A stretch of 64,000 nt of DNA, taken from the sequence record NC_028847.1; one strand, given 5' to 3'. This document shows positions 1-64,000 of this stretch, piece after piece (positions within the stretch are counted from its first letter, which is position 1; each line of letters starts with the position of its first letter). Both the position numbers and the translations under genes were made by a program. The notes under the pieces are model-generated. The model was not told the DNA's origin, did not search any database, and saw only the letters and a list, made by a program, of their open reading frames with translations. The DNA comes from Escherichia phage QL01.

Positions 1-429
1 TGGTTAAAACATAAACCCGAAGATAATAATTGGCTTCCGGAAACTGCATACGGATATTTGTTGAATGGGCTGCCTCTGTTTTGTGACGTTAACAGTCCAT
101 TAGATTATGTTACCGTTGGTGTTAAAGAGAATTACGGCGGTAATGAAGTTGTCGGTTCTATTTTCTACGCTCCCTATACCGAAGGCTTAGATTTAGATGA
201 CCAAGAACACGTCGGTGCTTATAAGGTTATTGTTGACCCGGATTCATTACAACCTTCTATTTCTCTGATGGTTCGTTATGCACTATCAGCTAACCCGTAC
301 ACCGTGGCTAAAGACGATAAAGAAGCTCGTGTTATCGATGCAACCAATATGGATTTAATGGCTGGGCAGAGCAATATGTCTTATCTGGTTGGCGTTAAAC
401 TTCCGGCAATTATTTACGAGGCTGATTAA
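1..429 (+). CDS. 23: Major capsid protein gp23, C-terminal fragment (gene starts upstream of window)
   Basis: Open frame from position 1 to TAA at 427-429; C-terminal ~120 aa is paralogous to the C-terminus of the next gene, as for T4 gp23/gp24; stop overlaps next start (TAATG). Confidence 0.75.
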   Translation, partial: WLKHKPEDNNWLPETAYGYLLNGLPLFCDVNSPLDYVTVGVKENYGGNEVVGSIFYAPYTEGLDLDDQEHVGAYKVIVDPDSLQPSISLMVRYALSANPYTVAKDDKEARVIDATNMDLMAGQSNMSYLVGVKLPAIIYEAD

Positions 430-1709
430 TGTCTAAGATTGTAGACCTAATTAAAGAATCCACATTGACGGCTGCCAGCTCGGTTGGCCGTCCTGCTCTT
501 CTTTCATACACCCAAGCAACTAATAAACGAATCTTTAAAGCCCTAGTTGCTGAACAAAAAACAAATCAACCGGTTGCTGCTCTGTATGGGGTACGTGTAC
601 TGAATCCTGACGACAAAATGACTTATCTTGGTGGAGCAACATTTGCGGGCCAGATTGGTATGACGGAACGTGAAAATATTCCAGAATTTACTGATTCATC
701 TACAGCTTATGCGGTCGGTGATATGTTCCAGTTTGAAAGCGTAGTGTTTAAAGTTCTAGAAGCATCTCCTTTCGCCGGAACCACAGAAACCAACCTCAGC
801 GAAGTTATTTCTGAAGCAGTGGCAGCCGGCCATATCCGTATGGTGTCGGATGCTGCTATTACTTCTAAATTTGAACAGGGCCATCCTGAAATTGCTGAAA
901 CCGGATTCCGTATCGACAAATGGCAATCTGAAGTTAAATCACGTAAACTGAAAACTTCATTGACAGTCGAATTAGCCCAAGACCTAGAATCTAACGGGTT
1001 TAATGCTCCTAATTTCGTTGAAAATCTGCTAGGCATTCAAATGGCAGAAGAAATTAATAAGGATGTATTACAGTCATTAATTACCGTGAGCTCTCGTTTT
1101 AAAGTCCAGGGTGTTTCTGAAAAGGGTGTATTAGACCTTACCAACCCTCGCTACGATAATGCCCAGGACCGTGCTCGCACATTATATTATTATATGTGTG
1201 AGATGAACTCTGCCGTCCAACGACAGACTTCTTTTGCCGGGACTTATGCAGTAGCTAGTTCTCGTTGTGCTGCTATTCTCGCCGCCTCTGGTTGGGTTGA
1301 GAAAAAGGAAGACCAGGACGAATTGGCTTATGGTATATTAAAGAATGGCCTACCACTTTATGCTGATATGAATAGTCCATGTGATTATGTTATTGTTGGT
1401 GTAAATGCCCAGATGGGTGAAGGACAGACGGTCGCATCTTTATATTATGCGCCTTATACGGAAGGTTTGAATGTGGTTGACGAAGAAGGTGATACTTCAG
1501 TTGGTGAATTTAAGGTTATTGTTGACCCGGAAAGCTTACAACCTACAGTAGCATTGCTTGCTCGTTATGCATTGACTGCAAACCCTTATACCGTCGCTAA
1601 GGACGATAAAGAAGCCCGCATTATTGATGGTTCTGATATGGACAAAATGGCTAATCAAAGTCAATTGAGTTCTTATCTCGGCGTAAAATTACCGCCTTTA
1701 GAAAAATAA
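429..1709 (+). CDS. 24: Head vertex protein gp24
   Basis: 426 aa (T4 gp24 is 427 aa); gp23 paralogue; immediately downstream of gene 23; followed by hairpin terminator. Confidence 0.85.
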   Translation: MSKIVDLIKESTLTAASSVGRPALLSYTQATNKRIFKALVAEQKTNQPVAALYGVRVLNPDDKMTYLGGATFAGQIGMTERENIPEFTDSSTAYAVGDMFQFESVVFKVLEASPFAGTTETNLSEVISEAVAAGHIRMVSDAAITSKFEQGHPEIAETGFRIDKWQSEVKSRKLKTSLTVELAQDLESNGFNAPNFVENLLGIQMAEEINKDVLQSLITVSSRFKVQGVSEKGVLDLTNPRYDNAQDRARTLYYYMCEMNSAVQRQTSFAGTYAVASSRCAAILAASGWVEKKEDQDELAYGILKNGLPLYADMNSPCDYVIVGVNAQMGEGQTVASLYYAPYTEGLNVVDEEGDTSVGEFKVIVDPESLQPTVALLARYALTANPYTVAKDDKEARIIDGSDMDKMANQSQLSSYLGVKLPPLEK

Positions 1710-1736
1710 AAGGGACCGTAAGGTCCCTTTATCGTT
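1708..1736. terminator. Bidirectional hairpin terminator between convergent genes 24 and rnlB
   Basis: GGGACC-GTAA-GGTCCC perfect stem flanked by A-run and T-run. Confidence 0.6.
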
Positions 1737-2743
1737 TATTTGGATACTAGTTCAATCCATACATGTCTTAATGTTTCTTTTACGCACTCAACGAGCTGCT
1801 TTTTAACTTCAACGGGATTTTCCGCATCAGTTAATTCCAATTCTTCACGGGCGGCTTCTTCAAGGATATCCTGGACTGTCAAGCCCATCACCTTTCCGAA
1901 ATCCTTCGGCGATACTTCGCCAATCTTACTGATGACATTGTTAATGCGGTTAACAGTCACATAATCGGTGAATTGCCACATCAAATCCATATCGTCTTGG
2001 GACAATACCACTGCAACTTTAATAGGCTTATCAGACTTTTTCTTCTCGCTGAATTTAGAGTTCTTACATTTAATCGCCACACGATTTCCGTTTGGAAGCC
2101 AGAGCGGATAACAAGGTTTTAATACGTACCCTTCAGCGGTAAATACTTCACCTTTTACTTCAGCATTCCACACATAGGCATTAGCTTCAATTAGCCCGAC
2201 GTTATCTACCATAAAATTATAATCAGGAAGGACGGAATCTAAATCATTTGGCAATTTAATAAGGTCTTCAAATTTACCACGTCCTAAAAGTGGAGCCAGT
2301 TTAAATCCAAAGGTCTTACAAAATGATTCCATCATATAATCATCGACATAGGTCACATCACCACTTTCGGTGGTAACAATAATGTCAAATACATAAAAAT
2401 CTTTAGCACCGTAATCAACATTCTTCTGAATGCCTGTTCCAGCGAATTCACCGAAAACTTGATAAGATACAGCTGCCGAAGTTTCCATAATATCTTGTAC
2501 GGCTTTAATAGAATCGGCATAGTTCTTAAGTACAATTTCATAGCCATAGAAATCTTCAGCAGGGAGGATAGGGCCAGTGCGCTTGGCGCATGTGACTGCG
2601 TCACGTTCTATGATTAAACTAAAGTTGGTTCCATGAATCTTCTCACGTGCTACCCATTCACCACCAGTCAAACCATTAGTACGGAGTTTTTCGATAAACT
2701 TACTGTTGTAGTGGTTTTCGAGACTGCTATATTTCTTGAACAT
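1736..2743 (-). CDS. rnlB: RNA ligase 2 (Rnl2)
   Basis: 335 aa; N-terminus [20 protein letters not shown]...EKIHGTNFS closely matches recalled T4 Rnl2 including the ligase KxHG(T) motif. Confidence 0.9.
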
Positions 2744-2857
2744 AAATCACCATAATAAATATAATTAAATAGAAGAGCTAGTAGTCTTCTGTCACCAAGC
2801 CAAATGGTTTAACGGAAGGACCTAGACCCATTATATCACACCTAAATTTAAAGCATA

Positions 2858-3106
2858 TTACTTTGAACTAGAACGCGCTTTGCGCCGAACCTTGTTGTTC
2901 AATCTTTTACGATAAACAACCTTTTCTTTCGCTTTAAATTTGGCCTTGGCTTGTTCTACATCAACCCATGCTTTGGCCATGTCCTTAGCGGTCCCGCCCA
3001 TTTTTTTAGCAATTTCTATAAAATTCAACCCAGATTCGTGTAAAAAATGTACTTTAACCTTATCCATAACAATTCTCTCGTTGAGTTGGTAAACCCATCT
3101 TAACAT
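2858..3106 (-). CDS. Small basic protein with helix-turn-helix-like segment; start uncertain (alternative ATG at 3067)
   Basis: 82-aa ORF between rnlB and hoc; GLNFIEIAKKMGGTAKDMAKAW looks HTH-like; lysine/arginine-rich C-terminus. Confidence 0.4.
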   Translation of the reverse strand: MLRWVYQLNERIVMDKVKVHFLHESGLNFIEIAKKMGGTAKDMAKAWVDVEQAKAKFKAKEKVVYRKRLNNKVRRKARSSSK

Positions 3107-3145
3107 AGAATTTTTAACTTGTAAACAGGAATTTTGTACTTTAAT

Positions 3146-3169
3146 GCAAAATGGGCCTTGCGGCCCATT
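3146..3169 (-). terminator. Rho-independent terminator downstream of hoc
   Basis: ATGGGCC-TTGC-GGCCCAT stem followed by U-run on the minus strand. Confidence 0.5.
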
Positions 3170-3170
3170 A

Positions 3171-4019
3171 TTAATAAATGTAATCGTATATAATACCAGC
3201 TTCTAAAGCGGTGCGATGAATAATTCGACCATTACGAGATTCTTGTACATCAACCTCTGAATAGTCGGTAATCATTTTTTGAAGTGTATATCGGTGCAAA
3301 TAATACGGGCTATCCGGGTCATCTGTTTTCCAGTCTTTGCCTTCAAGAGTCATTTTCTGGATTTCATCCATAACCCACCAACCAACCCAAATATATGCTG
3401 AATTACGAACAGGGAGTGGATGAACGTAAGGTAATTCGCCATCCAGAACCGGTGCGACTTTAGCCGTGACTGTTACATTACCGGTTTTTGTGACAGTCGC
3501 CGGGTTATAATCAGTCGCCGAAACCACAACAGAAACTTCAATAACCTGTGAACCTTCAGTGCTTGTATCGATTGCTAGAGTATCCGTGGTGCCAACTACA
3601 GGAGAACCGTCTTTCTTCCAAGAATAGGCAAAAGTAGCACCAGCAGGAGCGCCGACCACATCCGCTTTAAAAGAAGCTGGAGTGCCTTCCGGAACATTAA
3701 TCGAAGCTGGGGTTAATGTCACAGAAACACCAGTCATAGTTTTATTCTGGATAGTTAAAGTCGTCTCAGCTTCAGCAGTTTCCGGTTCGCCGTCCGCTGG
3801 TGTAGTTGTTGCAACAACTTTAATAGTCTTGCTGCCTGCTGGACCAACAGCAACATAATCCATTGCAGCAGTCACAGAAGATTGAGGAACGCCATCAACA
3901 GTCCAGACAAATGATTCAGTACCTTCAGCTGCAGCACCGGAACCGGTCGCAGTGAAATTGGTTGTTGCTCCAATAACGGCCGTAGCCGCCGAAGGAGAAA
4001 TATCTACGGTATAAGCCAT
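3171..4019 (-). CDS. hoc: Hoc outer capsid decoration protein, short form
   Basis: 282 aa; Ig-like repeats and a C-terminal ~100 aa (GELPYVHPLP...WVMDEIQKMT..GKDWKTDDPDS.YYLHRYTLQKM) closely matching recalled T4 Hoc capsid-binding domain; T4 Hoc is 376 aa. Confidence 0.85.
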   Translation of the reverse strand: MAYTVDISPSAATAVIGATTNFTATGSGAAAEGTESFVWTVDGVPQSSVTAAMDYVAVGPAGSKTIKVVATTTPADGEPETAEAETTLTIQNKTMTGVSVTLTPASINVPEGTPASFKADVVGAPAGATFAYSWKKDGSPVVGTTDTLAIDTSTEGSQVIEVSVVVSATDYNPATVTKTGNVTVTAKVAPVLDGELPYVHPLPVRNSAYIWVGWWVMDEIQKMTLEGKDWKTDDPDSPYYLHRYTLQKMITDYSEVDVQESRNGRIIHRTALEAGIIYDYIY

Positions 4020-4028
4020 AATAAACCC

Positions 4029-4700
4029 TTATTTTAAAGTGACAAAAGATGAGTTACGAGTTTCTCGTACTAGAACAGACCCATTACGATTGATGTAATA
4101 AATCAAGCTGAATAGTGTTTGGTGTGCGGTAGGATGTTGGAAACTGGTTGGACGTTCTTTCCAATCCGGAGTCTCAGAAATCCATTGGTAAATCCACCAA
4201 GGAACGGTGCAATAACCTGGGTTCTTACCGATAAGCAAAAGATTAGGACTGAAGTTTTCAGGTAAAGAGAATACAGGTTTTTCAGATTCAACAACCTTGG
4301 CTATAGCCCCTTTGAATTTCTCTTCGTCAAATGGAACATCCTCTTCGATAATCTCTACCTTAGGAAGTTCGGCTACCTCAACGACTTCTACTGCAGCCTC
4401 AGGGGCATCGAACAACAGGGTGGCTTCTTCTTTAGCTGGTTCAGCACCATCAACAAATTCGTTAGCACCTGTAAGTTCGTCGGCAGCATCAATCAAATCA
4501 GAAATGGACAACCCTTCGGTTTCTGGGAGTGGTTCGTCAGCCAAGGCTTTAAGGCCTTCAGAGATATCGATAATCAAATTATCAAACGAACGGGTTTTCT
4601 TAAGTTTTAAACCGAACTGTTCGCCGTATTCGATTAACTTAGCTTTAGCTTCTTTTTTATCTTCGAGTGCACGAAGCTCTTCAATATATTGAGTATCCAT
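4029..4700 (-). CDS. inh: Inh-like inhibitor of prohead protease
   Basis: 223 aa (T4 Inh is about 226 aa); position between hoc and uvsW. Confidence 0.55.
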   Translation of the reverse strand: MDTQYIEELRALEDKKEAKAKLIEYGEQFGLKLKKTRSFDNLIIDISEGLKALADEPLPETEGLSISDLIDAADELTGANEFVDGAEPAKEEATLLFDAPEAAVEVVEVAELPKVEIIEEDVPFDEEKFKGAIAKVVESEKPVFSLPENFSPNLLLIGKNPGYCTVPWWIYQWISETPDWKERPTSFQHPTAHQTLFSLIYYINRNGSVLVRETRNSSFVTLK

Positions 4701-4719
4701 AATTAGTCTCTTGTTGGTG

Positions 4720-4727
4720 TATAAATA
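4720..4727 (+). promoter_or_regulatory. T4-type late promoter TATAAATA for uvsW
   Basis: Exact TATAAATA about 29 nt upstream of uvsW ATG. Confidence 0.55.
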
Positions 4728-4733
4728 TAACTA

Positions 4734-4741
4734 TATTTATA
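4734..4741 (-). promoter_or_regulatory. T4-type late promoter TATAAATA for inh/hoc (divergent from the uvsW promoter)
   Basis: Exact TATAAATA on minus strand about 34 nt upstream of inh ATG. Confidence 0.5.
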
Positions 4742-4755
4742 ACTGAGAATTACTT

Positions 4756-6252
4756 ATGCAAATTCAAGTACATTTTGATAATTTTAGTCATGTCCGTATT
4801 GAATGCGATGAATCTACATTCTACGAACTCAGAGACTATTTTAGCTTTGAAGCTGATGGATATAAATTCAACCCTAAATTTCGTTATGGTCAATGGGACG
4901 GACGTATTCGCCTTCTGGATTACAACCGTAAACTTCCTTATGGATTGGTCCCTCAAATTAAAAAGTTCGCTGAACAATTTGAATACTCTCTGTGGATTGA
5001 CCCACGTATTCTTGAACAGGAAGATATTTCTCGTGAAGATTTTGATTCATGGGTGGCTTCTCAAGAAATTTATTCAGGGTCTACCAAGATTGAGCCTCAT
5101 TGGTATCAGAATGAAGCCGTATACAACGGCCTGACAAAACGTCGCGCAATTCTGAATTTACCTACATCTGCAGGTAAATCATTAATCCAGGCACTCCTGA
5201 GTCGATATTACGTTGAGAACTATGAAGGTAAAATCCTCATCTTAGTTCCTACTACTGCACTTGTCGACCAGATGATTAACGACTTCATCGATTATCGTCT
5301 GTTCCCTAAAGCCGCAATGCTTGGTATTCGTTCAGGTACTGCTCGTGATTCCGATGCAATGATTTATGTTTCAACTTATCAAACCGCTATCAAGCAACCT
5401 AAAGAATGGTTTGCTCAGTTCGGTATGTTTATGAACGACGAATGCCATTTGGCTACAGGTAAATCTATTTCTACTATCATCGAAGGCCTAACCAACTGTA
5501 TGTTTAAATTCGGTTTGTCTGGTTCTTTAAAAGATGGTAAAGCTAATTTAATGCAATATATGGGTTTGTTTGGTGATGTGTTTAAGCCAGTATCCACCTC
5601 CCAGTTAATGGAAGAAGGACAGGTTACTGACCTTAAAATCAACAGTATTTTCCTTCGATACCCAGACGAATTCACGGTTAAAATGAAAGGTAAAGATTAC
5701 CAATCAGAAATCAAGGTCATTACTAAGGCTACTCGTCGTAATAAATGGGTTGCTAATTTAGCTGTTAAACTCGCTAAGAAAGAAGAGAACGTATTCCTGA
5801 TGTTTAAAAACATCGAACACGGTAAAACTCTTTTTGAAATGGTTAAAGAGCAACATAAAGAAGTTTATTACGTATCAGGTGAAGTTAATACCGAAACGCG
5901 TAATGCTCTGAAAGTAATGGCGGAAAATGGTAAGGGTATTATTGTTGTGGCAAGTTATGGTGTGTTCTCTACTGGTATTTCCGTTAAGAACCTTCACCAC
6001 GTTGTATTTGCCCATCCAGTAAAATCTAAAATCATTGTACTCCAGACAATTGGTCGTGTACTCCGTAAACATGCCTCTAAATCAACAGCACAGGTGTGGG
6101 ATATCATCGACGACATGGGTGTTAAGCCTAAATCAGCTACGGCTAAAAAGAAATATGTTCATTTGAACTATGCCCTCAAACACGCTTTAGAACGTATTCA
6201 ACGTTATGCTGATGAGAAATTTAATTACGTAATGAAACAGGTGGATTTATGA
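4756..6252 (+). CDS. uvsW: UvsW DNA/RNA helicase
   Basis: 498 aa; near-identity to recalled T4 UvsW across the length (HWYQ, LNLPTSAGKS, MNDECH, VLQTIGRVLRKH motifs). Confidence 0.95.
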   Translation: MQIQVHFDNFSHVRIECDESTFYELRDYFSFEADGYKFNPKFRYGQWDGRIRLLDYNRKLPYGLVPQIKKFAEQFEYSLWIDPRILEQEDISREDFDSWVASQEIYSGSTKIEPHWYQNEAVYNGLTKRRAILNLPTSAGKSLIQALLSRYYVENYEGKILILVPTTALVDQMINDFIDYRLFPKAAMLGIRSGTARDSDAMIYVSTYQTAIKQPKEWFAQFGMFMNDECHLATGKSISTIIEGLTNCMFKFGLSGSLKDGKANLMQYMGLFGDVFKPVSTSQLMEEGQVTDLKINSIFLRYPDEFTVKMKGKDYQSEIKVITKATRRNKWVANLAVKLAKKEENVFLMFKNIEHGKTLFEMVKEQHKEVYYVSGEVNTETRNALKVMAENGKGIIVVASYGVFSTGISVKNLHHVVFAHPVKSKIIVLQTIGRVLRKHASKSTAQVWDIIDDMGVKPKSATAKKKYVHLNYALKHALERIQRYADEKFNYVMKQVDL

Positions 6253-6476
6253 AAACCTTTAAAGAAGTTATTCAAGAAGCATCTATTGAAAGCTTCATGG
6301 CTAAAATTGGTTCTTGTCAGACTATGGATGGTCTGAAGGAATTGGAAAAGTATTACAAAACTCGTAGTAAGGAAGCCGAACTTCGTGATTCGGATGATAT
6401 TAGCGTGCGTGATGCATTGGCTGGTAAGAGAGCTGAATTGGAGTCGATGGACGACGAGGAAGAGGAAGATTTCTAA
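6249..6476 (+). CDS. uvsW.1: UvsW.1 small acidic protein
   Basis: 75 aa; ATGA overlap with uvsW stop, as in T4. Confidence 0.7.
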   Translation: MKTFKEVIQEASIESFMAKIGSCQTMDGLKELEKYYKTRSKEAELRDSDDISVRDALAGKRAELESMDDEEEEDF

Positions 6477-6480
6477 ACAA

Positions 6481-6510
6481 AAAAGGCCCAACCTTTCGGA
6501 AGGGCCAATA
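6481..6510 (-). terminator. Hairpin terminator downstream of the uvsY operon; also follows uvsW.1 on the plus strand
   Basis: GGCCC...GGGCC stem with U-run on minus strand. Confidence 0.5.
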
Positions 6511-6535
6511 ACCATAAATGGCTATACACACTAGA

Positions 6536-6703
6536 CTAAAGTAGTAATTGGGTTTCGTTCAGCTGTTCTTCAGTGTTTTCCGTAACCGGCAAGCTTTGAA
6601 CGTAATTATAGCATGAGCCCGGATGAACCGGACCTTTTTCTGTTTCAACAACCAATGCAGCATCGATTGGAGTTTTACAGACAACGCAAATCTTATCTGA
6701 CAT
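6536..6703 (-). CDS. Small Cys-rich protein in the uvsY.-2 position
   Basis: 55-aa ORF MSDKICVVCKTPIDAALVVETEKGPVHPGSCYNYVQ... with strong SD (AAGGAG); not in ORF track because under 60 aa. Confidence 0.5.
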   Translation of the reverse strand: MSDKICVVCKTPIDAALVVETEKGPVHPGSCYNYVQSLPVTENTEEQLNETQLLL

Positions 6704-6731
6704 GATTGTCTCCTTAGTTTAACTTACATAC

Positions 6732-6830
6732 CTATTTATTACTTGCTAAAGCAGCATTAATGAATTCTTGGAGAAGTTTCATCTTATCGGCATCTACTTT
6801 AATGGGTTTGGTATTTTTAGTACGTCTCAT
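6732..6830 (-). CDS. Possible 32-aa ORF in the uvsY.-1 position
   Basis: ATG overlaps uvsY stop (TAATG); MRRTKNTKPIKVDADKMKLLQEFINAALASNK; weak. Confidence 0.3.
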   Translation of the reverse strand: MRRTKNTKPIKVDADKMKLLQEFINAALASNK

Positions 6831-7264
6831 TATTTACCCGCCTCAAATTGTCTCATCTCATGCATGGTCTTAAGGTTAAAACCACGCGCCTTAATAGCAT
6901 CAAGTGCTGAACTACAAAAGTCTTGTAATAAAGCCCAATACTGAATTGATGTGTCGATTTTAATTACACTAGAATCCGCAGCCATAACGGTCTTTAATTC
7001 AGATTTCTCATATTGGTCCATACAAACCTCATCACCAGGCTCTCCACGTCCCGTGTAGAAATCTAATCGCTTCTTAAGTGAGGTCTTTTTCTGGATTTCT
7101 AATCTCATTATTTCTTTCTTACAATTCGTATACAGCCTTAGCCATTTGCTGTGCAGCAAAACGTTGTTCTGTACTTCATATTGTAAACGAGTTCCATCAA
7201 TCTTTAAATCCTCGTCTAATGCGTCCTGGAATGATTCTAACTTATATTCAATCTCTTTACTCAT
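6830..7264 (-). CDS. uvsY: UvsY recombination mediator
   Basis: Strong similarity to recalled T4 UvsY (LQYE..NNV.L.SKWL...QKK..LK.RLD.Y.GRG...YEKSE.KTV..AD...K.DTS.QYW..L.DFCS.ALDAIK.RGF); start set at internal ATG with SD AGGAAA to give ~144 aa. Confidence 0.85.
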   Translation of the reverse strand: MSKEIEYKLESFQDALDEDLKIDGTRLQYEVQNNVLLHSKWLRLYTNCKKEIMRLEIQKKTSLKKRLDFYTGRGEPGDEVCMDQYEKSELKTVMAADSSVIKIDTSIQYWALLQDFCSSALDAIKARGFNLKTMHEMRQFEAGK

Positions 7265-7293
7265 CGCATGTTTCCTGTGTAATAACCATAGGA

Positions 7294-7325
7294 CCATTAT
7301 ACACTATTCATTTGAACAGCAATTA
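7294..7325 (-). promoter_or_regulatory. Candidate MotA-dependent middle promoter for uvsY
   Basis: Extended -10 TGTATAAT with upstream TTGCTGTTCA resembling a MotA box at about -30. Confidence 0.35.
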
Positions 7326-7712
7326 ACCACTCTGTGAGAGCTGGATTCTAATTTGCTCTAATGTATCTGGGTCATCAACGATACTAAACTGAACGGTCAC
7401 GATAATCGAGTTATCATCGTACACAGGTGTCACACCTACAGCTAGAGCAGAAATTCTGGGTTCGAAGTTCCGCACTGCGGAAACTATATTACGCTTAATG
7501 GTATCCGTGATTAATGGAGTAATATTCTCAAACAATTGGTTGCTGATGTCACAACCGAATTCAGGCATAAAAGGGCGCGAACCCTTGCGAGTAGTAATAA
7601 TGCCTAACAAACTATTTTTTACTGCGCGAGCACCTGTAGCTTTAGCGACGTCTCTATTCCAAGACGTCCTCATTTCAGGGTCTAAATCTGAATACATTTT
7701 ATTGATATTCAT
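7323..7712 (-). CDS. 25: Baseplate wedge protein gp25
   Basis: 129 aa; near-identical to recalled T4 gp25 (LLGIITTRKGSRPF.PEFGCD.S.QLFEN). Confidence 0.9.
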   Translation of the reverse strand: MNINKMYSDLDPEMRTSWNRDVAKATGARAVKNSLLGIITTRKGSRPFMPEFGCDISNQLFENITPLITDTIKRNIVSAVRNFEPRISALAVGVTPVYDDNSIIVTVQFSIVDDPDTLEQIRIQLSQSG

Positions 7713-8335
7713 TACATCACCTTAAAGAACTCTTTAAGTCCCTCAATAACGTGGACGGTGTGTTCACCACATTCACAAGAAATAGGTATAGCCAAAATAG
7801 GCTTAGGGGCGACTAGTGCATCATAAACTTCTTTTATATCTTTTTCTGTTATCACAGAATAAAGGTCATCAAGTTCCGCATCGCTTAAATCGGAAAGAAA
7901 AAGCTTTTCACCTGCAGAAGTTAAAATATAATCGATACACCCGGCGACCATCATAGCTCTATTTTTATCTTCAAAGAGTTTAGGATATCTGAAAACAATT
8001 TTAAAGTTGCCAAAGTCTTTAATAACATCCGGCTCTTTACCCAATGTTGCTCGAGTTAGTGTCATAGGGACAACCTGTGAGCGACCACAACTACAACTCC
8101 ACTCACGTTCTATATTCACTTCAGCTAATGAATGGGCCCACAGGTTTATCACCAGGAGCTCAGATTCTTGCTTGTTTAAATCACGGGCATCTGTGCAATT
8201 CGAAATGAGTTCATTGATAAAGGACTCTATTCTGCCTTCTAATTTAGCTTGGAGCAAGTCCTTATATTCTCTGAGGGTAAATGCTCTGCATTTTATGGTT
8301 TTGTTTTTAATTTTTACGTCAAAAGTATAATTCAT
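7712..8335 (-). CDS. 26: Baseplate hub protein gp26
   Basis: 207 aa (T4 gp26 is 208 aa); position between 25 and 51; strong SD. Confidence 0.8.
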   Translation of the reverse strand: MNYTFDVKIKNKTIKCRAFTLREYKDLLQAKLEGRIESFINELISNCTDARDLNKQESELLVINLWAHSLAEVNIEREWSCSCGRSQVVPMTLTRATLGKEPDVIKDFGNFKIVFRYPKLFEDKNRAMMVAGCIDYILTSAGEKLFLSDLSDAELDDLYSVITEKDIKEVYDALVAPKPILAIPISCECGEHTVHVIEGLKEFFKVM

Positions 8336-8353
8336 TGTCTTCTCCTTTAAGCT

Positions 8354-8365
8354 TATTTATAAATA
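8354..8365. promoter_or_regulatory. Overlapping divergent late promoters (TATAAATA on both strands) for gene 51 (+) and genes 26-25 (-)
   Basis: TTTATAAATA contains TATAAATA on plus strand and, offset by 4 nt, on minus strand. Confidence 0.5.
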
Positions 8366-8385
8366 CATCAATAAGAGGACACCCT

Positions 8386-9138
8386 ATGGCTAATATAGTA
8401 CGTTGTGAAATGCCTGATGGAGTCCACCGATTTAAACCTTTTACAGTAGCTGATTATCGTGATTTTATTTTGATTCGAAATGACATGAATAATAAATCGC
8501 CTGAAGAGCAAAAACAAATTTTAGATGAGTTACTGGAAGAATACTTCGGTGAATATCCTATGTCATGGCGCCCATATATGTTCATTGAACTTTATACGTC
8601 ATCACTCGGCAAGACCAAAATTCCTATCCGATACACTTGTAGTAAGTGTGAAAAGGATAGACAAGTTTTATTCAATTTGAAACAGACCAAGTTAGATAAT
8701 CCCACAATTGAAGTGGCCGGCTTGAAGCTAACATTCAAATTTCCGGAAATAGAATATCAAGACAAATCCGAATTGATTCTGAACACCCTCCAAACCGTGG
8801 AAGATGAAAACGGGAAATATAATTGGACTGACCTTTCTGAAGAAGACCAATTAGCCGTAATAGATGCTATAGACTTATCCACTTTAGAGGATATAGTCAA
8901 ACAAACTAGCCCTATTAATTTTGAACTAAAATATGGATGCTGTAATCGTAGAACAATTACGTATACCGATATTTTAGAGGTGTTTAAGCTTATAGTCAAC
9001 CCGGATGAGATATTTTTATTTTACCAAATAAACCATTTATTGGTAAAGAACAATTATTCATTAGAAAGCATTATGCAGATGATTCCAATCGAACGCGGTA
9101 TTGCTTTGTCTTTGGTTGAAAAGGACCTTAAGAAATGA
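8386..9138 (+). CDS. 51: Baseplate hub assembly protein gp51
   Basis: Track ORF begins at a TTG; first ATG at 8386 has SD AAGAGGA; ~250 aa matches T4 gp51 size. Confidence 0.8.
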
Positions 9139-10304
9139 GTTCAAAAACTATGCAACGTGAAGGCTTTCCTAATATTAGTATACGCCTTTACGAAGATTAT
9201 GACGCCTGGTTAGAGCATCGTTTTGTTGAACTAGGCGCGACATTTACTACTCTAACAATGCGAGATGGGCTTTACGGTAGTAATGAAGGGTTGCTTCAGT
9301 TTTATGATGCAAAGAACCTTCATACTAAAATGGATGGTGAGCAGATTATTCAAATTTCTGTTAAGAATGCTAACTCTGAACGTACCCAATCAAGAATTTA
9401 TGGAAGTAAACACTTTGCTGTAGGAGTGGATTCGAAGGGCGACAATATCATAACAATACAACTCGCCCCAATCCACTTTTTAGAGAATCTTAAATTTAGT
9501 CGTATGTTCTTCCCGAGTGTTCAAGAAACATTAACTGAAATGATTGGTGTTATTTATCAAGACCGTCCGCTTCTTGCTCCTCCTTTGAACGGGATAAACG
9601 TTTACGTTCCTAATGTTCCTTGGTGTGATTCAATGGACCGTTATATGGAATTTGTACGAGAAGTAGGTATGGCCGTTGAATCTGATAAATTTGTATTTGT
9701 CTGGGAAGATATAGATGGTATTTCTATCATGGACTACGAATTTATGGTTAACCAAGAGCCTATTAATTTTGTAGTGGGTGAACCGCGATTAATAGGTCAA
9801 TACGTTCAAGATATGGATACACCTATCGCATTTGATTTTGAATGGTTAACTAAAGCCAACCAACATTCCAGAAAACCATATGAAAACGCTACTGTATACG
9901 CCCACTCTTTCTTAGACAAAAACGCCACACGAATTACTTTTGGTGACGGGCAAAACAGTATATTGGTTTCTCGCTCCGGTGGATATTCTGATTATACCTA
10001 CCGAAACGGTTTTGAAGAAGCCGATAGATTAGTTACTATGGCCCAATACGATGGATACGCTCATTGTAAGGTATATGGTAACTTTGAACTAACTCCAGGC
10101 GATAAGATTAATTTCTATGACCCTAAAAACCAATTCCAGTACGATTTTTATGTAGACGAAGTTATTCATGAAGTGAGTAACAATACATCAATTACAAACC
10201 TTTATATGTTTACTAATGGTAAGCCTATTAAGATTGAAGAACCGCCGAAGGTTAAAAATGAACTTAAAACTGATACTCCCGATCAAGAAAATAACGCTGG
10301 GTGA
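9135..10304 (+). CDS. 27: Baseplate hub protein gp27
   Basis: 389 aa (T4 gp27 is 391 aa); ATGA overlap with gene 51. Confidence 0.9.
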
Positions 10305-10785
10305 CAAAGAGATTTCCATTCCTAAATTGGGTCTTAAACACCAGAAATTGGTTAAAGATGAAAAGGACCCTTACAAGGCCCTCTATATGACAATGGAATC
10401 TATTTGTAAAGGACTGTCTGCAGCAGAAACAGATTTTGCTGCTTTACACCTTTTAGAATTCAACGGACGATTAAAAGAAAAAGTAACTAAAGATGGATTC
10501 ACATATAATTTAAATGACCTTTATATTTGCCAACGACTTGAATTCCAGTTCCAAGGTAAAACGTTTAAATTTAAATCACATGAACCATTTCAAACATTTG
10601 GTCCTGTTGATAGTGTACTACAATCTCTTTATCTTGGTGATGATGTACCAGATTTTCTGGATATGCCTGCCTTTGTTGCTACATGGGCCGACGATATAAC
10701 TTCTACTGTAGCTATCCCTGGTCCTAATGGTCCTATCAAAGGATTGCTTAAAATCATGGATATCTTAAATGAAGAACGAATCTAA
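10258..10785 (+). CDS. 28: Baseplate hub distal subunit gp28
   Basis: From internal ATG: [16 protein letters not shown]...LHLLEFNGR...[13 protein letters not shown] matches recalled T4 gp28; overlaps 3' end of gene 27. Confidence 0.8.
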
Positions 10786-12505
10786 TCAGAATAGTTTTCG
10801 TCGCAATAAACTGATTGAAGAAATGGCTCCTCAGCGTCGTGCTGAGGCGCTAGCCCAAACTCAGAACGACGAATTAGGAAATATATCAGATGTTTTATCC
10901 GATTCCCAGGCGGCGTCTGAATTGCTCTCTGAAGTTGTTGAGACAAAGTCTAACCAGATTATTAATTCTGTAGACCGAGTAGACAAAAGCGTCCAAGATG
11001 TTGTCGCTGGAACAGAATTAACGGCCGAAGCCATATCAGAACAAACCCAACAGTCTAAAGCTCTTTCGGATGCATTAAACGAAAAGATTAATAAGCTTTC
11101 TAATATGTTGGAGGCTAAATTTTCTGGTATTTCTATTCCACCGGAAGGGAGCTCATTAAAGGTTATTGAAGACTCTATTCCAGAAGAACCTAAGGCCGAA
11201 ACTCCTAAAGTTCCTGCTGTTGTTGAAGATATTCTTCCACCTGAAGATAATAAACCTGACGCCGAATTTATGCCTGAGCCTCCTAAAAATTCAGATGAAG
11301 GTAAAGAAGGTGATAAGACTTCTCTTTCCGAGAAAATCGAAGCCCTTACTAAAATAACTGAAAAGGGATTTAAAGCTTCTATAGGCGTCGCTGATAGAAT
11401 TTCAGGCATGCTTTTTAAGTATACCATTACCGCTGCCGCTGAAGCTGCTAAACTCGCAGCAGGTTTAGTCCTTTTAATATTTGGTATAGATGCCATTCGC
11501 GTATACTTCCAATATTTCATGGACCAATTTGAGTCAGGGTGGAAAGAATTTAACGATAAGTTTAAAGAGTGGGGACCATTACTTGAAGGGCTAATGACAT
11601 GGGCCAAGAATGCTGAAGCCATGTTTAGTGAAGGAAACTGGTTAGGTCTGGCTGAAGCTATTATTCGTGGTATGGTTAATCTTACCAAAAATATGGCACA
11701 ACTTTTAATGCTTGGTATTTCTAAGTTGATTTCTGCTATTTTAAGTAAAATACCTGGTATGGGTGATTTAGCTGAAAACGTAGAGGCTTCTGCTTTAATG
11801 TCATATCAGCAAAATACCGGAGCCACTTTGGACGATGAAGACCAAACTAAAGTGGCCAAGTACCATGATAGACGTTCAGCCGAGGCTTTAGAAACAGCCG
11901 AGAAAATGAATAAGAAGTATAAGGATAAACCTGAGCTTATAAACCAGGCAGAGAAATACGGTAATCTTACTAAAGAACAAGCCGACCAATTACGCGCAGG
12001 TGGAATTGACACAAGCTTCCGTGACCTCCCTGAAGAAGAACGTTTAGAGTATTTCAAGAAACGTGATAAAGCTCAGGCTGATATTATTCGTTTGACACAA
12101 ACCGCTGATAATATAATGAAGCCAGATTCTAAAGATATCGAAAATGCTAAAGCATTTAAAGCTGATATCGAGAAACAATTGGCAGACCCTATTATGGCTA
12201 AAGGTGGGGCACCGAAAGACCTTAATATCCAGCAATTACTCGATAAGATGAATAAATCTTTAGAGAAATTTAATGAAGCTGAAAAGCCTAAACCTGCTTC
12301 TGTAGCGGAATCTCCTGAAAATACCCAGGTTAAAAAGGTTGATGAGCAAATGAGAGCAAAGGAAAATGCTAAATATAGTCAGCAAGCTCCAACTCAAATA
12401 AATCAGCAAACGAATATCAAGAAAACGAGTAAGACAAGCTATAATATGCCCCCACAGTCCTCTACTCCGGCCCCTGGTATGCGTCAAGCTACTAAAGTTA
12501 ATTAG
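10769..12505 (+). CDS. 29: Baseplate hub / tail length determinant gp29
   Basis: 578 aa (T4 gp29 is 590 aa); coiled-coil-rich; position. Confidence 0.85.
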   Translation: MKNESNQNSFRRNKLIEEMAPQRRAEALAQTQNDELGNISDVLSDSQAASELLSEVVETKSNQIINSVDRVDKSVQDVVAGTELTAEAISEQTQQSKALSDALNEKINKLSNMLEAKFSGISIPPEGSSLKVIEDSIPEEPKAETPKVPAVVEDILPPEDNKPDAEFMPEPPKNSDEGKEGDKTSLSEKIEALTKITEKGFKASIGVADRISGMLFKYTITAAAEAAKLAAGLVLLIFGIDAIRVYFQYFMDQFESGWKEFNDKFKEWGPLLEGLMTWAKNAEAMFSEGNWLGLAEAIIRGMVNLTKNMAQLLMLGISKLISAILSKIPGMGDLAENVEASALMSYQQNTGATLDDEDQTKVAKYHDRRSAEALETAEKMNKKYKDKPELINQAEKYGNLTKEQADQLRAGGIDTSFRDLPEEERLEYFKKRDKAQADIIRLTQTADNIMKPDSKDIENAKAFKADIEKQLADPIMAKGGAPKDLNIQQLLDKMNKSLEKFNEAEKPKPASVAESPENTQVKKVDEQMRAKENAKYSQQAPTQINQQTNIKKTSKTSYNMPPQSSTPAPGMRQATKVN

Positions 12506-12513
12506 GATTAATA

Positions 12514-13602
12514 ATGAAAGTAAAAGAACTTGACTTTGATGTAGCCTCCTTGTTTAAAGGAGGTTCAAAGACCTCCGCAGGTCAATCTAAAACACCAGCA
12601 ATAAAAACCACGGTAACCGCTCAGTATCCAGCTGAGCGTGCTTCAGGTAATGATACCTCAACCGATATGGTATTAAACGACCTCTATAAAAACGGATTGC
12701 TTTTTACTGCATATAATTTTAGTTCTCGTGTATCTCCGGATTTGCGTAACGACCGTTCGAGTCAAATGACTAAAAAGTTCTCAAGTGCAGCCAACAAATT
12801 AACAGGCAATAGTGGAACATATAGTGCTGTTAAAAACTTATTTGGTGGAAATACTAAGGGCGTTAAATTTGATACCCAAGCCTTAGCTAATATCCTTTTA
12901 CCTCGTTCTAAATCTGATGTGGATTCCGTATCACACAAATTTAATGATGTTGGTGAGTCCTTAATTACTAAAGGCGGTGGTACTGCTACAGGTATTTTAA
13001 GTAACGTTGCTAGTACCGCGGTATTTGGTGCATTAGAATCTGTGACTAACGGCGTAATGGCTGATTCAGGCGAACAGATATACACTACAGCTCGTAGTAT
13101 GTACGCCGGTCCGGATAACCGTACTAAGGTATTCACTTGGGAAATGACTCCACGAAATGCCCAAGACCTTATCCAGATTATTAAAATATACGAAATCTTC
13201 AACTATTATTCTTACGGCGAAACGGGTAATTCGGCTTTCGCAGGTGAATTAAAAGAGAAGATTGATACTTGGTATCGTTCTACATTTAAAAAAGAAGCTA
13301 TTGACAAGTTTGATGGTAAGCTATTAGGGGAAAGTATTACAAGCTTCCTTTCTAATGTTATTGTGGTAAGTAACCCAACCATTTGGTATATCCGAAACTT
13401 TGGTGATAGCAGTTCATATGATGGTCGTGAAGATATTTTTGGCCCATGCCAAATCCAGAGTATCCGTTTTGATAAAACTCCGGACGGCCATTTTAACGGA
13501 TTGGCTATTGCTCCTAACTTACCATCTACGTTTAGTTTAGAAGTTACTTTCCGTGAAATTATTACTCTGAACCGTGGCTCACTTTATACGGAAGGATTCT
13601 AA
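12514..13602 (+). CDS. 48: Baseplate tail tube cap gp48
   Basis: 362 aa (T4 gp48 is 364 aa); position. Confidence 0.85.
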   Translation: MKVKELDFDVASLFKGGSKTSAGQSKTPAIKTTVTAQYPAERASGNDTSTDMVLNDLYKNGLLFTAYNFSSRVSPDLRNDRSSQMTKKFSSAANKLTGNSGTYSAVKNLFGGNTKGVKFDTQALANILLPRSKSDVDSVSHKFNDVGESLITKGGGTATGILSNVASTAVFGALESVTNGVMADSGEQIYTTARSMYAGPDNRTKVFTWEMTPRNAQDLIQIIKIYEIFNYYSYGETGNSAFAGELKEKIDTWYRSTFKKEAIDKFDGKLLGESITSFLSNVIVVSNPTIWYIRNFGDSSSYDGREDIFGPCQIQSIRFDKTPDGHFNGLAIAPNLPSTFSLEVTFREIITLNRGSLYTEGF

Positions 13603-14555
13603 TGTATACTTTACAAGAATTTCAGAATCAGGCAATTAATATTGACCTACAAAGGAATAACCTGTTTAGTGTGGTATTTGCCACAGTTCCTTCTTCTAAA
13701 TCTCAGACGCTCCTCGACCAGTTCGGTGGAGCTTTATTTAACAATATCCCATTGAATAGCGATTTGTTTGGTATTACACAAGGAGAGTTGACCCAAGGTG
13801 TTACGACATTAGTGACAGCGGGCACTCAGAAGTTGATTCGTAAGTCAGGCATAAGTAAATATTTGATTGGAGCTATGTCATCCAGGGTTGTGCAGAGCTT
13901 ACTAGGAGAGTTTGAAGTAGGTACATATCTGATGGATTTTTTCAATATGGCCTATCCTACGGCAGGTCTTTTAGTCCACGCCGTTAAAATCCCGGATAAT
14001 ACTTTGAACTATGAAATGGATTTGAACCACAACTCACCTAACATCAAAATTACCGGAAGAGAATATTCTCCATTAGTATTAAGCTTCCGTATGGATTCTG
14101 AAGCTGCTAACTACCGTGCTTTTAATGATTGGGTTAATAGTGTTCAAGACCCTATTACACAATTAAGAGCATTACCCGAGGATGTTGAAGCCGACATTCA
14201 AGTCAACCTTCATTCTCGTAATGGATTACCCCATACAGTAGTAATGCTTAATGGTTGTGTTCCTGTTGGTGTTTCGTCACCGGAATTATCCTACGACGGT
14301 GATAACCAAATTGCTTCATTTGATGTTACATTTGCTTATAGAAGTGTACAGACGGGTGCAGTTGGTAAACAAGCTGCTTATGAGTGGTTGGAAGATAAGA
14401 TTATTAAAGGCGTCGCTGGGCTAAGTGAGAGCAATTCGCTGAGTTCTTCAGTGGCCAAATTAAGTAGACTTTCAGGAGCTTCTAGTGGATTAACAGGATT
14501 GGTTAATACATTTGGTGGGCGTGCTATTAATAATGGAATATCGAGGCTGTTATAA
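13602..14555 (+). CDS. 54: Baseplate tail tube initiator gp54
   Basis: 317 aa (T4 gp54 is 320 aa); TAATG overlap with gene 48. Confidence 0.85.
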   Translation: MYTLQEFQNQAINIDLQRNNLFSVVFATVPSSKSQTLLDQFGGALFNNIPLNSDLFGITQGELTQGVTTLVTAGTQKLIRKSGISKYLIGAMSSRVVQSLLGEFEVGTYLMDFFNMAYPTAGLLVHAVKIPDNTLNYEMDLNHNSPNIKITGREYSPLVLSFRMDSEAANYRAFNDWVNSVQDPITQLRALPEDVEADIQVNLHSRNGLPHTVVMLNGCVPVGVSSPELSYDGDNQIASFDVTFAYRSVQTGAVGKQAAYEWLEDKIIKGVAGLSESNSLSSSVAKLSRLSGASSGLTGLVNTFGGRAINNGISRLL

Positions 14556-14556
14556 C

Positions 14557-14584
14557 AAAAAAGGAGAGCATATGCTCTCCTTTA
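14557..14584. terminator. Bidirectional terminator between gene 54 and the convergent alt block
   Basis: AAAAAA-GGAGAGCATATGCTCTCC-TTT perfect 18-nt palindrome. Confidence 0.65.
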
Positions 14585-14589
14585 GGGGT

Positions 14590-14880
14590 TTATTTACGGA
14601 ACGAAATGAAACCTGCTGCAGTCATTAATGGCTGCTTTTTAACAAAGACCGTGATAGAAATAGGAGCTTCAGATTCGAGTTGTCCTGTCACTACACCGTT
14701 AAAAATGTTTTCGGTTTGTTCTGGATAAGAAAAATTCTCAACAGGTCGGATATCAAACTGTTTGTCTTCACCGAAAACTCGACGTAATTCATTACCTACG
14801 GCACTGTCAAACTCTTCGGAAGCAGGGATAACGTTTTCAACTACCAGTTCTTGACCATTAAAACGGAATGCAGATTTCAT
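14590..14880 (-). CDS. Hypothetical protein downstream of the alt array
   Basis: 96-aa ORF with SD GAGGAG and its own upstream early-promoter-like element. Confidence 0.6.
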   Translation of the reverse strand: MKSAFRFNGQELVVENVIPASEEFDSAVGNELRRVFGEDKQFDIRPVENFSYPEQTENIFNGVVTGQLESEAPISITVFVKKQPLMTAAGFISFRK

Positions 14881-14908
14881 AATGTTCTCCTCATGTTTGT
14901 GTAAGGTA

Positions 14909-14938
14909 ATAGTACCACATCCTTGTGGTGTTGTAAAC
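14909..14938 (-). promoter_or_regulatory. Early-type promoter (GTTTAC, ~18-nt spacer, TACTAT) for the 96-aa gene
   Basis: Matches T4 early promoter pattern; -35 overlaps stop of alt paralogue A. Confidence 0.45.
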
Positions 14939-17061
14939 TACATTTTGAATTTATTTGATAAAGAAGAGATATCCAAAGACGCGGCAAGGATTTCCATAGC
15001 TTCGTTGCTTTCAGAAACGGATTCATTAACCAAGAATTGACTAAATCCATCCATCAGGCGAACTTCACCAGTTTCCATCAAATGGTCACCATCGTAAACA
15101 GATTCGCTGAGCTCTGAAGGAGGCGTTACGGTAGCTTCCATAAGGTATTTGTGAGATACTCTATCATTCATGGCAAAAGCCGCTACTTTATCAACCTTCA
15201 ACAATAATCCACGCGGAAGGATAATTTCTGCTTCTTCGGCATATTCTGTAAGGTCACCAGGAGCGATAACTTTAACTGCTTCAGCACCTCGAATAACCAT
15301 ACCAATTTCAGCAATTCTATCTGCAGGACCTTCAGGTGCAATTGGATTACCAAACTCGTCTTCTTCCCATTCTACCTCTTCGTCATCGACTTCACCCACA
15401 TCAGATGAACTACCACTAGCCAATTTAAACAACTCATCAGCGGAGGACAAAGAACCTTCACCACCAACAAAAACGGCTTGGTTGTCGAGGGCCATATAAT
15501 TTTTACCGAATTCACCAAAGATGTTAGGCTTTAATGAGGCTGACACAAAGTTCTTAAAGTAAAATGTTTTGTTATCGATATTATGGCGCAGAATTTTGTA
15601 TGGCAAATCCTGACCACGATACAAAATAGTACCCTTAGGAAGTTTAATACCCTTAGTAAATGCTGAGTCTAAATCCTTAATCAATTTAATAGCCGTTGTA
15701 TTGTTTTCGGATTCAGGTTTACCTAAAAGGAATAAGTTCATAGGAGCATATTCAGCCGCGCAATATTCAATAATAGCATTGCTTTCGTCTTTGGTTAGGT
15801 CCTTAGGTTTAATGAGCTCGCCTGAATAAGCATATGCATCACTAATAGAATCGTTAACCAGTTTATAAACGGCTTCCATAGCGAAAGCAATTCTAGATGC
15901 TTTCTCTGAAGGGGAACCCTTAAAACGGGTACTCAGGTTATTAACAATTTTCTTAATAATATCCAGACTATTGGTTGTATTGATTTGCGAAAGGCCACTT
16001 AAAAGTCTATCGACTTCTGTATTAAAAAATGCCATATTATTAGAGTAAATTTCAAACCCTTGTTTATCTCTATTAGCATAATTTAGTTTAAATTTACTAT
16101 CAGTCATTAAAGCGTGTGTGAGAGCAATAGTGTATCTAAAGTTGGCAAGGTCCTCGCTCTTAGATTTAAACTGAGAAGCCTGACGCATTTTAGTAATGGC
16201 ACCTTTTTTAAAGTTCTGACTAATCTGTTCAATACCTTCGTTCTCAGGGCCTTCAGCCGTGTGAACCGGTACAGAAGCTTCAAACTCGTTATAAACCTGC
16301 AATTCTTTAGGGGACAAAGTTTCAGGCTCAGCAGTAGAATACTGCGCGGCCGCAGCCATACGACGCGAAATCTTAGTACGAGAGATAACGGCCTTATCAG
16401 TACGTTTCTCTTCAACTTGTGCAATAGATGCCGCTACGGCTTCTACTTTACTTACGGCCTGGCCTGTTTTCTTAGAAACATACACTTCGCCAACTTTAGA
16501 CTCAACTTTAGTATAAAGATCGGCATTAATTTCAGGCATACCCTTGATATCTTCAATATTAGCACCGCGACGTACTAAAAGAACGTAGGTATGTTTTCCG
16601 CTGAATTGGAACATGTCGTCAACAACTTTAAACTTACCACCGGTACGAGCCATAGCCAAACGAGCTAATACGCGCTGAACGGTAGGACCTTTACCTTTCA
16701 TTTTCTTAGTAGGGAAACGGAATAAAACCGCGTCCATTTTAAGTTTGATTATTTGTTCATATATGGTATCGAAAATGGTGTTCAGTGTACCGAGTGGATC
16801 GGTACCCAAACCACCCTTGAGTTCTGCCGGAGCGCCTTTAGCAGATAAACTCATTAAGATAACATGGACGTACTTATCGCCATTTTTAACCATCTTAATA
16901 GCGTCGCCTTCGGACGCATAAGATACCATACGTGCTACTAAATTGTCATTACCAGGAGCATGTACCGCAAAAATCTGCGGTACGCCTGAGCCAGGTTTAA
17001 GATTTGTTACCGGATAGTTTTTAGCGGAATCGCTATCAAAAACTTCGTTTAAATTTTCCAT
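14938..17061 (-). CDS. alt: Alt-like ADP-ribosyltransferase paralogue A (707 aa)
   Basis: Conserved ~230-aa N-terminal domain with LNE near N-terminus; C-terminal R-S-E motifs (LYRGQ, FVSASL, EAEIILPRG); acidic insertion in catalytic domain. Confidence 0.85.
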   Translation of the reverse strand: MENLNEVFDSDSAKNYPVTNLKPGSGVPQIFAVHAPGNDNLVARMVSYASEGDAIKMVKNGDKYVHVILMSLSAKGAPAELKGGLGTDPLGTLNTIFDTIYEQIIKLKMDAVLFRFPTKKMKGKGPTVQRVLARLAMARTGGKFKVVDDMFQFSGKHTYVLLVRRGANIEDIKGMPEINADLYTKVESKVGEVYVSKKTGQAVSKVEAVAASIAQVEEKRTDKAVISRTKISRRMAAAAQYSTAEPETLSPKELQVYNEFEASVPVHTAEGPENEGIEQISQNFKKGAITKMRQASQFKSKSEDLANFRYTIALTHALMTDSKFKLNYANRDKQGFEIYSNNMAFFNTEVDRLLSGLSQINTTNSLDIIKKIVNNLSTRFKGSPSEKASRIAFAMEAVYKLVNDSISDAYAYSGELIKPKDLTKDESNAIIEYCAAEYAPMNLFLLGKPESENNTTAIKLIKDLDSAFTKGIKLPKGTILYRGQDLPYKILRHNIDNKTFYFKNFVSASLKPNIFGEFGKNYMALDNQAVFVGGEGSLSSADELFKLASGSSSDVGEVDDEEVEWEEDEFGNPIAPEGPADRIAEIGMVIRGAEAVKVIAPGDLTEYAEEAEIILPRGLLLKVDKVAAFAMNDRVSHKYLMEATVTPPSELSESVYDGDHLMETGEVRLMDGFSQFLVNESVSESNEAMEILAASLDISSLSNKFKM

Positions 17062-17064
17062 TAT

Positions 17065-19110
17065 TTACCCTTGGATGAATTTTTCTGGCGTTTCGTCAAA
17101 ATTAATACATGAAGCTAAAATAGGCATTATATCCACCTTGGTCGATTTGACGAATGAATCAAAAGACACAGGGTTGTCGGTCTCTGTTTCTACGCCTTGG
17201 TAAACAACCAATTCGCCGGTTTCCATCAATGCATCACCATCATAGATAACCGCATTTTCTGCTAGTTGGTCTGTGGTCTGGATATCAGCTTCCAATAATT
17301 TGGTGTTGTAGTTTCCTTTATATGAGGCATCTGTAATTTTAGTAATCTTAACAGTAGTTCCACGTGGAAGAATAACCTCTTGTTCTGTTGGAGAACCTGA
17401 CAATTTACCTGGCACAATTACGTTAATAGAGTCTGCACCGGAAATTTTCCAACCGATGTTCATCATTGTATTTTCGGAACTCGTCAGCATACTTGGAAGA
17501 ACAATTTCATTATCGCCTTGGAAAGATGTCCCAGCGCGATAGTCCTGATGAACTGCGGCCATTGCGACGTTTGATACCCAGCCGCCAAAGATAATCGGCT
17601 TAAGGGACGTTGATACATAGTTCCTGAAATAAAACAATTTTGAGTGTTTGATTTTATCAAAAGTGTTAACATTTAAATATTGACCACGCCAAAGTGTAAT
17701 ATCAGGTGGCAATTTATGGCCAATTTCAAATGCTGCATCCATATCATTAATTACTTCAATTACACGATAACTATCAATAAATTCTGCATCCTCTTCATAA
17801 TAATTACCCAACAAATAATTATTAACATCGGTATAATATTGGCCACAATAAGAAGAAATAGCCTCACGCTGCTCATACTCAAATCGATTATCGCTATAAC
17901 TGGCTGTAAAATGCATAACACTTTCTGACGCTTCATTAGCAAAGTCGGTAACAGCAGCACTTATACGTTGAGCATACTCTTGTTCCCAAAGCTCTGCTGC
18001 ATATTCTGCCGCATCCATATTAGGAGGAGCCTCATTCATTTTTCTTTCAATAAATGCAGCTTTGCGAAGGTTAAGAACCTCTGCACATGATTCGGCAAAA
18101 ATCTGCATCTGCTTCATACTGCCGACAGGAGCACGTTTAAGTTCACGATGCATACGGTTAAAAATTGGGTCAGAGTCTTCGACTCGAATTTCTTCTTTCC
18201 AAACACCGTTTGCTCGCATAGCCATATCTGCCGCGCGCATACGCTCCATAGTATTCGTTTCAGAAGGTTGAATAAAAATTTCTAGTTCTTCATAATCATC
18301 GATAAGTTCCGCTGTTGCTGGGGCACTAAATTTTGATGCCTCTGCATCAATCTCATTCCAACCTTCCGGAACTTCATCTCGAGGAGAATACTGGGCTGCG
18401 GCTACAGCACGCCTAGAAATCTTAGTAGTAGTAATAACGGCCTTATCCGTACGTTTTTCTTCGACTGCCGCTATACTAGCAGATAGTGCTTCTATTTTGG
18501 TTACCGATTGGCCTGTTTTCTTGGATACATAAACCTCACCAACTTTAGACTCAACCTTAGTGTAAAGGTCTGCATCAATTTCAGGCATACCTTTTATGTC
18601 CTCAATATTAGCTTGTTTACGGACCAGTAAAACGTATGTATGTTTGCCTGTAAATTGATACATATCATCGACAACTTTAAACTTGCCGCCAGTACGAGCC
18701 ATCGCCAAACGTGCCAATACACGTTGAACAGTAGGACCCTTACCTTTCATTTTCTTGGTAGGGAACCGGAAAAGAACTGCATCCATTTTAAGTTTGTTTA
18801 CTTGTTCGTATACAGTATCAAAAATGGTATTCAGCGTACCAAGTGGGTCAGAACCTAACCCACCTTTCAACTCGGCTGGGCTACCCTTAGCAGACAAACT
18901 CATCAAAATAACATGAACATATTTGTCGCCCGGCTTAACCATTTTAATAGCGTCTCCTTGAGACGCATAAGATACCATACGAGCAACCAGATTATCATTA
19001 CCTGGTGCTTGGATAGAGAAAATCTGTGGAATACCGGAACCCGGTTTAAGATTTGTTACTGGATAGTTTTTAGCGGAATCACTATCAAAAACCTCATTTA
19101 AATTTTCCAT
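17065..19110 (-). CDS. alt: Alt-like ADP-ribosyltransferase paralogue B (681 aa)
   Basis: N-terminal ~230 aa nearly identical to A; divergent middle; ART motifs LWRGQ, YVSTSL, EQEVILPRG. Confidence 0.85.
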   Translation of the reverse strand: MENLNEVFDSDSAKNYPVTNLKPGSGIPQIFSIQAPGNDNLVARMVSYASQGDAIKMVKPGDKYVHVILMSLSAKGSPAELKGGLGSDPLGTLNTIFDTVYEQVNKLKMDAVLFRFPTKKMKGKGPTVQRVLARLAMARTGGKFKVVDDMYQFTGKHTYVLLVRKQANIEDIKGMPEIDADLYTKVESKVGEVYVSKKTGQSVTKIEALSASIAAVEEKRTDKAVITTTKISRRAVAAAQYSPRDEVPEGWNEIDAEASKFSAPATAELIDDYEELEIFIQPSETNTMERMRAADMAMRANGVWKEEIRVEDSDPIFNRMHRELKRAPVGSMKQMQIFAESCAEVLNLRKAAFIERKMNEAPPNMDAAEYAAELWEQEYAQRISAAVTDFANEASESVMHFTASYSDNRFEYEQREAISSYCGQYYTDVNNYLLGNYYEEDAEFIDSYRVIEVINDMDAAFEIGHKLPPDITLWRGQYLNVNTFDKIKHSKLFYFRNYVSTSLKPIIFGGWVSNVAMAAVHQDYRAGTSFQGDNEIVLPSMLTSSENTMMNIGWKISGADSINVIVPGKLSGSPTEQEVILPRGTTVKITKITDASYKGNYNTKLLEADIQTTDQLAENAVIYDGDALMETGELVVYQGVETETDNPVSFDSFVKSTKVDIMPILASCINFDETPEKFIQG

Positions 19111-19113
19111 TAT

Positions 19114-21198
19114 TTACCCTTGGATGAATTTTTCTGGGATGTCATAGAGGTCTATGCATGAAGCCAAAAGAGGCAGTACATCAAACCGTGTAGATTTAAC
19201 AAATGAATCAAAAGATAAGGGGCTTTCGGAAGTATCGAAGTCATCTTGATATACGACCAACTCGCCGGTTTCCATTAGTACATCACCATCATATACCACA
19301 GATTCTTGAAGCTCATCTGTTGTCATAACTTCAGCTTGAATGAGTTTTGTATTACTAGATGTTGTTCCATCATTATTAGAAGCATCTGTTATTTTATTAA
19401 CTTTGACCATTAATCCACGCGGTAGAATAACTTCGGCTTCAGTTGCTATTCCGAGATTTCCTGGATATACGACATTAACTTTATGGGCCCCATCAATAGC
19501 CCATCCTATTTGAACTTTAACATAATCAGGATTTTCTTTATATGCTCTTATTTCATTAGGATTAATAGTTATTCCTTCTTCATTTTTATCGACTGTCAAT
19601 TCATTGCGAACTTCAGGTTCTAAAAGACCGATACCAGCGTGCGTAACACCAAAACGTCCGAAAATTATAGGGGTCAATGAAGTGGATACAAAATTTCTAA
19701 AATAAAACACTTTATTTTTAACTAGTGCTTCGTATATAGGAGCAGTCATACTCTGGGCACGATAAACTGTGATGCCCTCTGGTATACGGTCGCCATTTTC
19801 AAAAGCAGAATCCAAATTATTAACTGCAGATTCGATATCTTTTTCGCTCATAACCTCATAGTTCTGAGGATTATAACGTCCTAAAAGAAGATTATTTATG
19901 TCTGTATATCCTGAACCACAATATTCTCTGATACCACGCTTTTGTGATGGAGTATATTTAGAACCCTCACGAGCAATAGTAATATCGACCATAATACCGC
20001 CACCTACACCAGCAAAACTATACACGCGTTTTTTAATGAACTTGGTCTTGGCCGCTTTCCACTTGGCCTCTGTCAATTCGTTCCAAAGGTCATCAGGTTG
20101 GCCTTTACGGGTTCTGTTATGAATAGCCAGCCACTCGCCTTTGTATTCTTCGAAAATGGTATTAATAGTAGAGGCATATTTTTCTAGGGCTTTAACAGAT
20201 GTCAAAGGTTCGTTTTTGATGGCCGTAAGGATTTTCTCTTTAATTTTCTCTTGGATTTCGCCAATACCGTGAAGTGGGAACAATTTGTAATCGTAATGCA
20301 ATTCTTCAGCAGTGCCTTCAGCCACTATATTAGCAACCTTATTTTTAGCCGCAGGAGAATTGTTATTAGTAACCATTTCCTGAGCCTCAGGGATTAATGG
20401 AACTGTTGCCGGTTTATTAAAATCTACTGCAGTAGCTTCATATTTCTTAAACAGCTCACTTTCATTACGATAAGATTCTAACGATTGACTTGCTGCAATG
20501 GCACGTCGAGAAATCTTAGTCTTGGTTATAACCATTTTATCAGTGCGACGTTCTTCAACCTTAGCAATACTACCGGCAATAGCAGTTTCTTTAGTAACCT
20601 GCATGCCTTCTTTTTTGGAAATATAAACTTCGCCGACATCAGAATCTACCTTAGTATACAATTCAGCATTAATTCCAGGCATACCTTTGATATCTTCTAT
20701 ATCAGCTTGTTTACGAACTACCAGGATGTAAGTATGTTTACCGGTAAATTGGTACATAGCCGGAACTACTTTAAAACGTCCACCTGTTTTCTGTGCTACC
20801 AAACGTTGGATAATCCGTTGAACGATAGGGCCTTGACCTTTCATTTTCTTAGTAGGGAAACGGAACATCACGGCATCCATACGAAGCTTTTTAACTTGGT
20901 CATAAACCACATCAAAAATAGTATTAATCGCATCTACGGGAGTAGGGCCTAGGCCACCTTTAAGTTCGGCAGGCGAACCTTTAGCTGAAAGGCTCATAAG
21001 GATAACGTGGGCATATTTATCACCCATCTTAACCTGTTTAATAGCATCACCTTCAGAAGCGTAGGATACCATACGCGCCACTAATTGGGATTCTGCGTCA
21101 CCAATCTTCCAAATCTGGGGTACTTTAAGTTTTGGGTTCAAGTTTACTGTAGGCAGTGTGCCTTCGGACTCAAACACTTCATTTAATTGTTCGGTCAT
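19114..21198 (-). CDS. alt: Alt-like ADP-ribosyltransferase paralogue C (694 aa)
   Basis: Same architecture; ART motifs VYRAQ, FVSTSL, EAEVILPRG; C-terminal tail shared with B (SFDSFVKST...PEKFIQG). Confidence 0.85.
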   Translation of the reverse strand: MTEQLNEVFESEGTLPTVNLNPKLKVPQIWKIGDAESQLVARMVSYASEGDAIKQVKMGDKYAHVILMSLSAKGSPAELKGGLGPTPVDAINTIFDVVYDQVKKLRMDAVMFRFPTKKMKGQGPIVQRIIQRLVAQKTGGRFKVVPAMYQFTGKHTYILVVRKQADIEDIKGMPGINAELYTKVDSDVGEVYISKKEGMQVTKETAIAGSIAKVEERRTDKMVITKTKISRRAIAASQSLESYRNESELFKKYEATAVDFNKPATVPLIPEAQEMVTNNNSPAAKNKVANIVAEGTAEELHYDYKLFPLHGIGEIQEKIKEKILTAIKNEPLTSVKALEKYASTINTIFEEYKGEWLAIHNRTRKGQPDDLWNELTEAKWKAAKTKFIKKRVYSFAGVGGGIMVDITIAREGSKYTPSQKRGIREYCGSGYTDINNLLLGRYNPQNYEVMSEKDIESAVNNLDSAFENGDRIPEGITVYRAQSMTAPIYEALVKNKVFYFRNFVSTSLTPIIFGRFGVTHAGIGLLEPEVRNELTVDKNEEGITINPNEIRAYKENPDYVKVQIGWAIDGAHKVNVVYPGNLGIATEAEVILPRGLMVKVNKITDASNNDGTTSSNTKLIQAEVMTTDELQESVVYDGDVLMETGELVVYQDDFDTSESPLSFDSFVKSTRFDVLPLLASCIDLYDIPEKFIQG

Positions 21199-21230
21199 AA
21201 TAATTCCTCTTTAATAACCTTATTTATGCC

Positions 21231-21252
21231 AGAAAAGGCCCGAAGGCCTTTA
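21231..21252 (-). terminator. Rho-independent terminator upstream of the alt array
   Basis: AAAGGCC-CGAA-GGCCTTT; on minus strand a CUUCGG-type hairpin followed by U-run. Confidence 0.55.
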
Positions 21253-21435
21253 TTAAAGTACTAACAGCGTACGGTACACTTCAAATTTAGGACCCTTTTC
21301 ATAGCGGTCGAAATTATCTTTAAAATCAGCGAACGCGATTTCATTTTCAAATTCAAGGACAATTTGGGACACTGCAGTGGAGACATCCCCACCTTCTTTA
21401 TATCCAATAACCACGGTTTCTAAATAAGCTTTCAT
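21253..21435 (-). CDS. Hypothetical small protein; start uncertain (alternative ATG at 21471)
   Basis: Track ORF starts at TTG; ATG at 21435 sits 1 nt after ligase stop. Confidence 0.35.
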   Translation of the reverse strand: MKAYLETVVIGYKEGGDVSTAVSQIVLEFENEIAFADFKDNFDRYEKGPKFEVYRTLLVL

Positions 21436-21436
21436 A

Positions 21437-22960
21437 TTATAGACCAGTTTGAGACCAATCACCGAATACATCTTCAAATGTATCAGCTTCTGTTTTATCG
21501 AAACGCCAACCTTTAATAATTGGAAGGAAAATACCTACAGTATCGGTACGTCCTTTAGAATGAACCCAACCATTACATTCACAGTCGGCAATACGGCCAA
21601 TCAATTTACCTTCACGAGCTTGTTTCATAAGAAGTTCACGGTCTAAATCAGGCCGGTCTTCCAATGGAATCAATACCTTTTTACCTGATTTATCTTTCTT
21701 ATGGGTGGTATCTTTAAAGCCTGAACCACAGTCACTTGTAATTCGACGACAACGTGATACTAATTCAACACCACCAAGTTTGTTAGGGTCCTTCGAGTGT
21801 TCATAATAACCTACTACTTCTAAAGCAATATCGATTACTTCTTTGAACTTGATAAGATTCTTAGAACGGCGGTTTTCCCAGTAGGAGTCCATGTTCTTAA
21901 GGATAATACCTTCCAGACCTTGGTCGACATATTTCTTATAAACGACTTTAGCTTCTTCAAGATTATTAACCCACTGGTTTTCGATAGCTTCAACACGCGT
22001 TGTGCCATGCAATACGACATTATGAGCCACCATAAGTTCTAAGGCTGTAAAGCGTACATCATACTTATCACCTTTAATTTTGCCTTCAGAATACACGACA
22101 TCCAGTGGGACATAATCCCATGCCTGTAATACCATACCAGCGGCTTCAGATGGGGTGATAGTTCCTTGAAGAGCCTTATTAGCCAATCCATTTGACGTAG
22201 AACGATCGGCGACAGTTTGGAATTCTTTGGCTTTACTTAATTCAGGAAGTTCCTCGTCAAACATACTAAACAAATCATTAGATGCTTTAGGTTCAACTTT
22301 AGGAGTATGGTAAACTAATTCGCCATCAATCATAACGCCATTAGGATGACGTTGACGAGCTTCTTCGGTCATCGCCATTAATTCAGCAGCTAAAAGATGA
22401 AGCCCTTGGTATTCATTACCACCACGAGTAAGGAATGTCACACCATCGTTACGAACTTCGGCAAAACAACGAGCACCATCAGCTTTTAATTGAGCAAACG
22501 CTGGCCATTTAATATTTTTCTTAATCAAAGCTTCATCATAAGAACTCGCCAACATCTGCTGTTGTTCAGGGATTAAACCTTTCCAAACCTTGTTAGCAAT
22601 AGAAATCGATGCACCACATTCAAGGTCGCGCATCATTACACGACGTAATACCTCGGCATCCGGGGCCTTAGCATCAGCAATGATTTGAGCCAGTTCTTCA
22701 ATAGCCGCATTACCCGTAATCTTACGTGTGGCTAATGTGAATTCAGCGAAATCAAGAAGGTCCTCAAGAGTAATCATACCAAAGGATTGAGATGTAAATC
22801 CAGGTTCTGGCCACTTTTTAATACCGTAGTTCAGACGACGGGTATAAGCCATACGATAAACACGTTTCAGAAGCTCATTGTCCTTTTCACGAGCAATAAT
22901 GGCTTCTTTAGCTTTAGTAGAATCAATAGCAGCAATTTCGTTTAAAATATCTAAAATCAT
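21437..22960 (-). CDS. 30: ATP-dependent DNA ligase gp30
   Basis: MILDILNEIAAIDSTKAKEAI... matches recalled T4 ligase N-terminus; KADGAR adenylation motif; start at internal ATG with SD GAGGTGATT. Confidence 0.9.
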   Translation of the reverse strand: MILDILNEIAAIDSTKAKEAIIAREKDNELLKRVYRMAYTRRLNYGIKKWPEPGFTSQSFGMITLEDLLDFAEFTLATRKITGNAAIEELAQIIADAKAPDAEVLRRVMMRDLECGASISIANKVWKGLIPEQQQMLASSYDEALIKKNIKWPAFAQLKADGARCFAEVRNDGVTFLTRGGNEYQGLHLLAAELMAMTEEARQRHPNGVMIDGELVYHTPKVEPKASNDLFSMFDEELPELSKAKEFQTVADRSTSNGLANKALQGTITPSEAAGMVLQAWDYVPLDVVYSEGKIKGDKYDVRFTALELMVAHNVVLHGTTRVEAIENQWVNNLEEAKVVYKKYVDQGLEGIILKNMDSYWENRRSKNLIKFKEVIDIALEVVGYYEHSKDPNKLGGVELVSRCRRITSDCGSGFKDTTHKKDKSGKKVLIPLEDRPDLDRELLMKQAREGKLIGRIADCECNGWVHSKGRTDTVGIFLPIIKGWRFDKTEADTFEDVFGDWSQTGL

Positions 22961-22970
22961 AATCACCTCA

Positions 22971-23249
22971 TTAGTCATGGATTCTATTATAAGCCACATC
23001 AGCCAAAAGCAAGTCTAATCGCTTATGATAAGAGAACACAAATCTCATTCGCCCATCAGATTTGAACTTGGACATAAAGTGGACATAAATGAATCCCTGT
23101 TCGACGCATTCGCGCCAAACAGGATGGTCTTTAGCCGGATTTACATCAAATGAGTAATCATGATTCACATGACGAATAAACTGGTTTACATGACCATAAT
23201 CCATTGTAGTGGTAGGACCATAGTCTGAAATTGTATGAACTACAAACAT
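22971..23249 (-). CDS. Hypothetical protein (30.1 position)
   Basis: 92 aa from ATG with SD GAGGT immediately after upstream stop. Confidence 0.5.
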   Translation of the reverse strand: MFVVHTISDYGPTTTMDYGHVNQFIRHVNHDYSFDVNPAKDHPVWRECVEQGFIYVHFMSKFKSDGRMRFVFSYHKRLDLLLADVAYNRIHD

Positions 23250-23250
23250 A

Positions 23251-23889
23251 TTAACCTCGAGCAATCCATTCAACTGCGGCATTATTACGAAGGGATTCGA
23301 TTGCTGCGATATCGTCCCATGAATTAACCTTTACGGCCAAATTAGGTTTAAAGTCACGTTCACCACGAGCCAACCAATAAACTTGGATATCCATGAGAAC
23401 ATTAGATGCGGCATCACAGTGGTGAGCCAAATCATCAACATAAAACTTAATACGTTTACCGTACGTATTTTTAGCTCTTATGAAGAGGTCTTCTTTTGAT
23501 TCTGAATGACCACACATCAGAATCTCCTTGAATGCGCCAGGGAACAAAGCATTCAAATTGAATTGTCTATTCAGCAGTGCATCAATTGAGTCGCCTAGCG
23601 CAGTCACGGCTACAAAATCGAAGTCTTTTTTGAGCTTGTTGATATGTTTTAATGCGTCCATGTAAGGAGACAGATAACGAATAAAATCTGACTGATTGTA
23701 CTTCTCGATTAAACGAGCGCCTAATTCATTATCACAATTAAACAGCTCACCAGGAGATAAGAAACGTTCGTCCTGAATCATATTCAAAATATGTTCTAAA
23801 GGCAAATTATATTTCTGTGCGAAATAAGGCAAGCCGGACTGCCAACTTAAACATACTCCATCGATATCTGTTAAGATAACTGGTTTCAT
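23251..23889 (-). CDS. HAD-superfamily-like hydrolase (30.2 position)
   Basis: 212 aa; N-terminal ILTDIDGV resembles HAD motif I (DxDG[TV]); ATGA-coupled to upstream gene. Confidence 0.55.
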   Translation of the reverse strand: MKPVILTDIDGVCLSWQSGLPYFAQKYNLPLEHILNMIQDERFLSPGELFNCDNELGARLIEKYNQSDFIRYLSPYMDALKHINKLKKDFDFVAVTALGDSIDALLNRQFNLNALFPGAFKEILMCGHSESKEDLFIRAKNTYGKRIKFYVDDLAHHCDAASNVLMDIQVYWLARGERDFKPNLAVKVNSWDDIAAIESLRNNAAVEWIARG

Positions 23890-24344
23890 AATAAATCTCT
23901 CAATTTGTTTAGGATGTCGATAAACTCTTTTTCAGTTAGTATTGTATCACATTCTGTAAGGTGGCTCGCCATCGAATGCTTTAAAACTTTGCCCTTTGTA
24001 GCTTGTAATGCGTCGCGGAATCCTTTGTTTTGGAGCGCTGCTTCAAAATATGCATTTGTATACAACTCTTTCCATGATGTAGAGTATCTTGAAAAGGGAA
24101 TTCCAAGCCAGAAAAGCGTCCCACGGTCCGCAGCTCTTGCATAAGCTCTTCCAGTTTGTTGTGCGGCCAGACCGGACATCCCAAATATACGTTTTTGTTG
24201 TTCATGATTTCTCACCTTACACCCTTGGAGGAATCCTTCGAGCCCTCCAAATTGGATACCATCCATAACGAAAGGCCATTTAGCAAAGTTACTTAATGCA
24301 CATGATGGCCATGGAAAATTGCTTCTTATTTCTAACTCAGACAT
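23886..24344 (-). CDS. NADAR/YbiA-like protein (30.3 position); start uncertain (track start is GTG at 24353)
   Basis: CALSNFAKWPFVMDGIQFGGLEGFLQGCKV resembles the NADAR core block (FSNF..WP..vDG..w...EhyFQA.Kf) recalled from E. coli YbiA. Confidence 0.55.
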   Translation of the reverse strand: MSELEIRSNFPWPSCALSNFAKWPFVMDGIQFGGLEGFLQGCKVRNHEQQKRIFGMSGLAAQQTGRAYARAADRGTLFWLGIPFSRYSTSWKELYTNAYFEAALQNKGFRDALQATKGKVLKHSMASHLTECDTILTEKEFIDILNKLRDLL

Positions 24345-24549
24345 CTTTGACACTTATAATTTCGACATCAGCCCAATGACCATAACCAGGTAGACGGTCT
24401 TCAATAGATAATCCGCCATCAGATTTCAGCATTTTAATTGTTTTAGTATATGGTTCATCTTGTGGATGCACAGGAGATAAATCAGTTACACGATAAGTCA
24501 CTTCGACCATTTCCGTACCTAATAATTTCTGAATCAATTTCTTAAACAT
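24337..24549 (-). CDS. Hypothetical small protein
   Basis: 70-aa ORF, tightly packed. Confidence 0.5.
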   Translation of the reverse strand: MFKKLIQKLLGTEMVEVTYRVTDLSPVHPQDEPYTKTIKMLKSDGGLSIEDRLPGYGHWADVEIISVKDV

Positions 24550-24550
24550 A

Positions 24551-24745
24551 TTATCCTCGCTTTAAACATTTGATTACAGACAGTTCACCGCCCATGCGAA
24601 CGTCTTCAGTTCCATCGACCCATAAGACGGTGTAGGCTTCTTTAATAGTAACATTACCTAATTTAAAAGCAGGTAGAACCTTGGAAATCATTCCAGGAAT
24701 ACCTACACCTTTTAACTGAACCGTTTGCGATAAGAATAATTTCAT
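24551..24745 (-). CDS. Hypothetical small protein
   Basis: 64-aa ORF. Confidence 0.5.
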   Translation of the reverse strand: MKLFLSQTVQLKGVGIPGMISKVLPAFKLGNVTIKEAYTVLWVDGTEDVRMGGELSVIKCLKRG

Positions 24746-24746
24746 G

Positions 24747-25043
24747 TTAGCCTCGGTATTTCATTTGGAAGCAATGCTGCTCGTCACATTCAATAAAGAA
24801 CTTGCGGTCTGCAGCAGAAATAATAATTCGTTCATCTTGACGGGCGTCCGTTTTGATAGATTTCATATCATAAGACACTTTATCATACGGTATATAGATT
24901 TTATACACGTCGCCATTCTGGGCGAAATCAACACGGAATAGCTCTAGACCTATTAAATCAGTTACAAGACTGTTTATAGCATAGAACCCGTCAAGCTGGC
25001 TAGTAGGCAAACAGTACCATTTACCTTCAATAAACTCTAACAT
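24747..25043 (-). CDS. Hypothetical protein
   Basis: Track ORF begins at TTG; first ATG gives 98 aa (MLEFIEGKWY...). Confidence 0.5.
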   Translation of the reverse strand: MLEFIEGKWYCLPTSQLDGFYAINSLVTDLIGLELFRVDFAQNGDVYKIYIPYDKVSYDMKSIKTDARQDERIIISAADRKFFIECDEQHCFQMKYRG

Positions 25044-25051
25044 AATTAACC

Positions 25052-25339
25052 TCAATATCTCATCTGAAAGCCGTGTGATTTAACATTACCACCATAGATG
25101 TCAGAGGTATTGACTTCACGGGCGACACTTGGGTCGATATTGATATCATGGTTGAGCTTAGTGATTGCTAGGGTATCACGACCATTAACAGTACGGAATT
25201 CTACCGGGCATACAACATCAGCATAGGCCTTAATAGATTCACGAGTGGGTTGTTTGTCGGCAGGAACGTCTTTACCTGCTTTAGAGAAAACAACTTCACA
25301 GAAATTTTTACGAGTATCAAAATAAGTGGTCATAAACAT
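25052..25339 (-). CDS. Hypothetical protein
   Basis: Start at internal ATG preceded by SD GAGGAAAATATT; the upstream in-frame ATG lies inside an intercistronic hairpin. Confidence 0.5.
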   Translation of the reverse strand: MFMTTYFDTRKNFCEVVFSKAGKDVPADKQPTRESIKAYADVVCPVEFRTVNGRDTLAITKLNHDINIDPSVAREVNTSDIYGGNVKSHGFQMRY

Positions 25340-25354
25340 AATATTTTCCTCAAA

Positions 25355-25370
25355 GGAGGCCGAAGCCTCC
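25355..25370 (-). other. Intercistronic CUUCGG-tetraloop RNA hairpin
   Basis: GGAGGC-CGAA-GCCTCC (minus strand GGAGGCUUCGGCCUCC) between a stop codon and the next RBS; identical copy at 63002-63017. Confidence 0.6.
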
Positions 25371-25380
25371 ATTTTTAAGA

Positions 25381-25746
25381 TTAGATGTCGAATTCATTCA
25401 GAACTACATCAAAGATTGCTTCCAGGTGTTCAGGTTTAGCTCGGTTGCTCAGGATGTGACGAATCCAAGTTTTAACCAGAAGCTTACGATTAACACCGTT
25501 CCAGCAAGGATGGGTACCTAAATCACGTTGACGGAAATCATCATCTAAAGCGATTTTAAAAGTAGAACCTTCCATTGTGATTGAAACCGTAATACCATTT
25601 TCAAAGCGCATATAAACGTAGTTAGGAGTCATGCACTGTTCGATTTCGCACACCGCGCCGTTGTTGTGTTTCCACAGGCAAATAACTTCAGAAGAACCAG
25701 CGATACCGTTAGAAACATATTTACGTTCGAAGTTGATGTAGTTCAT
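25381..25746 (-). CDS. Hypothetical protein
   Basis: 121-aa ORF; SD GGAGAATAAA; preceded by promoter/stem-loop cassette. Confidence 0.55.
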   Translation of the reverse strand: MNYINFERKYVSNGIAGSSEVICLWKHNNGAVCEIEQCMTPNYVYMRFENGITVSITMEGSTFKIALDDDFRQRDLGTHPCWNGVNRKLLVKTWIRHILSNRAKPEHLEAIFDVVLNEFDI

Positions 25747-25776
25747 TTTATTCTCCAGTTTGTTTTCGTATTATTT

Positions 25777-25817
25777 GGTACAGGTCTATAATAACACAAC
25801 CTGTACCAAAGTAAAAC
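25777..25817 (-). promoter_or_regulatory. Promoter-early-stem-loop (PeSL)-like cassette
   Basis: 9-bp inverted repeat GGTACAGGT/ACCTGTACC whose loop carries a -10-like TATTAT, with GTTTTAC -35-like element 17 nt upstream. Confidence 0.45.
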
Positions 25818-25819
25818 AT

Positions 25820-26152
25820 TTATTTCACAACATTCCAATTTTTCATATCAAGTTTACCAACTTTTTTCATCTGAGCAATCAGACGTTCAGCACGTGTACG
25901 GGCATTAACATAATAGAATTCACCATTTTTGTTTTCTTCAATACGACCAGTAATTACAGTTTTCAGTTCATAAATCCAACCTGTAAAGAAGTTGTGAAGC
26001 TCGATGGTGAATGTAAAATCAGTACCCATACCTTCAGTTGTTTCAACTTCGATGATATCACCTTCAACTGCAGTCAGGACCCACATGGTTTCTTGATATT
26101 CACCGTTGAAACATTTAGCTTTAACAGATGCATTCAGATTTACAGTTTTCAT
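25820..26152 (-). CDS. Hypothetical protein
   Basis: 110-aa ORF; 5' leader nearly identical to that of the gene at 25381..25746. Confidence 0.55.
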   Translation of the reverse strand: MKTVNLNASVKAKCFNGEYQETMWVLTAVEGDIIEVETTEGMGTDFTFTIELHNFFTGWIYELKTVITGRIEENKNGEFYYVNARTRAERLIAQMKKVGKLDMKNWNVVK

Positions 26153-26193
26153 TTTATTCTCCAGTTTGTTTTAGTATTATTTGGTACATGTCT

Positions 26194-26222
26194 ATAGTAT
26201 CATGCCTACCGGAGATGTACAC
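26194..26222 (-). promoter_or_regulatory. Early-type promoter (GTGTAC, 17 nt, TACTAT)
   Basis: Spacing matches T4 early promoters; directly downstream of a terminator hairpin. Confidence 0.45.
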
Positions 26223-26244
26223 CCTTTTTTAAAGATTTAGAAAC

Positions 26245-26270
26245 AAAAATGGGACTCCGAAGAGTCCCAT
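26245..26270 (-). terminator. Rho-independent terminator after the 53-aa basic-protein gene
   Basis: GGGACTC-CGAA-GAGTCCC; minus strand hairpin followed by AUUUUUGUUU. Confidence 0.6.
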
Positions 26271-26273
26271 AAC

Positions 26274-26435
26274 TTATGCCTGAGGCTTACCAAAGCAAGC
26301 AGCATCTGCACGCAATACTGCACGAGCACGAGCTTGAAGCTTATCAACTACCTGATTGATACGCTTGTTGGACGCACGCTTGTAACCAGCGCGTTTAGAG
26401 GTACCGTCAACTACTTTAACTTCTTTCTTAGCCAT
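26274..26435 (-). CDS. Small highly basic protein (53 aa)
   Basis: MAKKEVKVVDGTSKRAGYKRASNKRINQVVDKLQARARAVLRADAACFGKPQA; own promoter, long leader and terminator; under 60 aa so absent from ORF track. Confidence 0.5.
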   Translation of the reverse strand: MAKKEVKVVDGTSKRAGYKRASNKRINQVVDKLQARARAVLRADAACFGKPQA

Positions 26436-26590
26436 TTTAAATCTCTTAAATTAGGATGCAGGACTTATTGGCGTTGCCTGCGCAAGCCCTCAAGGGGAAC
26501 ATAGGTTTCGGATATTTAACGACAGGATAACCATAAACCTCGTCATCATACCAACCACGACTTAGACAGATAACCTTTTTCTGACGCGTG

Positions 26591-26609
26591 ATAGTACAAA
26601 ATACATTCA
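26591..26609 (-). promoter_or_regulatory. Early-type promoter (GTGTAC, 17 nt, TACTAT) heading a ~150-nt leader for the 53-aa gene
   Basis: Same hexamers and spacing as the promoter at 26194-26222. Confidence 0.4.
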
Positions 26610-26697
26610 AGAGGTACACCGTAAAACTGTTGGGGTCTTAAAACTATAATGATTCGCAAATCATTAATCAAACAGTTCGACGGCTCCTCGATTTAAC

Positions 26698-26946
26698 TTA
26701 CTTCAGGGTAATAATAAAATGACGTACTGCTTTACGAGCTGCTGAAGCCAAAGGCTTAGCAAATTTCAGTTCATCTTTAGCTTCCAGTTCAGCAGCCAGA
26801 GTAGCCTGAGCAGGATTCAGATGTTTGAAATAACGCAGGATTTCCAGTGCTTCGGCCTCAACATCAATAGATGCGCCGTAGTTTTCGTGACCGTTGTTCC
26901 AAGCGTTGCGTTGCAGTTCAAGAGCGTGATTCAATTGTTTGTTCAT
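26698..26946 (-). CDS. rIII: rIII lysis-inhibition accessory protein
   Basis: 82 aa (T4 rIII is 82 aa); immediately upstream of gene 31 as in T4; sequence not independently recalled. Confidence 0.55.
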   Translation of the reverse strand: MNKQLNHALELQRNAWNNGHENYGASIDVEAEALEILRYFKHLNPAQATLAAELEAKDELKFAKPLASAARKAVRHFIITLK

Positions 26947-27092
26947 TTTAGTTTCTCAATTCGAGATAAAGATTGGTGGACACGTTCTTCTGAATTTCAC
27001 TTCCTTTCGGCAAGTCTCTCAGTTGTAGTCCACCGCTTAGGATTCTCCGGTTAACTAACTAGTCCGGCAGCCAATCCATATTATTATTTATA

Positions 27093-27416
27093 TCACTTAT
27101 AAAGGCAAGGAATAGCTTTATAGTGACAGGTAACGAATTTTTGTTTAATTTCTTTAGGTTGTTTAATACCCAATGCAACCAACGGATGAGGCACGTTAGC
27201 AATCTTACCAACAGGAAGTGGAGTCAAATCGCCTACTTCACAAAAATCTTCAGGGACATCAGGTCCTACAGAATAAATTTCACAAAGTTCAGGGATTTCA
27301 CCTTGATGAAGTTTGCCAATAACGATACCAGATGCAGTAGTTTCTTCATCACCGGCTTGTTTTGGTTCGGAAACGAGAATAACATATTCTCCGACCGCTT
27401 TAATAGGAAGTTCCAT
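27093..27416 (-). CDS. 31: Co-chaperonin gp31 (GroES-like)
   Basis: 107 aa (T4 gp31 is 111 aa); GroES-like N-terminus; position. Confidence 0.8.
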
Positions 27417-27474
27417 ATTTAATCCATATTGTTTTGTTGATAGATTAATAATAACACGCTATTCTTAAAGCATA

Positions 27475-27774
27475 TTACAGGACAAGCAGAGTTTCAGTCT
27501 GAAGGCCGTTAATAGAAATCAGCTTATCGAAACGGAATGAGCGCCAATCATTAACCTTGGTATCAAATACTCTGATATAATTAACAGGTTCTTTATTGGC
27601 TTCTGGCCCAGGGGCCTGGACTTCTTTATACGGCAGCAGGTCTAAGTCGCGAGTACAAGTCATACGACGGGCACTACCATCAGCTTTTTCAAACAGGACT
27701 TCGTGAAAACCAACAGACAAAATAGTCTTGACTTTTTCACGGAGACGAATAGTTTCTTGTTCGGTTAAAATCAT
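27475..27774 (-). CDS. Hypothetical protein (31.1 position)
   Basis: 99-aa ORF. Confidence 0.55.
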   Translation of the reverse strand: MILTEQETIRLREKVKTILSVGFHEVLFEKADGSARRMTCTRDLDLLPYKEVQAPGPEANKEPVNYIRVFDTKVNDWRSFRFDKLISINGLQTETLLVL

Positions 27775-27776
27775 AA

Positions 27777-28010
27777 TTATTCCAGAATAGTTTTGATAGT
27801 GGTTGCATTACGCTCTTTTAGAGCTCTTAATAGGCTATGGCAATTATCAAGAATAGGCACCGTTTTATATTTCATTTCAGCGCGAACCCACTCGGATTTA
27901 TAGTACGATTTCCAACGAGAGAAAAAGTACTTTTTATATTCTACTGAATAGGCTATCAGGTTTTCACCTTTTGAGTTCAGACCTGAAAATTTAACTAGAC
28001 GAAATTTCAT
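27777..28010 (-). CDS. Hypothetical protein (31.2 position)
   Basis: 77-aa ORF; start overlaps cd stop. Confidence 0.5.
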   Translation of the reverse strand: MKFRLVKFSGLNSKGENLIAYSVEYKKYFFSRWKSYYKSEWVRAEMKYKTVPILDNCHSLLRALKERNATTIKTILE

Positions 28011-28555
28011 TATTCACCACAATAGTTTTGAATTGATTCCCAGTTCAAAGAACGGAGACCTGTACGATTATACTGGATAACTTCGATGCCTGATTCACGG
28101 AGGATATCGTCCCACCCTTCAGGATTTCGGTCATAGAGCTCAGCATAAACCAATGTTTTAATTCCAGACTGCGCAATAGACTTAGCACAATCGGCGCACG
28201 GAGATAATGTCACGTACATCGTAGCGCCATCAATAGAACTTCCGGTACGAGCTGCAAACAAAATAGCATTCAGTTCAGCATGGATTTCATTTTTAGATGA
28301 CCATGCAGCGTGAGCCATGCGGTGTTCTTTAAGAAGAACAGATTTATGCGACATCCGCGCTGGGTCATACACAACACGGGTCCAGTCTTGTTCCACAGCA
28401 TGGTCACAACAGTTAACACCGCCGGACGGTGAACCGTTATAGCCTGTAGAGATAATGCGACCATTCTTTTCGATAACCGCACCCACTTTCCATGAACAAC
28501 ATTTTGATTCTTGAGAAATCAGATATGCAATCTGAAGGTATGTGCTTGCTTTCAT
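28010..28555 (-). CDS. cd: dCMP deaminase
   Basis: 181 aa; zinc motifs H(A)E...PCxxC (HAELNAILFAAR...LSPCADCAK). Confidence 0.9.
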   Translation of the reverse strand: MKASTYLQIAYLISQESKCCSWKVGAVIEKNGRIISTGYNGSPSGGVNCCDHAVEQDWTRVVYDPARMSHKSVLLKEHRMAHAAWSSKNEIHAELNAILFAARTGSSIDGATMYVTLSPCADCAKSIAQSGIKTLVYAELYDRNPEGWDDILRESGIEVIQYNRTGLRSLNWESIQNYCGE

Positions 28556-28785
28556 TCTATGAACACTCGCTGCGCTTCGACCAGACCATCAGAACCAAGT
28601 TTCAACTGGGTAATCTGGCCGCCATTTTTAGGATTAACGATAACCAATACCGCACGTGGTGATTCCTGAATTACTCGCAGAGTTGCGTCAGGAAAACGTA
28701 CAGAAACCTTATTAATCAGGGCCTGGGCAAATTCTTTAACTTTAACTTGGAACTGCTCTACAGTAATAGGTTGTTCGCTCAGCAT
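28552..28785 (-). CDS. Hypothetical protein (cd.1 position)
   Basis: 77-aa ORF, ATGA-coupled. Confidence 0.5.
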   Translation of the reverse strand: MLSEQPITVEQFQVKVKEFAQALINKVSVRFPDATLRVIQESPRAVLVIVNPKNGGQITQLKLGSDGLVEAQRVFIE

Positions 28786-29339
28786 TAGATGGTCTCCAAC
28801 TTAAGTTGTTTGGTAGTGGTAGCTTGGGTAACGTCGCCTTTAACAATATAACACACTTGTTGGAACGACTTAGTCAAAAGCTCTTCAGCCTGACGATCGG
28901 CTTGTTCCTTTGTGTTATGGCGAGAATGAACTTCAATCTTACCATTTTTAACAATAAGCACTTTCCAATCGGCCGTAGCTTTTACTGGCTTAGGTTCTGG
29001 CTTTACAGCAATACTCGTAGTAGCCAGTGGACGTACTACTTCAATAAAGTATTCGAATTCATGGGCAAAGGCGCCTACTGAATTAAAAAGAACACTAGTT
29101 GCATCATCGGGATTACCTGTGATTTTGCTCAGGTCAACAAACATCAACTCATCGTATACACGAATTCGGCTTACACGTGGCTTCCCGTTATGGTAATCAA
29201 TTTCAACTTCAAACGGGTTCATACCTACATACTTGGCAAAAGCTGTATTGAGGCCGTAAGCGCCGTTATTAGTGAATTTGTTTTTAGTGTATTCACCAAC
29301 GAACTTATAAAACTTACGCTCTTCAAAGAACTGGCTCAT
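28785..29339 (-). CDS. Hypothetical protein
   Basis: Start at internal ATG with SD GAGGAAATCGAA directly downstream of a PeSL cassette; 184 aa. Confidence 0.55.
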   Translation of the reverse strand: MSQFFEERKFYKFVGEYTKNKFTNNGAYGLNTAFAKYVGMNPFEVEIDYHNGKPRVSRIRVYDELMFVDLSKITGNPDDATSVLFNSVGAFAHEFEYFIEVVRPLATTSIAVKPEPKPVKATADWKVLIVKNGKIEVHSRHNTKEQADRQAEELLTKSFQQVCYIVKGDVTQATTTKQLKLETI

Positions 29340-29360
29340 TTCGATTTCCTCATTTGTTTC

Positions 29361-29399
29361 GGTAGGACTACTATACCACAGTCCTACCATAGTGTAAAC
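29361..29399 (-). promoter_or_regulatory. PeSL-like cassette (GTTTAC, 18 nt, TATAGT; 9-bp inverted repeat)
   Basis: GGTAGGACT/AGTCCTACC stem; -10 in loop. Confidence 0.45.
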
Positions 29400-29401
29400 A
29401 C

Positions 29402-29680
29402 TTAAATTGCTTCGACAACTACCGTTTGTTTCTGGAAGTCCATTTTGCATGAAATAGTCAAAATGTGGTTATCAATTTTAAATGGAACGATTGCAAATGC
29501 TGCACCTGGCGTGAGTTGAACAGTGATTGCATCAACTGCATCCGGGAACATGATTTCCAGAATAGCAGACAAACGACCGTGCACTTTTAGTTCAGTCGAC
29601 GTGTCGACGGTTTCGTATAGATAATCAGATACAATCTGACTAAAAACTACTTTAACAATTTCAGAATAAGTAGGGAACAT
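29402..29680 (-). CDS. Hypothetical protein
   Basis: 92-aa ORF. Confidence 0.5.
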   Translation of the reverse strand: MFPTYSEIVKVVFSQIVSDYLYETVDTSTELKVHGRLSAILEIMFPDAVDAITVQLTPGAAFAIVPFKIDNHILTISCKMDFQKQTVVVEAI

Positions 29681-29687
29681 AATTACC

Positions 29688-29900
29688 TCAGTGTACTGTA
29701 TGGACCTTCACGTTAACAATAAACCGGTCAACGACTTCAGTCAGAGGAACAAACTCAACATAGTACTCGCCTTTGTAACGTTCATTGAGGTCATTACGAA
29801 GGGCCGCTAGTGAGTTAATGAGGGTAGGAGACATATTCTGACCTACCAGTTTCTGAAGCTCTTTATAAGCTTCTTCTTCAACTTCATGGTGTTTGTTATA
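29688..29900 (-). CDS. Hypothetical protein; start uncertain
   Basis: Chosen ATG overlaps upstream stop; longer track ORF would overlap neighbour by ~110 nt. Confidence 0.4.
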   Translation of the reverse strand, partial: YNKHHEVEEEAYKELQKLVGQNMSPTLINSLAALRNDLNERYKGEYYVEFVPLTEVVDRFIVNVKVHTVH

Positions 29901-30093
29901 CATAATGTTCTTCCAAGAAGGCAAGGAGTTCAGGAGCGGATTTAAAAATACCACCATCGACCTTGTCTTCATCTTTATAGTCCATAACATCCAGGCCAAT
30001 ACGTCCATCAGTTAAAGGCCATACGCCAAAGAAAAAGCATTTACGTTTTTCAATTTCTTCGATTGTACGAAAAATCTTTTCAATGTTATTCAT
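29896..30093 (-). CDS. Hypothetical protein
   Basis: 65-aa ORF. Confidence 0.4.
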   Translation of the reverse strand: MNNIEKIFRTIEEIEKRKCFFFGVWPLTDGRIGLDVMDYKDEDKVDGGIFKSAPELLAFLEEHYV

Positions 30094-30282
30094 AGGTTTT
30101 CCATGGTAATGGGATTTTAGTTTGCTTTACTGTTAATTCAATACCTGGGTTCTTGGCTTTTAATTTAAGGCATTCTTCCCAGGCTTTAGATTGACTAGTG
30201 AATACACAGAACTGCCCATTGTTAGTTCCGACTAAACCGCCGTCCACATGAACAACGGCCCAGGTTTCATGGTGCCAGGCCA

Positions 30283-30283
<1 letters not shown>
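30086..30283 (-). CDS. Hypothetical protein
   Basis: Track start is GTG; internal ATG overlaps pseT stop (TAATG). Confidence 0.45.
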
Positions 30284-31483
<1,200 letters not shown>

Positions 31484-31487
<4 letters not shown>

Positions 31488-31966
31488 ACACCAAGTTCCT
31501 TATAAAGTTCTTCACGGCAAGTTTTAAGGGTTTTACCTGATTCGTAAGCAACACTTTCAGGAACATCACCGAGGGTTACTGCGGATTGCATTTGTCCATG
31601 GCGTTTAGCCGCATATTCAAAACTTTTTACTAGCTCGCGAATACGTTCTTTTTCATTGTACTCTTCAATGAATTCAGGGTATTCCCAAACCGGGCGCATC
31701 ATACGATACCACTGTTGGATGGTGATATAATTACTTCCATTCAAATTAATAATCTGCGAAGGCTCAATAGACCCTGGAGCATAAAAAGTTACCTGTCTTA
31801 CTACATCAATACCGTCCACAATAGCCCAAGCAAAATTGAAAGTTGCCTTCTTTTCAAGCGGTGTACTTGCACAGGACCCTAATTTTAAGAGCTTTTGTAA
31901 TACAGGAGATTTAACGCCTGAAATGTATTCAGGCTTAGCCACAAAACTGTTATCACGTAAAGTCAT
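31484..31966 (-). CDS. Hypothetical protein
   Basis: Start at internal ATG with SD GAGGAAATTATT; 160 aa. Confidence 0.5.
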
Positions 31967-32133
31967 AATAATTTCCTCAAATTTTATAATCCGTAGGAGC
32001 ATTATACTCTGCTCCCAAGAGTTTGTAAACTACTTTCCGAAAAGACCGCCAATACATATACTAATCAGAATTCCAAAACAAAAGCAGACAAAACCAAATC
32101 TAACAATATCCCATCCATCAGTACACGCTTCAA

Positions 32134-32424
32134 TCATTTGCACTTCTCCTCTTTTAGACCGGAACGATAATAACATAACATGGATTTCTGGTCTTGTACA
32201 TATCTTTTTACGTCATTCAACCAAATACGATGTTCTTGGGAATCTTCAAATGGCATTCCAACCCAAGCTTTACCATCGATTACCTTAACCTGCCATTTAA
32301 CATTATGTTTGGCAATAGGTTGTGGCCATGAAGGATGTAGTTGTTGCTTAGGCACTACAGGGATGTCCTGGGCACATCCAACTAACAAGCCAATAGATAA
32401 TACTACCACAGATAATTTAATCAT
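32134..32424 (-). CDS. o-spanin (outer-membrane lipoprotein)
   Basis: Signal peptide with lipobox LLVGC; adjacent to i-spanin, not embedded; corresponds to T4 pseT.2. Confidence 0.7.
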   Translation of the reverse strand: MIKLSVVVLSIGLLVGCAQDIPVVPKQQLHPSWPQPIAKHNVKWQVKVIDGKAWVGMPFEDSQEHRIWLNDVKRYVQDQKSMLCYYRSGLKEEKCK

Positions 32425-32774
32425 TCTGTAATGCTCCTGAAGTCTTCTGTAAAGGAATCGAAGGACTTGTTGATTTGTTTTTCGACCAATCCTGGCTTAC
32501 TTGCCACCACGTGCGCCTTCTTCGAATCTTTACGGAGCTTTTCATTTTCTACCTTAATTTTATCCATTCGGGCATTCATTTCAGTAGTACGGAATTCAAT
32601 ATCAGAGTATTGGCCACGTAGGTCATCTACGGCTTCGGCATTCTGTTTAGCCGTTTGCTGGGTTGTTTTCAGTTCTTCAGTAAGGGTATCAATACGACTT
32701 GATTGATACGAAATAAAACCATAAGCACCTACTGCAATGGCTCCAGCTAAAAGGTAAATACTTAATTTAGACAT
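32421..32774 (-). CDS. i-spanin (inner-membrane subunit)
   Basis: N-terminal TM helix followed by coiled coil; ATGA-coupled to o-spanin; corresponds to T4 pseT.3. Confidence 0.7.
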   Translation of the reverse strand: MSKLSIYLLAGAIAVGAYGFISYQSSRIDTLTEELKTTQQTAKQNAEAVDDLRGQYSDIEFRTTEMNARMDKIKVENEKLRKDSKKAHVVASKPGLVEKQINKSFDSFTEDFRSITE

Positions 32775-33262
32775 TTGGTAATAATCTCGATGATGTCATC
32801 ACGTGACAGGGAATTAATAAGAACCGTTTTAGGATTTTCACACTGAATTTTATACGTTTCAAACATAAAACATAATTCTTCAGCAGTATGGTAAGGACTT
32901 GAAATGCCAAGGCGATTAAACTTGTCGCTTAATGGGTCGCAAATCAAATAGAACGTGATGCCTGAGATTTTAACATTAGGTTGGCTAATATTAATAAACA
33001 CCTCGGCATCGTATTTGGAAAGGTTGTTTTGGAGAAACTCGACCATAGAGTTAACAGCTTGAGGCATTGCTTCACGCTTTTCTTCAGCATAACGGGTAGA
33101 GTATTCTTTTTGCTTGATTTTCTTTTTAGCATTTTTAGCTAAAGTAACACGAAGATCGGTCAGGTAACCTACTGCACGAGAACCTTTAAAAACTTGGATG
33201 CCGTCAGTAGAGTCACCAAAAGCCTTAACAACCATTTCGTTAGTAATCATTTGCATATTCAT
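32762..33262 (-). CDS. alc: Alc-like host transcription terminator
   Basis: 166 aa (T4 Alc is 167 aa); position between spanins and rnlA; sequence not independently recalled. Confidence 0.5.
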   Translation of the reverse strand: MNMQMITNEMVVKAFGDSTDGIQVFKGSRAVGYLTDLRVTLAKNAKKKIKQKEYSTRYAEEKREAMPQAVNSMVEFLQNNLSKYDAEVFINISQPNVKISGITFYLICDPLSDKFNRLGISSPYHTAEELCFMFETYKIQCENPKTVLINSLSRDDIIEIITKCLN

Positions 33263-33292
33263 TTTGTTTTCTCCTCATTAGTTGGTAAGTCT

Positions 33293-33321
33293 ATACTAAC
33301 ACGTCATGAGGAGATGTAAAC
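33293..33321 (-). promoter_or_regulatory. Early-type promoter (GTTTAC, 17 nt, TAGTAT) upstream of alc
   Basis: Canonical spacing. Confidence 0.45.
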
Positions 33322-34469
33322 TACTCTACCACAATTTCTTTCAAATATTTTTCAGGGATTTGGGCCTTATGATTTTTCAAGAACACAGAGTTAATCTGGT
33401 CCATGACCGTATCATAATTAATACCGCCTACGTACGCCTGCATAAGAATAGAGAACAACCCTGGGAAGTCCTTAAGGATTAGCTGTCCAGTAACGGCATA
33501 GTCTTTACGGTCGCGACCTTTGAGTTGAGAGTAAGCTGCTTCTAACAAGGCTAATGATTGTTCTAGGTAATCTAAATGGATGCGTTCAAAGGCATCGATT
33601 TTCTCGATAGCAAAGGAATCTGTACTGAACAGACCACGAAGGTCATCAGTTCCACCAGCCACTACAACTTCAAACAAACGTTCGTTGTTGTTAATGGAAT
33701 CTTTGGTATGATGCAGTGCACTGTACCAGGCGGTTTTGAGTTTAAAGAACGTACCATCTTTCAGTACAAAGATGAAACCTTCAATACCTTCTTGTTTACG
33801 GATGTTTTCTACGAAATCACCTTCAGCGAGGTCATAGCTTTCAACCAAATGCTTACGCAGGGCCCCATCTTTAAACAATTCAGCATACGGAATATATTCA
33901 CCTGTTTCATTATTACGAACGTTTAACAGGATGAGGTTTGTTTCTTGGTAAGCCAGCACGATACGGTTGGTAGGTGCTACATATTCAAGGTTGCAGGTAT
34001 ACCCAGCTTTGGTGATTTCTTCTAGACGTGCGGCAAAAGCCTCGTTCTCAGGGAGACGAAGGAACCGTAAAGAATCATGCACCATTGATGAATGGATAGA
34101 GCCTTTAGATTTAACAGAAAGATACTGTCGGTCCATGAATGTAGAAATCAGAGAACCATCTTCCTTAGCCATTACGAGGTCGATATTTTCTGGCGACAAA
34201 TCCAGACCGATAGTCATAGGGTTTTCGTCGAGGTTAAAGAACTTTTGCATAGGACGAGCGGCAATACGTACAGGACCTTTCTCGTCCATTTCAAACATAA
34301 TGCCTCGGCACTCTAGTGCGCCGTCTTCCAACCAATCACTGTATGATGCGTAGTTATAACTAAAGATGCGATAGTTGACTCCTAGAGCACTCTGAAAGTC
34401 TTTAAAGAAGAACTTAGATTTAGTCGAGTTTTTAACCAGGGCCATCAAGTTATCATATAATTCAATCAT
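33321..34469 (-). CDS. rnlA: RNA ligase 1
   Basis: 382 aa; RIFSYNYASYSDW..ALECRGIMFEMD matches recalled T4 Rnl1. Confidence 0.9.
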   Translation of the reverse strand: MIELYDNLMALVKNSTKSKFFFKDFQSALGVNYRIFSYNYASYSDWLEDGALECRGIMFEMDEKGPVRIAARPMQKFFNLDENPMTIGLDLSPENIDLVMAKEDGSLISTFMDRQYLSVKSKGSIHSSMVHDSLRFLRLPENEAFAARLEEITKAGYTCNLEYVAPTNRIVLAYQETNLILLNVRNNETGEYIPYAELFKDGALRKHLVESYDLAEGDFVENIRKQEGIEGFIFVLKDGTFFKLKTAWYSALHHTKDSINNNERLFEVVVAGGTDDLRGLFSTDSFAIEKIDAFERIHLDYLEQSLALLEAAYSQLKGRDRKDYAVTGQLILKDFPGLFSILMQAYVGGINYDTVMDQINSVFLKNHKAQIPEKYLKEIVVE

Positions 34470-34879
34470 TGCTTTATCCTATGTTGGGTATTCCAAGGTG
34501 GATTAAATTTCTTTATGAACATTGGCTCTTCAAGAGACATGGTCTCAACTGACATAGTTCCAAGTTCGTTAGTCATCGACAGATTAAAGCACTGCCGTGC
34601 ATAGAACTCCACCTTTTTACCTGCCATTAATGCTTCATGAATCAGAATGGACTTAGTCGAATCCGACGTTTGGTCCTTACGATTAATAGCGGTTCGGTAG
34701 TAGTTGATGCGCTTACGAAGATTTTTAGTCTTCCCGACGTAGACTAGTATATCATCAACCGCTATAGCATATATGACATTTTGTTTATTTGGTACTGTGA
34801 GTGGAGCTATGGTGGCGTCATCTTGGAGTTCTAGGGTGACGTACTTGATAAAGCTAAATTCGTCTGCGATTTCTTTCAT
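34466..34879 (-). CDS. denA: Endonuclease II (GIY-YIG)
   Basis: From internal ATG: MKEIADEFSFIKY...VIYAIA...YVGKTKNLRKRINYYR matches recalled T4 EndoII. Confidence 0.85.
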   Translation of the reverse strand: MKEIADEFSFIKYVTLELQDDATIAPLTVPNKQNVIYAIAVDDILVYVGKTKNLRKRINYYRTAINRKDQTSDSTKSILIHEALMAGKKVEFYARQCFNLSMTNELGTMSVETMSLEEPMFIKKFNPPWNTQHRIKQ

Positions 34880-34887
34880 AGCAATAA

Positions 34888-34901
34888 GGGGCCGAAGCCC
34901 C
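34888..34901 (-). other. CUUCGG-tetraloop hairpin between nrdB stop and denA start
   Basis: GGGGC-CGAA-GCCCC sits between an AAGGA Shine-Dalgarno-like element and the denA ATG. Confidence 0.5.
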
Positions 34902-34906
34902 ATTCC

Positions 34907-36085
34907 TTAAAAATATTTCTTGTACGATGCCATTACTTTTTCATCGACATCGTTATCAATTTGTGCTACAAGGTAAGAACTGATTTCCACTTCCTGAGGA
35001 GCAGCCTGTACAGCATCAGAGTTCAGGTATTCGCGAATCCAAGGATAAGGATGGCGGGCAGGAGCATCAGTAATAGGACACGGTAAGCCACATTGCTTCA
35101 TACGAGAAACTGTCAGGTAATCGACAAAAGCACCCATGTTCTGAGTATTTAATCCAGGGCAAGTACCATCTTTGAACAGGTGAGCAGCCCATTCTTTTTC
35201 TTGACGGTTAACTTCCATGAAAATATCAACTGCTTCTTGTTCACACTCTTGAGCAATTTTAACCCATTCGTCACCGTCAGTACCAAGTTGGAGTTGACGA
35301 ATAATGTACTGAGTACCTTTAAGGTGAAGCTGTTCATCACGTGCAATGAACTTCATAATCTTAGCATTACCTTCCATGATTTCCATGTTTTTATGGAAGT
35401 TAAAGGTGCATGCGAAAGATACATAAAAACGAATAGCTTCCAATGCGTTGATTACATGAAGGCAAAGGTAAAGGGATTTCATTAGCTCACGCTTCCAATA
35501 CATCTCATGCTCAATAGCATCTTCAATATCGTCTTCGTCTGCATTAATTTCTTTTTGGTATTCGATATCAGCTTTAGCATTCTGCCAATAGCGAGTTTTC
35601 TCAATAACGTCGTCGTAATAACGACCAATAGATTCAGCACGTTTCATAATAGCGTCATCTAACAGAATTTCATCAAATACCTTTGACGGGTCTGTATAGA
35701 GGTTACGCATGATATGGGTATATGAACGAGAGTGAATAGTCTCACTAAAGGTCCATGTAGCCACCCATGTATCAAGGCTAGGGTCTGAAATCAAGGCTTG
35801 AAGTGCAGCAGAAGGAGCACGTCCTTGGATACTATCCAGAAGTGATTGATACTTCAGGTTATTGGTAAAAATATTTTGTTGGAATTGTGGAAGCTTATTA
35901 AATTGAGCAGCATCCATCATCAAGTTGACTTCTTCTGGACGCCAGAAAAAACTCAACTGCTTTTCACAAAGCTCTTCGAATACTTTATGACGTTGGATAT
36001 CATAACGGGCAATACCCAATCCTGAACCAAAGAACATCGGCTCGACTAAAACATCAACTGGGGTGGTATTAAAAACTGTAGACAT
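34907..36085 (-). CDS. nrdB: Ribonucleotide reductase small subunit; alternative start at 36115
   Basis: MSTVFNTTPVDVL...FFWRPEEV... matches recalled T4 NrdB; one uninterrupted ORF. Confidence 0.9.
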   Translation of the reverse strand: MSTVFNTTPVDVLVEPMFFGSGLGIARYDIQRHKVFEELCEKQLSFFWRPEEVNLMMDAAQFNKLPQFQQNIFTNNLKYQSLLDSIQGRAPSAALQALISDPSLDTWVATWTFSETIHSRSYTHIMRNLYTDPSKVFDEILLDDAIMKRAESIGRYYDDVIEKTRYWQNAKADIEYQKEINADEDDIEDAIEHEMYWKRELMKSLYLCLHVINALEAIRFYVSFACTFNFHKNMEIMEGNAKIMKFIARDEQLHLKGTQYIIRQLQLGTDGDEWVKIAQECEQEAVDIFMEVNRQEKEWAAHLFKDGTCPGLNTQNMGAFVDYLTVSRMKQCGLPCPITDAPARHPYPWIREYLNSDAVQAAPQEVEISSYLVAQIDNDVDEKVMASYKKYF

Positions 36086-36138
36086 ATTATTCTCATTTGT
36101 TAGTGACTCATCCATGAGTCAATTATAATCAGATTTTA

Positions 36139-38394
36139 TTAAAGCTTACATGCTGCACAATCGTCGGCTTTAGGAGTTTCGATTTCGTAGTCATCAGTAC
36201 CAGAGCCATCACGGGTGTTATGATAGTAAAGGTTCTTACCGCCGTAGTACCAGAAATACAGCAGGTCATCAAGCATTACCGACATCGGAACTTTTCCTTT
36301 TGGAAAAATCTGTGGGTCATAATATGTATTAGCTGATGCCGATTGACACACCCATTTCAACGCTATTGCCACTTGGGTAAGATAAGGTTTATTACCTTTC
36401 TTAGCGAGGCTCCAAGCGTAATCGTAGAGTCCTTGGTTATGTTCTACATTAGGAACTACCTGACGGAAGTTACCTTCTTTAGATTCTTTAATACTTACCG
36501 GACCACGTGGAGGTTCGATACCGTTTGTAGAGTTGGAAACCTGGCTGCTTGATTCACACGGCATAAGTGCTGATAATGTGCTATTACGGATGCCATGTTT
36601 AGCCAAGTCTTCCCGCAACGACGTCCAGTCACAAACATAGTTAGGGGCTGCGATTTGGTCAATCTTTTTATTGTACCAGTCGATAGGTAATTCGCCTCGA
36701 GACCATTTAGTGTCTGAATAATACTCGCAATGTCCTTTTTCTTCGGCCAGCTTGATGGATGCTCGGATAAGTCCATATTGTAATCTCTCAAACAATTCAT
36801 GAGTTAAATCGTTAGCGTCTTCATAAGAAGCAAAGTTGCTTGCTAACCAAGCGGCGTAGTTCGTAACACCAACACCCAGGTTACGACGTTTCTTAGCCTT
36901 CAGAGCTTCAGGAACAGGATAATCTTGATAGTCCAACAGGTTATCAAGTGCACGTACTTGTACTTCAGCCAGCTCGTTGATTTTGTCTTGGTCCTGCCAA
37001 TCGAAGTTATCCAATACGAATGCAGACAACGTACACAAACCAATTTCAGCGTCAGGACTATTCACGTCAGTAGTCGGGATAGCAATTTCACAACACAAGT
37101 TGCTCTGACGAATAGGAGCTTTTTCACGAATAAATGGTGTGAAGTTGTTAGTGTTATCAACGAACTGAGGATAAATTCGTGCAGTGCCTGAACGTTCAGT
37201 CATGAACAATTCGAAAAGGTCGCGTGCCTTAATACGTTTCTTACGAATACTAGGGTCTTTTTCTGCGGCTTCATACAATTCACGGAAACGGTCTTGGTCT
37301 TCGAAATAAGAATAGTAAAGCTCACCACCCATTTCATGAGGACTAAACAACGTGATGTAATCATTTTTACCGAAACGTTCCATCATAAGGTCGTTCATCT
37401 GGATTCCGTAGTCCATATGGCGAATACGGTTCTCATCGACACCTTTGTTGTTTTTCAGAACGAGCAGATTTTCAACTTCCAAATGCCAAATAGGATAATA
37501 AGCAGTAGCAGCGCCGCCACGGATTCCACCTTGTGAACATGATTTAACAGCAGTCTGGAAATGTTTCCAGAATGGAATAACACCGGTATGCTTGACTTCG
37601 CCCATGCCAATACGAGAACCTTCAGCACGAATCATACCAACGTTGATACCAATACCGGCACGTTTAGAAATGTATTCAATTATTGAGTTAGCAGTTTTGT
37701 TAATAGATTTCAGTGAGTCGCCTGCTTCAATAACCACACAAGAACTAAATTGACGGGTTGGTGTACGTGCTCCAGCCATAATAGGAGTTGGTAATGAAAC
37801 CTGACGGGTACTTACAGCATCATAAAAACGAATAATATGTGCTAAACGATTACCTGGCTCGTCTTGGTGTAAGGCCATACCAATACACATGATAGCGAAC
37901 TGAGGGGTTTCGTAGATTTTACCGGTTGTTTTATCTTTAACCAGATATTTCTCTTTAAGCTGCATCGCACCAGCATAAGTCAATTCGAAATCGCGTTCAT
38001 GCTTTATATGAGATTCTAAGAAAGTAATTTCTTCTGCAGAATATCGAGACAACAATTCAGGGTCATATTTACCTTCGTTAACACAATAGGAAATATGGTC
38101 GATAAAGCTACGTGGTTCGAACTGCCCATAAACTTCTTTACGCAGTGCAAACATCAATTCTTTTGCAGCAACATATTGGTAATCAGGCTCTTCAACCGAG
38201 ATAAGGTTGGCTGCTACCTTAACAGTCAGATTTTGGATATCTTTGGTAGTCATACCGTCACGAAGATGGGATTTGATTTCTTCGTATAATTCATAGGGGT
38301 CGATTTGGGTTCCTTCACAGCCCCAAGTCAGAACTTTAATAATTTTTTGTGCGTCAAAATCTTGGGATACACCACTACTTTTTTGTACTTGCAT
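36139..38394 (-). CDS. nrdA: Ribonucleotide reductase large subunit
   Basis: 751 aa (T4 NrdA is 754 aa); only 23 nt from nrdB. Confidence 0.95.
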   Translation of the reverse strand: MQVQKSSGVSQDFDAQKIIKVLTWGCEGTQIDPYELYEEIKSHLRDGMTTKDIQNLTVKVAANLISVEEPDYQYVAAKELMFALRKEVYGQFEPRSFIDHISYCVNEGKYDPELLSRYSAEEITFLESHIKHERDFELTYAGAMQLKEKYLVKDKTTGKIYETPQFAIMCIGMALHQDEPGNRLAHIIRFYDAVSTRQVSLPTPIMAGARTPTRQFSSCVVIEAGDSLKSINKTANSIIEYISKRAGIGINVGMIRAEGSRIGMGEVKHTGVIPFWKHFQTAVKSCSQGGIRGGAATAYYPIWHLEVENLLVLKNNKGVDENRIRHMDYGIQMNDLMMERFGKNDYITLFSPHEMGGELYYSYFEDQDRFRELYEAAEKDPSIRKKRIKARDLFELFMTERSGTARIYPQFVDNTNNFTPFIREKAPIRQSNLCCEIAIPTTDVNSPDAEIGLCTLSAFVLDNFDWQDQDKINELAEVQVRALDNLLDYQDYPVPEALKAKKRRNLGVGVTNYAAWLASNFASYEDANDLTHELFERLQYGLIRASIKLAEEKGHCEYYSDTKWSRGELPIDWYNKKIDQIAAPNYVCDWTSLREDLAKHGIRNSTLSALMPCESSSQVSNSTNGIEPPRGPVSIKESKEGNFRQVVPNVEHNQGLYDYAWSLAKKGNKPYLTQVAIALKWVCQSASANTYYDPQIFPKGKVPMSVMLDDLLYFWYYGGKNLYYHNTRDGSGTDDYEIETPKADDCAACKL

Positions 38395-38412
38395 AATTTC
38401 CTCAATATGTTA

Positions 38413-38440
38413 GGTTCTATAATTATTCTATCATAGAACC
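38413..38440 (-). other. Stem-loop in nrdA upstream region
   Basis: GGTTCTAT-N12-ATAGAACC inverted repeat with TAGAAT in loop; TATAAATA-like element on minus strand at about 38458-38465. Confidence 0.35.
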
Positions 38441-38460
38441 TGTTAAGCATGGACTGATAT

Positions 38461-38754
38461 TTATAGGTCTTCTAATGAGAACGTGTCTTTGAAAAGTTTG
38501 TTAACAACCAGGGCTATCACATCCCCATGACAGTCCTTAGGTTTACAGGTACACGCTATACGCATACCTCTAAGGGTTTCAAGATGTTCTCTTTTAATTT
38601 CGCCCGATTTTATTTTAGCAATAAAGTATTCTTTAAAGTTCTTGATATTTTCCTCGCGGGTTCCATCTTTAAATGGATTACCCCACATAGTTCCACGTTG
38701 GATATTGACATCAAAGTCTTCTTTATACTTGTTAACAACTCTGCAAACTCTCAT
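38461..38754 (-). CDS. DUF4326-like protein; start uncertain (track ORF extends to 38880, overlapping td)
   Basis: VVNKYKEDFDVNIQRGTMWGNPF....RE..I..F.EY.......LRGMRIACTCKPKDCHGDV matches recalled DUF4326 pattern (WGNPF...C.C.P..CHGDV). Confidence 0.5.
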   Translation of the reverse strand: MRVCRVVNKYKEDFDVNIQRGTMWGNPFKDGTREENIKNFKEYFIAKIKSGEIKREHLETLRGMRIACTCKPKDCHGDVIALVVNKLFKDTFSLEDL

Positions 38755-38815
38755 TATAGCACCAAATTCAGCCCAACCATAATAACCAAAAACAGAGTAC
38801 AGATTATTTGAATTT

Positions 38816-40501
<1,686 letters not shown>

Positions 40502-40521
40502 TTTATTCTCCTTAGTTGATA

Positions 40522-40556
40522 AGGCTATAGTATCACTACCATAGCCTGGTGTAAAC
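40522..40556 (-). promoter_or_regulatory. PeSL-like cassette (GTTTAC, 18 nt, TACTAT; AGGCTAT/ATAGCCT stem)
   Basis: Early promoter hexamers with inverted repeat spanning the -10. Confidence 0.45.
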
Positions 40557-40784
40557 TTATTTTTGAATTAAGCCCATATAAAATTTAGCGTCTTCCGGGT
40601 GCATACCGTCACAATACTCGTCAGCCATAAAGCGGGTAAGGTCTTCAAGAGGACCTTGGACTTCAATTTGCATACTACAGAATTGGGTATCTTTAATATG
40701 GGTCATAACTAAAGAAGGATAACGATTACGGATAACTTCGTAAGTGTATTCAAAATCAACGATATCAATATTAACCTTAGCCAT
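40557..40784 (-). CDS. Hypothetical protein
   Basis: Start at internal ATG after SD GAGGAAAATAAA; 75 aa. Confidence 0.5.
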
Positions 40785-40816
40785 TTTATTTTCCTCACTC
40801 ATTAGTTGATAGGTCT

Positions 40817-40845
40817 ATAGTATCATGTTTAAAGGCATTGTAAAC
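40817..40845 (-). promoter_or_regulatory. Early-type promoter (GTTTAC, 17 nt, TACTAT)
   Basis: Shares the conserved AGACCTATCAACTAATGAG leader with other copies. Confidence 0.5.
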
Positions 40846-40847
40846 AC

Positions 40848-41108
40848 TTATTTTTGAATTTTATCAAGCCATTTACCAAGCTTAATCATTTCTTTGGTAG
40901 CTTTTTCCATACTTCTAAATTTAACCAGTAAAGGTTGGGCATCAACACCCATAACTAAGGTGGTTACAAGACTATGTTCACCTACAAGCCATAATGAATA
41001 AGTTTGGATATCGAGCCCGTAATTTCGGTCTTTATGAACTCGTACACCCATCACTTCAAATTTCTCACTGGCTTTTTCTACTGCATCCAGGAAATCATCT
41101 TTAGTCAT
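40848..41108 (-). CDS. Hypothetical protein
   Basis: Track ORF begins at TTG; internal ATG with SD AAGG just after upstream stop; 86 aa. Confidence 0.45.
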   Translation of the reverse strand: MTKDDFLDAVEKASEKFEVMGVRVHKDRNYGLDIQTYSLWLVGEHSLVTTLVMGVDAQPLLVKFRSMEKATKEMIKLGKWLDKIQK

Positions 41109-41109
41109 A

Positions 41110-41499
41110 TTAGGCCTTAAAAGTTTTTTGCAAAAGTTCAATGATTTGGTCAACGTTCTGTTCGGTGACAATGCAATGGATTTGAGTCACACCGGCCTTA
41201 GCAATAGGCTCATCGATTTCTTTATCTTCCACAACATATTCACGGAAGCAATAGAACTCGTCTTCATGCAACTCAAAATAATTTGGCACCAACCCAACTT
41301 CATTATAAATCTCGCCGTTAGCGCATTCGATTTCAGTCACAAATTTGTCGCCATCCATAGTCACCATATCCTTTACTTCAAACCAACCGCCGTTGTCTTG
41401 GATAAGGCCGACCATGCTTTTATTATTTTCATATTCGTCCATTTCAATAAAGTCTTTAATGCATTCAGGACGAAGTTCATAAGTTTTACCGATTTCCAT
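41110..41499 (-). CDS. Hypothetical acidic protein
   Basis: 129-aa ORF; SD GAGGAAA; preceded by early promoter. Confidence 0.55.
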   Translation of the reverse strand: MEIGKTYELRPECIKDFIEMDEYENNKSMVGLIQDNGGWFEVKDMVTMDGDKFVTEIECANGEIYNEVGLVPNYFELHEDEFYCFREYVVEDKEIDEPIAKAGVTQIHCIVTEQNVDQIIELLQKTFKA

Positions 41500-41529
41500 T
41501 TTTATTTCCTCATGTAGTTGATAGGGCCT

Positions 41530-41558
41530 ATAGTATCATGTTTAAAGGCGTTGTAAAC
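41530..41558 (-). promoter_or_regulatory. Early-type promoter (GTTTAC, 17 nt, TACTAT)
   Basis: Near-identical to the cassette at 40817-40845. Confidence 0.5.
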
Positions 41559-41610
41559 CATTAAATGCCAAAAAGGGAAGACCGAAGTCTTCCCATTATA
41601 AATCAATAAC

Positions 41611-42516
41611 TTATAGACCAGCTAACAGGTCGTCCAGACCATCGTCATCAGAAGGACTTACTGACGGCTCAGGAGTAGTGGAACGAGTCGGTGTAGATGG
41701 TTTAGAATCATATGCATCAAGGTCTGCACTGAATGCGTCCAGGTCATCACCAATCTTATCAGCGGCTGCAGAAGCTTTAGCGGCAGCACCACCAAGAGCA
41801 GCTGTACCAACAACTTTCTTAAACTTGGCTTCGTTAGTTTCGAATGATTTGAAATCGAGCAGTTTAGAAAGGTCGTGCATTTCTTCCATCAATTTAGCTT
41901 GGTAAGCTTCATCATTGATGTTAGGAATTTCAGACTGACCCATGAATTTGGAATCGTCATAGTTCTTGAAGTCGCCAACTTTCTTAGATTTCAGTACGAA
42001 GTTCGCACCATCAAACGGACATGTTACGTCAACCGGCACTTCACCAATATCGGTATCAACTTCAACCATCTGGTTGATTTTATCCATAATTTTCTGACCG
42101 AAACGGAATTTAAACACTTTACCTTCGTTAGCAGGCACTGCACTATCCTTAATAACAAGGATGTTAGCCCAGAAGGAAGTTTTACGTTTCATCAGTTTGT
42201 ATTCGGCATTATTAGTATTAAAGGTATCATTCTGGTTCATGTATTTACATACAGGACATGAATCGAAATCACCGTGTGTAGACGTACAGTTTTCAATGTA
42301 CCATTGACCATTTTTCTTAAAGCCGTGGTTAACGAGCTTAATGAATGGAGATGGATTTTCTTCGTTTTTCGAAGGTAGGAAACGAATTACCGCAGTACCA
42401 ACGCCATTGTCATCTTTCAATTTCCATTCAGCTTTATCATCGGAAGAGAAAGAAGAACCACCTTTCATTGCAGACAGTTGAGCAGCCAGTTGGGAAGGGT
42501 CTTTACGTTTAAACAT
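41611..42516 (-). CDS. 32: Single-stranded DNA-binding protein gp32
   Basis: 301 aa (T4 gp32 is 301 aa); FLPSKNE, zinc ligands, acidic C-terminus ...DDLLAGL. Confidence 0.95.
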
Positions 42517-42605
42517 ATTATTTACCTTAGCAGATTTAGCAGTTATATTTTATTAACAGTTTTTAACAGATTGAGTTAGTATATTAACACAGTTGGTTTG
42601 AAGCA
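42517..42605 (-). promoter_or_regulatory. Gene 32 5' leader, putative autogenous translational operator
   Basis: ~90-nt A/U-rich leader with repeated UUAAA/UAAA motifs; by analogy to T4 gp32 autoregulation. Confidence 0.4.
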
Positions 42606-43259
42606 TTAAAACTTACAAGATTTGATAGTTTCAATGAACAATTTACGAGCTTCTAAATTATCGATTATAAGAATTTTCTTATAAGCATTTAATTTAGTCG
42701 AATACTTAGACCATACTAAATCGTTGGTCTGTTCATCATGTTTATTTATTATATCCATAAATGAATCAAGCAAAATAAACGTTTCGAATGAAATCACATT
42801 CGATTGAAGGAGCTTAAAAATATAGCTCGAGTTAACTTTTTTATTATAATCAAAAATTTCAGAAAGCGCTTGAACTTCCACTTTCTTACTAAAATAATAA
42901 ATGTTTTTGATATCATCCTCAAAAACTTGTTTTATTCTTTTAAGTCTACCGATATATTCTCGGTAAAAGACTAAGGCGTCAGCATCACTGATGTCGCCAA
43001 TCCATGCGTCTTGGTTAGCCACCAAGTTACTCATGAAGATAAGAGCAAGCTCTTTCAAAGTGTATTTATCACTCAATTTCTCAAAGAAATATTTGTCACG
43101 ACGTTTTTGATAAGCCGTATCAGAGATTCGCATGACCCAGTTATATTTTATAACGTCGTATTTGGCATTGAAGTGATGTTTGAGCATTAAGTATAGTGAA
43201 TATACGCTCTTACCATTCACCATACGGTTATTGTTTGGTGGCATGCGAATCTTAATCAT
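42606..43259 (-). CDS. 59: Helicase loader gp59
   Basis: 217 aa (T4 gp59 is 217 aa); position directly upstream of gene 32. Confidence 0.9.
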   Translation of the reverse strand: MIKIRMPPNNNRMVNGKSVYSLYLMLKHHFNAKYDVIKYNWVMRISDTAYQKRRDKYFFEKLSDKYTLKELALIFMSNLVANQDAWIGDISDADALVFYREYIGRLKRIKQVFEDDIKNIYYFSKKVEVQALSEIFDYNKKVNSSYIFKLLQSNVISFETFILLDSFMDIINKHDEQTNDLVWSKYSTKLNAYKKILIIDNLEARKLFIETIKSCKF

Positions 43260-43558
43260 AACAAGAAATCCAGAGTATTAGTTTTTTGCGTTCGAGCCAT
43301 TGAAGGTCGAAGCAAGTTATCATCAATGGCTTCGTTCATAATTTTATCAATAATTCCTGCAGGCAAATAACGAGCAAAGTTACCTTCAGGGATGCTATTC
43401 TCTTCCAACCATGCGGTAGCCGCTTCGAGGTAACTACAACCTTCAGCTTCAACAAAGGCCTCAATATCAAGACCGTTCTGTTGTTTGTTTACGAGCACAT
43501 GGACAGGTTCGGAAGCGGTATTAACCGCTCCATCAAAATCATTCAAAGATTGTGTCAT
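43256..43558 (-). CDS. 33: Late transcription co-activator gp33
   Basis: 100 aa; C-terminus ...LLRPS..R..KTNTLDFLL matches recalled T4 gp33. Confidence 0.85.
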   Translation of the reverse strand: MTQSLNDFDGAVNTASEPVHVLVNKQQNGLDIEAFVEAEGCSYLEAATAWLEENSIPEGNFARYLPAGIIDKIMNEAIDDNLLRPSMARTQKTNTLDFLL

Positions 43559-43808
43559 ACAGTTCTACCACTTCAGTTTTTTCGTCTTCGAAACGTTCAC
43601 GAGTGCCTTTATGGTACAGAGAGAACAGTTGGTTAAACATTTTACCGTCTACACCAAGTTCAGTCTTAGCACGGTCTTTGATATCTTTAATTTCGTCACC
43701 GTAAGCTTCCATTTTTAATTTAGTATCGGAAGCAGACTTAATCAGTTGTGCCAATGTGTTGCCATGTTCTTCTTGATTGAATTCAACTTTCACTTTTTCT
43801 TTAGCCAT
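43539..43808 (-). CDS. dsbA: DsbA-like dsDNA-binding late transcription enhancer
   Basis: Track start is GTG; first ATG gives 89 aa, the T4 DsbA size; position between 33 and rnh. Confidence 0.65.
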   Translation of the reverse strand: MAKEKVKVEFNQEEHGNTLAQLIKSASDTKLKMEAYGDEIKDIKDRAKTELGVDGKMFNQLFSLYHKGTRERFEDEKTEVVELYDTIFE

Positions 43809-43818
43809 TATATTCACC

Positions 43819-44766
43819 TTAATAAAAATCAGCTACTGTAGCGGTTAGTTTAGACAAACCCGATTTAACGAAATAAGGATAAACTTTAGATTTCGAAGGT
43901 TTGTTATACGTATTATATCTTTCAGTAATTAAAGCAACAATATCATCCGGAATAAAGTCCATATCAATTAAGATTTGGTTTTCACAGAAACGTTCATATT
44001 GTTCTTCAGTAAGAAGTGTTTTAATTATATCATGGTCATAATAATTAAGAGCAATTGCTTCAAGTTCCTTGGCACGAGTGCTAGGAGTACGCTCGCCTTC
44101 AACCATGGTCAACCAATAATCACCACGAACTTTAATACTCGCGACGTTATCTTTACGGTCACCTTTAACAACCTTAGTCACGCAATCAAGCAATGCATCA
44201 CCAGATTTTGTTTTGACGAATTTTTTCTGCATTGGGGACCATTGTTTTACACCAGGGAATTTATGAAGTTGGGTAAAGTCACCATCAGAAGAACCAATCA
44301 TAACAGGGTGGCCTAAAGCCGTAAGGATTCGGGTTAAAACAGCAATATGGTCGTCAGCTTCGATTGTATCGATATTCATAACAATATAAGGCATGTTTTG
44401 TTCCAGTTCATCAACAATAATATGCATTGCTGTGAATAAACCTTCCCAATCAAATGGTGATTCGTCACGAGCCTTAGCACGGTTTTTCTTATAATAAGAA
44501 GAATAACGACGACGCCAATAACCTGATTTGGAGTTATCAACACAAATAATTAATTGGTTGTAACCTTGTTTACGGAAGTCTTTAATGTTTTTCTTAATTG
44601 AATTCAACACGAGGTGTCGAAGCATTGCGGTAGTTACTTTAGGAAATCCAGCATTCTCACCAAACTCTTGGAAAGCCGCAGCCATAATGATTTGGCTGAA
44701 ATCTAGGAGTAAAAATCCATCTTTTTGTTGGTCTTCTTCAGGAAGTAAAAAATCTAAATCGTTCAT
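43819..44766 (-). CDS. rnh: RNase H (5'-3' flap exonuclease)
   Basis: 315 aa; matches recalled T4 RNase H (WSPM.KK.VK.KSG, DDHIAVL). Confidence 0.9.
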   Translation of the reverse strand: MNDLDFLLPEEDQQKDGFLLLDFSQIIMAAAFQEFGENAGFPKVTTAMLRHLVLNSIKKNIKDFRKQGYNQLIICVDNSKSGYWRRRYSSYYKKNRAKARDESPFDWEGLFTAMHIIVDELEQNMPYIVMNIDTIEADDHIAVLTRILTALGHPVMIGSSDGDFTQLHKFPGVKQWSPMQKKFVKTKSGDALLDCVTKVVKGDRKDNVASIKVRGDYWLTMVEGERTPSTRAKELEAIALNYYDHDIIKTLLTEEQYERFCENQILIDMDFIPDDIVALITERYNTYNKPSKSKVYPYFVKSGLSKLTATVADFY

Positions 44767-44797
44767 ATGAACCTCTGTTCAAGTAGTTGAGAGGTCC

Positions 44798-44826
44798 ATT
44801 ATATCATGGGTTTTAAGGAAGTAAAC
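44798..44826 (-). promoter_or_regulatory. Early promoter for rnh (GTTTAC, 17 nt, TATAAT)
   Basis: Perfect -10 and T4-type -35 with 17-nt spacer. Confidence 0.55.
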
Positions 44827-44833
44827 ATCTTGC

Positions 44834-44841
44834 TATAAATA
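44834..44841 (+). promoter_or_regulatory. Late promoter TATAAATA for gene 34
   Basis: Exact TATAAATA about 33 nt upstream of gene 34 ATG. Confidence 0.55.
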
Positions 44842-44873
44842 GTTCTATACCCTGAAAACGAAAAGGAAATAAA

Positions 44874-47800
44874 ATGGCCGATATTTTAAAACCTGCCTTC
44901 CGTGCTACATCCGGACTCGATGCTGCAGGCGAGAAAGTTATCAATGTTGCCAAAGCCGATTACAATGTATTAGACGACGGCGTCAACGTTGAATTCTTTA
45001 TAGATGAGAACACCATCCAGGCGTACGACGAGACGCGCGGATATAAGAAAGGGTTTGCCGTAATCCATGACCAACGTATCTGGGTTGCTCAACGTGATAT
45101 CAATGCTCCAGCAGGAACCTTTGTACCTGGTTATTGGACTGCTACCCGTACTGACCCTAAATGGATTACCGTAGCATCTCCTACACGCCAGCTGGCTTCC
45201 GGTGAATATATTGCTGTGGATTCTGCTGCTAGCTTTACTACATTTACCCTGCCTCCGAACCCTACTGATGGTGATACCATCGTAATCAAGGATATTGGTG
45301 GCCGTGTAGGTTATAATGAAATTAAGCTCCAGTCTAGTTCTGCTCCAGGTGGTGGTAATCAGAAAATTGTCCGTTTCGGTAACCAGTTCACTGAGACCTT
45401 AATTACGAAGCCTTTTTCCTATAATATGATTATCTTTGCCAACCGTTTATGGCATTTCTGGGAAGCAGCTAATGAAGAACGTGGTATTCGTGTAGAACCG
45501 AACACCGCCCAGTTCCAATCACAAGCGGGTGATAACGTTTTACGTCGTTATACTTCAGGTGCAGTAATTAAGTTTACTCTTCCTAAGTATGCGAACCAAG
45601 GTGATATTATTAAAACCGTTGATATCGATGGTTTAGGAAGTAAATTCCACTTAATCGTTGAAACATTTGATGCGTCATCTTCATTAGGTAAGCCTGGCCA
45701 GCATAGCATGGAATTCCGTACTTCAGGTGATGGATTCTTTGTTTATAACTCTACCGAAAAATTATGGTATGTTTGGGACGGCGACCGACAAACTCGTTTA
45801 CGTGTAATTCGTGACGATGTTGAACTCTTGGCTAACGAAAGTGTTATTGTTTTTGGTCCTAATAACACGACACCCCAGACAATTAATATCACATTACCTA
45901 CCGGTGTGGCCCAGGGTGATGTCGTTAAGATTGCTCTGAACTATCTCCGTAAAGCTCAGACAGTAAATATTAAGGCTGCCGTAGGAGATAAGATTGCTTC
46001 ATCCGTCCAGTTGCTTCAATTCCCTAAACGTTCAGAATATCCACCAGAAACCGAATGGGTATTGAATGACGTACTGACCTTTAATGGCAATATAAGTTAT
46101 ACTCCGGTTATTGAACTGAGTTATATCGAAGACACCACTACAGGTGGCAAATATTGGGTTGTTGCCCAGAACGTTCCTACTATAGAACGTGTGGATTCTA
46201 AAGATGATTTAACTCGTGCTCGTTTAGGTGTTATTGCCCTTGCGTCCCAGACTCAAGCAAACGTTGACCATGAAAATAATCCTGAAAAAGAACTTGCAAT
46301 TACTCCACAGACTTTAGCTAATCGTGTAGCGACTGAATCTCGTCGTGGTATTGCTCGTATTGCTACTACTGCTCAGGTGAACCAGGACACAACCTTCGCA
46401 TTCCAGGACGATTTGATTATTTCTCCTAAGAAATTAAACGAACGTACTGCAACCGAAACCCGCCGTGGTGTTGCTGAAATTGCTACGCAAGTTGAAACTG
46501 ATGCTGGTATAGATGATACTACAATCATCACTCCTAAGAAGCTACAAGCGCGCCAGGGTTCGGAAAGTCTTTCAGGTATTGTAACATATACCTCTACTGT
46601 AGGAACCACTCCTGCGACTGCTAGGGACACCGTAGGTACTAACGTTTATAATAATAACGTAGGCAATTTGGTTATTTCTCCTAAAGCTCTTGACCAGTAT
46701 AAAGCTACCCAAGTTCAACAGGGTACGGTATATCTTTCTAACCAATCTGAAGTTAACGCAGGCCAATCGGCAAGTGGATTTGCCAACAGTGCTGTTTCTC
46801 CGGAAACATTACATGCTCGTGTGGCTCTTGATACTCGTACAGGGTTAATTGAAATTGCTACGCAACAGGAAACTGATACTGGAACAGATTATACTCGTGC
46901 GGTAACGCCTAAGACGTTAAATGATAGGAAAGCTACGGAAGGATTGACTGGTATTGCTAGAATTGCAACACAGGTAGAATTTGATGCAGGTACGTTAGAT
47001 AATGTTATTTCAACTCCGTTGAAAATTAAAACAAGATTTAATGATACTGCTAGAACTTCTGTCTCAGCAGCCAGTGGTTTGGTTGAATCAGGAACCTTAT
47101 GGAACCATTATACACTAGATATTAGAGAAGCAAATGAGACACAACGTGGTACTGCTCGCCTGGCAACCCAGACCGAAGTCAACGTTGGTACTGATGACAA
47201 AACCATCATCACTCCTTTGAAATTACACTCTAAAAAATCTACTGAAAGTTCTGAAGGTATTATTCGTGTTGCAACCAATACCGAAACAACCGCAGGAACT
47301 TCTAAAGTTTTGGCTGTAAGCCCTTCTGGTTTAAAATATGTAGTACAGACCGAAACTACTTGGGAAGCTACTGCACTTCGTCGTGGATTTGTTAAATTAA
47401 CCGAAGGTGCTTTAACCCATTCAGGAAATAAAGTTACTGGTTCTGGTGTTAAATTCAACTCAGGTACAGGCCTTTATGAGAACGATGATACTGTTCTGAA
47501 CGCAGCGAACTATCCTAAAACGGGTTATGCGGTTTCATCTTACGAGATGAATAAAACTTTACAGAACTTTTTACCTATAAATGCTACGGCTGTGAACTCC
47601 GAGAAATTGGATGGCCTAGATTCACTCCAGTTCATTCGTAGAGACGTCGATCAAACGGTTAATGGTTCTTTAACCCTGACCAAACAATTGAACCTGGCAG
47701 CTCCTCTAGTGTCTTCTAGTACTGCTAATATTACCGGCAATACTATTTTAGGTTCTCTGGAAGTAACCGGAAATTCTACTTTTAAAAATGATGTATCTGT

Positions 47801-48926
47801 TAGCTCAGGTAAATCTATTAAATTTGTAGGACCCCAGTCTGGCGCAGGTTCTTGGGATTCTCAGGCAACTAATTTTGCACCTATTTTCTCTGAGATAAAT
47901 TCTACTGTTGATGCTAGTTATCACCCTATTGTTAAGCAACGATTAGGGCAGGGTACTTTCTCTTTAGGTACTTTAAATGACGGTTCCGGCGATTTTAAAA
48001 TCCATCATATTAGCAGTGCTTCTGGTGCTTTAAAATCTTCCTACTGGACCTTTAATACGACCGGTGATTTTGCTGTTAATAGTGGTTCTATTAGTATTTC
48101 TAAGAATGCTAATATCACAGGTATAACCACTTCTAACGGTGTTTCTACAACCACACTAAATGCTTCTGCTCTGTCTTCGTTGCAAAACGTAACTACTTCA
48201 GGTACTATCGTTTCCACCGGACAGGTATCGGCAAATAATGGTTTGGTTGCTCAAAAATACGTCCGTTCTGTTGGTGTTAAACCTACATTAGCATCCCAGG
48301 CCCCTACTGCAGAAACAGTTGGCTTCTGGTCTGTTGATATCAATGATTCGGCCACATTTAACCTGTTCCCTGGTTATTGGACGATGAAAACGAAACGCCA
48401 GGTTAATATCGATACGGTCCAAACTAAACCTGCCGGTGTTTCTGATGAGATATGGAATGCTTCTGGTTGGTTGACAGAAACAGGTGCATTTAGTTCTCCG
48501 GCTATTCGTTATCGTAACGAAGACGGTAGTTTTGGTGACGAAGTTCTCGGTACGTCAGGTCAGAAATTACGTGGTACTTGGTTTGATTATTCTGTTCGTG
48601 ATAAGGAAGTTAAATATCCTGGTACGTTAACCCAGTTTGGTAATACATTGGATTCATGTTATCAGGATTGGGTGTGCTATCCTACAGGACTGAATGGTGG
48701 TACTATTCGTTATACACGTACCTGGCAGAAAAATAAAAACGCATGGACTACGTTCTCTATGGTCTATACGGCAGATAACCCTCCTTCTGCGGAAGAGGTT
48801 GGTGCATTGCCTGCTGATAACGCCACAATGGGTAACATTACAATCCTTGATTGGTTACGTATTGGTAACGTTCGTATTATTCCTGACCCGGTCACTAAAT
48901 CCGTTAAGTTTGAGTGGATTGAATAA
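44874..48926 (+). CDS. 34: Long tail fibre proximal subunit gp34
   Basis: 1350 aa; internal repeats (RRG.A.IAT....). Confidence 0.9.
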   Translation: MADILKPAFRATSGLDAAGEKVINVAKADYNVLDDGVNVEFFIDENTIQAYDETRGYKKGFAVIHDQRIWVAQRDINAPAGTFVPGYWTATRTDPKWITVASPTRQLASGEYIAVDSAASFTTFTLPPNPTDGDTIVIKDIGGRVGYNEIKLQSSSAPGGGNQKIVRFGNQFTETLITKPFSYNMIIFANRLWHFWEAANEERGIRVEPNTAQFQSQAGDNVLRRYTSGAVIKFTLPKYANQGDIIKTVDIDGLGSKFHLIVETFDASSSLGKPGQHSMEFRTSGDGFFVYNSTEKLWYVWDGDRQTRLRVIRDDVELLANESVIVFGPNNTTPQTINITLPTGVAQGDVVKIALNYLRKAQTVNIKAAVGDKIASSVQLLQFPKRSEYPPETEWVLNDVLTFNGNISYTPVIELSYIEDTTTGGKYWVVAQNVPTIERVDSKDDLTRARLGVIALASQTQANVDHENNPEKELAITPQTLANRVATESRRGIARIATTAQVNQDTTFAFQDDLIISPKKLNERTATETRRGVAEIATQVETDAGIDDTTIITPKKLQARQGSESLSGIVTYTSTVGTTPATARDTVGTNVYNNNVGNLVISPKALDQYKATQVQQGTVYLSNQSEVNAGQSASGFANSAVSPETLHARVALDTRTGLIEIATQQETDTGTDYTRAVTPKTLNDRKATEGLTGIARIATQVEFDAGTLDNVISTPLKIKTRFNDTARTSVSAASGLVESGTLWNHYTLDIREANETQRGTARLATQTEVNVGTDDKTIITPLKLHSKKSTESSEGIIRVATNTETTAGTSKVLAVSPSGLKYVVQTETTWEATALRRGFVKLTEGALTHSGNKVTGSGVKFNSGTGLYENDDTVLNAANYPKTGYAVSSYEMNKTLQNFLPINATAVNSEKLDGLDSLQFIRRDVDQTVNGSLTLTKQLNLAAPLVSSSTANITGNTILGSLEVTGNSTFKNDVSVSSGKSIKFVGPQSGAGSWDSQATNFAPIFSEINSTVDASYHPIVKQRLGQGTFSLGTLNDGSGDFKIHHISSASGALKSSYWTFNTTGDFAVNSGSISISKNANITGITTSNGVSTTTLNASALSSLQNVTTSGTIVSTGQVSANNGLVAQKYVRSVGVKPTLASQAPTAETVGFWSVDINDSATFNLFPGYWTMKTKRQVNIDTVQTKPAGVSDEIWNASGWLTETGAFSSPAIRYRNEDGSFGDEVLGTSGQKLRGTWFDYSVRDKEVKYPGTLTQFGNTLDSCYQDWVCYPTGLNGGTIRYTRTWQKNKNAWTTFSMVYTADNPPSAEEVGALPADNATMGNITILDWLRIGNVRIIPDPVTKSVKFEWIE

Positions 48927-48934
48927 GAGGTATT

Positions 48935-50056
48935 ATGGAAAGATTTATGGCAGAATTTGGACAAGGATATGTCCAGGTTCCTACATTATCTGAAAACAAT
49001 GCTGTAAGGTATAAACTTAGTATAGCGGGTAGTTGTACTAAGTCTACCACAAAAGCATATGTTAAATTTCAAGATGGGAACTTCGGTTCCCAGAATTTTC
49101 AAAATGGATTAAACCTTATAGAAATCGATGTTAGTGCTGAACCCAAAATAGTGGCTAACAAAACTTATAGTTTTACAAAAGATTTTGATGTTATTTCTGA
49201 AGCTTTTATAACGTATATAAATTCTATACCAGCCAATAGAATAGTTTGTTTAGTATCTTCTGGTAGATTAAATGCTTCACAAAAACTTATCGATTGGTTC
49301 CATGCAGCAGGAAGTACCGCATTTCCATCTAAATGGCTAATAGACCGCTTCGAGCCGTCTTATTCAGCATTTTATGTTTCAGGAAGGAATGCTATAGTAA
49401 TGGAACATGTGCTTTATAATGATGGGGTATTGGTCGAAGATGTTTCTACTCCATTGGAAGTGGTATTTGACGATATCAGTGATGTTGGCGGTACAGGATA
49501 TCCTGTCAGAATTGTTGAAGATGAAAACACTTATCTAAGCAATGAGGGAGATGAAATTAAGCGATTTCCTACAGAATCTCCTACCGCCCCATTAACAGAT
49601 TATAATATGAAACCAGGTGAATTCTTTTATCTTAAGTTTCAATTAATGTGCGACCAAGCTTTAAAAGATGTCGGGACTTCTCAGATGTCTGTTAGATTTT
49701 TTAACGCCTCAGGTGCTTTAACTGGGACAGTTAATATGGACGTTCCTTCCAACGTTCCTGCCGGTGCATGGATGACATTTGAACGGGTAGTAATGGTTCC
49801 TGAAGGTACTACAGACTTTACCCTTTATGCCAGAAAAACAGCTTCGGCTGGCCAAGGCGGAGTTCGAAATGTTATGTTCGGTGAGATATCTGAATCAGAA
49901 CCTCAGCCAAAACCTGCTGAATTTGGTGTTAACGGTATTCGTATGAACTTTGGTACGGAAACTAAAAATATGGGTACTACCATAGCCCAGCTATATGATA
50001 AAACAGGCACTAAACCTGGTCAGGTTTGGGTCGCTGAATTTAGAGAAAAATATTAA
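48935..50056 (+). CDS. 35: Long tail fibre hinge gp35
   Basis: 373 aa; MERFMAEFGQGYVQ... matches recalled T4 gp35. Confidence 0.9.
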   Translation: MERFMAEFGQGYVQVPTLSENNAVRYKLSIAGSCTKSTTKAYVKFQDGNFGSQNFQNGLNLIEIDVSAEPKIVANKTYSFTKDFDVISEAFITYINSIPANRIVCLVSSGRLNASQKLIDWFHAAGSTAFPSKWLIDRFEPSYSAFYVSGRNAIVMEHVLYNDGVLVEDVSTPLEVVFDDISDVGGTGYPVRIVEDENTYLSNEGDEIKRFPTESPTAPLTDYNMKPGEFFYLKFQLMCDQALKDVGTSQMSVRFFNASGALTGTVNMDVPSNVPAGAWMTFERVVMVPEGTTDFTLYARKTASAGQGGVRNVMFGEISESEPQPKPAEFGVNGIRMNFGTETKNMGTTIAQLYDKTGTKPGQVWVAEFREKY

Positions 50057-50085
50057 GGAACCTTCGGGTTCCTTTTTCGTTTTCT
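50057..50085 (+). terminator. Rho-independent terminator after gene 35
   Basis: GGAACC-TTCG-GGTTCC followed by TTTTTCGTTTTC. Confidence 0.6.
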
Positions 50086-50131
50086 ACGGCCATAAATATA
50101 TAAAAGGCTATAACTCCCAAAGGAAACTCAA

Positions 50132-50779
50132 ATGGCAGATTTAAAATTAGGTTCTACAGCAGGAGGTTCAGTATTATGGCACCAAGGTAATTTTCCCTTA
50201 ACGCCTGTATCAAACGACCTTCTTTACAAAACATATAAAGTTTACACTGAATATAATAAACCACAAGCCGCTGATAACGACTTTGTTTCAAAAGCAAATG
50301 GTGGTAATTATAAGAATAACGTGTATTTTGAAAAAGGGCTGACCTTTAATGATACCAATGGATATGGTATTAAATTAGGAGCAAGAACCGGCGGAGCACC
50401 GTTCACGGCTTCTTTCCGTATTAAAGGTGCTTTTGGATATGAAACGGAAGATGGTACTCCGTTCATGATATTCGACCCAAGTACAGTAGTAGGTGCTAAA
50501 CGCCTCACAGTAATGGGTGATTCATTATTCCGTCAGGTATACGATGAATCTGGCCGCGTATTCAGCCCAGGCAACACCCCTACTAAAGCCCAAGTAGGAT
50601 TATCGTTAGTAGATAACGCAAAACAAGTCCAAATAAATAATACTAACATGCAAACAATGACCGGAGTACTTGCTGCTCCTAACTTTATTTCGCTGAATCC
50701 GGCCTCTGACGCAGGACACGTTCCTCGTTTTGACCAGATTGTTATTAAAGATTCTATTCAAGATTTTGGTTATTATTAA
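50132..50779 (+). CDS. 36: Long tail fibre subunit gp36
   Basis: 215 aa (T4 gp36 is 221 aa); position. Confidence 0.85.
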   Translation: MADLKLGSTAGGSVLWHQGNFPLTPVSNDLLYKTYKVYTEYNKPQAADNDFVSKANGGNYKNNVYFEKGLTFNDTNGYGIKLGARTGGAPFTASFRIKGAFGYETEDGTPFMIFDPSTVVGAKRLTVMGDSLFRQVYDESGRVFSPGNTPTKAQVGLSLVDNAKQVQINNTNMQTMTGVLAAPNFISLNPASDAGHVPRFDQIVIKDSIQDFGYY

Positions 50780-50787
50780 GAGGCATT

Positions 50788-53700
50788 ATGGCTACTTTAA
50801 AGCAAATCCAATTTAAAAGAAGTAAAGTAGCCGGTGTACGTCCGGCACCGGCCCAGTTGGCTGAAGGCGAACTGGCTATTAACTTAAAGGACCGTTTACT
50901 TTTTACTAAAGACGATACTGGAGCGATTATCGACCTTGGCTTTGCTAAAGGCGGTAATATCGACGGAAACGTTATTCATAACGGTAACTACACTCAAACC
51001 GGTAATTATAATCTGTCTGGTACTTTTACCCAAACAGGTAGTTATACGACATCCGGAAGTATAACAGCAAATGGTGATATTACTGCAAAATCTCGCCTAA
51101 TGACGGATATGGGCGAAGTTTTGGTACGTGGCAATGGTACCGCACATGTTCGATTCCAGGATTTAGCTGATGCGCGCGAAAGAGCTATAATTTATTCTCA
51201 AAACCGTACTGGGGATACCAAGCAAATCTTGAACGTTCGTGTTCAGGATTACACTAATTCGACATCTAATATTTTTGCATTCAACGGCGACGGTTTATTT
51301 TATGCTCCGTCTATTTCCGCCGGAACATCAGTAAAATCTCCGGTAATTTATACTAATACTGTTAATACAGACAGTAAGAATATTGGCGATTATGATATAT
51401 CTTCATTAGCAAATAATAATTCTGCCACGGATAAAAACTATTTGCGCGTTGTACGTACCGACCCAGCGTCTGCAATACTTCATGAAATTTGTGAAAATAA
51501 CGGTATCAGTTGGTATTCTGGTTCAACCCCTACTGATTATATGTTGTCTTTTGCTTATTCCGGTGGTTTTCAAGCAGGTCATTCGATTGCAGTAGGTATG
51601 GAATCAGGGCCTTTGACATATTCAACCTTAGGTAAAGGTTCTATTGTTCTTGGTGATAATGATACCGGGTTTAAATGGAAACAAGACGGCCTGTTCTATA
51701 CAATTAATAATGGAGCTTATACTTTACTTACAACTCCAACTGAAGTTACAAGCCTTAAACAGTTAGTTGCGGGTTATTCAACCAACGGTTCTGATTTAAT
51801 TCTTCCTACAACTCAAAACTATCCATTAGTTATTGTTAATACTACTAATGATAAAAACAGCTTCGGCGACGGTCAAACTCTTTTAGGTTATCACCAGAGC
51901 GGCAAATATCACCATTATTTTCGTGGCAAAGGTGTAACAAACGTTAACACCGCCGGCGGGTTGTTGGTTACTCCTGGTAACGTTGAAGTCCGGGGCGGTT
52001 CGGTTAATATTGATGGTCTCAGTAATGCTTCTACAGTGCTTTTTAAAGGAAATACTACAGGATATAGTTCAGTCGATAATATAGAGCTCAAAGTTTGGGG
52101 TGACACTTTTAATACGGTAGGTGGTTCTCGTAAAAACGTAATGGAAACATCTGATGCTACTGGCTGGATGCATTATATTCAACGAACTACAGAAGGTAAA
52201 GTCGAATCCTATTTAAATGGTACCATGAATGTAATTGAAGGATTGACTGTCAATCAAGATACATCCTTAAAACGTAATCTGTATGTTTCCAATGAAATTA
52301 AAGTTCGCGCTGCTAGTGGTCTTCGTATTTGGAACGATAAGTATGGTGTTATTTTTCGAAATTCGGAAGACCAACTGCATATTATTCCGACCAATGCCAA
52401 TGCCGGCGAAAGTGGTGGATTGGGCCCATTACGACCGTTAAGTATTACATTAGACACCGGCATAGTTAAAATTCCTAACTTAGCAGCCAACCAGGTTTCT
52501 TTTAGTAGCACAGGTGTATTGGAATTCATCGCCGGTAACGGTTCATCTTATGCTAACCAGAACACAACTAAAGCTCCATTGTATCAAACGCTTGGTTCTG
52601 CGACTCAAGCATTCTATCCTATTACTAAGCAGAAAAATACAGTTTCTAACGTAACTGTTACTCAAGGTATGGACCGAGCTACGAGCGAATACCGAATTGT
52701 TGCTCAAGGTGATTTGCTTGGTGATGGTGATGCTACAGGATTGCAATACTGGCGATTTACCAAAGAAGGTAACTTTATAACTCGGAACCGCTTATATGCC
52801 GGTACAGCTTTCATGAATACCGATGGTAATATTGCAGGTTCTATTTGGAACAAGTATAGCGGTGCTACTAACCTTGATGCTGCAGTGAATACTCGTGTTG
52901 GTAAAGGCGGCGATACAATGACTGGCAAATTAATCGTTAAAAGAGGCTCTGACGCTATTAACATTGCTGCCGATGAAAATGATTCTGCTTATTTACTTGG
53001 AACATCGGGTGGAGCGAATTCGTGGTACATCGGTAAAGGCGGAGCAGATGACACTGCTTCATTTTATAATTTCAAAACTACCGCAGGAATTACTCTTAAT
53101 AGTGTAGGCGATATTGATTTTAATGTTAAAAAACAATCTACTGCAGCTTCATTAAATTTTTATCGTTTATATTTAAACGGAAGACAGTGGACAGCTACTC
53201 AAGGCCACGGATATAATAATCAATGGCAAACAGAAGCCCCATTCTTCGTTGACTTTGGTGAATCTGTTCCGAAAGATAGTTATATGCCAATTATCAAAGG
53301 AAAAAGCCAAATCATTAACGAAGGATATGCCACAAAGGCAGATTTTGGTATTATTAGATTGGGCGGAGATGCTACTTGGGGAAATGCAGTAATTCGTGTT
53401 GGTTCTGCGGAAAGTGGAGATAGCAGTCATCCTAATGCAATATTTGTGTTTCAGGCTAATGGCGATTTTAAAGCTCCGGCTGGTCTTCGCGCTGGTGTTA
53501 ACTTGGGTGTCGGTACAATTCCAGCATGGGGCGGAGCATCTATCGCCATTGGGGACGATGACACCGGCTTGGTCCATGGCGGTGACGGCCGAATTAATAT
53601 GTATGCCAATAGTATGCATATTGCAAGCTGGGGAGCTGGTTACCATATCCATGAAGGTCTTTGGGATACCACTGGTGCCTTGTGGACTGAAACAGGAAGA

Positions 53701-54111
53701 GCTATTATTTCTTTTGGTCATTTAGTCCAACAAAACGATAGCTATTCAACATTTGTTCGTGACGTTTATGTTCGTTCTGATATTCGTGTTAAAAAAGACC
53801 TTGTTAAATTTGAAAATGCTTCACAGACACTTTCAAAAATTAACGGTTACACTTATATGCAGAAACGTGGCCTGGATGAAGAAGGTAATCAGAAATGGGA
53901 ACCTAATGCCGGTTTAATTGCTCAAGAAGTTCAAGCTATTTTACCTGAATTGGTTGAAGGCGACCCTGACGGTGAAGCTTTACTTCGTTTAAACTATAAC
54001 GGTGTAATTGGTTTAAATACAGCTGCAATCAATGAGCACACTGCAGAAATAGCAGAATTGAAATCAGAGATTGAAGAACTTAAAGCACTAATTAAATCAT
54101 TGTTAAAATAA
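50788..54111 (+). CDS. 37: Long tail fibre distal subunit gp37
   Basis: 1107 aa; C-terminal coiled-coil-like tail ...[18 protein letters not shown]. Confidence 0.9.
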
Positions 54112-54142
54112 TAAGAGGGGCTTAGGCCCCTTGGAGGTTTAT

Positions 54143-54940
54143 ATGGCAGTTGAAGGACCGTGGGTTGGATGGTCTGCAGTAGTTAATACCGGGCAAAACT
54201 GGATGGGCGGCGCCGCTCAACGATTGAGAATGGGTATTCCGTTTTGGATGAGTAATATGAACGGTCGGTCTGTTGAAGTAATTCACACAATAACAGCAAA
54301 CCATAACTTTAATGGCCAGTGGTTCCGCGACCGCTGTTTTGAAGCAGGCAGCGCACCTATTGTGTTTAATATCACAGGCGATATAGTATCTTACGACCGT
54401 AATGTTCCATTGTTCTTTATGAATGCCGACACACCTAATGAATATGTCAATTTGACTATTCATGGAGGCGTGCATATGTGGGGCCGAGGCGGCCACGGTG
54501 GGTGGACCCATTCAGGTGGCGACGGTAACGGTCAATGGGGTGGTGATTGTATAGTCAACCATATAGGTCATAGACTACGTATTTGGAACTATGGGGTTAT
54601 CTGTGGCGGTGGCGGTGGCGGTGGTGGCATTGCGTATCGTCCTCACTCAGGTGCTAACTGGCAAGATATCGGTGGTGGTGGTGGACGTCCATTTGGTCCT
54701 GGTGGCGGTGGTGGATACTCCGGTGGTGGTGCTTCTTATGAAAGCCCTGGCGGTGGATACGATTATGGTAATGCCCACTCAGGTCGTGGCGGTGATGCTG
54801 GCGGCGCTGGCGGCAACGCATGGAATGATGGTGGTAAAGTTCTTAAAGTTGGGGCTGGAGGCGGTTCTGGGGCTGCTGTTGCCGTTTCTGCTCCTGCATG
54901 GGGCGCGACAGGTACGATTTACGGTCCTTGGCTTAGTTAA
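54143..54940 (+). CDS. 38: T2-type gp38 receptor-recognising adhesin
   Basis: Start at ATG after GGAGG SD (track ORF begins at TTG); [20 protein letters not shown]...[27 protein letters not shown] matches recalled T2 gp38; poly-glycine motifs separate variable segments. Confidence 0.8.
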
Positions 54941-54945
54941 GAATT

Positions 54946-54953
54946 TATAAATA
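54946..54953 (+). promoter_or_regulatory. Late promoter TATAAATA for holin t
   Basis: Exact TATAAATA about 19 nt upstream of t ATG. Confidence 0.55.
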
Positions 54954-54971
54954 TCTTTAAAGGAGAAAAGT

Positions 54972-55625
54972 ATGGAACCAAAAGTAGGAATATCATTATC
55001 AGACCTACTTTTTGGACTTCTTGATAGAATTTTTAAAGATACTTCTTCCGGGAAAGTTGTTTTTTCCCGGGTCCTAGTCGTAATATTATTGTTCTTTATG
55101 GCATTGGTTTGGTATAAAGGCGAGTATATTCTAAACTTTTATAAAGAGACTACTTATGCCTCTTATACTGAAATGATTAGACAAGACCAGGACAATAGAT
55201 TTAAAATTGCGGCTATCGAGCAGCTCCGAATAGTGCATTCTTCTTCAGGCGCAGACTTCACAGCAATATATTCTTTTAGACCGACCAACATGAATTATTT
55301 TGTGGATATGGTGGCTTACGAGGGTAAATTACCGGAAACGGTAGACGCAAAAAACACGGGAGGGTTTCCAATTGACAAAACGTCAGTAGAATATATGGCG
55401 GGAGTTAACGGGAACTATTTTGAATCAAGTACCGAAACTGTGTTCCTTCCTACAAAGAAGAAAACACAATTCACGTATATGTTTTCGTGCCCGTTTTTTA
55501 ATTTGGATAACGTCTACGCCGGCTCGATATCGTTGTACTGGTATGATATCAAACCGGATTTAGGATTTCCTAGACTTTCGTCTATGTGCGGTCAGGCTGG
55601 GAGGACATTAGGTCGAACACGTTAG
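54972..55625 (+). CDS. t: Holin T
   Basis: 217 aa (T4 T is 218 aa); single N-terminal TM segment; matches recalled T4 T (FKD..GKV..SRV.VVILLF, YSCPFFNLDN.YAG). Confidence 0.9.
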   Translation: MEPKVGISLSDLLFGLLDRIFKDTSSGKVVFSRVLVVILLFFMALVWYKGEYILNFYKETTYASYTEMIRQDQDNRFKIAAIEQLRIVHSSSGADFTAIYSFRPTNMNYFVDMVAYEGKLPETVDAKNTGGFPIDKTSVEYMAGVNGNYFESSTETVFLPTKKKTQFTYMFSCPFFNLDNVYAGSISLYWYDIKPDLGFPRLSSMCGQAGRTLGRTR

Positions 55626-55897
55626 AAATTGGAGGTATACATCATTAAGTAACGGTGTATATCTTCATACCCTTCATTAAATTGCTCAATAAGAGTGTCA
55701 CGTTCATCTTCAGTTAATGACTTAAATAATTTGTTATAAGACAAACCATTAAGTTCCTTTCCATGTTCATTACGAATACCCAACTCATTCAAAAAGGCAA
55801 TAAACTCATCACGACGTTGCATGATGTCTTCACAATCCGTTTTAATCAAAATGGAAACAATAGTAGCAATTTCGGAAACAATTTCAATTTTAGTCAT
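55622..55897 (-). CDS. asiA: Anti-sigma-70 AsiA
   Basis: 91 aa; ...IAFLNE.G.....K.LN..S..K....LT.E...TLI..FNEG.E....YL.MYT matches recalled T4 AsiA. Confidence 0.85.
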   Translation of the reverse strand: MTKIEIVSEIATIVSILIKTDCEDIMQRRDEFIAFLNELGIRNEHGKELNGLSYNKLFKSLTEDERDTLIEQFNEGYEDIHRYLMMYTSNF

Positions 55898-55938
55898 AAT
55901 ATTCTCTTCAATTCAGTACGTCATTATCTGATAGGGCT

Positions 55939-55967
55939 ATACTAACATATCCTTAGGGATTGTAAAC
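55939..55967 (-). promoter_or_regulatory. Early promoter for asiA (GTTTAC, 17 nt, TAGTAT)
   Basis: Canonical spacing; -35 overlaps end of upstream small ORF. Confidence 0.5.
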
Positions 55968-56111
55968 ATGTCCTTCGTTCTTTTTAACATATTCTTGATA
56001 CATCTCTTCTATTGGTTCCTGGAACTTAAAATCAGCTCCCAGGAATTCCTCAAAGCACTCCTGATCACGCGTACGCATGCCTGTTACGGTATTCTCTAAG
56101 TTATGACTCAT
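55953..56111 (-). CDS. Possible small ORF (52 aa)
   Basis: MSHNLENTVTGMRTRDQECFEEFLGADFKFQEPIEEMYQEYVKKNEGHVYNP; under 60 aa; no strong SD. Confidence 0.3.
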   Translation of the reverse strand: MSHNLENTVTGMRTRDQECFEEFLGADFKFQEPIEEMYQEYVKKNEGHVYNP

Positions 56112-56200
56112 AGCCTTTACCCTTATGTTTCTGTTTACGTTTAGACTCTTTAAAGTTTTTCTTCTTATCCTTATGGACAGAAGCCTTATTGAAATCGTGC

Positions 56201-56482
56201 TTAGCTACCAGATTGTTCACGTAATTTCCTTAATTGATATTCAAGAGAGCTGATAATTTCTTTATTAGTTGCAATATACATATCACGTAGGAACGGCTTC
56301 AACCCTTCCATATTACCATGGATTGTCTTAGAACTAATATTCTTTATATATTCGTGGTCTAAGGCATCCCAAGCCGGTTGGTTGACATAAGTTCCCCAGT
56401 TGTCTTCCACCATGACATTAAGACGTTTAACATGATTAATATGGGCTTCGATTGCATCAATCTGGAGTTGTTTAAGATTCAT
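56201..56482 (-). CDS. Hypothetical protein
   Basis: 93-aa ORF coupled to upstream gene. Confidence 0.5.
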   Translation of the reverse strand: MNLKQLQIDAIEAHINHVKRLNVMVEDNWGTYVNQPAWDALDHEYIKNISSKTIHGNMEGLKPFLRDMYIATNKEIISSLEYQLRKLREQSGS

Positions 56483-56970
56483 TAGTAAAGGTCCTCAGAG
56501 TAAAGTTCTTTTTCACTGCCACCACGTTCAATACGAACTTGATTAGCATAAGTCGCAATAATCATTGCTTCTTCGCGAGTCCAATAGTTTGAATATTGGT
56601 CAATAAATCCTTGGTCATCACCACAAACATGGTCTGATACAAGTTTATCACTTACCTGGTCGAGAACTTCAGCCATATCTTTAGAATAATGACGAGCACC
56701 AGGAATAACCAGAGTCCCACCGTCTTTTAACTTAAAGCGGTTGGCTGCACACACAATCCGACGCTGATATTTTTCATTGTTGTTCCAATGAGCAATCTGC
56801 CAACAGATTTCAGGAACCTCTTCCAGAACATCCTCTTCCGTATATTCGGTGTAGTCGCCATAGGCCTGTAATTTAGCTGCTAGACTTTCGGGCGTCTCAC
56901 GAGAAAGTGCTTTATCTAATAAAGCCAGACGGTGTTTAAAGGATAATTCTTTAGCTTTTAATGGATTCAT
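56482..56970 (-). CDS. Hypothetical protein
   Basis: 162-aa ORF. Confidence 0.5.
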
Positions 56971-57125
56971 TTGGATTCCTCGACACTTTTGATTTTTATA
57001 GCTTTTTCGGAACTTTCAAAGCATTGACAATATACCCTTACCGCATCAAATTGGTTAGCCGCTTTAAGATGGACCACCACACCTTCGCCGTTATAAAATT
57101 CTGCGACAATTTTAAATGTTTTCAT
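56967..57125 (-). CDS. Small ORF (52 aa) bridging two genes
   Basis: ATGA overlaps at both ends; [52 protein letters not shown]. Confidence 0.4.
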
Positions 57126-57451
57126 TTGAACCATCCTTTAACACGTTGCCATAAAGTTTTCTGTTGAGCTTTATTAACACCAATTGAACGAATAACAGGT
57201 TGTGATTCCTGGTATTCTTTGTAGTCCGCTTTATAGACTTCATAAGCGGCTGGAATAAAGGTGCTGATTGCCGCCATAAAGTTTTTACGAATTCCCATAG
57301 AAGCTTCAGTACCACCACGGATGATTAGGTATTTACCGGCTTTAATCTTAACAATAGTTCCAAGATAAGCGCCATGGTACCAAATATCCCAACCTTCTTG
57401 AGTAGGTTCTGCACAACGACGAAGTTCATTAACAATATTCAGCTTGTTCAT
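57122..57451 (-). CDS. Hypothetical protein
   Basis: 109-aa ORF immediately downstream of motA. Confidence 0.5.
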   Translation of the reverse strand: MNKLNIVNELRRCAEPTQEGWDIWYHGAYLGTIVKIKAGKYLIIRGGTEASMGIRKNFMAAISTFIPAAYEVYKADYKEYQESQPVIRSIGVNKAQQKTLWQRVKGWFK

Positions 57452-57461
57452 AATAATTTCC

Positions 57462-58094
57462 TCAGATTGCGTTGGTTACGGTTTTGATAACTTCAGATGA
57501 TACGTTTTGGAAGTCGATATAAGTATTCTTACCACCAGTCTTAATCTTAACATCAAGATTCAAGGAAGTAAACACTTGTTTTTCTTTATCAGTCATATTA
57601 TAACCGAAGATACGCATCATTCCATCACGACGGACTTCGATTTGACGAATACCGTTGGTACGTTTAGCGAATCGAACTTCAAGGTTGCTACGGTTTTCAG
57701 CAATTTCACGAATCTCGATACGGTCTTCTAATAAAGCTTTAACTTCATCAGCCAGTGTTACCATTTCAGGAGTAACACCACGTGAACTACGCGTTTTACG
57801 TTTTTCCAACATCTCTGGAGCATTTTCAGAAGCGAACAAGTCAGCAGCTTTTTGAACTAGGTCCATTGCTTCACCTGTAGCCACTAGTCCGTCACCAGAT
57901 TTTTCGATGAATCCTTTCTTAATTAATACACCGATATTAGAGTTAACTACCGCAGCACTAAATTGCTCACTCAGGGCTTCACGGACTTCGCCTGAAGTGA
58001 TGAAGTTATGCTTGATGATATGTACTAAGATCGAAGCCGTTTTTTCATTCAGGGCGTCTTCAGAAGCTTTGATGATATAAGTAATTTTAGACAT
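57462..58094 (-). CDS. motA: MotA middle-transcription activator
   Basis: 210 aa (T4 MotA is 211 aa); MSKITYIIKAS...VNSNIGVLIKKGF.EKSGDGL matches recalled T4 MotA. Confidence 0.9.
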   Translation of the reverse strand: MSKITYIIKASEDALNEKTASILVHIIKHNFITSGEVREALSEQFSAAVVNSNIGVLIKKGFIEKSGDGLVATGEAMDLVQKAADLFASENAPEMLEKRKTRSSRGVTPEMVTLADEVKALLEDRIEIREIAENRSNLEVRFAKRTNGIRQIEVRRDGMMRIFGYNMTDKEKQVFTSLNLDVKIKTGGKNTYIDFQNVSSEVIKTVTNAI

Positions 58095-58128
58095 TTTAAT
58101 CTCCGATAACCATTTATTTGATAGGTCT

Positions 58129-58157
58129 ATAGTACCATGTTTAAAGCAGAAGTAAAC
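58129..58157 (-). promoter_or_regulatory. Early promoter for motA (GTTTAC, 17 nt, TACTAT)
   Basis: Canonical T4 early promoter spacing. Confidence 0.5.
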
Positions 58158-58174
58158 TCTTTTTGCACTAAACC

Positions 58175-58200
58175 CAAAAAAGGAACCCGAAGGTTCCTTA
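58175..58200 (-). terminator. Rho-independent terminator after gene 52 and the small membrane ORF
   Basis: AGGAACC-CGAA-GGTTCCT; minus-strand hairpin followed by UUUUUU. Confidence 0.6.
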
Positions 58201-58302
58201 CTTTTTAAAGTTGGCTGCTATTAAACCTATAGCTAAGCCTGTCGCCAGGCCTAGGATAACAGCAAAGATACAGAGTAACAAGAACTCGACTCCAAGGCTC
58301 AT
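58198..58302 (-). CDS. Possible 34-aa hydrophobic peptide
   Basis: ATGA overlap with gene 52 stop; MSLGVEFLLLCIFAVILGLATGLAIGLIAANFKK. Confidence 0.4.
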   Translation of the reverse strand: MSLGVEFLLLCIFAVILGLATGLAIGLIAANFKK

Positions 58303-59627
58303 AGAGCCTCCAAATCTTTAACATACTCGGTTACAACATCAGTGGTTTTCCAATATTGATGCTCTTCTTTCTTAGCCTTGGCTTCCAAAGCCAGTTTCTT
58401 GGCTTCATCAGAAGTGATATGGAAAATGTTCATGGCCACTAGTTTATCGGCATATTCGCCATAGACTTTATTACCGGTCAATTCTTCGGTTAAAACCTTA
58501 CGGGTCTTACCTTGGATAACCACTACACCATCAATAACATCTTTGATAAATGTGGCTTTAGCCAATGCCAGTTTGAAAGCTTCTTCAGTTTCGATGATTT
58601 TACCATCAATACGTTTCTGTACAAAGGTCTTACGGACCTCAACGAAATCACGAATCAGTTCAACTGCATCTTCGTAAACCTTAAGTTTACCTTTTTCATT
58701 AATGACAGTCAGGTTTTGTGAACGACGTTCGATTAACCCGAAGTCCTTCATGATTTTTTCATGCTTCTTGTTTTCATCAGTAGGCAATTCGTATTCTTTA
58801 CGAATCTTAACCTTGAAGCCGAAACCATTCTCATCACAATCATCATCGTATGTGATATACCCTTTGTCTTCCAGAGGGTCTAATACCTTAGCCACATATG
58901 TTTCACGGTCGTATTTGTATGGGATTTCCGTGATATGCATTTGGGTTCGGGATGTGAACTTATACGTTCCACGAATCTCATAACTACCAGGTTCAATCTC
59001 AACAACTTCACCACGGAATTCAGGATAAGCCACTTTGGGTTTGGTTACTCGTTTTTCCTGAAGAACTTGCAGTACAGCTTTCTTAACAGAATCAAAACTA
59101 TGAGGAAGAATATTAGTTGCATAACCAGTTGCAATACCGGAAACGCCATTAAGAAGAACAGTAGGAATAATAGGCAGATAAAAAGCCGGTGGCTTATGTT
59201 CAACATCCGCATGAACCGGAGCATATTCTGTGTCCTTATAAACTTTTGCAAAGTTACTTCCAATACGAGCAAAAATATAACGAGAGGCTGCAGCTTTTTG
59301 AACCAATCGGGAACCAAAGTTACCTTGACCGTCTAACATTGGATAGTTGTTGTTCCATGTGTTAGCCATCAAAGCCCCTGCTTCCTGAGCAGAACCTTCA
59401 CCGTGGTGATATCCGAGGTCGGCTACACCACCAGCGATAGAAGCCAGTTTGTGGAATTTTTCTTTATTACCACGAGCCATATCAAGACAACGAGCCACTA
59501 CAAAACGTTGTACAGGTTTAAAGCCATCAATCATATTTGGAATGGCTCGGTTTTCGACAGTATACATTGCATAAGCCAATGCTTCGTTGTCGATAATACT
59601 TTTTAAACCACGAGATGTTAATTCCAT
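58299..59627 (-). CDS. 52: DNA topoisomerase II medium subunit gp52
   Basis: 442 aa (T4 gp52 is 442 aa); GyrA-like N-terminus. Confidence 0.95.
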   Translation of the reverse strand: MELTSRGLKSIIDNEALAYAMYTVENRAIPNMIDGFKPVQRFVVARCLDMARGNKEKFHKLASIAGGVADLGYHHGEGSAQEAGALMANTWNNNYPMLDGQGNFGSRLVQKAAASRYIFARIGSNFAKVYKDTEYAPVHADVEHKPPAFYLPIIPTVLLNGVSGIATGYATNILPHSFDSVKKAVLQVLQEKRVTKPKVAYPEFRGEVVEIEPGSYEIRGTYKFTSRTQMHITEIPYKYDRETYVAKVLDPLEDKGYITYDDDCDENGFGFKVKIRKEYELPTDENKKHEKIMKDFGLIERRSQNLTVINEKGKLKVYEDAVELIRDFVEVRKTFVQKRIDGKIIETEEAFKLALAKATFIKDVIDGVVVIQGKTRKVLTEELTGNKVYGEYADKLVAMNIFHITSDEAKKLALEAKAKKEEHQYWKTTDVVTEYVKDLEAL

Positions 59628-59631
59628 AATT

Positions 59632-59772
59632 TTACCATACTAGTGAATGAATAGCCATAATAACATCGGAAATAAAAAGCACAACTTGGATAAGTCCGAA
59701 CATTACTCCGTAATACAGCGCTACTAATAAAGCAGCAAGGGCTAACGAGTAGCCCAGGATTTTATTAATCAT
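59632..59772 (-). CDS. Possible small membrane protein (46 aa)
   Basis: Track ORF starts at TTG; internal ATG overlaps end of upstream small ORF; one TM helix. Confidence 0.4.
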   Translation of the reverse strand: MINKILGYSLALAALLVALYYGVMFGLIQVVLFISDVIMAIHSLVW

Positions 59773-59926
59773 TTTTAATCGTCTTAAGTAAACCGACAAA
59801 AGTAGAAAGAACCCAACCAATAAGCAGAAAACTTAAGAATATCGGACCAGGGGCCCACACACCTAAAAAGAAGCAAACTGAACAGACTATAGCCATAATA
59901 AGTTCAATAAAAACTAGGATAACCAT
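59765..59926 (-). CDS. Small membrane protein (53 aa), possibly ac-like
   Basis: MVILVFIELIMAIVCSVCFFLGVW...; SD GAGGAAAAT; lies between stp and gene 52 where T4 has ac. Confidence 0.4.
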   Translation of the reverse strand: MVILVFIELIMAIVCSVCFFLGVWAPGPIFLSFLLIGWVLSTFVGLLKTIKND

Positions 59927-59936
59927 ATTTTCCTCA

Positions 59937-60014
59937 TTAGCGTCCGAAGACGCCTTTAGTTTTAAGATTGTTACGATAGAACTGCATCACATGCTCGTTA
60001 TGGAAATTACTCAT
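59937..60014 (-). CDS. stp: Stp peptide (25 aa)
   Basis: [25 protein letters not shown] matches my recollection of T4 Stp except for the last residue; ATG overlaps ndd stop (TAATG); coding sequence contains a GCGUCUUCGGACGC hairpin. Confidence 0.8.
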
Positions 60015-60463
60015 TAGTAAGCCTGCAGGATGAATTTAAAGTTATCAGCCAACATACGGTTCATTTCTTCCAGTGTCTGGAGGTCGGAACTATGATTACG
60101 AGTGAAAGCCATTGCAATTTGACCCTTACCAAAACCTGTAGTCAGGGGTTTCATCTTAGAAGCCGGTACATAAAGAACTTCATACACAACACCGTTCACT
60201 GCCATAGTGCGAGCTGATTGAGAACGTTTCTTACGAATGTTAGCCACGATACCGTCGAGCCCTTGGGCCGAACGTTGATTACCGACATAAAAACGAGCCG
60301 CTACGACACGAGAATCAGCGCCGCCTTTAACAAAGAAGTAGAAGCCTGGCTGAGCAGAGATTTCTTTAGAAGGTTTACCATTTTGGTATTCACCGTTCTT
60401 AACATAAGCAACAGTAGTAGCACCAGCAGACAGAACGTTACGGCGAGTCATATAAGTATTCAT
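60014..60463 (-). CDS. ndd: Nucleoid disruption protein Ndd
   Basis: 149 aa; ...[12 protein letters not shown]......[58 protein letters not shown] matches recalled T4 Ndd. Confidence 0.85.
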
Positions 60464-60540
60464 ATCAATTTCCTCAGTAGATTAATGTTTTGTTATCCGG
60501 TCAACGAGAACCATTATAACATGATTCTCGAGGTTGTAAA

Positions 60541-60885
60541 CTATTTTTGTAGCTGTTCTAAAATAAATCCGCTGGTGTAAAGGCTTGCATTATACAGGCG
60601 GTCAAGAGACAACGAATCCAATCCATAAGCTTCGCGAATTGCATTGATAGCACTCTCATAACTTGTATAATAAACATCGCGATAATCGCGGTCCATAGTC
60701 ATGCGGAACTTAATAAATTTGTAGAAACCAGTTTCAGGGTCCTGATAGAATGCAAATTCTGCAGACGCTAAATTTTTAAGGTTAACAGCTTTTGTGTCGC
60801 CTGAATAACTTAAATCAAATGTTTCTGACATGCTAATCTGTTTAAAGAACATAATGTTGCGATTACCAAAAAATAATTTAGACAT
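60541..60885 (-). CDS. Hypothetical protein
   Basis: Start at internal ATG after SD AAGGAAAATATT; 114 aa. Confidence 0.5.
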   Translation of the reverse strand: MSKLFFGNRNIMFFKQISMSETFDLSYSGDTKAVNLKNLASAEFAFYQDPETGFYKFIKFRMTMDRDYRDVYYTSYESAINAIREAYGLDSLSLDRLYNASLYTSGFILEQLQK

Positions 60886-60895
60886 AATATTTTCC

Positions 60896-61108
60896 TTATT
60901 CAGCGTCAACAGAAATAGCCATCAGTTCATCAACAGTAAGGCATTGCACACTAGGGCCTACACAAAAACGCTTAGTTGAATCATAAAGGTCTGTAGCATT
61001 AACAGGTTGTAATTCAGTCCCAACTTGCAAAGGAGAAATGCGAATCAGTTGTTGGCCATTATGCAATACAAAGCTCTCGCCGACTACCACATCTTTAAAA
61101 AGTTTCAT
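60896..61108 (-). CDS. Hypothetical protein
   Basis: Start at internal ATG after SD GAGGAAAATATT; 70 aa. Confidence 0.45.
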   Translation of the reverse strand: MKLFKDVVVGESFVLHNGQQLIRISPLQVGTELQPVNATDLYDSTKRFCVGPSVQCLTVDELMAISVDAE

Positions 61109-61374
61109 AATATTTTCCTCAGAAGTTAAAGAATACACGTACATGGTCAATCATAAAAACGATTGGGAAAATGCTCAATACCATTAACAACACAAACATG
61201 TTCCAAATTGCTTTAAGTAAGTTTTTCATAATCATCTCCATTAGTTGATAGGTCTATAATATCATGATTAATGGAGATGTATACTGATTTATGCCAATTT
61301 CCACAACAATAAACTAAAACATACGCAAATCACTGGGATACAGGCCATCCAAATAAGGCACCACATTTTGCTAC

Positions 61375-61641
61375 TCAAAACACCACCTCTTTTATCTCAA
61401 TTAATCCCCTGTGCAATGCAGTACGAAGGTCATAAAGAATATCTATGCCGTCAACATTATCCAGTTTTCCATCAATAAGCTTTTCTAAATCTTCCTTTGA
61501 TGCGATTAAGGGACGGAGAAATTTACATTCAGAAAGAGATAACTCTGTAGTAACATCACCACCTTCACCTGATGCATCATACATAGCGGCAACAACCATA
61601 CCTGTAACTTTGTGTTTAGCGTAATATAATTTGATATCCAT
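61375..61641 (-). CDS. Hypothetical protein
   Basis: 88-aa ORF with SD GAGGAGAACAAA. Confidence 0.5.
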   Translation of the reverse strand: MDIKLYYAKHKVTGMVVAAMYDASGEGGDVTTELSLSECKFLRPLIASKEDLEKLIDGKLDNVDGIDILYDLRTALHRGLIEIKEVVF

Positions 61642-61697
61642 TTTGTTCTCCTCATTAGTTGATAGGAAGATAGTAACACCATCCGTGGCATTATAAC

Positions 61698-61925
61698 TTA
61701 AGCAACAGAATGTTTTGGATGCTGTTTAGCCCAACCTACTAAAAATTCCCAATACTTTTCGATAGAACCGTAAAGATTAATTACTGTAGGAGTGGTAACT
61801 TCAGTCCAATCTTTTTGAACATTACCCGTTTTAATATTGGTAAGCTTGTGAAACACTTTACCATTCTCAAATTTATATTCTTCGATTTTACGATTGATTG
61901 CTTTAACATAAGTAATAGAAGTCAT
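61698..61925 (-). CDS. Hypothetical protein
   Basis: Start at internal ATG after SD GAGGAAAATATT; 75 aa. Confidence 0.45.
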   Translation of the reverse strand: MTSITYVKAINRKIEEYKFENGKVFHKLTNIKTGNVQKDWTEVTTPTVINLYGSIEKYWEFLVGWAKQHPKHSVA

Positions 61926-62000
61926 AATATTTTCCTCTCGTGTAGTTGATAGGAAGATAGTAACACCATCCATGGCGTATGTAAATACTATTTTAAAAAT

Positions 62001-62558
62001 TTATAAGGCGAGATACCAGCCGTTGTAATTACTCTTACGGACTAGCTTTGTGATGGCTTCTCTGTCACCAGAGAACTTAGGAGTGAACAGGACGTCGCCT
62101 GCCTCATTTACTGAAGTGTCGAATATAATTATACAGTCTGCAACTTTATGATTCAGGAGCGGTCCCAGGTTAATCCCTGTTCCATAAGGGAAGTCACCAG
62201 AGTATCCTGTAGTGCAGGAAATCCACTTAGAATCTGATTGGTGGGTCTTAACCTCTACACGAAGTCCACAGTACATAGGATGCGCTAAAACATCCCAGGC
62301 ATAGGTATAAGGGTCATCATGGTCTTCCAGACCACTGTTAACGTATCCTTTCAACCAATCAGCCACCATATACTCGGCATACGTTGCAATGACACACCGA
62401 GTCAATACTTCTTTCTTATCTTGGGACGGGTCTTGGCTTAAGGAATACAATACGGTGTCCTTAATCTTGACCTTCATTTCGCCTGTTAAATCAGATGTCT
62501 TCAGGGTAAATGTCGGCATCGCTGCCAATCGGAGTAGTCCCGGGTTCGTCTTCACCAT
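62001..62558 (-). CDS. Possible DenB-like endonuclease IV
   Basis: Track start is GTG; first ATG gives 185 aa, the T4 DenB size; position between ndd block and rIIB; sequence identity not confirmed. Confidence 0.4.
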   Translation of the reverse strand: MVKTNPGLLRLAAMPTFTLKTSDLTGEMKVKIKDTVLYSLSQDPSQDKKEVLTRCVIATYAEYMVADWLKGYVNSGLEDHDDPYTYAWDVLAHPMYCGLRVEVKTHQSDSKWISCTTGYSGDFPYGTGINLGPLLNHKVADCIIIFDTSVNEAGDVLFTPKFSGDREAITKLVRKSNYNGWYLAL

Positions 62559-62799
62559 AAATGCCTCGAATATGAAGTTCACCGTAATAAATTCGGTCGT
62601 CGGGTTCTAAAGTATCAGAATCTGCTAAAGGAAATTCGCCTTCGACCACCTCATCGCATTCTAGAAAAGCGTAATGAACATCACCCGGGTGTTTAACGAG
62701 CTTAGCACAATAAACAGTACCTGCTTTATGGAATCCACGCAAATTAGAAATCTTGATATCACGTTCACCGACATTCAGGTAATTAATCATTTTACTCAC
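62491..62799 (-). CDS. Hypothetical acidic protein
   Basis: 102-aa ORF; 3' end overlaps start of downstream gene in another frame. Confidence 0.4.
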   Translation of the reverse strand: MSKMINYLNVGERDIKISNLRGFHKAGTVYCAKLVKHPGDVHYAFLECDEVVEGEFPLADSDTLEPDDRIYYGELHIRGIYGEDEPGTTPIGSDADIYPEDI

Positions 62800-62989
62800 C
62801 GAAATAAGAAATACGAACCTCTAAACAATGAGCATAAGCGCCCATCGCATCCAGTTGTGCAATCAGTAACCCTTGTTGACGGATATCAAGAGTTTCAAAA
62901 ACACCACCTTCAATAAAGGTTTCTAGTGCGTTAATTTTAAGAACCAACTGGTCGTATTCTTCAACTACACGTGCTTGGTAACCTAACAT
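62792..62989 (-). CDS. Hypothetical protein
   Basis: 65-aa ORF; SD GAGGAATT; preceded by CUUCGG hairpin. Confidence 0.45.
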   Translation of the reverse strand: MLGYQARVVEEYDQLVLKINALETFIEGGVFETLDIRQQGLLIAQLDAMGAYAHCLEVRISYFGE

Positions 62990-63001
62990 AATTCCTCATT
63001 A

Positions 63002-63017
63002 GGAGGCCGAAGCCTCC
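63002..63017 (-). other. Intercistronic CUUCGG-tetraloop hairpin, identical to the copy at 25355-25370
   Basis: GGAGGC-CGAA-GCCTCC between rIIB stop and the next RBS. Confidence 0.6.
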
Positions 63018-63026
63018 GTTATTGAT

Positions 63027-63992
63027 TTAGTATTTGTATTCGTTTGCGAACTGTTCGGTGACGTCTTCCAGAACTTCATAATAACATACACGCATTTTAG
63101 CATCACCGTAATCGACCGGAATACTAACAACATCACGTGGGTTAACTTTACATGAAACTACTTTACAGCTTGAGTTGCCAAAATGACCGATATAACTACG
63201 AGAGCAAACGTGCAGACCACTTGAACAAGTTACTTCGTCGTCATCATTCACACGTGAACGAGGCATTTTAACCGGTTTGCCTGGTGAGTTATCAAACGTA
63301 CCGGTACGACAGTCGGTGTAATCAGAGTTAACTACCTTCCACGTAATAAAGTGGCCATCTTCAGTAATTTTGATGTCGTTTGCCACCAGGAAGTCGAACA
63401 GACGCTGTACAGCTTTTTCGCTTGGGTTTTCTAACAGGTTTTCAAGGAACGGCAGGTAGAATTCGAAGTCTTCACCATTTTCCATTGAAGTGATAATACG
63501 GTCAATCAACCCTGAACGCAATTCAATGCCTTGGTAAACCAGACGTCCACCTTCAATACGAACGTTGCCTTTAACAAATGCCTTAACGGCTTCTTTAATA
63601 GAAATCAGTTTAATCGCGTCGTCGAAACGAGATTCTTTAAGAGCCTGTACGATGGCATCAAAATGTTTATTTTTATTAGTGGCGTTCCATACTGTACGAC
63701 CTTCAGTGATGGATACGAATTTAGAACTAGCATTCCAGATAATTTCTGGACGAGAACCACCAATAGTGGCTTCAACAGGAACAACCAGCAGGTTAGGAAC
63801 TGTTACCGTAACATTTCCGGTAATAACCACTTGAGAACGTTTAGCTTCTTCATCATTTTTCAGAACTTTACGAATGGTATCAACCGAAACACCATACCAG
63901 TCAGCTAGTTCTTGCTGAGTATAATTACCGGATTTATAGAGGGAAACTACTTTCTCTTGTTCAGATTCAGATAGACATTTAATATTGAACAT
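63027..63992 (-). CDS. rIIB: rIIB
   Basis: 321 aa; near-identity to recalled T4 rIIB N-terminus (M.NIKCL...EQ...V.LY.SGNYTQQELADW.GVSVDTIR.VLKN.EEAKR) and C-terminus. Confidence 0.85.
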   Translation of the reverse strand: MFNIKCLSESEQEKVVSLYKSGNYTQQELADWYGVSVDTIRKVLKNDEEAKRSQVVITGNVTVTVPNLLVVPVEATIGGSRPEIIWNASSKFVSITEGRTVWNATNKNKHFDAIVQALKESRFDDAIKLISIKEAVKAFVKGNVRIEGGRLVYQGIELRSGLIDRIITSMENGEDFEFYLPFLENLLENPSEKAVQRLFDFLVANDIKITEDGHFITWKVVNSDYTDCRTGTFDNSPGKPVKMPRSRVNDDDEVTCSSGLHVCSRSYIGHFGNSSCKVVSCKVNPRDVVSIPVDYGDAKMRVCYYEVLEDVTEQFANEYKY

Positions 63993-64000
63993 AATATTTC

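Follow-up and report, generated by a model that had tools for sequence, protein, structure and literature searches.

The window analysed here is a stretch of 64,000 nucleotides from Escherichia phage QL01 (NC_028847.1). It holds three intact alt open reading frames on its minus strand, the strand of all features described below, and each intergenic gap is 3 nt. The promoter-proximal gene, alt1 (19114..21198, 694 aa), is the positional orthologue of altA of the Dhakavirus JS98 and encodes a Class I Alt whose central cassette is of the T2 type. The extra middle copy, alt2 (17065..19110, 681 aa), is a chimera, and alt3 (14938..17061, 707 aa) is the orthologue of JS98 altB and encodes a Class II Alt. 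These limits match exactly those of an initial annotation, which had placed three full-length Alt-like paralogues with 3-nt spacing at 14938-21198. According to PHROG matches and the annotation of relatives, the array is flanked by gene 30 and alt.1 on one side and by alt.-3 and gene 54 on the other; the order 30 - alt.1 - alt - alt.-3 - 54 is the same in QL01, a T4-like phage belonging to Dhakavirus, as in T4, T2 and JS98, so that the genes occupy the genome position of the Alt family.

The alt locus and its occurrence in related phages

A putative control region lies upstream of alt1 (21204..21251). It begins with a hairpin, AAAGGCCTTCGGGCCTTT (21234-21251), that is also found in the T4 record X15811, where it is followed by the annotated late promoter and ribosome-binding site. 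In QL01 it is followed by a late-promoter-like element, CATAAATA (21221-21228), which departs at one position from the late-promoter consensus of T4, TATAAATA, and lies where T4 has its annotated late promoter; exact TATAAATA was not found within the alt locus. A Shine-Dalgarno sequence, AAAGAGGAA, is located at 21204-21212. At the other end of the array, the alt.-3 homologue (14590-14880, 96 aa; phrog_1739, E 1.4e-42; annotated as 'alt.-3' in JS98) is followed by a strong hairpin-plus-T-run terminator identified in a terminator scan (14583-14560), and it is in this region (14560..14880) that transcription of the alt genes probably ends. The three genes would probably form one late transcription unit that extends from the putative T4-like late promoter upstream of alt1 to the terminator after alt.-3.

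Three alt genes are annotated in at least 12 Dhakavirus genomes, and the triple array is named in LHE83, C6, fDHCT2 (alt_1, alt_2, alt_3), MX01, AnYang and KIT01, which are 94-99% identical to QL01 at the nucleotide level over 7 kb and share its gene order. KIT01 differs in carrying a JS98-type cassette in position 1, while WG01 and PSD9 lack alt2 and have another, 631-aa copy upstream. Tandem repeats with conserved segments are prone to misassembly, and a collapsed or expanded repeat might be suspected; that the array is such an artefact is hardly credible, given that the same three genes recur at 94-99% identity in independently sequenced genomes and that the copies are too different to collapse into one another. 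The triple arrangement is real but not new, and the novelty implied by the initial annotation is not upheld, as C6, fDHCT2, MX01, AnYang, KIT01 and others already have it annotated. Neither is the contrast that had been drawn with a single-copy T4. Both T2 and T6 have two alt copies (in T2 both are intact and 3 nt apart), as do about 400 further Tequatrovirus records, and 444 phage records contain the middle region of the Class II (AltB-type) module. It is T4 that is the exception, and its annotation describes alt.-1 and alt.-2 as what remains of a second alt copy that is deleted and frameshifted. In close relatives of QL01 the triple arrangement is the common state, which is half of what the initial annotation had itself named as counting against its reading.

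Catalytic motifs, domain architecture and predicted processing

The PHROG family phrog_802, 'Alt-like RNA polymerase ADP-ribosyltransferase', is matched over its full length (positions 1-674/674) by all three proteins, with E-values spanning 1e-249 to 1e-262 (1.8e-262 for alt1, 4.9e-255 for alt2). The three proteins also match Pfam PF03496 (E 3.6e-36 for alt1, 6.9e-21 and 2.7e-17 for the other two), in each case above the gathering cut-off of 23.4 bits. When aligned with T4 Alt, the catalytic R, S-x-S and E-x-E are invariant across the copies, being R480, S505-x-S507 and E587-x-E589 in alt1, R475, S500/S502 and E576/E578 in alt2, and R482, S507/S509 and E610/E612 in alt3, which confirms the intact R-S-E triad reported at the outset for each copy. 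Alt enzymes are arginine-type (R-S-ExE) mono-ADP-ribosyltransferases, and among R-S-E ADP-ribosyltransferases (ARTs) it is E-x-E, unlike Q-x-E, that predicts arginine specificity. An E577A mutant of T4 Alt is inactive (PMC11404850). This catalytic glutamate would correspond to E589 in alt1, E578 in alt2 and E612 in alt3, provided that T4 numbering starts from the upstream Met of the MM start, with which alone E577 becomes the second Glu of E-x-E. The three genes of this region are thus paralogues within the T4 Alt family, each with a complete set of catalytic motifs.

The N-terminal ~238 residues are conserved among the copies, in agreement with the ~230-aa conserved domain described earlier, and amino acid identity within this N-domain (alt1, 20485..21177; alt2, 18397-19092; alt3, 16348-17043) is 67-89%. 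It is assigned to the PF26846 Tevenvirinae_ADPRT type by proxy, through a 64%-identical metagenomic N-domain homologue that carries this annotation; a local Pfam search did not report PF26846 for the three Alt proteins. N-domain identity follows phage lineage, at 95-99% within Dhakavirus and 42-47% to Tequatrovirus. The N-domain is followed by a central exchangeable cassette, consisting of a helical middle region and the ART core (alt1, 19303..20484; alt2, 17257-18396; alt3, 15103-16347), in which identity between copies falls to 10-19% in the middle region and 33-41% in the ART domain. The initial annotation had called the middles unrelated, which stands for alt3, whose middle region has no detectable relation to those of alt1 and alt2, but not for the latter two, where hhalign finds homology despite the divergence (probability 95%, E 3e-8). 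The segment from S-x-S to E-x-E comprises 100 aa with 23 D+E in alt3, 79 aa with 10 in alt1 and 73 aa with 5 in alt2, and the acidic insertion that had been noted, DVGEVDDEEVEWEEDEF, lies here in alt3 (residues 554-570, 15352..15402). Structure prediction returned a pLDDT of 39.7, a model too poor for fold comparison, and the roles that we propose for the N-domain, the middle region and the C-propeptide are drawn solely from patterns of conservation.

T4 Alt is a core protein of which each head contains ~40 copies and which is ejected into the host (PMC9026906; PMC2988021), and gp21 cuts it at ITE-6 and LTE-619, the latter cut removing 63 residues (PMC5694885); the X15811 record for T4 alt states '6 amino acids cleaved off'. 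At the positions aligned with both sites, L-x-E is kept in all three QL01 copies. The predicted N-terminal propeptides, which align with T4 MELITE, are MTEQLNE in alt1 (21178..21198, cut after LNE-7) and MENLNE in alt2 (19093-19110) and alt3 (17044-17061), both cut after LNE-6. The predicted C-terminal propeptides comprise 62 aa after LQE-632 in alt1 (19117..19302), 63 aa after LAE-618 in alt2 (17068-17256) and 54 aa after LSE-653 in alt3 (14941-15102). The resemblance of L-N-E to a gp21 site, proposed in the initial annotation, gains weight from its alignment with the documented ITE-6 site, and the placement at residues 4-6 is correct for alt2 and alt3, the motif being at residues 5-7 in alt1. 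Although [LI]-x-E is a short motif with 5-14 occurrences per protein, its conservation at the aligned positions is suggestive of gp21 cleavage of the QL01 Alts.

Mosaic genes and recombination

Comparison with relatives indicates that each alt gene is a mosaic, in which a lineage-specific N-domain and C-propeptide surround a cassette common to other genera. Between alt1 and JS98 altA, identity is 97% in the N-domain and 96% in the C-tail, 34% in the middle region and 64% in the ART domain, with breakpoints at about residues 250 and 624. Between alt1 and the upstream, T2-type Alt of the Tequatrovirus T4_ev240, the N-domains are 47% and the C-tails only 30-50% identical despite 93% amino acid identity in the ART domain (83-93% nt), and the ART-coding part is 85-90% identical in nucleotide sequence to T2, RB32 and RB68. 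A sliding-window profile resolves alt2 into an N-domain of altB type, a class I cassette whose nearest relative is the Alt of Gaprivervirus TH40 (N-domain 39%, middle 83%, ART 76% identical) and a class I C-propeptide; this module occurs in 10 phage records at 95% identity or more and in 33 at 60-80%, and alt2 is absent from JS98, JS10 and IME08. Finally, alt3, which is related to the downstream Alt of T2-type phages, shares 92-100% amino acid identity with JS98 altB over its whole length, and 47% (middle) and 58% (ART) with the downstream Alt of T4_ev240. Both alt1 and alt3 belong to old classes, two in all, that Dhakavirus has in common with Tequatrovirus. Amino acid identity exceeds nucleotide identity across orthologues (N-domain windows of alt3 and JS98 altB, 100% aa and 91% nt), a sign of purifying selection.

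That the N-domain and the C-propeptide are the parts that track lineage, and that T4 Alt is a component of the prohead core (PMC11404850; PMC9026906), would also be in keeping with one or more copies being mainly structural head-core proteins whose enzymatic activity is dispensable or lost. We find this improbable, as none of the copies, and none of the orthologues examined, has lost R, S-x-S or E-x-E, and T4 head assembly does not need Alt (PMC9026906; PMC5694885).

The two junctions share a 41-nt exact repeat, CCAGAAAAATTCATCCAAGGGTAAATAATGGAAAATTTAAA (alt1/alt2, 19097..19137; alt2/alt3, 17048-17088), which runs from the last 7 codons of alt1 or alt2 through the stop codon and ATA into the following gene, of which it covers the first 14 nt. 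A 28-mer pointed out in the initial annotation as occurring twice is part of it, with exactly two occurrences against 0 expected by chance. The AAGGG located 6-7 nt before the ATG in this repeat may be the ribosome-binding site of the downstream gene, and translational coupling across the conserved 3-nt junctions would serve alt2 and alt3. The repeat, together with 5' ends described as near-identical, had been taken to reflect recent duplication. Between alt2 and alt3, near-identity ends after approximately 66 nt (~94%); over the whole N-domain, DNA identity is merely 53-87% (70-87% for alt2 and alt3, 53-80% for alt1 and the other two), only about half of the conserved residues share a codon, and synonymous divergence is high. 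While the exact repeat and the similar gene starts could speak for a recent tandem duplication in situ with rapid divergence thereafter, this scenario must be considered very improbable, also in view of the class-specific Tequatrovirus counterparts of both alt1 and alt3, of an alt2 cassette that is nearest a Gaprivervirus Alt, and of an equally conserved junction in two-copy phages. The junction recurs with 0-2 differences in JS98 altA/altB, WG01 A/B, C6 and KIT01, and because two-copy phages also have it conserved between altA and altB we read it as a maintained junction, not a fresh scar. Recent duplication is already contradicted by these data, and convergent cassette similarity at 85-95% nucleotide identity is implausible.

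The part assigned to recombination in the initial annotation is substantiated, by the mosaic genes and by altB of WG01. The latter matches alt2 at 70/70 of the first informative sites (to nt 354) and alt3 at 68/72 of the next (from nt 372), which places the crossover from alt2-type 5' to alt3-type 3' sequence at 18739..18757 in the alt2 N-domain (alt3 partner, 16690-16708). Judged by these sites, WG01 altB is a clean single-crossover alt2/alt3 hybrid, which argues that copy number changes via N-domain recombination; whether the event was a deletion from an array of three copies or followed another recombination route is judged by parsimony. In T-even phages an alt array shuffled by recombination is a normal feature, and it would grow, shrink and reshuffle through homologous recombination in the N-domain and the C-propeptide/junction sequences.

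Proposed function and comparison with known systems

Overall, the array is best explained as three head-packaged, gp21-trimmed Alt paralogues with constant ends and exchangeable cassettes, reshuffled by recombination, an explanation that we hold to be likely. Like Alt enzymes in general, those of QL01 would be built into the prohead core, trimmed by gp21, packaged with the DNA and injected, and host proteins would be modified before any phage gene is expressed. The constant ends (a 6-7-aa N-propeptide, the ~230-aa N-domain and a 54-63-aa C-propeptide) would load Alt into the phage's own head core, and the central cassette, exchanged between phage genera, would set which host proteins are modified. 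Divergent target specificity among the three copies is plausible, and the variable parts sit where targets could change, i.e. in the middle region and in the 73-100-residue segment between S-x-S and E-x-E. Alternatively, all three could serve the purpose of T4 Alt, chiefly the modification of Arg265 of RNA polymerase alpha, and simply raise the amount of enzyme injected, as their identical catalytic motifs and shared packaging-related ends would allow. Such redundancy seems unlikely to us: the cassettes are as divergent as described above, with an alt3 middle lacking detectable homology, and the conservation of each cassette type in its own right across genera would be surprising if the copies were redundant. 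Furthermore, evasion of Mokosh type I defence is restored by T4 Alt and not by Bas37 Alt (bioRxiv 10.1101/2025.11.20.689424), so that one Alt allele cannot replace another there.

The paralogues with exchangeable cassettes that we favour are most directly compared with T4 Alt, a head-packaged and injected mono-ADP-ribosyltransferase of RNA polymerase alpha Arg265 and other host proteins. The QL01 Alts share with it the gene position, the succession of N-domain, helical middle region, R-S-ExE ART domain and C-tail, L/I-x-E at both gp21 sites, the upstream hairpin with a late-promoter-like element, and phrog_802. T4 differs in having one intact copy instead of three, its N-domain is 42-47% identical to those of QL01, and its allele is not among the QL01 cassettes (middle 14-33%, ART 38-64% identical); the alt3 class survives in T4 only as the alt.-1/alt.-2 remnant. 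JS98 altA/altB and the pairs of T2, T6 and RB32 have the same tandem layout with 0-3-nt junctions, and T2 also the upstream/downstream pairing of class I with class II. These pairs lack the additional middle alt2 of QL01, and alt1 has a T2-type cassette in place of that of JS98 altA.

PF03496 and the R-S-ExE clade also include the enzymatic components of VIP2/iota/CDT-type binary toxins, which have two ART folds and use an N-terminal adaptor domain to bind a translocation component, and the solved structures closest to the QL01 ART domain are BEC-a and CdtA, with weak PDB similarity over residues 413-482 (E ~1e-3). Since this similarity is weak, local and restricted to the catalytic domain, we do not file the QL01 Alts under the VIP2/CdtA/iota Ia family; unlike binary toxins, they have no binding/translocation partner and would be delivered by the phage head. 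A parallel in logic, by analogy and not by family membership, is offered by polymorphic toxins and by the T-even internal proteins IPI/II/III, in which a capsid-targeting sequence removed by protease is joined to variable injected payloads at a polymorphic locus (PMC3012670; PMC9026906). The alt array likewise appears to combine a conserved targeting element with a variable payload. It differs from IPI/II/III in that a large (~230-aa) constant domain would stay in the mature protein and a C-terminal propeptide is added, and the Alt payloads seen are all ART variants: across the phage collection, 1819 places match an N-domain probe and 1831 an ART-cassette probe.

Organization and catalytic motifs of the Alt paralogues

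Three full-length Alt paralogues are encoded in tandem on the minus strand, as the initial annotation had described: alt1 at 19114-21198 (694 aa), alt2 at 17065-19110 (681 aa) and alt3 at 14938-17061 (707 aa), with gaps of 3 nt at both junctions in the ORF map. Each matched PHROG 802 ("Alt-like RNA polymerase ADP-ribosyltransferase") along its entire length (E 1e-249 to 1e-262) as well as Pfam PF03496. On the coding strand, the array is preceded by DNA ligase (gene 30) and an alt.1 homologue and followed by an alt.-3 homologue and then the convergent genes 54 and 48. The alt.1 homologue (21253-21477, minus) was called from a TTG start as a 74-AA protein whose PHROG match begins at residue 15; its true start is probably an internal ATG, giving approximately 60 AA as annotated in relatives. 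Scans of the 64-kb window detected neither tRNA genes nor any Rfam family at the gathering threshold. Its nearest record is Escherichia phage LHE83 (99.3% identity), and it belongs to the JS98-like Dhakavirus.

Alignment of the paralogues confirmed a conserved N-domain of about 238 residues, in which alt2 and alt3 are 89% identical and alt1 is 67-70% identical to either of them, while identity between copies falls to 10-19% in the middle region and 33-41% in the ART domain. The catalytic triad is intact, R, S-x-S and E-x-E being invariant across the three proteins and aligned with the T4 Alt motif. An E577A mutant of T4 Alt is inactive (PMC11404850), and the catalytic Glu of T4 Alt aligns with the motif of the paralogues, although the E577 numbering fits only if counted from an upstream Met. 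The middle regions had been regarded as unrelated between copies, and this holds for the alt3 type, for which profile comparison detected no relation to the alt1 or alt2 types (probability ≤1.3%), but not for the latter two, which are homologous although diverged (probability 95%, E 3e-8). The acidic insertion reported previously is present and sits at residues 554-570 of alt3. The largest differences between copies lie in the middle region and in the 73-100-residue segment from S-x-S to E-x-E, which in the R-S-E clade of ARTs includes substrate-recognition loops; it is therefore plausible that the target spectra of the three proteins differ.

A PDB sequence search with Alt gave only weak matches, to ART domains of binary toxins, and the structure predicted for alt1 from the three-paralogue alignment (mean pLDDT 39.7, pTM 0.29) was too poor for a fold search. 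A homologue search with the N-domain returned only three proteins, one of them a split alt on a metagenomic contig, and this was the source of the PF26846 name. On that T4-like contig (ERZ28573362 scaffold_138, 8001-10087), alt is divided into overlapping ORFs of 371 AA (PF26846) and 340 AA (PF03496), which reflects either a frameshifted pseudogene or an error in sequencing.

Candidate processing sites and expression

The record of T4 Alt (X15811) annotates loss of six N-terminal residues, and mass spectrometry has demonstrated that the prohead protease gp21 cleaves the protein at ITE-6 and LTE-619, removing 63 C-terminal residues (PMC5694885; reviewed in PMC9026906). Our alignment places ITE at residues 4-6 and LTE at residues 617-619 of T4 Alt, in agreement with the publication, and all three paralogues carry L-x-E at both aligned positions: LNE-7 and LQE-632 in alt1, LNE-6 and LAE-618 in alt2, and LNE-6 and LSE-653 in alt3, with predicted C-propeptides of 62, 63 and 54 AA, respectively. 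The N-terminal L-N-E, proposed earlier as a packaging signal at residues 4-6, has that position in alt2 and alt3 but occupies residues 5-7 in alt1, and its alignment with ITE-6 is consistent with the proposed role. The C-terminal L-x-E would constitute a second candidate gp21 site. Since each protein contains 5-14 [LI]-x-E motifs, however, we regard the positional conservation of both sites as suggestive only.

Upstream of alt1 lies the same hairpin that precedes T4 alt. Next comes CATAAATA, in the place occupied in T4 by the annotated late promoter TATAAATA, and after it a good Shine-Dalgarno sequence. Exact TATAAATA is absent from the alt locus and occurs at chance level across the window, and a scan for sigma-70 promoters was uninformative (19 sites versus 19.9 expected by chance). 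There is no space for promoters ahead of alt2 or alt3, and a strong terminator follows alt.-3; the array is likely to form a single, translationally coupled late operon. This terminator (14560-14583) is a strong 10-bp hairpin flanked on each side by T-runs, located between the ends of the convergent gene 54 (14555) and alt.-3 (14590), and is probably bidirectional. The 96-AA alt.-3 homologue itself (14590-14880, minus) lies directly 3' of alt3; in T4, mutants with a C-terminal extension of Alt.-3 escape CmdTAC by blocking CmdA degradation (PMC11618068).

Mosaic structure and probable origin of the array

The initial annotation contrasted the three copies with a single alt in T4 and took them to be the product of recent duplication, and neither view was sustained. 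An N-domain probe hit 1819 places in 1200 phage records, and the class-specific middle region of alt3 was found in 444 records, including T2, T6, RB32 (labelled "alt.-2"), RB18 and HY01. T2 carries a pair of Alt-like CDS separated by 3 nt, and in phage T4T the alt.-1/alt.-2 region (4830-5215 of the extracted locus) is annotated as what is left of a second alt copy after deletion and frameshift. Given that T2-type pairs are widespread and that the T4T annotation records a lost copy, a tandem pair of alt genes is the ground state of T-even phages, and single-copy T4 is derived. Among the Dhakavirus, JS98, JS10 and IME08 have two genes, altA and altB. The locus was recovered in 28 records at ≥80% coverage of a 7-kb query, and three Alt genes are annotated in C6, fDHCT2 (alt_1, alt_2, alt_3), MX01, AnYang, UGJNEcP3/4, KIT01, WG01, PSD9 and others. 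The triple array is thus already known from public genomes, and only alt2, annotated in about 10 of them, goes beyond the two-copy state. An assembly artefact was considered as the source of the array and rejected.

The 28-mer noted earlier does occur twice, within a longer exact repeat of 41 nt made up of the final seven codons of alt1 or alt2, their stop codon, ATA and the opening 14 nt of the following gene. Because two-copy phages conserve the same junction, the repeat is a maintained feature rather than a fresh scar, and it may be constrained by the AAGGG ribosome-binding sequence it would supply for the next gene. The near-identity of the 5' ends is confined to the first ~66 nt of alt2 and alt3; over the N-domain as a whole, DNA identity is 70-87% between these two and 53-80% between alt1 and either, and no more than about half of the conserved residues share a codon. 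This divergence, together with the maintained junction, led us to reject recent duplication in situ. The alt2-like 5' end of alt3 in the window is not shared by C6 and KIT01.

Recombination has nonetheless shaped the array, as had been proposed. Compared with JS98 altA, alt1 is 97% identical in the N-domain and 96% in the C-tail (92-97% nt), while residues ~251-623 have been replaced (middle 34%, ART 64%). This central segment instead resembles the upstream Alt of T4_ev240, a Tequatrovirus of T2 type (80-100% AA, 83-93% nt), whose N-domain is only 47% identical to that of alt1, and the ART-coding part is 85-90% identical in nucleotides to T2, RB32, RB68 and hundreds more records. Similarly, the cassette of alt2 (middle region and ART core) resembles that of the sole Alt of Gaprivervirus TH40 (middle 83%, ART 76%, N-domain 39%). 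In contrast, alt3 is 92-100% identical to JS98 altB along its whole length and corresponds, as a class II Alt, to the downstream copy of T2-type phages (47-58%). Cassette breakpoints fall immediately after the N-domain and immediately before the predicted C-terminal cleavage site, and this split in identities indicates that the N-domain and C-propeptide track phage lineage whereas the cassette crosses genera. That the N-domain might also carry non-ART payloads was rejected, as the numbers of places hit by the N-domain (1819) and the ART cassette (1831) are nearly equal.

The alt2 gene is chimeric, joining an altB-type N-domain to a cassette and C-propeptide of class I, the type of the upstream gene in T2-type pairs. 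Unequal crossover between the B gene and the A gene of misaligned arrays would generate such a chimera and would duplicate the A/B junction as well. Recombination is, judging from WG01, continuing: its altB equals alt2 at 70/70 informative sites to nt 354 and alt3 at 68 of the next 72 from nt 372, a single crossover for which the simplest explanation is the deletion of one 2049-bp unit. JS98 altB is a patchy, older mosaic. WG01 also has a different third Alt of 631 AA (8129-10024 of its locus), 5' of the altA-type gene, with R, S-x-S and E-x-E and a middle region unrelated to other copies; it terminates in ...ANLFK without the conserved YDGDxLMETGE/C-propeptide tail and may be loaded or processed differently.

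A possible injected-effector locus in comparison with T4

Each T4 head holds ~40 copies of Alt, a core protein that is ejected into the host (PMC9026906, PMC2988021), where its targets include Arg265 of the RNA polymerase alpha subunit and other host proteins (PMC2988021, PMC9026906). By homology, each QL01 Alt would most likely enter the prohead core, lose a short piece at either terminus to gp21 and be injected together with the DNA, and would then most likely ADP-ribosylate arginines of host proteins as soon as infection begins. It is possible, if on balance doubtful, that the array is a polymorphic injected-effector locus, in which constant ends (the N-domain and the gp21-removed C-propeptide) make any cassette compatible with the head core of the phage that carries it while cassettes circulate among Tevenvirinae genera, each neutralizing a different host protein or defence system at injection. 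If so, three cassettes would broaden the range of hosts or defences overcome.

As a discovery the array carries little weight, tandem alts being already annotated and the T4 annotation noting a lost copy. Our literature search found no paper analysing multi-copy alt arrays or the virion proteomics of Dhakavirus Alt paralogues and, to our knowledge, neither class II (AltB/alt3) nor the alt2 type has been the subject of any study, since both are absent from T4. A link between T4 Alt and MazF has been described. [quoted passage not shown] Alt alleles can hence differ in function, which says nothing direct about alt1, alt2 and alt3 but makes alt arrays a sensible place to look for new targets of injected ADP-ribosyltransferases. 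The arrays could also be used to probe the roles of the N-domain and C-propeptide in head loading. For such work the locus provides naturally occurring cassette variants that should prove useful, a natural experiment in which the same loading ends are joined to different catalytic cassettes, two classes of which T4 lacks.

Follow-up and report, generated by a model that had tools for sequence, protein, structure and literature searches.

The gp30.3 proteins of phages form a clade of NADAR proteins, as described by De Souza and Aravind and later by Schuller et al. 2023, and are marked by a histidine in the last strand (PMC11543638). The T4 protein removes guanine-linked ADP-ribose from DNA in vitro (PMC11125620). 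LeRoux and colleagues renamed T4 gp30.3 AdfN and found it to be both necessary and sufficient for the resistance of T-even phages to DarTG1 (PMC11825919). AdfN-T4 is impaired by the substitutions E36A and K43A and by removal of its last 15 residues as in RB69, where loss of the C-terminal helix abolishes protection, and it is inactive on thymine-ADPr (PMC11825919). In uninfected cells it fails to detoxify DarT1, and it gives hardly any help to T5 or Bas25 (PMC11825919), so that an additional T-even factor may be needed. In a T4 transposon screen, reported in one preprint, insertions in 30.3 are lost under DarTG1 (log2FC −7.25, adjusted p 0).

The window analyzed here is a 64-kb stretch of DNA whose sequence places its source among the T-even-type (Dhakavirus-like) coliphages; positions 22900–24800 are 97–99% identical to Dhakavirus-type coliphages (vB_EcoM_FB, IME281, WG01 and Bp7). 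A minus-strand block contains three Alt-like paralogs, the ligase gp30, 30.1, ORFs of 212 and 152 residues, 30.4 and 30.5. The features discussed below are:

14938-17061, minus strand: Alt-like ADP-ribosyltransferase paralog 1, 707 aa, Pfam ADPrib_exo_Tox PF03496
17065-19110, minus strand: Alt-like ADP-ribosyltransferase paralog 2, 681 aa, Pfam ADPrib_exo_Tox PF03496
19114-21198, minus strand: Alt-like ADP-ribosyltransferase paralog 3, 694 aa, Pfam ADPrib_exo_Tox PF03496
21437-22999, minus strand: DNA ligase gp30
between ligase gp30 and 30.2, minus strand: 30.1 (DUF3045)
23251..23889, minus strand: 30.2, a HAD-superfamily phosphatase of 212 residues whose helical cap is of the C1 type
23886..24344, minus strand: 30.3 (adfN), a 152-aa NADAR-fold ADP-ribosylglycohydrolase (anti-DarT factor NADAR), assigned from PF08010, T4 orthology and fold
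24337..24549, minus strand: 30.4 (phrog_2042), the upstream neighbor of 30.3

The order 30.4-30.3-30.2-30.1-30 (ligase)-alt in the window is the order annotated in T4, and the two central ORFs are the orthologs of the T4 early genes 30.3 and 30.2 in their conserved T-even order. An earlier note on this DNA had given the positions of both ORFs correctly, together with the peptide block that it quoted from the 152-residue protein, the DIDGV motif of the 212-residue protein and a distance of 2.7 kb to an array of three ADP-ribosyltransferases. Of the Alt-like genes, all three of which match PF03496, the nearest extends to 21198, 2688 nt from 23886. T4 has a single alt with short alt.-1 and alt.-2 remnants of an old duplication, and the window has three tandem full-length Alt-like paralogs.

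Genes 30.3 and 30.2 overlap by 4 nt (ATGA), and start/stop overlaps are common throughout the early block, at 30.4/30.3 and 30.2/30.1 as well. The last 8 nt of 30.4 overlap the start of 30.3, which is thus probably translationally coupled to 30.4. In the T4 transposon screen, DarTG1 causes a mild but significant loss of 30.4 insertions (log2FC −1.79, adjusted p 0.014), most simply through polarity on adfN/30.3, with a role of 30.4 itself being possible. A scan of 21000–27500 gave fewer promoter-like sites than shuffled sequences, and none between 30.3 and 30.2. A strong terminator-like hairpin (26249-26270, minus strand; 9-bp stem, 5 GC pairs, T-run) lies just 3′ of a 53-aa ORF (26274-26435) and possibly marks the start of a transcription unit running from 30.8 through 30.3 and 30.2 to the ligase. 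A 74-aa ORF in another frame inside 30.3 (23981-24205, minus strand) is the counterpart of the 30.3′ annotated in T4; although both phages keep this overlapping frame open, its identity is 61%, compared to 86% for the 30.3 frame, and thus shows no sign that it is under selection.

Annotation of the two genes in GenBank is uneven. Most copies of both are labeled "hypothetical protein", and a few are called "ybiA-like protein", "HAD-like protein", "5′ nucleotidase" or "phosphatase". In addition, names that were apparently mis-transferred, such as "homing endonuclease", "baseplate hub protein" and "site-specific RNA endonuclease", are attached to some of the features overlapping the matches.

The 30.3 ORF starts with ATG and encodes 152 residues, with an in-frame GTG three codons upstream at 24353. 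As its product begins at the same methionine as T4 gp30.3, the ATG at 24344 is the likelier start. The two proteins align without gaps over all 152 residues with 86% identity, and none of the 22 positions at which they differ is a residue known to matter. The alignment extends to the last residue of both, so the window protein is full length, and it has a predicted C-terminal helix (residues 138–151). Its sole Pfam match is PF08010 (Phage_30_3, "Bacteriophage protein GP30.3"), with an E-value of 3.9e-64 and 215 bits against a cut-off of 36. The data on the window protein itself thus show that 30.3 is an ortholog of AdfN, with its fold, its conserved residues and its full length; AdfN is an anti-defense gene that is already known and characterized. 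By analogy with its T4 ortholog, it is expected to remove guanine-linked ADP-ribose and to confer DarTG1 resistance. In the proposed mechanism, the host DarT1 toxin would ADP-ribosylate the N2 of guanine in single-stranded phage DNA and thereby block replication. AdfN, as a stand-alone NADAR-fold N-glycosidase, would cleave the bond between ribose and guanine, freeing ADP-ribose and restoring the base, and this repair would allow the phage to escape the DarTG1 abortive-infection defense.

Membership of window 30.3 in the NADAR/YbiA superfamily, which the earlier note had proposed from a NADAR-like block, is supported by four independent lines of evidence. The block (CALSNFAKWPFVMDGIQFGGLEGFLQGCKV) corresponds to residues 15–44, and a search of PDB sequences with the single protein returned YbiA as the sole match, over exactly these residues (E=1.2). 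A family profile, based on 89 representatives from 716 clusters found in a search of 1.8 billion proteins, matches YbiA with an E-value of 3.7e-4 and nothing else in the PDB below E=0.4. The Pfam NADAR profile (PF08719), a check named in the earlier note, does not match the window protein itself even at E-values up to 1, but it does match 18 of the 89 family representatives (best E=3.5e-6). The fourth line is the predicted fold. The AlphaFold2 model (pLDDT 82.8) has YbiA (2b3w) as its top Foldseek match in the PDB (E=3e-5, probability 1.00, TM 0.58). The second match is the NADAR-ADP-ribose complex of P. nicotianae (8bau, probability 0.80), and all others have E-values of at least 3. In NCBIfam, gp30.3 gave only a sub-threshold match to the YbiA-type riboflavin N-glycosidase, and in PADLOC no match. 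Many representatives of the family are 250–540 residues long, with the NADAR domain at the C- or N-terminus of a larger protein, and six of the 89 scanned, among the shorter ones, also match DUF6939 (PF22075).

Three residues, each at least 90% conserved among the 89 representatives, are expected to make up the active site:

24237..24239, minus strand: codon GAA of Glu36, the catalytic Glu of the "LEG" motif, invariant in alignment A3 and at least 90% conserved in alignment A4, aligned with the YbiA Glu
24216..24218, minus strand: codon AAG of Lys43, phosphate-coordinating, at least 90% conserved, seven residues past the Glu as in other NADARs, aligned with the YbiA Lys
23976..23978, minus strand: codon CAT of His123 in the last β-strand (predicted strand 120–124), conserved in both alignments to the degree given for Glu36

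Glu36 is equivalent to E36 of AdfN-T4, E43 of PnNADAR and E88 of the E. coli C7 NADAR, and the equivalents of Lys43 (K95/K50) have been described (PMC11543638). By homology, the three residues should cluster in space, with Glu36 placed to contact the distal ribose, Lys43 the diphosphate, and His123 contributed by the last strand. The motif SEHYFQ of YbiA is LEGFLQ in the window protein, an exchange of EH for EG. The earlier note had singled out this loss of the canonical His. The difference from YbiA is real, but a departure from a working active site is not supported, as T4 AdfN, active both in vitro and in vivo, has the same LEG (PMC11825919, PMC11125620). EG is the consensus of the family and, being shared with the active T4 enzyme, gives no sign of a disabled or unusual site.

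The adjoining ORF encodes gp30.2 (23251..23889, minus strand), a protein of 212 residues with the N-terminus MKPVILTDIDGV. It is 74% identical to T4 gp30.2 over 194 residues. The T4 protein (L001 7475-8311) has 278 residues and an additional Pro/Tyr/Asn-rich C-terminal tail; the window protein is without this tail of ∼85 residues. Members of the family range from 196 to 347 residues, with a highly variable C-terminus and a conserved catalytic core (approximately residues 1–195). In an alignment of 40–41 sequences of the family, each of the four motifs of HAD phosphatases is either invariant or shows conservation of at least 90%:

23854..23868, minus strand: HAD motif I, D8-I-D10-G-V12, with predicted nucleophile Asp8 and acid/base Asp10; D8, D10 and G11 invariant in 40-41 members
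23602..23604, minus strand: HAD motif II, Thr96, at the end of predicted strand 91–96, at least 90% conserved and followed by the invariant A97
23494..23496, minus strand: HAD motif III, Lys132, invariant
23431..23436, minus strand: HAD motif IV, Asp152-Asp153 (predicted Mg2+ ligands), at the end of predicted strand 147–152, invariant

In the model of gp30.2 (pLDDT 94.8), the HAD core is Rossmannoid, and a helical segment inserted between its first two strands corresponds to a C1 cap. Profile searches with this protein gave no significant match: Pfam NT5C (PF06941) remains below threshold (13.4 bits, E=0.074, cut-off 24.8), the family profile finds nothing significant among PDB sequences (NT5C 2jao, E=0.19), and NCBIfam and PADLOC return no match. 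HAD membership accordingly rests on the fold and the motifs. Thus, of the earlier proposal that this ORF is HAD-like, the assignment itself stands, and the suggested test by HAD family profiles gave sub-threshold or no matches. We conclude that gp30.2 belongs to the HAD-type hydrolases and that its motif I is intact. A second Asp in motif I is characteristic of phosphatases, not dehalogenases, and enzymes with a C1 cap act on small substrates. On these two features, gp30.2 is read as a small-molecule phosphomonoesterase, which would be Mg2+-dependent, use Asp8 as the nucleophile and operate outside the AdfN mechanism. Its predicted substrate, given with low confidence, is a small molecule, most likely similar to a (deoxy)nucleoside monophosphate, which would make the enzyme nucleotidase-like. 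A literature search returned no functional study of 30.2. In the T4 transposon data, 30.2 is non-essential, and no phenotype of its insertions is seen either under DarTG1 or in minimal medium, the condition in which a nucleotide-metabolism phenotype was looked for.

The 30.3 and 30.2 families are represented in 1509 and 1446 GenBank phage records, respectively, with a matching host breakdown. Both are quasi-core in T4-like phages, so their co-occurrence at the genome level is uninformative, and we therefore turn to gene order. Genes 30.3 and 30.2 remain adjacent in Tevenvirinae and in one Acinetobacter phage of the Twarogvirinae, always together with the ligase. In Aeromonas phage Aes508, they are ∼59 kb apart, and they are also separated in Jiaodavirus. 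The surroundings of 30.3 in CcrColossus and in a Vibrio schizo-T4 phage are unrelated. We also sampled the 6 kb around gp30.3-type NADAR genes in 80 divergent IMG/VR loci (L007-L086). A gp30.2 homolog lies within this distance in 11 of the 80, the ligase in 10, all of them among these 11, and an Alt-like gene in seven, nearly always with the ligase. An adjacency of hydrolase and transferase that is independent of lineage, as in DarT-NADAR operons, is not seen for gp30.3 and Alt. The closeness of 30.3 and 30.2 to the Alt genes is therefore inherited synteny of the T4 "ligase block", which is lineage-specific and does not constitute a functional module.

This conclusion bears on the writer/eraser or ADP-ribose-salvage module that the earlier note had seen in these genes. 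For the first form of this idea, the NADAR would reverse or tune the ADP-ribosylation carried out by the phage's own Alt paralogs, sparing phage or host targets from over-modification. The three Alt-like genes, the ligase, 30.1, 30.2 and 30.3 indeed lie on one strand within 9.4 kb, the same order is found in T4 and in the Acinetobacter phage of another subfamily, and the association of T4-like NADARs, as early genes, with ADP-ribosyltransferases has already been noted (PMC9503650). We also found no test of a NADAR on Arg-ADPr proteins, the products of Alt, in the literature. Alt targets arginine on proteins, whereas the reported NADAR activities appear to be directed, without exception, at ADP-ribose linked to nucleobases. 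Furthermore, T4 can do without 30.3 on K-12 (27 of 28 sites hit), a host in which Alt, ModA and ModB are at work. The only phenotype of 30.3 is dependent on DarTG1, under which insertions in alt are neutral (log2FC −0.01). Together with the scarcity of Alt-like genes around divergent NADARs, these data make an eraser of Alt modifications very improbable. The salvage form, in which AdfN frees ADP-ribose and gp30.2 dephosphorylates a product derived from it (for example, ribose-5-phosphate or ADPr-1″-phosphate after Nudix cleavage), has a small chance of being correct. The overlap and shared orientation of the two genes, the near-universal presence of both families in T4-like phages with similar host breakdown, and their adjacency in two subfamilies are all in its favor. 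However, such overlaps are the rule across the early block, the genes are far apart or unlinked in Aes508, Jiaodavirus and most of the divergent loci, insertions in the 30.2 of T4 have no effect either under DarTG1 or in minimal medium, and the closest structural relatives of gp30.2 are nucleotidase-like or generic phosphatases. The module proposal is thus not supported; the function indicated by the T4 ortholog is the reversal of guanine ADP-ribosylation of phage DNA by the host DarT1, the synteny is lineage-specific, and 30.2 and alt lack a DarTG1 phenotype in T4.

AdfN-T4 works only during T-even infection, for which its authors invoke an additional T-even protein, and 30.2, as the translationally coupled downstream gene conserved across Straboviridae, would be a candidate for such a T-even-specific helper in vivo. 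We rejected this candidate on the T4 Tn-seq table, where 30.2 insertions have a log2FC of −0.12 under DarTG1 (71 sites, p 0.61), compared to −7.25 for 30.3. Moreover, the two genes are unlinked in many lineages and the purified AdfN shows activity in vitro by itself, which leaves gp30.2 as the missing helper with only the slimmest likelihood. Since a single-gene transposon screen, here from one T4 preprint, would mask redundancy, a redundant helper role of 30.2 would be missed. AdfN might then need or cooperate with another phage function to which gp30.2 contributes redundantly, for example by clearing a phosphoester derived from ADP-ribose or a modified nucleotide after de-ADP-ribosylation; this is a long shot. 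Our preferred reading, to which we assign a probability of roughly 85%, is that 30.3 encodes AdfN, that 30.2 encodes a separate HAD phosphatase, and that their closeness to the Alt genes reflects inherited gene order and not a module.

A different setting of the NADAR gene was also observed. In Aes508 (L002) and in Klebsiella phage KpV477 (L003), 30.3 is located inside a tRNA cluster. Among the 80 IMG/VR loci, which are not phylogenetically independent and include two jumbo contigs, at least three tRNAs are present within 6 kb of the NADAR gene in 23, a tRNA within 1.5 kb in 21, and tRNAs on both sides in 12. The tRNAs are co-oriented with the NADAR gene in all cases, and this setting is commoner than adjacency to either the HAD gene (11/80) or an Alt-like gene (7/80). 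The clusters could be a "parking lot" for accessory genes, or they could hint at an RNA-linked role; given this frequent embedding, it is a possibility that gp30.3-type NADARs also act on ADP-ribosylated RNA or tRNA.

The practical value of these assignments is mainly for annotation, as 30.3 can now be named adfN (DNA ADP-ribosylglycohydrolase, anti-DarTG1 factor). The phage is predicted to resist E. coli carrying DarTG1, which bears on host range and on phage therapy. The 30.2 product is a conserved, clearly enzymatic and quasi-core protein of Straboviridae; it poses a modest problem that this window does not make newly tractable.

In comparison with known systems, gp30.2 has the full set of features of the C1-capped phosphatases similar to HAD subfamily IA, namely motifs I–IV and a Rossmannoid core into which a helical cap is inserted past the first strand. 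Its nearest named relatives are the NT5C 5′(3′)-deoxyribonucleotidases (3bwv, 2jao and 6g2n), in which the Phe of DMDGVLADF aligns with the invariant W16 of gp30.2. Window 30.3 shares the fold of the NADAR superfamily (YbiA 2b3w, 8bau, the DarG1 antitoxins and PF08719) and its Glu-x6-Lys core (SEHYFQAQK compared to LEGFLQGCK). It differs from YbiA in having Gly instead of His after the Glu, and its His123 is replaced by Glu in the YbiA family and by Asp in the DarT1-linked NADAR family. Unlike the DarG1 antitoxins, it is not located beside a DarT toxin and is, in this sense, an orphan "antitoxin". Two other T-even proteins, AdfM (the T4 tk.4 macrodomain, anti-DarTG2) and AdfA (gp61.2), are likewise counter-measures against DarT toxins, but their folds are unrelated to that of AdfN, with AdfM acting on thymine-ADPr and AdfA binding the toxin. 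The closest match is AdfN of T4 itself, which occupies the same slot between 30.4 and 30.2 and whose E36, K43, H123 and C-terminal helix are all retained in the window protein.

Follow-up and report, generated by a model that had tools for sequence, protein, structure and literature searches.

Why should two neighbouring phage genes that encode unrelated proteins carry almost the same leader? The original prediction, made from a 64-kb stretch of DNA (the window), held that a near-identical leader of ~40 nt in front of two small genes is part of a duplicated promoter-early-stem-loop (PeSL) cassette. We examined the anatomy of the two copies, their counterparts in related phages and the fate of the gene enclosed between them.

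The locus and its genes

The 3-kb stretch around the duplication is 99% identical to the Dhakavirus genomes LQ5, IME281, Bp7 and WG01 and to those of the IME08 group. Judged by this sequence, the phage is a T-even of the genus Dhakavirus, and at this locus lie the signals that govern early expression of 30.8 and 30.7. According to the annotation of IME08, the order on the minus strand, read from right to left, is 31, rIII, 30.9, 30.8, 30.7, 30.6 ... 30, and the ORF list of the window places every gene at the locus on the minus strand. The features of the region are collected in Table 1.

Table 1. Features of the 30.8/30.7 region (positions refer to the window)
Feature	Position	Strand	Basis
Gene 30.9 homologue, 53 aa, upstream of cassette A	26274..26435	-	ORF list; IME08 annotation; phrog_1427 4e-27
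Intrinsic terminator after 30.9, stem-loop part of cassette A	26240..26270 (hairpin 26249-26270)	-	Terminator scan, inverted repeat, fold
P30.8: -35 GTGTAC, 17-nt spacer with TGn (ends TGA), -10 TACTAT	26194..26222	-	Pattern scan
Repeat copy A: -10 region, ~40-nt leader, GGAG Shine-Dalgarno, ATGAA of 30.8	26148..26202	-	Family D12
GGAGAATAAAA of 30.8: Shine-Dalgarno and exact RegB/S1 target match	26152..26162	-	Consensus scan
Gene 30.8, T4-type allele, 110 aa, between the repeat copies	25820..26152	-	Pfam PF06019 (Phage_30_8) 6e-48
P30.7: -35 TTTTAC/TTTACT, TGn, -10 TATTAT	25788..25816	-	Promoter scan, pattern scan
12-bp perfect inverted repeat TTTGGTACAGGT/ACCTGTACCAAA around the P30.7 -10 box, stem-loop of cassette B	25774..25810	.	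Fold
Repeat copy B (D12 reference): -10 region, ~40-nt leader, GGAG Shine-Dalgarno, ATGAA of 30.7	25742..25796	-	
GGAGAATAAAA of 30.7: Shine-Dalgarno and exact RegB/S1 target match	25746..25756	-	Consensus scan
Gene 30.7, 121 aa	25381..25746	-	Pfam PF06919 (Phage_T4_Gp30_7) 1.5e-51

The products of the two genes had been described as showing no obvious similarity, and this holds: BLASTP found none between gp30.8 and gp30.7 (E=25), profile-profile comparison of 8- and 9-sequence alignments gave a probability of 0.09%, and the proteins belong to separate Pfam and PHROG families. A tblastn survey located 30.7 in 993 phage records and 30.8 in 1,034, with differing host distributions; among the T-even genera sampled, gp30.7 was 91-100% identical at the protein level. 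A plus-strand ORF antisense to 30.8 (25760-26197, 145 aa, TTG start) was rejected as unsupported, the minus-strand ORFs being those that match Pfam families. An Rfam scan of 24500-27500 with E up to 1 returned zero matches. The conserved spacer between rIII and 30.9 gave a weak consensus fold (-5.7 kcal/mol), which was set aside.

A duplicated leader in front of 30.8 and 30.7

Two copies of the 38-nt pattern GTACCAAATAATACKAAAACAAACTGGAGAATAAAATG, and no more, are present in the window (25744-25781 and 26150-26187), each on the minus strand; from 100 shuffles, none would be expected. The two cores differ at one base and are embedded in an ungapped repeat of 55 nt, 25742-25796 versus 26148-26202, in which 51/55 positions match (93% identity). 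These values confirm the near-identical leader that had been noticed in front of the two genes. Read along the coding strand, each copy extends from a promoter's -10 region across the leader of ~40 nt as far as GGAGAATAAAATGAA, and in both the Shine-Dalgarno sequence and the start codon are arranged as GGAG-N6-ATG. The cassettes form a direct repeat with a spacing of 406 bp.

Within the window, the long common leader is restricted to the 30.8/30.7 pair. Since an exact-pattern scan of IMG/VR with the 38-nt leader retrieved just 5 contigs, this leader variant is clade-restricted and was not found before other genes. The likeness that extends from the -10 box to about +15 is generic, because about 13 early promoters of the window have it.

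Promoters and stem-loops of the two cassettes

The pattern scan identified these early promoters, about 13 on the minus strand of the window, by their common form TAnnAT-AGACCTATCAACTAA. P30.8 belongs to a repeat family of early promoters with 9 copies in the window (D3), and the AT-rich sequence TTTCTAAATCTTTAAAAAA precedes it, between the terminator and the -35 element. With 8/12 matches to the Escherichia coli consensus it falls under the threshold of a generic sigma70 scan; it was called from the T4-type pattern and from orthology. P30.7, which has orthologous promoters in T4, RB69 and SP18, was read as TTTACT-16-TATTAT with TGn by the promoter scan and as TTTTAC-17-TATTAT by the pattern scan. 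It begins 3 nt past the stop codon of 30.8, which sits in GAAATAAATG. For the palindromic TATAAT in 25785-25795, the promoter scan called no promoter on the plus strand.

Cassette A has a terminator hairpin upstream and none over the promoter, an arrangement that goes beyond the original prediction. The terminator, a canonical one past the stop codon of 30.9, consists of a 9-bp stem, AUGGGACUC/GAGUCCCAU, with a UUCG loop and a U5 tail. The 30.8 copy itself has only an imperfect 9-nt inverted repeat, with 89% complementarity, which does not fold significantly (z = -1.2).

In cassette B, the inverted repeat spans the promoter spacer and the first transcribed bases, with arms at 25774-25785 and 25799-25810. 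One copy had been predicted to carry a 9-bp inverted repeat with the -10 element in its loop. The 13-nt loop, TGTGTTATTATAG on the coding strand, does contain the -10 hexamer TATTAT; the stem, however, is 12 bp long, not 9. Folded as RNA, the hairpin has a free energy of -18.8 kcal/mol (z = -4.8), and 0/200 shuffled sequences were as stable. It is not a canonical intrinsic terminator, because it is followed by AAAUAAUAC and has no U tract.

Both leaders end in a RegB/S1 consensus

Strong intergenic RegB/S1 sites conform to the consensus GGAGRAYARAA (PMC1702504, Durand et al. 2006; PMC3014915, Uzan and Miller 2010). The window contains 4 matches versus 0.39 expected, all of which adjoin early promoters, and both leaders end in such a site, another feature that had not been foreseen. 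The Shine-Dalgarno sequence of the T4 30.7 mRNA is a standard experimental substrate of RegB and is cleaved (PMC9409239, citing Truncaite et al. 2006). Most of the lineages examined, T4, RB69, SP18, JD18 and Cronus among them, have retained the 13 nt GGAGAATAAAATG in front of both genes. This part of the likeness is therefore explained by function, not by recent duplication. In the predicted fold of the copy B transcript the RegB site is unpaired; the GGAG of copy A pairs with an upstream U-rich sequence in one fold that includes read-through RNA.

Probable homogenisation of the leaders in some lineages

To compare the leader cores, we left out the 13 nt GGAGAATAAAATG. Within a genome, the two cores were 94-100% identical in Dhakavirus, 77% in RB69, 74% in JD18, 62% in Cronus, 59% in SP18 and 53% in T4, and orthologous cores were 50-82% alike between genera. 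The Dhakavirus leader is 82% identical to the 30.7 leader of SP18 and 80% identical to the 30.8 leader of RB69. In the Klebsiella Jiaodaviruses both copies have another, lineage-specific leader, GTACCACCCAAAC, and VR5 has a mosaic 30.7 copy whose Shine-Dalgarno sequence differs.

The near-identical duplicated leader is thus a Dhakavirus feature that is found in part in RB69 and Jiaodavirus and that T4 lacks. Since the two leaders of T4 agree at just 53%, the near-identity is of recent date and no ancestral trait. The simplest reading of these comparisons is an old pair of related cassettes that would have been homogenised repeatedly by gene conversion, most fully in Dhakavirus.

Replacement, deletion and insertion of genes at the cassettes

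Compared with IME08, the window is 99-100% identical over 27490-26150 and 25808-25090 and ~50% identical across 26150-25810. The divergent tract coincides with the 30.8 ORF, from approximately the third codon to a few bases beyond the stop. It represents two alleles, a T4-type of 110 aa in the window and an RB-type of 122 aa in IME08, IME341 and C6, whose proteins are 38% identical. In IME341, the longer allele lies between the same two leaders, which are 443 bp apart versus 406. The spacing is of the T4 type in about two thirds of the 43 Dhakavirus-like records and of the RB type in one third, and both alleles also occur in Gaprivervirus (VR5 versus SP18 and VR20). This allele swap does not by itself prove that the cassettes are specially recombinogenic, because ordinary homologous recombination in the conserved flanks suffices to account for it.

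Gene 30.8 is absent from five Mosigvirus-type records, TuIa (AJ621579), AV109, PTE-Eco05, SQ17 and JM10, in which 30.9, the terminator and P30.8 are followed directly by 30.7. The junction in TuIa, AV109 and PTE-Eco05 lies within GGAGAATAAAATGAAC, with the entire 30.8-type leader retained. That of SQ17 lies within TATAGACTTGTACCA, immediately past the -10 box, and that of JM10 at the -10 box, where the leader that comes next is of the Dhakavirus type. As read from the aligned sequences, the three junction types represent three independent recombination events, all within the repeated cassette. Junctions in this position are what recombination between two flanking PeSLs predicts. STML-198 likewise has no 30.8. 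We also sought the deletion in the 43 Dhakavirus-like records, whose repeats are the most alike, and found none; all keep 30.8.

Genes have been inserted as well. In C6 and SP18, an additional ORF of 116-118 aa (30.6A-like) follows the 30.9 terminator and precedes a second terminator and P30.8; in JD18, Roth16, EcS1 and a Karamvirus, one or two ORFs of 160-176 aa separate 30.8 from P30.7. Comparison of the gene content of T4-like relatives, which had been put forward as a check, thus reveals shuffling in the form of the 30.8 swap, deletions and insertions. The contrary case, repeats confined to this pair without shuffling in relatives, fails because the relatives show it.

The hairpin at P30.7 is conserved in structure

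We surveyed the P30.7 hairpin in 10 lineages of Tevenvirinae (genera and one unclassified Klebsiella phage). It was significant in 10/10, with z from -2.6 to -6.6; the nine P30.8-type regions examined were unstructured (z from -1.7 to +0.06). T4, RB69, SP18 and Dhakavirus all have GGTACAGG-N15-CCTGTACC, and because the stem sequence is invariant there is no covariation in this group. Elsewhere the stem is UUGGGUGGU/ACCACCCAA with an inner stem (JD18), 12 bp long and CUGAUUGAGUGU (EcS1), 14 bp long with one G.U pair (phi1_146055) or GGGUUAU (Cronus). Karamvirus and Gelderlandvirus have CUCCGUUGUAU, whose pairing partner is the region of the Shine-Dalgarno sequence itself. In variants of L018 and phi1_146055, pairing is kept only via G.U.

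Transcripts that start at P30.7 lack the 5' arm, and the hairpin can therefore form solely on read-through RNA. On such RNA it could act as an attenuator, as a 3' stabiliser or, in some genera, as a mask of the ribosome-binding site. The P30.7 hairpin appears to stand in for a terminator where the space for one is missing. In the small sample offered by the window, the three promoters that follow a canonical terminator have no such hairpin and several that abut the upstream ORF have one; at the promoter at 33321, the 3' arm of the hairpin is the Shine-Dalgarno sequence.

A model for the paired cassettes

We think it likely that the locus consists of paired T4-type early cassettes with a RegB leader, which serve as portable homology for the exchange of 30.8. 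Genes 30.8 and 30.7 each have their own T4-type sigma70 early promoter, composed of an AT-rich tract, a -35 element near TTTACW and a TGn-extended TAYWAT. Transcription would probably start ~7 nt past the -10, in the box CNTGTACC, and both mRNAs would thereby receive an essentially identical leader of ~40 nt ending in GGAGAATAAAAUG, that is, in the ribosome-binding site and the 11-nt RegB/S1 target. Because the leader ends in both signals, the two messages would be translated immediately and later shut off jointly by RegB. The start site, the strength of the promoters and cleavage by RegB are here extrapolated from T4. Insulation from upstream transcription would be provided by the terminator hairpin in the 30.8 cassette and, in the 30.7 cassette, which has no spare intergenic space, by the 12-bp hairpin. 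As direct repeats, the cassettes would offer portable homology, and the 30.8 ORF that they enclose would be replaced or lost through recombination inside them. The near-identity of the leaders in the Dhakavirus lineage would be due to gene conversion between the two cassettes.

Could the repeats instead be passive? The leaders would then be alike by selection for the same signals, exchange would be ordinary homologous recombination in the flanking genes, and the cassettes would have no role in shuffling. The presence of GGAGAATAAAATG before both genes in most lineages examined agrees with this, as do the TATAGACC-type sequence past the -10 in about 13 early promoters of the window and the long, fully homologous flanks on both sides of the allele swap. 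Yet the central ~22 nt of the leader, AAATAATACKAAAACAAACT, hold no known signal and vary between genera, and even so they are 94-100% identical within Dhakavirus genomes; the Jiaodaviruses have a different lineage-specific leader in both copies; and the three independent deletions of 30.8 join inside the cassette, not in the flanking genes. We therefore consider passive repeats unlikely. A common origin of the genes themselves is scarcely credible. If 30.8 and 30.7 were ancient tandem paralogues, gene and leader would have been duplicated together and the coding parts would have diverged while the regulatory part was conserved. The genes are indeed neighbours of similar size in the same orientation, and both begin with ATGAA below similar upstream regions. 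The sequence and profile comparisons of the proteins and their separate families speak against kinship, however, and the divergence of the T4 leaders makes the near-identity recent.

The inverted repeat at P30.7 might be thought to function as DNA, either as an operator for a dimeric protein or as a cruciform that shuts the promoter, and not as an RNA hairpin. Its half-sites, GGTACAGG/CCTGTACC, are invariant in T4, RB69, SP18 and Dhakavirus and flank the -10 box, so that a protein bound there would stand in the way of RNA polymerase. But JD18, EcS1, phi1_146055 and Cronus keep a hairpin there with unrelated sequences, the 3' arm in Karamvirus and Gelderlandvirus is the Shine-Dalgarno sequence itself, and the pairs kept through G.U in L018 and phi1_146055 work in RNA, not in DNA. 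Since outside the T4 group it is pairing that is conserved and not sequence, sometimes via G.U, an operator becomes less likely, and we regard a DNA element as very improbable. The model of paired cassettes may be carried further, though only tentatively and with more doubt than confidence. Across Tevenvirinae the P30.7 hairpin might have a dual use: as DNA it would be a strong early promoter, and in read-through RNA it would end or stabilise the upstream message and, in some genera, mask the ribosome-binding site of 30.7. In all 10 lineages it would be structure, not sequence, that selection has kept, as a substitute for a terminator wherever intergenic space is lacking; the Dhakavirus leaders would be kept alike by continuing conversion, and 30.8 would be released as a circular cassette.

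Significance

The idea that small promoter/stem-loop cassettes mark the points where accessory genes are exchanged among T4-type phages is based on a few phage pairs. The present locus is a compact and well-sampled natural test of it, with one ORF between two cassettes, a replacement, three deletions and several insertions. It is a clear natural example of a gene-shuffling mechanism that has already been proposed; neither the kind of element nor the mechanism is new, and current understanding is unchanged by the finding. What is new is that the whole leader shows lineage-restricted homogenisation, that both copies match the RegB consensus exactly, that the deletions have three types of junction, each inside the cassette, and that the hairpin around the -10 box is conserved as a structure. 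The link between a shuffling module and the RegB switch implies that a shuffled gene would inherit an early promoter together with a shut-off signal. The results may be of use in annotating promoters and leaders of Dhakavirus and in designing insertion sites in engineered T-even phages.

Comparison with known systems

The locus is the known 30.8/30.7 early regulatory region of T4 treated by Truncaite et al. in 2006, an identity that the original prediction had not noted. That work (Virology 344:378), cited in PMC9409239 and PMC1702504, is said to deal with the T4 early regulatory region 30.8-30.3, upstream of the ligase gene 30, and reportedly describes, for 16 T4-type phages, a conserved terminator, early promoters, stem-loop and RegB sites. 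The T4 region and the window agree in gene order, in the terminator after 30.9 and in the early promoters and GGAG RegB sites before 30.8/30.7; they differ in that the T4 leaders are just 53% alike outside the Shine-Dalgarno sequence. In keeping with this account, the TuIa record, AJ621579, from the same laboratory, annotates a stem-loop, a -35/-10 and a ribosome-binding site before 30.7. As in RegB/S1 sites of T4 early mRNAs, the exact consensus lies in the translation initiation region of an early gene, here as a predicted target in both leaders.

The hairpin at P30.7 resembles the 'promoter inside a hairpin' control of T4 gene e (PMC3014915) in that the 5' arm lies upstream of the proximal start and is present in read-through RNA only. 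It differs in that the proximal promoter is early, not late, and in that the 3' arm in the window ends ~25 nt before the Shine-Dalgarno sequence, so that the ribosome-binding site is not sequestered. In P30.7 of Karamvirus and Gelderlandvirus and in the window promoter at 33321, the 3' arm is the Shine-Dalgarno sequence, a further likeness to this control.

Another close parallel is the PeSL. The main text of Arbiol et al. (2010, PMC2839356) defines it by a stop codon located upstream within AT-rich sequence, then a -35/-10 of sigma70-like type, a stem-loop, and finally a Shine-Dalgarno sequence with start codon, and places the stem-loops of phi1/RB49 mostly between -35 and -10 or over the -10. 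That of Comeau et al. (2014, PMC4122927) describes a T4/PST class with the stem-loop just 5' of the promoter and the consensus TTTACW-N17-TAYWAT. Neither of the two papers refers to this locus, to JS98 or to RB69 in its main text and figure legends. P30.8 and P30.7 both fit the consensus, with one mismatch, in the -35 of copy A. Judged by these descriptions, copy B, with its stem-loop over the -10 box, has the phi1/RB49 layout, and copy A, in which the terminator hairpin and AT-rich tract are followed by GTGTAC-N17-TACTAT, has the PST/T4 layout. Both copies contain a sigma70-like promoter, an AT-rich region, a stem-loop and a Shine-Dalgarno sequence with start codon; the stop-codon/AT-rich element is represented by TTTCTAAATCTTTAAAAAA in copy A and by the 30.8 stop in copy B, 3 nt before the -35. 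PeSLs are repeated elements concentrated among small non-essential ORFs, and the window holds about 13 early-promoter cassettes on its minus strand, this pair lying within the 31-to-30 cluster of small ORFs without known function. Break-points also fall as in PeSLs: the allele swap is bounded by the copies, the deletions have three junction types, and the insertions lie beside stem-loops or promoters. The PeSL model has recombination between neighbouring cassettes yield encapsidated mini-circles; the natural deletions of 30.8 would be the expected reciprocal product, which is not proof of a circle. The copies depart from the published descriptions in the stem of copy B, which is of the GGTACAGG type and not G-tract/C-tract or AGNA/TCNT, and in having the entire transcribed leader in common, well past the generic promoter consensus. 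With both copies fitting published layouts and with shuffling in relatives, the identification of the pair as PeSL cassettes is supported.

Early promoters around 30.8 and 30.7

The 30.8 promoter of SP18 has the same -35 box and spacer, GTGTACAACAGGGTT, as the 30.7 promoter of Cronus. This shared sequence indicates that promoter halves have been transferred between the 30.8 and 30.7 positions in different genera. About 10% of a 3-kb query around 30.8/30.7 was left uncovered by the closest genomes.

Besides the 30.7 promoter, four early promoters of the window are predicted to have hairpins that hold the -10 box in their loop (see the table). At the one with its -35 box at 33321, the spacer CTCCTCAT pairs with the Shine–Dalgarno region ATGAGGAG, so that the ribosome-binding site would be masked only on read-through RNA, that is, on upstream transcripts crossing the promoter. 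No hairpin of this kind was present at 58157, 41558 or 26222, the three promoters in the window that have a canonical terminator upstream.

Features in the window
Feature	Position	Strand	Remarks
Early promoters with hairpin, -10 box in loop	-35 at 40556, 33321, 32030, 60541	minus	
Intercistronic modules	25341-25373, 59925-59957, 62988-63020		GC hairpin, UUCG loop, then TTTGAGGAAAATATT + ATG
102-aa ORF	24747-25055	minus	phrog_28157 (3e-67), unknown function
Three tandem paralogous genes (681-707 aa)	14938-17061, 17065-19110, 19114-21198	minus	
DNA ligase gene 30	21437-22999		
Probable non-coding block (~260 nt)	26436-26700		between rIII and 30.9

Intercistronic modules and neighboring genes

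The intercistronic modules listed in the table form a family. A module of this type was found 3' of gene 30.7 in every genus examined, and among these genera its stem was always compensated in sequence (GGAGGC, GGGGC, GGGCC and others). Comparison with T4, RB69 and SP18 identified the mechanically called 106-aa ORF at 25052-25372 as an over-extended 30.6 homologue, its surplus codons being the hairpin plus Shine–Dalgarno module. By the same comparison, the true start is assigned to ATGTTTATG at 25339, which gives a predicted protein of 95 aa (phrog_2153). The 102-aa ORF, which sits between the 30.6 and 30.5 homologues, is missing in IME08.

Each of the three tandem paralogues carries a Pfam ADP-ribosyltransferase exoenzyme domain and is Alt-like; together they appear as repeat families D1/D2 (≈ 2.05-kb spacing, 67-81% identity). 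They lie a few hundred bases past the ligase gene.

The block between rIII and 30.9

A scan of 24500-27500 against Rfam gave no match for this block, and its consensus fold was weak. The sequence is nearly identical among T4, RB69, SP18 and the window and contains a sigma70-like site (TTGATT-17-TATAGT). Since indels break the frame, the block is probably not protein-coding. SP18, JD18 and Cronus have an additional conserved insert of ≈ 170 nt at this position.

Follow-up and report, generated by a model that had tools for sequence, protein, structure and literature searches.

The DNA analysed here is a stretch of 64,000 nt (hereafter the window) from sequence record NC_028847.1 of Escherichia phage QL01, a T4-like phage of the genus Dhakavirus. 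The genes around the locus studied are all encoded on the minus strand. Gene gp31 (27093-27416) lies upstream of rIII (26698-26946), which in the list of open reading frames encodes 82 aa, has its stop codon at 26700-26698, matches PHROG 1457 (lysis inhibition accessory protein) and carries the rIII label in the records of Bp7, JS98 and T4. On its downstream side rIII borders a spacer of 262 nt (26436-26697, minus strand), the gap of about 260 bp to which an earlier note on this DNA had drawn attention; beyond it follows a gene for a basic protein of 53 aa (26274-26435). The annotations of Bp7, JS98 and T4 identify this protein as the homolog of T4 gp30.9, and it belongs to PHROG 1427, a family of unknown function. 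A query of 951 nt around the spacer is ~99.4-99.9% identical to the phages IME540, vB_EcoM_FB, IME281, Bp7 and WG01. At the same place the spacer measures 244 nt in T4 and 352 nt in JS98, and a long untranslated interval between rIII and 30.9 is thus common to these phages. The longest stretch of the 64 kb free of ORFs of at least 60 aa runs from 26198 to 26697 and includes the 53-aa gene; eight such stretches reach at least 100 nt, the others being 314, 255, 224, 204, 193, 114 and 103 nt long, and by this ranking the 262-nt spacer is among the longest non-coding stretches in the window.

A homology search with gp30.9 returned 41 homologs, all of them annotated as hypothetical, and every one that bears a source name comes from a T4-like phage, the group to which gp30.9 seems to be confined. 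No PDB or Pfam match was obtained for the protein, and the AlphaFold2 model, with a mean pLDDT of 70, consists of two helices predicted at low confidence.

The gap had been described as lacking any ORF of more than about 20 codons. Taken literally this does not stand: the ORF list contains a 57-aa frame with a GTG start (26446-26619, minus strand), a 41-aa frame with a TTG start (26546-26671, minus strand), a 56-aa TTG frame on the plus strand that overlaps 30.9, and frames of 22-24 aa. In substance the statement holds, as none of these frames is credible. None of the ORFs listed for the gap has an ATG start with a Shine-Dalgarno sequence, none matches Pfam or PHROG, and the set of ORFs in the interval differs in every relative. 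T4 and ATK47 carry 1-nt indels relative to the window within the part of the spacer that we call C1 below, and in T4 three 1-nt indels break the 57-aa frame; the 41-aa frame contains a stop codon in the related locus L017, and its TTG start is present only in the near-identical group of Dhakaviruses to which the window belongs.

We nonetheless considered that the spacer might hold a small protein gene or a leader peptide, either the 57-aa GTG frame or an upstream ORF of 18 aa (MFPLRACAGNANKSCILI, 26502-26446) that would couple translation. The 18-aa frame ends 10 nt before the ATG of 30.9, most of the Dhakavirus, Mosigvirus and Tequatrovirus sequences that we examined keep it open, and about half of its few substitutions are synonymous by manual count; some genome records also annotate ORFs in the interval. 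However, no Shine-Dalgarno sequence precedes the 18-aa frame (GAAACCUAUG), L015 has ACG and L041 and L020 have AAG in place of its start codon while the hairpins described below persist, and it is precisely the changes preserving stem pairing (GAC/GUC to GUG/CAC) that are non-synonymous. The 57-aa frame fares no better, being broken in T4 and different in every relative, and no family match was found. A peptide is thus a very unlikely explanation, and the 57-, 41- and 18-aa frames, together with a plus-strand frame of 24 aa, were rejected on the grounds of indels, stops, lost starts, and the lack of a Shine-Dalgarno sequence and of a protein family. We take the interval between rIII and 30.9 to be non-coding. 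No coding gene was seen in the interval in relatives; the presence of one is what the earlier note had named as speaking against its proposal. Many relatives carry instead a structured RNA cassette, designated B. The "hypothetical proteins" annotated over the interval in many phage records are probably spurious. ARAGORN found no tRNA or tmRNA in the window.

To describe the interval, spacers were aligned from 18 related loci and later from about 45. The alignments show it to be a mosaic of short modules, which in 5' to 3' order on the minus strand are A, the promoter, X, C1, C2a and C2b. Identity to T4 is 98% for A, 92% for C1 and 98% for C2, compared to 84% for rIII, 80% for gp31 and 73% for 30.9, and the spacer is recognisable in 774 phage records. 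That A and C2 are so similar in different genera may be due in part to recent recombination rather than to selection. The module order is permuted across genera, and in L030 gene 30.9 begins only 9 nt after rIII, with no leader; arrangements of this type imply that 30.9 does not need the spacer modules. Modules A, X, C1 and C2 are all single-copy, with no further copies in the 64 kb, and neither the spacer nor its modules gave a match in E. coli genomes. The Rfam search that had been proposed as a check identified no family: nothing in the window matched at the gathering score, the region gave only a chance-level match (E=4), and a permissive search of 10 related loci found nothing in the rIII-30.9 spacer; the single match with E<=1, to Atu_C8 in T4, scores below the gathering threshold (E=0.012) and falls at the end of gene 30.9.

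Module A (26611..26689, minus strand, 79 nt) starts 9 nt past the rIII stop codon and is an imperfect stem-loop of 25 bp, built from helices of 4, 5, 8 and 8 bp. A hairpin had been noticed right after rIII; it is real (26666-26647, UAAUGAUU-UGCG-AAUCAUUA), and it forms the apex of this larger structure (26689-26611). RNAfold assigns the module a dG of -23.9 kcal/mol and a z-score of -3.58, with none of 200 shuffled sequences equally stable. Across 12 distinct sequences, 99% of the cells are paired, and five pairs have changed on both sides, an outcome not seen in any of 500 shuffles; as a control, sliding the partners along cuts the pairing to 25-63%. The apical loop is variable (UGCG, UGAG or UGUG) while the stem is kept, and compensatory stem changes are found in L008.

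Module A is A+U-rich and has no U tract, and it thus does not look like a canonical terminator. It would form in any transcript reading out of rIII, and on such read-through RNA it could serve as a processing or stability element, possibly as the target of a double-strand RNase or as a protector of the 3' end of the rIII message. An intercistronic structure for processing or stability is more plausible than a terminator. Early mRNA of phage T7 is processed by RNase III at intercistronic hairpins, and A resembles these sites in being an irregular stem-loop of at least 20 bp, with internal loops, between two cistrons, although its cleavage is putative; we are not aware that T4-type phages rely on RNase III for mRNA maturation.

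The interval might also act at the level of the DNA itself through its inverted repeats, of which A is a long one, for example as a replication-origin repeat, as the target of an enzyme of recombination or homing, or as a cruciform. The record of ATK47 labels 10 nt just before 30.9 as "ori type 2 repeat", and the cassette polymorphism next to A, described below, fits targeted recombination. The stems, however, contain G-U pairs (two invariant ones in A and several in C1), and these pair in RNA of the transcribed strand and not in the complementary strand, which argues against an element working at the DNA level. In addition, the surroundings contain no gene for a homing endonuclease, a search for iterons and repeats had no result, and we know of no T4 replication origin at the rIII-30.9 position. 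We consider a DNA-level role extremely improbable.

The promoter begins within module A. An early promoter of the form GTGTAC, 17 nt, TACTAT had been reported in the gap, and the sequence bears this out exactly: this candidate T4-type early promoter (26591..26619, minus strand) has its -35 hexamer at 26619-26614 and its -10 hexamer at 26596-26591. Shuffles lead one to expect 0.08 matches to the pattern GTKTAC-N17-TAYTAT; the window contains five, each of them on the transcribed (minus) strand, and the promoter belongs to the repeated early-promoter family D3/D4. Its predicted transcription start at ~26584 gives 30.9 a leader of ~150 nt, about the length previously supposed. The -35 hexamer sits inside the 3' arm of module A, and the -10 hexamer is supplied by cassette X, a segment of 47 nt (26551..26597, minus strand) delimited in the spacer alignment. 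In that alignment the -10 is absent from T4 and from JS98-type (B-type) relatives, and the promoter is therefore not the reason for the conservation of the interval.

Cassette X also carries a small hairpin (26585-26565, CAGA/UCUG), with CAGC/GCUG in its place in L011 and L034. It is 98-100% identical in ATK47 and L017 and partial in L034 (93% over 56% of X), where X is homologous to part of a hairpin. The motif GGUUAUC(C)UGUC occurs twice, and X looks as if part of C1 had been duplicated. Where A meets C1 there are three alleles, empty in T4, filled by X in the QL01 window, and filled by B in JS98, VR5 and many others. The flanks of these alleles are identical in the window, JS98 and T4, and Dhakaviruses of at least 94% identity include carriers of X as well as carriers of B, a pattern that marks the A/C1 junction as a recombination cassette site. 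A MAFFT alignment had suggested that X could be the decayed remnant of B; the covariance model of B has no match in the spacer, and hence B is absent from the window and X is no detectable remnant of it.

The 53-aa gene does have a terminator of its own, as had been claimed. It is a canonical intrinsic terminator (26244..26270, minus strand) composed of a hairpin at 26270-26249, with a 9-bp stem that includes 5 G-C pairs, and a following T run, and T4 and L034 have an equivalent terminator after 30.9. Between rIII and 30.9 the terminator scan gave no candidate in the window, T4 or L034. Because the sole canonical terminator follows 30.9, we infer that rIII and 30.9 are co-transcribed from upstream promoters; the internal early promoter would then add a second, shorter 30.9 mRNA in the X-type phages. 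Three further candidate sites were rejected. A second sigma-70-like site within A (TTGATT-17-TATAGT) has CTGATT as its -35 in all relatives outside the near-identical Dhakavirus group. A MotA-box middle promoter at GGCTTGCG was judged by eye to misfit in both the box and the spacing to the -10. Finally, the sole GGAG (26688-26685) that could belong to a RegB site, for which the consensus is GGAGRAYARAA (PMC3014915), is part of the stem of A, and the sequence on its 3' side is not A-rich as in the consensus.

Module C1 (26504..26550, minus strand) shows strong covariation. It consists of a hairpin, GACgAGG/CCUGUC (26544-26521), with an 11-nt loop (UUUAUGGUUAU), and of a conserved tail, GUUAAAUAUCCGAAACC (26520-26504), on the 3' side of the hairpin. 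In 21 distinct sequences 87.9% of the cells are paired and 23 cells have changed on both sides, the stem variants including GAC/GUC, GUG/CAC, GUC/GAC and GGC/GCC, among others. The covariation score is 0.475, compared to 0.154 in shuffles (none of 500 reached the observed value), and it does not exceed 0.12 when the partners are slid. A covariance model of the module, R2, finds C1 as its sole match in the window, at 69.8 bits and an E-value of 1e-14. Almost all long spacers contain C1, in whichever order their modules come, and it extends to genera in which the identity of the rIII protein is down to ~65%. Together with its conserved single-stranded tail, GUUAAAUAUCC, the hairpin might be recognised by a protein or an RNase.

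These observations bear on the view that the interval is mostly a recombination scar, in which leftover promoter and stem-loop cassettes, shuffled between phages, stay similar through frequent homologous exchange and have no function beyond the promoter. The permuted order of the modules among genera, the three alleles at one junction and the likeness of X to a partial duplicate of C1 are all in line with such a history, and shuffling mediated by promoter-early stem-loop (PeSL) cassettes is documented in T4-type phages (PMC2839356). On the other hand, compensatory changes maintain the stems of A and C1, C1 is kept in nearly every long spacer even as rIII diverges to the extent just given, and the modules are better conserved than the adjacent coding DNA in a spacer recognisable in hundreds of records (774). 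We thus regard a scar as unlikely.

Between C1 and 30.9 lie two smaller hairpins. C2a (26487..26497, minus strand) is a G+C-rich hairpin, CCC(C)-UUGA-GGG, with a conserved CUUGCG after it, and it is found in almost all relatives at differing positions in the spacer. One compensatory variant was seen (CCUC/GAGG in L025); the covariation test is weak here because C2a is almost invariant elsewhere. C2b (26458..26481, minus strand) is a hairpin, GCAGG/CCUGC, with a conserved 14-nt loop, CAACGCCAAUAAGU, and is located 10 nt upstream of the 30.9 Shine-Dalgarno sequence. Its stem reads ACUGG/CCAGU in L041 and L020 and GCGGG/CCUGC in L018, and other genera have unrelated stems at the same position, namely GGGAGC/GCUCCC, GAGAGGU/ACCUCUC, GGCUCUA/UAGAGCUC and ACUGG/CCAGU. 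Within the group that can be aligned, formal covariation in C2b is weak, with one covarying pair, a result reached by 19 of 500 shuffles.

The ribosome-binding region of 30.9, as read from the sequence (26433..26447, minus strand), comprises AAGAGA at 26447-26442 and the ATG at 26435-26433, and the site is weak. For the X-type leaders RNAalifold predicts an alternative fold in which GCCAAUAAGUCCU, from the loop and the 3' arm of C2b, is paired with the Shine-Dalgarno-AUG region of 30.9 and the C2b hairpin cannot form; the segments involved do not vary. More distant relatives show CUCC...GGAAG in the corresponding position. In the minimum-energy fold the 30.9 Shine-Dalgarno sequence is unpaired. 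The predicted alternative pairing suggests translational control, in which C2b could alternate between its own hairpin and a pairing with the Shine-Dalgarno-AUG region. More generally, the hairpins of the leader would set the stability and the translation of the 30.9 message, and autoregulation of gp30.9 through its leader is conceivable.

The earlier note had further proposed that the leader could be a structured regulatory RNA or could contain a small RNA. The first of these proposals is borne out in part. There is structure in A and in C1, both of which show compensatory changes and conservation above that of the genes; the ~150-nt leader as a whole, however, is not more stably folded than shuffled sequence (z about -0.2) and matches nothing in Rfam. 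The stability of the leader segment from C1 to C2 is not significant either (z -0.2 to -1.2), and the same applies to the whole gap.

The second proposal would mean a trans-acting RNA of ~125 nt, running from ~26584 to the C2b hairpin and acting on host or phage mRNAs, with 30.9 expressed by read-through only. The good promoter match speaks for it, as do the conservation of the modules above that of the genes and the presence of AUUUUCAUUU after C2b in T4 and ATK47; possible seeds are the single-stranded tail of C1 and the C2b loop, CAAYGYCAAUAAGU. Yet no intrinsic terminator was found upstream of 30.9, with no terminator-like site scored in the window or in T4, and the window has only a degraded form of the U tract, AUCCUAAUUU. 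C1 and C2 are also retained in T4- and JS98-type phages that lack the -10 of the promoter, the distance of 10 nt from C2b to the Shine-Dalgarno sequence is the spacing of a leader, and no host homolog or target was identified. We therefore consider a separate small RNA quite unlikely.

Taken together, the lack of a credible ORF, the conservation above that of the coding neighbours and the compensated stems make it very unlikely that the interval is junk. We find it somewhat better than an even bet that the interval is a non-coding, cis-acting regulatory spacer assembled from independent nucleic-acid modules, and not a gene. That it is structured and constrained is clear; its regulatory function is what we infer from these properties.

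The closest described concept to such a spacer is the PeSL cassettes of T4-type phages, which have T-even analogs at the internal-protein loci (PMC2839356, Arbiol et al. 2010; PMC4122927, Comeau et al. 2014). At the 3' edge of A, promoter and stem-loop form a composite that is PeSL-like. As in a PeSL, there is an early promoter of sigma-70 type (GTGTAC-N17-TACTAT), overlapped by a stem-loop (A, with the -35 in its 3' arm); the composite follows the stop codon of one gene and precedes the Shine-Dalgarno sequence of the next, a small gene whose function is unknown, and it is tied to the gain, loss and replacement of cassettes (empty, X or B) between close relatives. There are also clear differences. 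While the stem-loops of PeSLs are canonical terminators, the 25-bp, A+U-rich stem of A without a U tract is not terminator-like, and while the PeSL motif is repeated, the modules A, X, C1 and C2 are single-copy and only the promoter part recurs. Moreover, the spacer has ~150 nt of additional conserved hairpins between promoter and gene, and what is exchanged is an RNA (B) or a piece of 47 nt (X), not an ORF.

Other known leaders offer partial parallels to the cis-acting reading. The gene 32 mRNA of T4 has a long structured 5' leader that is stabilising and contains an autoregulatory pseudoknot. The 30.9 leader is similar in being long, untranslated, structured, part of an early/middle T4-type transcript and conserved among T-even phages, and in preceding the gene of a small protein that looks like a nucleic-acid-binding one; it differs in that no relation by sequence or through Rfam is apparent, and in that 30.9 can occur leaderless, as in L030. 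With riboswitches and the leaders of ribosomal-protein genes the spacer shares covarying structure upstream of a ribosome-binding site and, according to the predicted fold, a pairing that may hide the Shine-Dalgarno-AUG region; in relatives, the multi-helix B RNA with its tertiary kissing loop is part of the leader. Unlike a riboswitch, however, the window has separate simple hairpins only, with no multi-helix aptamer and no terminator, 30.9 implies no ligand, no Rfam family is matched, and B is dispensable among close relatives.

The B RNA of relatives deserves a description of its own. B is a module of ~135 nt that 407 phage records contain, each genome having a single copy, and its identity is 90% or more in most of them; the hosts of these phages include Klebsiella, Escherichia, Enterobacter, Shigella, Yersinia, Citrobacter, Serratia and Edwardsiella, among others. 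In every locus examined it is located in the rIII-30.9 spacer. RNAalifold predicts 42 pairs in at least five helices, 15 of the pairs with compensatory changes. Two loops are complementary over 6 nt, and this complementarity is perfect in all 18 distinct sequences, in four versions (CGAUGG/CCAUCG, UGAUGG/CCAUCA, CUAUGG/CCAUAG and CAAUGA/UCAUUG), so that B holds a covarying kissing loop. In L040 and several other B-carrying phages, B begins 12 nt past the rIII stop codon, and there it must be transcribed by read-through. Some records call ORFs over B; 1-nt indels in L022 and L025 argue against these. B is absent in some close relatives and thus dispensable among them.

A covariance model, R1, was built from 15 B sequences and scores the divergent members of JS98, L023 and L039 at 103-172 bits. 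Near the gap of the window its best score is at most 10 bits (E 0.26), at a position inside 30.9, with none in the spacer. It likewise found no match in the T4 loci tested, which included rnaC and rnaD. These two (species 1 and 2) are the only small non-tRNA RNAs annotated in T4 (PMC3014915); like that of B, their function is unknown, and they differ from B in lying within the tRNA cluster and in being unmatched by its model. B has no match in Rfam, a conserved stretch of 20 nt from it has no exact match in a collection of bacterial and archaeal genomes, ARAGORN found no tRNA or tmRNA in 6 related loci that contain B, and none of the records listed carries an RNA annotation over it. Our literature search found no description of the interval, of the B RNA or of a transcript map, and B is thus a previously undescribed RNA; PMC9409239 cites work from 2003 on the expression of rIII and 30.9 (Driukas and Nivinskas, Biologija).

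We further speculate, as a possibility we hold only tentatively, that the spacer is the home of undescribed phage riboregulators, in which C1, its tail and the terminal hairpin would control gp30.9, being bound by gp30.9 or by an RNase, and in which the optional B would be an RNA that senses a ligand or a protein. According to a review of post-transcriptional control in T4, no riboswitch or trans-acting RNA has been characterised in this phage (PMC3014915); if our suggestion is true, B would be the first riboswitch-like or functional non-coding RNA to be characterised in T4-type phages, and the QL01 window would represent a natural "B-minus, X-plus" allele. The more novel lead is indeed the B RNA together with the cassette site, found through the relatives, B not being part of the window.

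T4 and its relatives are among the best-studied viruses, and between rIII and 30.9 they hold an unannotated spacer that is more constrained than the genes flanking it and in which RNA helices are maintained by compensatory change. The comparison pinpoints a single junction at which these phages swap RNA cassettes, including B, a complex RNA with a kissing loop. For experimenters, this is a locus that looks non-essential and comes with natural allelic controls (empty, X and B) and with defined stems to mutate.

In many T4-like phages the spacer between rIII and 30.9 (the homolog of T4 gp30.9) is the site of B, a folded RNA roughly 135 nt long with at least five helices, whose 6-bp kissing loop shows covariation in all 18 distinct sequences. 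B lies at positions 1945-2084 of the JS98 locus and at 1867-1999 of locus L021, and was found in 407 phage records; it is missing from the window and from T4. Rfam holds no family for B, and the RNA was not found in the bacterial genomes searched by exact match to a conserved 20-nt stretch.

A second element, the small hairpin module Z (GGUGAUUCGCUACCUUAGUGCGGCUAG), is present in T4 (L004:1170-1205), L005, L020 and L021 (1840-1870). Its stems covary (CAC/GUG, CGC/GCG and UGC/GCA) around a conserved 9-nt loop, and its place within the spacer differs between genera; the window lacks it.

On the other side of rIII, the 146-nt gp31-rIII spacer (26947-27092) is 81-93% identical to that of relatives, and carries a late-promoter motif, TATAAATA, at 27092-27085, as well as two long-range inverted repeats (GGUGGAC with GUCCACC, and GGAUU with AAUCC). 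Early, middle and late promoters have been reported for rIII (PMC9409239).

Nine T4-type early promoters form a repeated family on the minus strand of the window, with the consensus GTTTAC-N17-TACTATAGACC preceded by TGA; the copies are at 26179-26229, 33278-33328, 40512-40562, 40802-40852, 41515-41565, 55924-55974, 58114-58164, 61241-61291 and 61942-61992. One member of the family, just downstream of the 30.9 terminator, drives 30.8. We also observed a promoter-plus-leader segment that is duplicated before 30.7 and before 30.8, seen as a 55-nt direct repeat of 93% identity (25742-25796 and 26148-26202). Other stretches of 200-314 nt without an ORF of at least 60 aa occur at 6516-6829, 55946-56200, 58095-58298 and 61151-61374, and at least three of them (the last three) contain copies of the early promoter. 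Elsewhere, at 16333-21081, three paralogous units of about 2 kb each stand in tandem; they show up as the repeat families D1 and D2, with 67-81% identity and spacings of 2049 and 2094 nt.

In several public phage records, automatic annotation has placed 'hypothetical protein' calls over B or the non-coding rIII-30.9 spacer, for example at 1952-2128 of the CLB_P2 locus and 685-816 of the Roth01 locus. The genes called over this spacer and over the B RNA are probably spurious.
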